Assembly (NCBI GenBank): GCA_023231475.1
Contig: JALJEE010001840.1
Location: 62,001 to 83,358, forward strand
Direction: 5' to 3'
Length of the DNA stretch: 21,358 nucleotides
Origin: Seison nebaliae
Lineage: Eukaryota
Part shown: positions 1 to 21,358 of the stretch, piece after piece
How the letters are laid out: each line of letters opens with the position of its first letter
Numbering within the stretch: the first letter of the stretch is position 1
Position numbers and translations under genes: made by a program
Notes under the pieces: model-generated
Database searches by the model: none
Seen by the model: only the letters and a program-made list of their open reading frames with translations
Told to the model about the DNA's origin: nothing

Positions 1-139
1 AAAATTAATTGTTTCATTCAGTCTCCATTTTTGTGAAGAGTCATTTATCGGTATTTTTGTTAGTCAAGTTGATTGACTTAAAATAGTAAGAAATTAATAG
101 GAAATAATTGTGAAGTGAAAGATGATCACTACGGGTACA

Positions 140-1108
140 TCAAATGTCCGCTAATATCGAATTGGTGAATAGTGGCCGTTTTAAGTCATCAATTATTTCC
201 TCATCAAGTTCACTTGTATCTTCGCCGCTTTGGATTTCATCAAAATCGTCTAATGAAAAGAAGGAAGTATTGCTTGCTGTTGCGGTAAAGAATTCTGTAG
301 ATGATTCACTATCACAACTTAATTCTACACATTGATCACATCTACCATGGTCACTACTTGTCAAACTTATTTGTTCACTGCCACACGACAATGACATAAG
401 TAAAAGAGATGTTGTTGATATTGATGACAACGATTGTTCACGAATTTTGCACATTTTTTCGAAATTTTCATTAATTTCTTTAATTGAAGCATCTTCGTCG
501 AATATTAGAGAATTGTTTATTTCGTTATCTTCTTCTATTATGATTGAATGAGTTGGAGAAATATTGTTCAATTCAATTCCGTTATCAAAATACTCTTCAT
601 CATCTTCGATATCTCCTAGCAATAAATCTATGTTCCGTTCTTTTGGTAAGTTTAATATTAAATTATCTTTTGATAATTCACTGAGATAACATGATTCTGA
701 TATGTTATTCTTTTTATTTATATCTTCTCTTTTTATATCATTGTCATTGTTAACAACAGTTGGAATTTCAATTATCTCATTATTGTTAGTGGAAACTTCA
801 TTGACTTGACATTGATCGATTGAGTCGACAAATAATCCCAATTGATTTGCCACATTGATTTTGACCAAATTTTGTAGAGGTTGAATACTATATCTCGTTT
901 TAGAGTATTCATCTTTTTGTACATATTGCTCCATTTCTACTGAAGAACAATCAGAGTATCGATTTTCTAGAAACATACGAAAGGGAGCAACAGCTAATTT
1001 TGAAGAAACTAATTTCATATTAGAGAGACGCAATAGTTCTTCATCTTTTTGATCAGAAGTCCATTTGAAATCGTCACTTCTCTTCTTGTAAAGTCTGGCT
1101 GAGACCAT
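140..1108 (-). CDS. Hypothetical 322-aa acidic, Ser/Asn-rich, largely disordered protein
   Basis: Long uninterrupted ORF in AT-rich DNA, rich in D/E/S/N. The N-terminal segment ELLRLSNMKL is only vaguely SERTA/IER-like, which is not enough to name it. Confidence 0.7.
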   Translation of the reverse strand: MVSARLYKKRSDDFKWTSDQKDEELLRLSNMKLVSSKLAVAPFRMFLENRYSDCSSVEMEQYVQKDEYSKTRYSIQPLQNLVKINVANQLGLFVDSIDQCQVNEVSTNNNEIIEIPTVVNNDNDIKREDINKKNNISESCYLSELSKDNLILNLPKERNIDLLLGDIEDDEEYFDNGIELNNISPTHSIIIEEDNEINNSLIFDEDASIKEINENFEKMCKIREQSLSSISTTSLLLMSLSCGSEQISLTSSDHGRCDQCVELSCDSESSTEFFTATASNTSFFSLDDFDEIQSGEDTSELDEEIIDDLKRPLFTNSILADI

Positions 1109-1446
1109 AATTCTAAATGAATTTTTTATCTACCTAACTAGAATGGAGACAACAGAAATGTTGGCAAAATTCGAAGGAAAAAAAAACAATTAAACACGAA
1201 ATGCTTTTCGCTTAATATTTTCCATTCTAATCTTTACAAAGGTCGAATTTTTTGTTATTCCTTCTTCTTCGATCATCTCCTCATATATCTCATATATTGG
1301 TTTAGGTTAGTGTCGTTCGATCACTCCTATAACATTTCGCTCACATGTGAGAAATCGATGAATAATGTGTTGAGATGACTTTCTCTCGATATTTCGTCTC
1401 AACCTAAAATATGGTGGTAAAACTTTACTAATTCTAATTAAATTCA

Positions 1447-1698
1447 ATGATATTCTGTCAGAAGAGATATTGTCACGAGAACGATCGTTTTCGTCATCAA
1501 AATACTTCCTATGATTATAACAATTTCTATTTAAATTCTTTTTCTATCAAAAAAGTTTATGCGCTTCTTTATCCAGCCAAAAGACAATTTTCACAACGAC
1601 GTGTGACTGAGGAGCGAATTGACATAATCTCTAAGTGTTTTTCTTCTCAAAAAAATAATTTGCTTTTCGATTATTTATTTAATCATTTCAATCTCTAG
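1447..1698 (+). CDS. Possible small hypothetical ORF or exon
   Basis: 83-aa ORF with an acceptor-like tgtcag at about 1454-1461. No recognisable homology. Confidence 0.2.
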   Translation: MIFCQKRYCHENDRFRHQNTSYDYNNFYLNSFSIKKVYALLYPAKRQFSQRRVTEERIDIISKCFSSQKNNLLFDYLFNHFNL

Positions 1699-1737
1699 TT
1701 GTCAATGTTCTCAATTGAAAAAGTAATAAAAATTTTA

Positions 1738-2230
1738 TTACGTAAAAAATTTCCAATAAACAACCCCAATCAATATGATGATTTCCATAATCAGAATGCA
1801 ATACACCAAAATTTTGTTGCCAAACATTCTTAAAGGAAATTATATGAAAGAACAACAGGGAATAAAAAATTAACCTCATTTTAATTCGATTAGTCAATTT
1901 TTTTGCTCTTCCTAAAGTAGTGTCCGTCTCATGTAACTTTAATTTTCAAAAGAGACATGAGAAAATAATAGAAATATTTTTTAAATTTAACATTCTGTTG
2001 GATATTGGTCAACACTTCTCTCTGTTCGTTTAAATCCGTCATAGTTTCAGCTCCGATTACTTGGTTTGCTTCCGAGTACTGATTTGATCTCGCCACAGAA
2101 TCTTTCATTCGATTCAATACGTTCTCCATATCATCGTCCATATCAGTTCTGGTAACTTCTAAATATTATTTTCATTACGAAGAGATGTGGATAAAAAAAA
2201 TTGACTGGAATCATTTTCAAAAGGATTCAT
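1738..2230 (-). CDS. VTI1B: VTI1B-like Qb-SNARE, about 114 aa; exons 2230-2206, 2158-1992, 1936-1875, 1828-1738 (5' end uncertain)
   Basis: Spliced product MNPFENDSKVTRTDMDDDMENVLNRMKDSVARSNQYSEANQVIGAETMTDLNEQREVLTNIQQNLHETDTTLGRAKKLTNRIKMRMFGNKILVYCILIMEIIILIGVVYWKFFT. It has a SNARE heptad and a C-terminal TM tail resembling VTI1B (NKLLL...LELAILGGLVYYKFF). Confidence 0.8.
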
Positions 2231-2551
2231 TTTCCTTCCTCTTAATAAATCAATAGAGTTTCGTCCTTATGGAAATTTTCAGTAGGAACTTGAACTTTTG
2301 TTGACAGAAAATTCATATGACTTCCCACAATTTATATAAATATCTTCCATTCATAATTTTTTCAAGCTGGGAATTTGAAGAGACTTATTATCGGTAAAAA
2401 CTGTTCTATATTATAAAATATTTCAAACAATAATCGAAATAGAATTAGACTAATCTTTTATGATTAATTTATTATAAATTGACTAAAAATTGATCTGATT
2501 TGGAAAAAAAAATAAATTAAATTATTTGATTCGGGAAATGAATAAAATATA

Positions 2552-3749
2552 TCAGAATTTAAAGTTTCTTGTAAAATCATATTCGATGGTGGGGACTACT
2601 GCTTGAATGAATTTGAGGAAGATGACCATATAGTTCTTAGGTTCGAGTTTCTTTCCACTCTCTTCAGCCATTCCGATCAATTTCTTCATAACATCTGCAT
2701 GTCTGACAGTGAGATTATATTGAATAAATAAATGAAATTAAGAAAATGGAACTAACCGACACGGATGAATAGATAAAGATGGTGGTGATCCTTTTAGATG
2801 GGGATGATTCTCATAAGTCACAGTTCGTTTGACATGATCTTGAGAAATGTCTTCATACATTTGGTCAGGTGTTAACGGTTGTCGATTCTCATCATAACTA
2901 GAAGAAAGTTGAGATTTTCGTAGAATAAGGAAATTAACCCCGTTAACCACATTCGTGGCGTTCGATAATAATTATCATAAGTAATGTTCAAATCGTAAGT
3001 TCGCAAACTCATCGTCGTTTTATTTTCCTCTTTTTCATTCGTCGATTGCGACGTTGTCACTTCATCTTTCTCGTCTTTGTTTTCAACTAAATCGCTGATC
3101 TTTTCATCTACTAACACCTTGAGATAATGGAGATTATTAATTAAATCGAAATAATTTATTATAAGAACTTTTGAATCAACTTCATCCATATACGCTTCCA
3201 TATCATCTGCATCGGCACCTAAATCTTCATCATCATCATCGTCATCATTATTCTGATTATTATCTATTGGTTGGGGTTCATCTTTTTCAATATTTTCGGC
3301 CGCTTTATCTGCTTCGGTTTGGAAACCTTTATCTGATTGGTAATGATGAGTATCGACCCATGCGTCTTCTTCCGATTGATTCCTCTCATTCTCATTCGTT
3401 TCATCATTTTCGTTCAAATAGACGACTTTCTCCTGATTCTCATCGTATTCCATATGACGACATCTCTTGTAACAAGGAACATTTCTCGTAACTAGAAACT
3501 GCTTCTTCTCATCTAAATAACTTTTGGCCTTTGATGGATCACCACTTTTCCACTGCCATGTTGGACAGTGATATACAAGAAAATCACCTGCCTCTTTGAA
3601 CTGAAATGATGTTAATCATATAACAAATGAAGAAACATGAGAGAAACTTCAACTGGAGTGAGCATTCCACTCTCTAAGAATTTCGACGACTGGAGAACAG
3701 GGGTCAACTTTTCAGCCATTTTAGTGGCTGCATTAGATACTAAATGCAT
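2552..3749 (-). CDS. ATG3: Autophagy E2-like conjugating enzyme ATG3, about 334 aa; exons 3749-3648, 3600-3169, 3117-2939, 2897-2757, 2702-2552
   Basis: Motifs [71 protein letters not shown], catalytic SIHPCRHA and C-terminal [18 protein letters not shown]. Four GT-AG introns preserve frame. Confidence 0.97.
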
Positions 3750-4165
3750 TGCTCTTTATATTCACTTTTTGTATCGATTATACTCAAAGACAATTTACTT
3801 GAAATAAAATTATTTATTGAAATATTCCAATCTACTTCTATTGATGAGTTTGGTAACGTGTTAGTGGAAAGAAATTAAGTCATAAAAATATATTTTGTAA
3901 ATACGACAAAAATTGAAGTGGGAAGAATAACTTAAATATTTCCACTGTAAATTAAATTAAACTTAAATTTTGAAAGGTTTATTCCATTTGATTCAATACA
4001 ATCAACTGTAATATGATGATTTCCACGAGAAAAGGTTAATTTAATTATGTCATCAAATCGATTCTCCTCTTTCGATCTACAAGAACGATCCAGATATTGT
4101 TCGATTATTTTGTTAAACAATCTATTAAACTGTTTGATATTTTCATTTGGTTAAGGTCGAACTAA

Positions 4166-4624
4166 ATGACGATAACTGATTTTGAGAAAAACCTTTACCG
4201 CACAATCTTATTCATTAGCGATACAGTCGATATTCAGTTAATAACTATAGTTGTTTGCTCTGTAGGAGTATTAATTACAATAATTTTAATCGTTTATCTA
4301 TTTTGGACATTATGTAAGAAGGACAATAATTGTTGCTATCGATGTACTCATGGAACAAAAAATGCTATCCGGCATAAATCAATGACCATTTTACCTCCAA
4401 TAGACAAAAGTTATTCTGCTCTTGATGATACACAAAGTAAAGGTGACGGTAAGTATGAGACAGTGGATGAGAGGCAAATTAAGGATTCCTTAAATGTCGA
4501 ACCGAGTTATATCGATTTAGAAATGAGATGTCTAAGAGCTGATTTTATCGAACCGTTCATCAATTATTATGATATGAATCCACCATCAAAAATGAAAATG
4601 AAGAAAATGAACGTAACTATGTAA
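4166..4624 (+). CDS. Hypothetical single-pass membrane protein (152 aa) with juxtamembrane Cys cluster and Tyr motifs
   Basis: Hydrophobic ITIVVCSVGVLITIILIVYLFWTL followed by CKKDNNCCYRC. The tail carries YSAL, YETV and YIDL. Confidence 0.7.
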   Translation: MTITDFEKNLYRTILFISDTVDIQLITIVVCSVGVLITIILIVYLFWTLCKKDNNCCYRCTHGTKNAIRHKSMTILPPIDKSYSALDDTQSKGDGKYETVDERQIKDSLNVEPSYIDLEMRCLRADFIEPFINYYDMNPPSKMKMKKMNVTM

Positions 4625-4806
4625 TTGTATCAAAAATATTTTCGTTATTTTTAATCTTTATTAGAATTGAATTATTTATATTAAATTGATAAGACAATGT
4701 CCATTAAATCTAATTTTATTATCACTCTATTGTGAATGATTATGATGAATTTAACAGAGCACATCTACTTAACTTTCATGTTCAATTATATAAAACTAAT
4801 AAAGTT

Positions 4807-5337
4807 TTAATTTTTAATTTGAATAGAACTTTTGACCTGACAAAACCAATATTGGACGTACAGTCTTAAAGGACAACCTGTTAGTAGCAGATCAGTTTCG
4901 AATCCGTAACCAATGGACTAACATAAGAACGAGTAGAAGACGAACTTTTCAAAAGTTATGCAACGTTCCAACTTTTGGTATAAAGATCGAAATTGGTTTC
5001 TAACACAGATAGCACACTTGAATTTAAATGGCTGTCATGCTTGGTTGGTCGACCAACTAATATGACTTCCAATTCTCACGATAACGTTGGATTGTTTTAG
5101 CTTATTGGAAAGTGAACTGGTTGACGTTAAAAACGATTTGGATGGAGCATTCGCATTATTCAATTCTTCTTTATTATTTACAACAGTCGGAGAATTTTTG
5201 GGTTGCTTAGGTACACTAGAACGATACGCTGTGATATCACGATTTAGAGCTGTTCAATTATTTAATTCATTCATGATGTTCACTTGGTTTTCAATGATGA
5301 CTTTGACAATGACAGTTAAAACCACGAGATAAAATAT
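4807..5337 (-). CDS. Possible small spliced orphan gene (partial; start not resolved)
   Basis: Minus-strand open segments LNRDITAYRSSVPKQPK...KQSN, PFKFKCAICVRNQ...YSFL and CPLRLYVQYWFCQ...KN*. They can be joined by intron-like gaps of about 45-54 nt, e.g. 4878-4922 GTTAGT...TACTAACAG. No homology recognised. Confidence 0.3.
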
Positions 5338-7106
5338 CTATTAGTTCATGAATTCAAATGATTACTTCATGAAATGAGATATTCCAGTTCATTGTTGTTT
5401 TTCGATTTAACATAACATGTAACATATAACATTTTTAGTGCACTTAGAGCGTTTAACTCAACGACCTTCTTCATTTCAAATGATTAAATCGACTCACAGA
5501 AAGAATTGGGTTCCATAGGTTGGTTGTACAAGTAGAAGAGGTCAAATTCTTGCCGATATTTTCCATGCCCAAAATTGTCGGAAAAAATGTTATTATCAGT
5601 CTTTTTATGTATGAACATAGCTAAACTTAAATATCCTTTTTAAGTACTGTTCATTACTTTTACTTCTTTATTATATAAGGTAAGTCCATTTAAACATGGT
5701 AAAAAAAGATATACTAGAACTTTTAATAATAAATATAACCAAAACTATTTCGAACCGAAACGAAGCTGCACATACCGTTTAAATTTGGTTTAAAAAAAAA
5801 CAGATAAAAATTAAGTAACGAATTTATTCCCAGATCGAGAAAATATATGCATTAATAACTTTGATTATAAGAAGAGAAAGATGACACTGGCCATAGTCGG
5901 AAATTGAAATGGTGCATATTTATGTTCCATCATCATATATCATATATGATTATATGAGTGAGAGCCTCACCAGTCTTAAATGTGACTTTATATATCAGAA
6001 ATAATCGTTTTTCATCTCATATTCTGTCATACTGTTATTGGAAAAATACTTCTAAAGTAGCATATATCATAGATATGCTGTTTGTTTCAGACAATTATTT
6101 TTAGTGATAAGAATTGTTTAGGTTGTAAATTATAACATTCAAATAAAATATATAAATTTTATGACTAAACCAAAAATTTCTGTTTAACTATTTCATTCAG
6201 ATTGAATGATTATACTCTCTGCTTGATTAGAGAGTCATAATTATTCGTTTAAGATTATAGTCAAGACAGAGAACTTGTAGATGAGGCCGAATGTAACTTA
6301 CAGTTGGACTGGACCTTACCTGCTATTAAAGAATTCATGAAGAAATGTTTTCGGAGTGTATGGGAGTGTATGCGAAATTCGGATGTTCTCATGTAATACT
6401 AACAATAGAAAAACTTTATTTACTAAACACTCCTCGAGAGATAAATAGTTCATCATTTTTCTCCACTCTTATGAACATTTGGAAACATTTAAATAATTTT
6501 GATAGAATTACAATATTTTCAACTATTTGATATGTAAGAACAAAAAATGAGTTTATTTAACTTTTCAATTAGATGTAAGAACACTATTCAAATTCTACGA
6601 TTTATTAAACTTAACATTCTCATCGAATCGCAAGAACATGTCATCTTTTTTCATTTTTTTCCGTTCCTTATTCTTTTCTAGTTTCTCAAATTCTTATCAT
6701 GTTTCGAAGTCAATTGTAAATTATGTAGAATCTTATACATAATCACAAAAATTGATAATATATCCTTACAAATTGGTCAATAAGATCCATTCTCGTCTAT
6801 AGAACTAAATATTCAGAAGTAAATATTCTAAATATCTCAGTCTGTCCATTACAAGAATTTCAATTTCTTTATCAAATCCATTAGTAATGTTTTAGGTTAA
6901 TAAGTTCCGTTTCTATTATTTTCATAACCAGATTAATGAAGAATAAGACGAACAGAATAATAATAATTAGGATCTGAATGGAATATTGAAGGGAAGACAA
7001 TTCGATGTGGATATTTGTTTAATAATCATATATGTCTTCAAGATTATTCGAAAATTAATCGTCCTACTATTATTTTGTTATCCTCTCTGTTTGCGTATTA
7101 ATCATA

Positions 7107-9260
7107 ATGGCGGAACTGCAATGTACAACAGCCGCAGTATTTTTAACAATTTTTTTCACTTTATCTGTCGTTCTTCTTATCGAAGGAATTCTATTATTCC
7201 TTTTGATTTTTATGAAAAAAATGAAAGTTCAATTTTCATGGAAAGGAAGATTTCTCAAACAAACAAAACCATCACTTCATTTAAGTATAATTTTCTCCGC
7301 ACTATTCTCTTTAAAATTGTTCGTCCTCATGAACAGGCCCGAACCATGAAAACGTCACAATTTCATCCGTACCAAATGATGAAAATGGCTTTTATGACAA
7401 CCGCGCTTATCAAACTGACACAACGAAAACCAGAATGACGAATTTAGACGATGGTTCCTAATCATAATTGAATAAATCGTAATTCTAATTTCCTTTTTTG
7501 TGTAGATGATTCAAAAGATGAATCTGAAATTCAACCAAACTTACAACAGGTTCAATTACAGTTGCTAGAATAAATGAAATCATGATTAATTTGTCATTAC
7601 ACATAAAGGATAACGTCATTGAAGAAATTATTCATTTGGATAGTCGCACAACGTTAAGTAACAAAATTTTGTATCACGAACTCGATATAAATAAAGTCTC
7701 CGATTCAACATTAGAGCAGATGGATGGATTGATTGACAAATTTTTAATTGGGAACAAAATAAGGTTCCTAAGCGTAAATTCGTCAAATGGAAACTTAAAG
7801 GAGAAAGATATACTTGTTGCAATGGGAATTGATATTTCGGATGTTCTAAAGAAAACGAATTGTTCAGACAATTTATTTCATTTCCTTCATGAATTTAACA
7901 AGCTTAACAAGTATCCCGTTAATATTATTTTCTCAATTTATAATTAATGTTGCGATTAATTCAGATTACTCTCAAAGTTTTCCGATTTTCTGAATGTATT
8001 ACTCAGGATCTGTTCGAAAAGCAAGAAAGTATGATGCGAAAAAGTCAGTCTCAAGTTGCACTAAAACAAACAATCGATAACAAAGTGAAAGATGATATAT
8101 TAAGTTGTACCAATATAAAATTGACCAATAATTTAGACGAAAGTATGATTTGTTCAGATGTTGAAGAGAATGTAAAACCCTCTCTAATAACTATTAAAAA
8201 TGGATCAGAGGTATATCAAGAAAAAAATCAGGGTAAAGATGAAGATAAAGTAAATATTGCCGAAGACGTAGATAATGGAATTTTTGTTGAAACACTACCA
8301 GAAACTAGAAAGAATATGTCTCCTGCTGTCGAAGGTACTTTAATTGTTAAGAGAATCAGTGATTCTTCAACAGAAAAAAATTTCGAAATGATCGAATCGA
8401 ATTCTCCAGTATCCGATATATCACTCTCTATCAGTATTGATAAAGTTGAAGAATCTTCTCTAAATGAAGTTCGTCTAACCGGTAATTCAAAAGTGGATGA
8501 AGAAACTAATGAAAAATTGAAAGAAATTCCTCATGATTTAACCAATACAAAAAGAAGTTTAGAGGAAGAGTCGGAAATAAATCGATTACTTGAAAAGCAA
8601 GAACAAAAGTTGATTATCAAAGATCAAATTGTAGATAAGAAAAAAGAAACGGATCCTTCAATTACGACAGACATTACTAATGAAATCGAAAGAAAATTAG
8701 AAGTTATTGAAAAAGTTTACGAAAATAAATTGAATTCGAGAGAATGTACTTTGACCAAGAATGATGATAAAATGAAGCATTCCGAAGATGTCGTCAAACC
8801 AAACACCGAACAAGCTGTTGAAGAAATTGATAATAATTCATACAATAGTAATCTAACAGATCTCTCATTATCTTCCGATAACGAAATGTCATTGAATATC
8901 AAAAATTTGTCAACCACAGTTGAAAGACAATTGAAAAAACAGAAAGAAGAGTCATCGAGCCAATCATCAGATTCTTATTGTAAATTAGAAGAAAAAAATC
9001 ATTTAGATGATAAGCGATTGATCAACATGTTTAATGATGATGTCAAAGTTAATGACACAATTTCTAGTAAGAGAGAAGAAGTCGCCAAAATCGCCAAAGA
9101 AAAACGACGAGAACAAGTCAGGCGATTGACAACGGAAATATCGAGACTTTCCTTAACGGAGGAGTCAGAAAATTTAAGAAAACCACTTGAAATATCAAAG
9201 CCGTTTGGTTCTATATCTTCTTTAGAATCGTCCGATTCTTCGATTGGAAACTTAAATTAA
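7107..9260 (+). CDS. Hypothetical 647-aa protein with N-terminal TM anchor, degenerate PDZ-like segment and long acidic tail; exons 7107-7284, 7337-7453, 7506-7549, 7609-7917, 7965-9260
   Basis: Four introns of 47-59 nt join three ORF-track fragments in frame. TM AVFLTIFFTLSVVLLIEGILLFLLIF is followed by basic MKKMK and later GFYDNRAY. NLKEKDILVAMGIDISDV...YPITLKVFR resembles the C-terminal half of a PDZ domain. Confidence 0.65.
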
Positions 9261-9378
9261 TAAAATTATAGATATTTATTAATAAATATAAATGGAATGG
9301 AAATTGAATTTAATAAATTAAAAAGTAAAATGTCAATTTGGGAAAGAAATCTGTAATATTTTGCATAACGTTTAGTCA

Positions 9379-10304
9379 TTAAATGGGCATAGATGACAAA
9401 AGATTCAGAATTGATTGTTGATATAGTTCATTTATATTCTCTGACATGAAATTGTATTGATTCGCTGTTTGCATTTGTTGGAATGTCTGTAAGTTATCAC
9501 TATAATTATTGTCATTAGAAATCCGAATTGTATTTTCACCAATTTCATTTTCTTTGTTTTCTGTCGATAACTCAAATTGTTTCTGGTTGGAACTCATTTG
9601 ATTTAATGTTGATCCGAATGTTGTAGTTAATTGAAATTTGATTCCCAAGTGTTCATCCAACATTTTCGTACACCAAGTGCTAGGAATGAAAATCTCATCT
9701 TTGATATCATCAATCGATTCATTCTCATCTAAACGTTCAATTAGTTCCTTTAAAAAATAAATATAGTGCAAAGATCCATTAACAATATCAACGCGAGAGA
9801 CCCGACGTCGTTTCGTTCCTATTCTCATAGGTAGTACACATTTTAACTCGTCGAAAGCATTATTTAAGATGCCCATTCTTTTCTTCTCTCGGTAATTGGC
9901 CGCTAATCTCTGATTGTGCGTTAGAACTCGTCGTTTCTTTGATGTTGTAGTATCATCATCTACGGATTCCTCAAAATTGATTGCTCGTCGTTTTAAATTG
10001 GGTCTTTGTTCTTCTAAATTTTCAGTTTTCCCATCTATATTTTGGTTTGGTGAAAATCGAATTCCTGAATCATTCCAAGATTGATTAGATACTGAAAAAA
10101 AAGAAATTAAGTTAATGAATATGAGAGATTGTTTAATTTAAATTATAAACCTTTAGGAGAAGTTCCAAGAACTTCTAACTCAAATACACCAACATCATCC
10201 GATTGATTTGACTGATTGAATTTCATCTGCTCATCACATTTCGCTTGGATATTCATAATATCATCATCGCTTATATCATTAGGAAAAGACATAAAATTTT
10301 GCAT
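9379..10304 (-). CDS. Group-A bHLH transcription factor (most like PTF1/Fer3; about 288 aa); exons 10304-10151, 10091-9379
   Basis: QRLAANYREKKRMGILNNAFDELKCVLP...RRVSRVDIVNGSLHYIYFLKEL is a basic-helix-loop-helix domain. A 59-nt phase-1 intron at 10092-10150 links an upstream exon. The subfamily is not certain. Confidence 0.85.
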
Positions 10305-11140
10305 TATCCACTAAAAATTGAAAAGATTAATAATGAAAATAGATATAATTGACACTGGAACGATTTAACTTTTTAAATAGAAATTCTTCTCGCTCTCGTT
10401 CGTCACTTTTCTAGTCATTAAAAAAAAAAAGATAATTTCAATTATCGTAAATTGAGTGAGTTCCAATCGAACGATATTCAATCCAATCCAATTCGATGAG
10501 ATATAACAATTGTGACGAGTAGTTCACTTCTCCTTCCCAAACTCACTTCAATTGAATATTGTTCAATATCAGTGAACTATTGAGATCATTCAACTTCTGC
10601 ATAATTGTCACATAAAATTTCTGACTAATCGGTATAATTGAAAGAGGAAGAAAGAAGGATAGAATGGTCATGAAAAAAAATTTTTTCAATTCAAAATAAA
10701 TTATACCAAAATGATTGTTATTCAGAAAAATTGTTCAAACAAGACAATACCTGAATTTTATTTAATAAATTATTTATAAAATTTTGTATGGAGGCTATGT
10801 GGAACAAATTTTTTGTTCTTTGATTTTTATGAACAAAAATATATATTGGTCGACTTAATGATCATTCTGAAAGAATTCATTCCATACATTCATAAAATCG
10901 TACAATGTTTTTGTTTTTGAACCAGAATATATATAATATAAGGAAACAGATCAAAAATAAATTATGTTAACGTTTAATAAGGTTTACACAATAAATTTAT
11001 TTTAAAAAAATTTCAAAAATTCTCGAAAATAAAATTAATTGATTAATATATGCTGAATGAAGCAGATAGAAATAAGTCTCAATGAAAAATAGGAAATAAG
11101 GAAAATAATCTCAGGAAAATATTTCTCTTTCATTAATAAA

Positions 11141-13783
11141 CTATTGGTCAAAATGAAGAATATTTGAAGACTTTTCAAAAAATTCCAAAGGATCCTTCTT
11201 CGTAATTGGGAATCGACATTTCTTCTCCAAATCTTCAACTAATTTGGACGGTTTGGTTGAATTCGAATCTTTATTTTGCACATTTCTATAATCTTTTAAA
11301 TAGTTGGACGATTCTTGATGAGTTAACCATAATTGGAAAGAATTAACCAAATCTTCAGGTTTCGTTTGTGTTTCGGTAAACTGTTGGAAGGATTCTGTTT
11401 CTTTTTCATTAAAATTCTTCATCATTAAACCTTTACATTTTGATAAAAGGGGATAATTCTTCTCATTCAAATCATTCTCATCATCAATAAATTCCTGATT
11501 CTTTAAATTATAATTATCAATCGCTTTATTAAATCTGGAAATTAGACGATGCTTCAATTCTTGTTGTTCAATCTCACTCAAATTATCATCAGTTTCCTCA
11601 TTTTCTCCAGAAGGCGTCACTTCCATTTTATCGTCATCAGTTGTATTTTCTTCTTTACAATTAGCTGTTACTGGTCGAATTAAATGTTTGAAAATTGTTT
11701 TCCAACTTTGAGTTCGATTCAAATTAATTCTGGATTGAACACGCGAACTCCTTCGAATTTGTTGGACAACATCGTTATTCGAATGATATAGTGCTAATCG
11801 TTCACAACGTTTCTCCGAATTCATAAAGAAATAAATTTGATTTGTTGGTGGCATGGAGGAAGGGAGCATTGCACTTACATCCTCAACTTTTCCATGAGCA
11901 TGAATTGAATGTTGATCAAAAGTATTTTTTGTTTGGAACTTTCGACCACATTTACTACATGTAAATCGATGTTGCTCCGTATAATTTCTTATATAATTCT
12001 TATTCTTTTCGCATCGTGCTATTTCACTAAATTGACGATTATCGAAATTAGCTAAATCCGAATTGTGATCATGGGAATAGACAGTAGATTTCCCAATGGG
12101 AATACGAATTCCACCATAATACTTCCAGTATTTGATACAAGTCAAACAAATCATCTTAATATCATTATTTCCATTGATCAAGAACGGATGTTGTTCTTGA
12201 CTTAGCTCGGAAGATGAATGATGAACCTTTTGACTTATCATATTCAGAAGATGATGAGGACAATTGTACCATGTACCACGTTCAACACACAATTTACAAA
12301 TGAGACAACTATATTTTTGATTGAAAGGAATTGGATTGAAATTTTGACAATGTTGTTCTGGAATAAAAATTTGTTTAAGTTTTCCTTCTTTATTCTTCGA
12401 TTTCCGATGTTTCATTTCAGCATAATGATTCGTCGTTTTCCATAAATAATAATATTCGATAATTGATCTCAACGATTTCCATGGAAGAACATCATTTCTT
12501 ATGGAGAAGAATTCCTTCTTGTAACGTTCAACAGCATCTTCAAATAAATTAGTTTCCCAAATCGACCACGCTTCCAACTCGTCGTGGAATAATCTTGGAC
12601 CAGTTTTAGGAATGAGAATCTTGATCATCTTTTCCACATCATATTCCGCCAAATGTAATATATCATATGTTCGATTTAGAGTTAAATCACGTGAAGCTGC
12701 CGCCAAAGTGAAAGAGGCTGTTGGCAATAAAGGAAATTCACCCGTTGTGTTCACATAAGTCGTTCCATTAGATATTTGTTGTTCACTTTCAACATCATTC
12801 ACTCGAATTCGACAATTCTCTTGTTTCTCTTCTTCTTTCATTTTGACTGATAAGACATGTTGATCCAATGTCTTCTTATTAACCATTTGACTCAAATGAG
12901 TAGTGTCAATAGCTCGTGCATACATACCAATCGACTTTCCTAACATTACACAACGATCGACATGCATATCACTACAATTGTCAGGTTGATCCCAAACCAA
13001 TGTACTAGGATGATATAGTGCATTGCGATAATGTTCCATTTCATCATCTGCATACATTTCAGGGATCTCTGCTTGATATTTCGGTCCAACACGAATTTCA
13101 GATCGATCATTAACTAATGTTTTTAAATGTGGATCATATGTCAATTGAGTGAAGAAAACATGTTGACGATGATCGGATTGCTTAATATGAGGCAGGGGAG
13201 TGCGAATATCAACGAAATCCCAAAGCGATTCCTCGTCATCCAAAGTGAGAACTTGGCATTTCCCTTTTATTCCATCGACTGGTAGACATTGTGATTCACG
13301 ATTGTGAAAAAGTTCTCTGTGTTTCACTTGATATTTTGTTAACTTATCCATATACTTTCTCAAATGAAACGTTTGTTCTTCTTTCTCATCTTTCATCCAC
13401 GATGGAAGTGATCGAATCTTCTCTTCATCATAATCATCCAATTCCTTCTTAATCTCTTCCGTCACATCAAGTACTTTCGATACAGAAATATAATTACCAA
13501 ATATTTGTTTATCTGCATTATTCAATAGTGTTTGAGATAATTCTTCTCGTCTCAAATAAAATGTCAATCTCACTTCATTTGGACCGTTTGAACTTTTTAA
13601 CAGCTCTTCAATTTTACAAATCTTATAAGGTGTAATTGGCGACTCTTCGTAATAAGCGAAATCTCCAATTTTATAAACATTTTCAAATGATTTCTGATTA
13701 TGCTGTTGAGATGGATGATGATGTGACATATTGTTATGATTAGATTGAGGATGCACACCATTATTCAATTCATTCGTTGTCAT
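11141..13783 (-). CDS. MTA1: Metastasis-associated protein (MTA family, NuRD subunit), 880 aa, intronless
   Basis: BAH (YKIGDFAYYE...KIEEL...KHRELF...IKGKC), ELM2 (EIRVGPKYQAEIP, AAASRDLTL), SANT (ELEAWS...LFEDAVERYKKEF...LPWKSLRSIIEYYYLWKTT), degenerate GATA finger (C..C...WY...CLTCIKYWKYYGG) and a C2H2 finger (CSKCGRKF...HSIHAH). Confidence 0.93.
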   Translation of the reverse strand: MTTNELNNGVHPQSNHNNMSHHHPSQQHNQKSFENVYKIGDFAYYEESPITPYKICKIEELLKSSNGPNEVRLTFYLRREELSQTLLNNADKQIFGNYISVSKVLDVTEEIKKELDDYDEEKIRSLPSWMKDEKEEQTFHLRKYMDKLTKYQVKHRELFHNRESQCLPVDGIKGKCQVLTLDDEESLWDFVDIRTPLPHIKQSDHRQHVFFTQLTYDPHLKTLVNDRSEIRVGPKYQAEIPEMYADDEMEHYRNALYHPSTLVWDQPDNCSDMHVDRCVMLGKSIGMYARAIDTTHLSQMVNKKTLDQHVLSVKMKEEEKQENCRIRVNDVESEQQISNGTTYVNTTGEFPLLPTASFTLAAASRDLTLNRTYDILHLAEYDVEKMIKILIPKTGPRLFHDELEAWSIWETNLFEDAVERYKKEFFSIRNDVLPWKSLRSIIEYYYLWKTTNHYAEMKHRKSKNKEGKLKQIFIPEQHCQNFNPIPFNQKYSCLICKLCVERGTWYNCPHHLLNMISQKVHHSSSELSQEQHPFLINGNNDIKMICLTCIKYWKYYGGIRIPIGKSTVYSHDHNSDLANFDNRQFSEIARCEKNKNYIRNYTEQHRFTCSKCGRKFQTKNTFDQHSIHAHGKVEDVSAMLPSSMPPTNQIYFFMNSEKRCERLALYHSNNDVVQQIRRSSRVQSRINLNRTQSWKTIFKHLIRPVTANCKEENTTDDDKMEVTPSGENEETDDNLSEIEQQELKHRLISRFNKAIDNYNLKNQEFIDDENDLNEKNYPLLSKCKGLMMKNFNEKETESFQQFTETQTKPEDLVNSFQLWLTHQESSNYLKDYRNVQNKDSNSTKPSKLVEDLEKKCRFPITKKDPLEFFEKSSNILHFDQ

Positions 13784-14249
13784 ATTATCTTCTCTAATTA
13801 AAATAATAATTTATTGGACAAATGGTAATGATTTTGAAAGATTTAAAGATATTTCTTTAAATTCCCTTTTCTTAATTTCCCTTTCACCAGATTTAGTTCA
13901 AAGAATATAAAGATTTCAAACGGCCGATGTACAAGAAAAATGGAAAACTAAATATTCTTCATATTTCCATCTCTTCTTTTCATGACTTGCTCATTTGTCT
14001 CAAATCACCCTTTTTGTAAAAGTTAAGCGTCGTTAATCGACAAAGCTTATAATCACCGGCACTTCAATTTTACACAAAATAAAACATTCTTTATATAAAT
14101 AACTTCAATTTATCATAGAGATAATGAATTAATGGATTGTTTTAGTTCATTTCCTTCTCAGCAAGGTAAAGATCTATTTTTTTCTCAAAAGTCAAAACTT
14201 TCCTGTTTTCCTCTTTTCCTTATCTATTTTCTCCTTTCTTTCATTACTA

Positions 14250-14627
14250 ATGTTTCCACTCTTTTTGATATTAATCTTCCATCCGCTATCTACTTTCAAT
14301 CCTTTTGAATCAATTGCTAGATCAGATACATCAGTCAACGAATTAAACAAAAATCTTAAATATCCTATTACTCCAATTGACACGAAAGCCATTCCCGTTA
14401 AAGTAAATTTCGAAGGTTCAAAACAAGTCTATCACATGATCAAAGATCGTCCATTTCGAGATATCGTTGTAGACCGCAATAATTCTGAAGCATTACCTGA
14501 AGAAAACAGAGCTCTTAGTTCAAATAGCTCTTATCAAAGAAATTTCGAAGAAAAGTCGAAAGATGATGTTGAACTTTTTTTTATTCAACCTGAAATTGCA
14601 ACAAGTAACATCTCTTTAGATCATTGA
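14250..14627 (+). CDS. Hypothetical protein (125-aa ORF; the 5' part may be intronic, with the true exon starting near 14321)
   Basis: ORF has coding-like composition after about 14321. It is preceded by a long AG-free pyrimidine-rich tract ending ttgctag. No homology recognised. Confidence 0.4.
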   Translation: MFPLFLILIFHPLSTFNPFESIARSDTSVNELNKNLKYPITPIDTKAIPVKVNFEGSKQVYHMIKDRPFRDIVVDRNNSEALPEENRALSSNSSYQRNFEEKSKDDVELFFIQPEIATSNISLDH

Positions 14628-14677
14628 AAGGAAATAATTTTCAATATAAATTTTTTAGAACAATTTTTTGAGGTTTA

Positions 14678-15119
14678 TTATCTTAAGAAATAAATGAGTA
14701 AAATAAATGAAGAAACTAAAAATTTTATGGTAGGTGAATTAATCGATGAATGATTGCAATAAGAAGAGGTGCAACAAAAAAATTCTTGAGATTTGCCTAA
14801 AGTCGTTCCACTTCTTTCCACACAACTTTCCGAACAATGTCGTTTAAAATGAAAGGAACCATCTGGATGATAAGTTACATCTTTCTAAATAAGATAGAAA
14901 TGAATTATAAAAACAATAAGTCTCATTTAGAAGATGAATAACAGAACAATAGTTGTTACAATTAACGACATTGATTTGAGGACGATTGTTCTTGTAAGCT
15001 GCTATGACTCGTCCGTCTGCACATTCGATTTGTGATGTACTATCACATTCGTAACATTTTAATGTATTGAGAAATGGAAGTTGATGAGAAAGCAAAAGAA
15101 ATAGAACAAGTATCATCAT
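14678..15119 (-). CDS. Ly6/uPAR three-finger protein, probably GPI-anchored (127 aa); exons 15119-14943, 14884-14678
   Basis: Signal peptide, then LKCYEC...C...CNNYC...RHCSESC...CCTSSYCN (10 Cys, terminal CCxxxxCN), then a hydrophobic C-terminal tail. One 58-nt intron at 14885-14942. Confidence 0.88.
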
Positions 15120-15380
15120 TCTGAATTGTCTAAACAAAATAACAATAAGTTCCAATTCAATACAATAGACAATCATGTGGGAAGTACCGGTTCGAGATAA
15201 GAATATGAACACAGTACCAATGTGCGATACATTGTTTACTGAATCAATATTTGACAATTTTAATTTATTCAAAATAATTAGTTCAAAATATTCAGTCAGA
15301 ATAAAAATGATTTCTTATTAATTATTTCATCATCTTATCTCAATATTCAATGTTATTATTCCACCTTTCTCTTATCTTTA

Positions 15381-15764
15381 TCATTGAACGTTACAATTTT
15401 TTTGATTCTTCTTTTCCTCCTCGATTTTCTTCTCAATTCTCGATAACTTTTGGAGAACCTTAAACAAATAAAGAAAAAAGTTTAGTGATAATAATAGAAA
15501 AGGTTAACGGTTCTGTTTGAAGGAAAAGTTTTGGACAATAATCGTGAATATACCAATCTGCCATTGACAAAAATTTCAAACGAATGCCGACTTGAGATAT
15601 ATCCGACAATGTTCACATTCTCAAATCTTTCTTCTATGAAACATTTCAATCGTACAAATGTTTTATAGTATATTTCACTTAAATTATTAGTGAGTAGAAA
15701 ATTATGAAGAAAATGATTAAGATGAAAGATATAGAAATAACTCTAGTTCAATTTCAATATTCAT
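15381..15764 (-). CDS. MIEN1: MIEN1/SelW-like Rdx-family protein with C-terminal CaaX (89 aa); exons 15764-15742, 15677-15509, 15458-15381
   Basis: Not in the ORF track. Spliced product MNIEIELDEIYYKTFVRLKCFIEERFENVNIVGYISSRHSFEIFVNGRLVYSRLLSKTFPSNRTVLQKLSRIEKKIEEEKKNQKNCNVQ* carries the Rdx signature FEIxVNGxLVxSxL...FP and ends in CNVQ, like the CVIL of MIEN1. Confidence 0.75.
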
Positions 15765-16444
15765 ATCTCGCAAACTCGTCCAAATTGAGCGAATGAATGA
15801 AAATTTGTTTTTCTTAGGTTAGATTTCTTATACTGAAAATGTCATTGTTAATTCTTTGTGTTTAACAACAGTTCAATTCTATCCCAAAGTAATTCCATCT
15901 ATTTATTTATATTCGTTACATATTTACATATTTGACTTCAACAGTTGAAAAGCAATCATTAATTGTAATGACTTGTGAATAACCTCAGGAATGAAAAAAA
16001 TATGTTCTGAAAAATGTAGAATTTTTTTCGTTACATAAAACCGAACATAAGAAAGAGATTTCCGTCAACGTCTAATGTATAACTTCAATTTTTCAATTAA
16101 GATGTTAGTTATTCCTTTCGCTTTTATCTTATGGACATCACGTCAATCTAGGAAGGAATAGAGAAGATCAATTATTTATTTTAAAATCAAACAATAATCA
16201 TTAGAACTCTAAAAAGGAATTTGTTAATTATTAAAACTGTACTGAAAGAAATTGTACAGTAAATTAAAATATAATAAGATATACTCTGTAAATAATGGTT
16301 TGTATTGAGTGCAATATAAAGTTAACAATATTTATTAATCAAATAATCAACTAAACAAAGAATGAAGAGAAATTGTGAGTTTGTAATAAAATGAAAGGAA
16401 GGTAAATTATTTTAAATTTGAATAACACAGGAATTTGTTGAAAA

Positions 16445-17286
16445 TTAAACATCGAAACATATTGTGCGATCACTGTGAGCCTAAAAGCGAAAAGTTTTAT
16501 GAAAAGAAAAATATGAAGTTCTTATTATAACTTTAAAATTGATCTGTTTACAATCTACTTCGCAAACAGTTCTCCAACATTGTGCGATGGCGCGAATGGT
16601 TTCTACGTCTTTTGTATTTAGCCACATAGCCAATCGTGTTTTCGAACGCTTTTTCGCAAATAGTCCACAAATAAATTGAGTATATTCATCAAACTGATGA
16701 CCAATTAGAGCTAATAACTAAACAAACGACAGTGAAAGATGTTCGAGTGATAGTTAGAAAATAATAACCGAATGTCGCCACCAAACGTCAAACAATTGGG
16801 GTGTTGTCAATAAGTTTGCTTCCATAACACCTCCTTGTCGATTTTCTGGTTTTTCATAAATCGGCTGAATTCCACTGCGGAAAAACATATAATCATGAGA
16901 ATATGGTAATTGGGATGGAACAGGTAAATGCTTGAAAACTCTAAAAGTAAAAAATAATTCTCATGTTTTGAGGAGGAAAGACGAAAGGAAACGTCCAGAA
17001 ATCTTCAACATATTGAACGGATGCTAATTCTAGAATGTTTTCGTCCCAACTTGCCGAATTCAACGATGAATTATAGTACCAGAATGTCCATCGATAAGTA
17101 AGTGGATGATAATTTTGTACACGTCTGAAACTAATTGGTTGATTTTCTCTTTCCTTCGGATACCCGTATGTCGAGATTAGAAATATATGTAAACAGGAAT
17201 ATATTGAGAATAGATTCAACTTTAATAGAGACCTCATTCTGTGTTTCACTGATTGGAGTCTTATATTCTGGCTCTTCCATAGTCAT
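16445..17286 (-). CDS. EIF4E: eIF4E-family cap-binding protein, divergent (about 206 aa); exons 17286-17221, 17153-16993, 16940-16769, 16717-16532, 16480-16445
   Basis: Motifs HPLTYRWTFWY, SWDEN, VEDFW, DYMFFRSGIQPIYE..ENRQGG, DVWW..LLALIGHQF, ICG, RLAMW and FKAH. The first exon is tentative; an unspliced in-frame ATG at about 17237 is an alternative. Confidence 0.9.
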
Positions 17287-17780
17287 TGTAATAATTTACT
17301 GAAAGTATCTTGAGAATAATGAAAATTTGATAAATTCCGGATTATAGAATATGTCTGTTCAAATTACATAAAATCATTTTATGTAAAAAAATAAAAAGAA
17401 ATATTTTGAAGAAATTAATTTTTTCAAAATTTTCCTACTCTGATATAACGCTTCAAAAAATATACTATACATACTTTTAAATTTTAAAAAACGTATATGT
17501 AAAAAAAACTTTTGGCATGTCTTTTTCAATTTAAAGGAAAGAAAATTGAAAGAAATTTAATGATTCCGAATTTAGAAATTCGCAAAAATGTAAAGAGAAG
17601 AATAGAATGTTTAGCCGAAAAGTTTATTAACGAGAACTTTTAAAAGTGTAATTTAATATAATAAAAATGCTCCATGAAACATTTTGTATGAAAACATCGG
17701 CTTAAATTTAAGATAATTTTATAATGACCTAATGACACTGAAGGAGTTTTAGAAAATTATTGATGTAAAATATCAACAAT

Positions 17781-17794
17781 GTTACTAAGACAAC
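17781..17794 (+). promoter_or_regulatory. X-box (RFX binding site) upstream of BBS5
   Basis: GTTACT-AA-GACAAC fits RYYNYY-N(1-3)-RRNRAC and ends about 60 nt before the BBS5 ATG. BBS genes are established RFX/DAF-19 targets. Confidence 0.7.
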
Positions 17795-17853
17795 TTTACC
17801 GACAGCTAAGTGTTAAGTATCACTGGTGAATTTCCAATAATTAATTGTGGTTG

Positions 17854-19264
17854 ATGACTTTCATTGAATTATGGCAAGATCGTGATTTGAGATTCGATCG
17901 ATCGGTCAAGTTTATTTTGAGAAAAAGTCAGTTGAATGACCTAATATAATTCGTAATAGAGAAATCAAATGCCGAACAGGAGAGTTTATTTTGGATACCT
18001 TAAAATCGGTGGAGGATCATCAAGGCAATTCTGGAGAAGAAGGTCTTAACATTCTTACTAAAATTATTATTCATAAAAATTAATCTCTTTTTTAGGTAGT
18101 TTGGTGGTGAGTAGTCTCCGACTAATTTGGTTTTCAAAAAAAGACCAAAAAATTAATTTATGTTATTCTTACGAAGTTGTTTGTGAAATTTTATTACTCT
18201 GTAGCTATTGGTTATAATACAATGATTAGTATGAGTGTCAAAAAGATGGAATCGGTTCGATAGTCAATTTTTCTGATTTTTAATAGTTTATTTATTTTTA
18301 TTTATAGAAAATTCGAGGTTCTTCCGAATCGTTGTATATTATGTGCAAACTAGGAGAGACAAAATATGAATTTACTTTTATTAATTTGGAAGAAGGATCT
18401 CCAAGAATCTTTACTTCTGTTATGTCCGTATTCAAGTTCACTTTTAATGTTTCGAAAAAGATTACTGAAATGTCTTTTGGAAGATCTTATGAATCGAGTA
18501 AATTATATCGAGAAATTAAACTACGATCTGCACTTTTTTATGAAGGACAATTGAATTTATTACCCGATGAAGAAATTTCAAATTCCGTTAGTGGTGTGTG
18601 GAATTTAGCGAATGAAGAAGTTTGAGAACTTTATAAAATTTAACGGAAAAATTCATTCATATACAGGGCAATTTAGGAAAATTTTATATAACCAATATTC
18701 GTATCATTTGGCATGCTGATCATTCTACAGAATTCAACGTCAGTTTGCCATATATTCAAATTTCCAATATTCGTATTCGACAATGTAAATTCGGAAAAGC
18801 GTTGGTAATCGAATCGTTTGTTAGTGAATAATTTTCTATATTCAATTATATTTCCATTAAATTAGCGTCGTCGTTACGTTTTAGGATTTCGAATTGATCC
18901 AATCGAGAAATTAACAAATATTTGTAAGGAGCAAACCAAATTACTAGAAGCATTTCATACATCTCCGATGTTCGGCATAAAGGTTGATTTCAGTGGAGAT
19001 AAAGACGTCGAACTACCACAATGGACGGAAGAGTTAGATGAAGATATTGAGATTGATGAAAAAAAGATGAAATCAGATGCAATAGCGGTTTTCATTTCCT
19101 TTTAAAATGAAAAGTTTCTAATGGAAATAATTAATTGTTAGTCGTATATTACCAATGATTCAACATCCAACACTAAAACACCAGTTTATTGCGAAGAATT
19201 AGGTGTCACTATACAGCAATTGAAAGAAGGATATACAATTGAACAAATTCTACAAATTCTCTGA
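17854..19264 (+). CDS. BBS5: Bardet-Biedl syndrome 5 protein (BBSome), about 338 aa, 9 exons: 17854-17909, 17960-18042, 18096-18161, 18205-18254, 18308-18435, 18484-18619, 18667-18819, 18866-19087, 19142-19264
   Basis: [100 protein letters not shown] and EELG..LKEGYT follow BBS5 colinearly along its full length. Confidence 0.96.
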
Positions 19265-20239
19265 ATTGAAACTTAATTTTACCAGAGAATTTGTAACGGT
19301 TGTTAATGTGTCTTTCGATTTGTCCAATTTATTTTCTAAATGAAATTTAATCGGTTTCTGCAATCTATATAATTGTCCTCTTATTGAACTGCAATTAATG
19401 AAAATTGTGTCATTGTTTTTATGTATACTATAAGCTGGATTGATTTGAAAGAGTTGAATGATAATTAAGAAAACGAACCTTCATGAATATGTCCAAAAAG
19501 ATGATATTTTGGTTTCCGTTCTAATGTCCATTTTAATAGTGTAACACATCCAACGTGATAATTACCACTTGTATAATCACCAATTCCACAAGGTGGTCCA
19601 TGTGTCATAAGGATATCCAACTTCTTTGGAATTTTCAACCAATATTCTTCGATGTTTGCTCTATTCAAACTGAATGCACCATTATGATGTTTTGGAGACC
19701 ATGGTGAACCATAAATACGTATACCATCAATGACTATTAACTCATCAAATAGGAGAATAATATTATGTTTCGCAAATTTTCCTTTCCAACATTGAACTTT
19801 TTCACTTTTGAAAAATGATTTCAATTTTATTTGATCTGTTTTACCCAGACAATACATGTCCATAAAACGATCTCGATTACCACTTATCACAATCTTATGC
19901 TTATGAGGCAATTCGGCAAACCAATTGATAAATTCTTCAATTTGACGAATACTCCCATTGTTCGTGAAATCACCGCAATGTAAAATGAAATCGGTTGGAT
20001 CTTCTACCAATTGGAGTTTCGAATGACGACTATGTGTATCTGATATACATGTAATCGATAACTATTTTAATTTATGAAATGAAATTGGACGAAGAGTAAA
20101 AATTTAAATTAACAGATTTTCCATCTTTTGGACTTACAATATCGCTCTGAGCGATCTTGTCCACTTTCCCTGTGTGTTGACAATAAATTCCGCATAAATC
20201 ATCTGGATAATGTATAATAGTTTTGCTAAAATTTATCAT
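19250..20239 (-). CDS. MPPED2: MPPED1/2-like metallophosphoesterase (about 297 aa); exons 20239-20114, 20061-19479, 19434-19250
   Basis: Motifs CISDTHS, LHCGDFT, LPHKHKIVISGNRD, RIYGSPW, DILMTHGPP, VGC..L, KPKYHLFGHIHE and FIN.S. Confidence 0.88.
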
Positions 20240-20803
20240 TTATTTATTTTCCTTGAATTATAATCATTCAATCTTATACCACTTTAAGATATATATTCAT
20301 AGAAATATTCAGCATTATTAATTAATTTGCGAAAATTTCGTGTCGTAACACCCTATAAGTAAAGGAACCCAAACAATTGTAGAGTAGAAGAGTTGATTCG
20401 ATAATCGAAACTTTTGCTTAAGTTTTAAAATCATCAATCTTTCATGTTATTCCTTAACTGTAACTGTCTTAAAAAGAATTATTTTTTAAAAATATGAAAA
20501 TGCCATGAAAAAAACAATAAAATTTTAACCCTAAAACTTCCTAAAAAAACTTCAAAAAAACGTGAGTTTGAGAAAATTTTTTCAAAAAAAATTGAAATAA
20601 GGCTAGGATGTCTTCAAAAAAGTAATAAGAAAAAGAAATGAAAATGTGTTTATAAAAAATGAAACTTTCCAATAACTTGAAAGTAACCGAGTTTTAAGTA
20701 TTAGATAATGATAACGATCAAACATATTAAAAAAGATTATAGGAAAATATCCCTGAAAAATTTAGAAATTTTTTTCAACTGCGTTAATTAGATGGATATA
20801 TAG

Positions 20804-21178
20804 CAGGGGTGTATGTAGTGAGTAAAAATGAGTATTTAAGGGAAGAAAAAGAGCGAAATAGAGAAAAATGGTAGCACATGAAAAATGTACTCTATTCCTA
20901 GTACTCATCTCTGTTCAATAGTAGTAGACCGAAGTCGCATAGTAGAGTGGACAAAGAAAGGAAACAGTAGTTTTATTTGTAGTAAAATTAAAATAAAATC
21001 ATTAATACCTTCAAAATTCATGATCAAAATAATATTAAGCTAATAATTTATCAAGCGATAAGAGTCGAAAAGTCATAAATTTATGTGCTATTAAAAATAC
21101 AAATTTTTTTCCTCATATGTATGGAGTGAGTAAAAATGAGCAAGAGTATGAGTAAAAATGTATGGGGCTGCTCACTCC
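20804..21178. repeat. Dispersed short direct repeats; possible DNA-transposon/MITE end remnant
   Basis: TGTATG(T/G)AGTGAGTAAAAATGAG at 20810-20832 and 21118-21140 (22/23 identical), with the core TGAGTAAAAATG again at 21149-21160. The first copy begins at CAGGGGTG (20804). Confidence 0.4.
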
Positions 21179-21358
21179 GAATCTAGGAACATATTTCCGA
21201 ACTTTCTCTTTTCTCCCAAAAATTGATAAAACGGAACGTATTTCCCATTTTTTTTCTCTCTCCGTAAATAACATTTTATGTATATAAAGAAATAGGACTC
21301 TTCGTATTCTAGTACAATTTCGTATATTATTTATATCCGGAGGACCTTTTCCCTTACA

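Follow-up and report, generated by a model that had tools for sequence, protein, structure and literature searches.

When almost every intron in a stretch of animal DNA opens with GTT, which element of the splicing machinery reads the third base, and how did its preference change? The standard U2-type animal donor is described, in the accessible portion of PMC3488318, as (A/C)AG followed by GU(A/G)AGU, and donor motifs are presented in the available text of PMC3033335 as the most lineage-conserved intron signal, grouping by kingdom. We address this question in the marine rotifer Seison nebaliae, the species name carried by database records whose proteins are identical to those encoded here, using one 21-kb stretch of DNA (hereafter the window), in which junctions were placed from sequence, homology and frame rather than from RNA. 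A literature search returned no report of a GTT-type (+3T) donor switch in an animal, and neither splice-site sequence nor snRNA is covered in the accessible parts of the genome paper (PMC8351084).

Introns of the window and their donors

The window contains 29 inferred introns in nine genes, all of them GT-AG, frame-keeping and 41–67 nt in length (median 51 nt). All 29 donors listed by the first-pass annotation are present in these introns—26 GTT, 2 GTC, 1 GTA and 0 GTG—which makes 28 pyrimidines at +3, and the purine of the standard GTRAG donor occurs once overall. We graded the junctions in three tiers. Tier A comprises 14 introns that a spliced aligner, scoring nothing of the donor context, placed from homologous proteins. 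Proteins of other species fixed 13 of them, and a paralogue within the species fixed the remaining one (eIF4E intron 4); their donors are GTT in 13 and GTC in one, with no purine at +3. Tier B holds 11 introns supported by gene identity and frame, four of which have a GTA or GTG alternative (ATG3 intron 2, MPPED intron 1, VTI1B intron 2 and the Ly6 intron), and tier C holds the four introns of a single membrane-protein gene that has no homologue and contributes the only GTA of the set. Regions 143–1400, 4000–5650 and 14130–14620 are without homologues and were left unscored; they may hold further introns.

The firmest junctions lie in ATG3, BBS5 and eIF4E. In ATG3 (minus strand), intron 1 (GTTTCT, 47 nt, 3601..3647) is placed by 4/4 homologues, by the top HMM rank and by the deposited gene model, while introns 3 (GTTAAT, 41 nt, 2898..2938) and 4 (GTTAGT, 54 nt, 2703..2756) are each placed by 4/4 homologues, all in tier A. 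Intron 2 (GTTCTT, 51 nt, 3118..3168) is in frame and stop-free and is assigned to tier B from the deposited model; the homologues disagree across its acidic stretch. BBS5 (plus strand) provides eight tier A introns: GTTTAT (50 nt, 17910..17959), GTCTTA (53 nt, 18043..18095), GTTATT (43 nt, 18162..18204), GTTCGA (53 nt, 18255..18307), GTTCAC (48 nt, 18436..18483), GTTTGA (47 nt, 18620..18666), GTTAGT (46 nt, 18820..18865) and GTTTTC (54 nt, 19088..19141). The fifth of these, in frame and stop-free, is a weaker member of the tier, placed by 1/3 homologues, the top HMM rank and the deposited model. For 11 of the 12 ATG3 and BBS5 introns, an HMM built from homologues of other species gave its top rank to the junction listed here. 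For eIF4E (minus strand), introns 2 (GTTTCC, 52 nt, 16941..16992) and 3 (GTTATT, 51 nt, 16718..16768) are placed in tier A by proteins P0193, P0194 and P0207, and intron 4 (GTTATA, 51 nt, 16481..16531) by the paralogue P0193 only; intron 1 (GTTGAA, 67 nt, 17154..17220) is in tier B on the evidence of two isoforms in the database, P0214 and P0192, the second isoform having its donor at a GTCTCT (17232) instead.

The remaining tier B introns are all on the minus strand. MPPED intron 1 (GTTAAT, 52 nt, 20062..20113) rests on frame; an in-phase consensus GTAAGT lies 24 nt upstream (20137), homology does not decide between the two, and comparison of the first and last MPPED exons with PDB gave no useful match. 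Both candidates for MPPED intron 2 (GTTCGT, 44 nt, 19435..19478) are GTT, and an MPPED2 match reaches the exon end. In VTI1B, the donor of intron 1 (GTCAAT, 47 nt, 2159..2205) is the sole one that fits, that of intron 2 (GTTAAA, 55 nt, 1937..1991) follows a V-SNARE_C match reaching exon residue 54 of 55, and that of intron 3 (GTTAAT, 46 nt, 1829..1874) is the sole candidate in the frame of the hydrophobic tail; the alternative at intron 2 is a GTG. In the MIEN1/Rdx-like gene, which has an Rdx match, intron 1 (GTTATT, 64 nt, 15678..15741) has the sole candidate from the assumed start and intron 2 (GTTAAC, 50 nt, 15459..15508) the sole fitting donor. The same is true of the bHLH intron (GTTTAT, 59 nt, 10092..10150), in a gene with an HLH match. 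The Ly6/quiver-like intron (GTTATT, 58 nt, 14885..14942) follows a QVR match reaching residue 55 of 56; its alternative is a GTA. The tier C introns (plus strand; frame only) are GTATAA (52 nt, 7285..7336), GTTCCT (52 nt, 7454..7505), GTTCAA (59 nt, 7550..7608) and GTTAAT (47 nt, 7918..7964). This gene had been labelled TM-PDZ, but a search of two long exons revealed no PDZ domain.

The GT-AG ends restore conserved reading frames, as for U2-type spliceosomal introns, and none of the 29 donors matches the strict U12-type donor RTATCCTT (as given in the accessible portion of PMC3488318). Judged from sequence, the introns are canonical GT-AG, with the difference confined to the extended consensus.

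Base composition and the bdelloid comparison

Past the GT, +3 is the sole intron position with a strong bias. The commonest base is A at +4 (14/29; T 8/29) and at +5 (13/29; G 5/29), so the +3T is not the first base of a T run, and positions +6 to +9 are T-rich. Traces of the standard donor are seen as -1G in 11/29 (p 0.013) and +4A in 14/29 (p 0.04), each being one of several positions tested, with p uncorrected. The first-pass annotation also described +5G as lost; it is weakened (5/29), but it is not absent, as it exceeds the 6.5% G inside introns (p 0.04).

Composition favours T after GT, contrary to the earlier premise that AT-richness would favour A as much as T at +3: across window sites the base after GT is T at 0.42 and A at 0.23. 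The excess in tier A (GTT in 13/14) nonetheless stands above this window background (p 1e-4) and above GT inside introns (T 0.525; p 2e-3), and the full set (T in 26/29) exceeds each background tried (p 2e-5 or less). In five long exons, GTA numbers 61 against 75 in codon shuffles and GTT 87 against 96, a lesser depletion; we read the GTA depletion as general TA avoidance, and GTT-specific avoidance gains no support.

Bdelloid rotifers serve as the comparison. With the same donor-reading procedure, +3 is a purine in 27 of 29 bdelloid introns (A 25, G 2, T 2), and one locus alone has A in 12 and T in one of 13; tier A against this 13-intron locus gives p 7e-7 (Fisher). The bdelloid introns have the same length (median 53 nt vs 51) and T content, and the background after GT (T 0.40–0.43) equals that of the S. 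nebaliae window. The scored loci sit in the bdelloid clade of the tree (support 98/94), in which the S. nebaliae ATG3 branch has a length of 1.5, its proteins being very diverged. We excluded rows L045 and L046, which nearly duplicate L044, as well as three L044 introns of 157–199 nt (tail of the P0078 alignment, flanking exons of 4–8 residues) whose donors are GTT, GTC and GTA; of 80 ATG3 loci, 70 fell outside the count as intronless, transcript-like or non-bdelloid.

Since bdelloids with introns of matching length and composition keep the +3 purine, AT-richness and short-intron definition alone are insufficient to explain the S. nebaliae donors. Weak +5G (13/29 in bdelloids; 4/13 in the single locus) and weak -1G are partly common to both groups, which takes the +5G change out of the lineage-specific picture and leaves +3 A to T as the special change in S. 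nebaliae. The comparison supports a change in the reading of +3 that is specific to this lineage; the earlier interpretation is thus supported in part, namely in its suggestion of altered donor recognition, and length-driven intron definition as sole cause falls away.

What reads the third base

We consider it close to probable that the +3T came from a change of the U1 snRNA base facing +3, from U to A, with donors then shifting from GTA to GTT. The predicted S. nebaliae U1 recognition sequence would be ACUAAC, replacing ACUUAC. The substitution patterns suggest recognition of +3 through base pairing: bdelloid +3 A with rare G is what a U partner permits, and the S. nebaliae pattern of T, occasionally C and never G, is what a purine partner permits. 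The data show that +3 has switched, that the T there exceeds background and that matched bdelloids lack it, and all three speak for this change; the weakness of the -1G and +4A traces speaks against it, although these faint remnants of standard U1 pairing also mean that one changed base is enough for the data. No snRNA genes were found within the window, and two U1 patterns had no matches in viral contigs. Genome contigs gave seven matches to U1 patterns, five of which belong to other organisms' standard U1 genes and are silent on S. nebaliae.

The donors are degenerate after +3, and U1 pairing may therefore carry little weight here. Eighteen unused GTT or GTC sites lie at permitted distances, hence GTT and length alone do not suffice to pick a donor; in favour of the U1 change, nine GTA or GTG sites lying 38–70 nt upstream of acceptors go unused. 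Four TAAY-type branch-point patterns were not above shuffles near 3' ends (p 0.14–0.44). With little donor information left, splicing would likely lean heavily on the narrow length range through intron definition.

A possible though somewhat doubtful alternative is that U1 keeps its standard sequence and the preference for +3U comes from diverged U1C, LUC7, PRP8 or SNRNP27, or from an unchanged U6 ACAGA box. With U1 input small, the G of that box could form a wobble pair with +3U and an ordinary pair with +3C. The +3 pyrimidine in 28/29 and the divergence of S. nebaliae proteins (ATG3 branch 1.5) fit this reading. In the available text of Roy and Bowser (bioRxiv 10.1101/2022.06.08.495308), ACAGA lies opposite donor positions 2–6 and is compatible with GUUUGU, and donor shifts without U1 change are the rule elsewhere; the accessible portions of other reports have such shifts tracking METTL16/SNRNP27K (PMC10581693) or LUC7 (PMC11842720), or describe, in C. 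elegans lacking U6 methylation, two example donors that moved to GUU sites (PMC11347140). However, the METTL16 and LUC7 effects, as described in those portions, act on +4, +5 and -1 rather than +3, and U6-driven donors favour +4U and +5G, whereas in S. nebaliae +4 is mostly A and +5G rare. A G partner would moreover favour C, yet T:C at +3 is 13:1 against 3:1 inside introns.

It is unlikely that +3 is simply no longer read and has drifted to T, whether by intron composition or because TIA-1-like proteins bind a U-rich stretch there. Intron interiors are 47% T, T follows GT at 42–52% and +6 to +9 are T-rich, as drift would have it; but 26/29 lies above each of these backgrounds, no T-richness is seen at +4 and +5, A makes up 31% of intron bases yet occupies +3 once in 29, and bdelloids of equal composition retain +3A.

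Less likely again is an atypical window or misplaced junctions in a genome that is GTR overall. This is one window with junctions placed without RNA, frame or weak homology is what supports 15/29, an in-phase GTAAGT accompanies MPPED intron 1, and the deposited gene models include at least one doubtful intron. Against this, nine unrelated genes on both strands concur on donor type, donor-blind alignment gives pyrimidines in 14/14, and five DNA runs (from at most two studies, one perhaps the window's own source) agree with the window, their listings giving no difference at any donor. Of the seven listed sequencing runs aligned, these five span the window as unspliced contigs and the other two do not align; no alignment joint coincides with an intron, which weighs neither for nor against the junctions. 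In the worst case, taking a purine donor wherever one fits still leaves GTT at 22/29 (p 2e-4 vs window background).

We find it very unlikely that the introns arose recently by copying of a mobile element (introner) whose end reads GTT: their narrow length range and the three firm ATG3 positions, which differ from those of the two bdelloid ATG3 introns, would suit such an origin, but no sequence common to them beyond composition is visible by eye, and BBS5 exon ends look inherited. These fall at cDNA positions 56, 139, 205, 255, 383 and 519, each 3 nt short of what we take to be the human boundaries (59, 142, 208, 258, 386 and 522), a constant offset that makes the introns look ancestral. Boundary 208 is given in PMC11889135. 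Returning to the U1 change, the introns would then likely be old and rewritten in place; the fuller proposal, that S. nebaliae mutated U1 at the +3-facing base and rewrote its ancestral introns from GTA to GTT genome-wide, is one that we hold a shade more tentatively than the base change itself.

Known systems and significance

The precedent for such a U1 change is Entamoeba, the one +3U lineage described in the accessible text of Roy and Bowser (bioRxiv 10.1101/2022.06.08.495308), where its U1 reads ACAAAC and 88–90% of its donors are GUUUGU; the compensatory U1 changes given there are confined to Entamoeba, Mastigamoeba and a mixed form in Physarum, and, as a point against a U1 change here, most lineages with atypical donors (yeasts, Giardia, Trichomonas, Thecamonas and Mamiellales), the majority of them changed at +4, retain a standard U1. 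S. nebaliae shares GT-AG ends, +3U as the rule (26/29 in the window) and an AT-rich genome with Entamoeba. As described, however, Entamoeba, a protist with few introns, has a co-evolved U1 and a strict donor of six to seven bases, GUUUGU(U), with +4U and a retained +5G. S. nebaliae has many introns in the window (eight in BBS5) and shares only the +3T, with +4 mostly A (T 8/29) and +5G rare (5/29). Relative to the standard donor as seen in bdelloids, it is alike in its GT-AG ends, short AT-rich introns, weak -1G and +5G, and +4A as the commonest base, and differs in +3 (T in 26/29 vs A/G in 27/29). Saccharomycotina, Giardia and Trichomonas, in the same partial accounts, likewise have a lineage-wide donor mismatching standard U1, but theirs are strong donors with +4U, tied to U6 pairing and METTL16/SNRNP27K; in S. 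nebaliae the change is at +3 and +4A persists.

If the U1 change is correct, this would be the first snRNA/splice-site co-evolution in an intron-rich animal, without Entamoeba-like intron loss or donor tightening. A core splicing rule would be rewritable across many genes without intron loss, with many old introns kept, which bears on whether introns are selectively lost or co-evolve with the machinery. In the group of S. nebaliae, donors may also be misplaced by gene finders whose training came from other animals. Animal lineages with drifted splice-site rules also include Fritillaria borealis and Oikopleura, whose non-canonical introns have changed terminal dinucleotides; S. nebaliae keeps GT-AG.

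Position +3 of the splice donors

The +3 A-to-T switch (third intron base, counted from the donor G) in this animal's splice donors is real and strong, on the comparison of one window with a matched relative, and it is apparently unreported. Our literature search, with most subscription journals outside its reach, returned no report of Seison or acanthocephalan donor sequences and, judged by titles and the starts of abstracts, none of GTT-dominant donors in an animal; the available portions of PMC8351084 and its two supplements make no mention of donor sequence. A large survey could have carried an S. nebaliae donor logo and passed over it without comment.

S. nebaliae, a seisonid rotifer, has compact genes and a genome of ~46 Mb (available part of PMC8351084); the window, at 27–34% GC, holds closely packed animal genes. 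In protein searches, single window exons matched deposited S. nebaliae proteins at 100% identity (BBS5 P0067, ATG3 P0072, and eIF4E P0192/P0214). Mapped exactly onto the window, the deposited BBS5 and ATG3 proteins define 12 introns of 41–54 nt with one GT-AG reading each—the same 12 that the first-pass annotation had placed in these genes. Deposited gene models alone prove no intron (a doubtful 48-nt eIF4E intron is among them), so other evidence was used for the junctions. HMMs built from other species' homologues, with which every frame-keeping GT/GC-AG candidate was ranked, put the junction of the deposited model first in 11 of these 12 introns; the exception, ATG3 intron 2, lies in an acidic stretch where the top candidates are still GTT. 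A protein-to-DNA aligner without a donor-context score placed 14 introns (tier A), 13 with GTT and one with GTC. For eIF4E intron 4 the placement comes from a same-species paralogue, and BBS5 intron 5 was placed by one homologue out of three. Enumeration of all frame-keeping alternatives for the remaining 15 yielded a purine-donor alternative for four; one donor is itself GTA. MPPED intron 1, whose donor is GTTAAT (window 20113, minus strand), has an in-phase consensus GTAAGT 24 nt further upstream (20137), a potential natural competitor.

Across 1,894 window sites, the base after GT is T in 0.42 and A in 0.23, contrary to the early expectation that AT-richness would favour A as much as T at +3. 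T follows GT at 21 of 40 intron-internal sites and makes up 0.47 of intron interiors. Against window GT sites, intron-internal GT sites, and interior T share, the p-values are 1e-7, 2e-5, and 2e-6 for +3T in 26 of 29 inferred introns, and 1e-4, 2e-3, and 4e-4 for GTT in 13 of 14 tier A introns. In the worst case, where a purine donor is taken at every intron that allows one, 22/29 are still GTT, with p-values of 2e-4 for window GT sites and 9e-3 for intron-internal ones. The donor bias is restricted to +3: the 29 introns have A 14, T 8, C 6, and G 1 at +4, and A 13, T 8, G 5, and C 3 at +5, and T at +6 (17/29) shows no excess over intron background. There is residual G at -1, the last exon base (11/29, p = 0.013), and A at +4 (p = 0.04). 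Acceptors are about 14 TAG, 8 AAG, and 7 CAG—AAG is thus common—and none of four TAAY-type branch-point patterns exceeds its frequency in shuffled sequence (p = 0.14–0.44).

Bdelloid rotifers as the matched comparison

Eighty metagenome loci were fetched via the ATG3 alignment; ten were nearest to bdelloid proteins and eight were used, which cluster with Adineta, Rotaria, and Didymodactylos (support 98/94) in an ATG3 tree where Seison is a long branch of unsure placement. Bdelloids form the rotifer comparison: in four genes, the same aligner placed introns at 14 positions, which supply 29 donors. Their +3 base is A in 25, G in two, and T in two; median intron length is 53 nt versus 51 nt in the window, interior T is 0.48 versus 0.47, and background T after GT is 0.40–0.43. 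Because the bdelloid rows are related, the fair test is a single locus against tier A: bdelloid L044 has 12 A and one T among 13 donors (p = 7e-7). The two GTT cases among the bdelloids belong to a single orthologous intron, with AAG before the donor.

The first-pass annotation had held that the +3 purine and +5G were lost, and had proposed a comparison with the donors of related taxa. Loss of the purine is borne out by bdelloids, which mostly have a purine at +3, unlike S. nebaliae; weak +5G is nothing special, as bdelloid +5G (13/29) and -1G (6/29) are weak too. Some of the donor weakening is therefore older; S. nebaliae is set apart by the +3 flip.

Accounts of the switch

In standard U1 the base facing +3 is U (pseudouridine), which accepts A and G. 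Bdelloid +3 (A, some G) fits this pattern; S. nebaliae has T, rare C, and no G, with faint -1G and +4A kept. The simplest account would be a single U-to-A change in U1 opposite +3, giving +3T donors; we tentatively favour this putative change, to which we give a little under an even chance. In the available part of Roy and Bowser (bioRxiv 10.1101/2022.06.08.495308), Entamoeba, the only described +3U lineage, carries such a U1. The +3 switch gains interest if U1 proves changed.

Against a U1 change, standard U1 is retained in most lineages with atypical donors, as far as the accessible portions of the literature go, and S. nebaliae donors hold little information past +3. Alternatively, the G of the ACAGA box in an unchanged U6 could accept +3U or +3C; this reading is somewhat doubtful, yet a serious contender. 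Drift of +3 is improbable, and a biased window, given 29 introns in nine genes, is rather more so. Introners are the least credible source.

The first six BBS5 exon ends fall at cDNA 56, 139, 205, 255, 383, and 519, each one codon short of what we take to be the human boundary, and eIF4E exon starts match residues 75 and 134 of human eIF4E, which human intron sites presumably adjoin. These near-matches suggest old introns rewritten in place. For one of these human BBS5 boundaries, 208, the accessible part of PMC11889135 gives a variant from a patient, c.208+5G>A.

Gene models and neighbouring loci

Both deposited eIF4E isoforms remove a 48-nt in-frame GTT-AG segment (window 17003–17050, minus strand) encoding ~16 residues conserved in P0193, a second eIF4E of the same species with 75% identity; this is either a GTT-preferring prediction error or a real alternative splice. 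The P0193 model continues into ~210 residues that we take to resemble dolichol-phosphate mannosyltransferase, and is probably two merged genes.

The MTA (metastasis-associated) gene is a single 2.6-kb exon (window 11144–13783, minus strand) in intron-dense surroundings; its protein has ~30% identity to MTA of other animals, and three GTRAG sites lie inside its coding strand. Several open frames of 35–90 codons occupy both strands of window 4750–5650, and the three that were scanned had no Pfam match.

In bdelloid loci L044:5400–12300 and L049:1–7576, with gene names taken from translations, the order is RFC3-like, xylose-isomerase-like with introns, RPL37-like, ATG3, and SPOCK/testican-like; two deposited bdelloid models fuse ATG3 with the adjoining gene. 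Eukaryotic U1 snRNA genes also occur inside the bacterial genome bins L001, L002, L003, L005, and L007, as host or bystander DNA.
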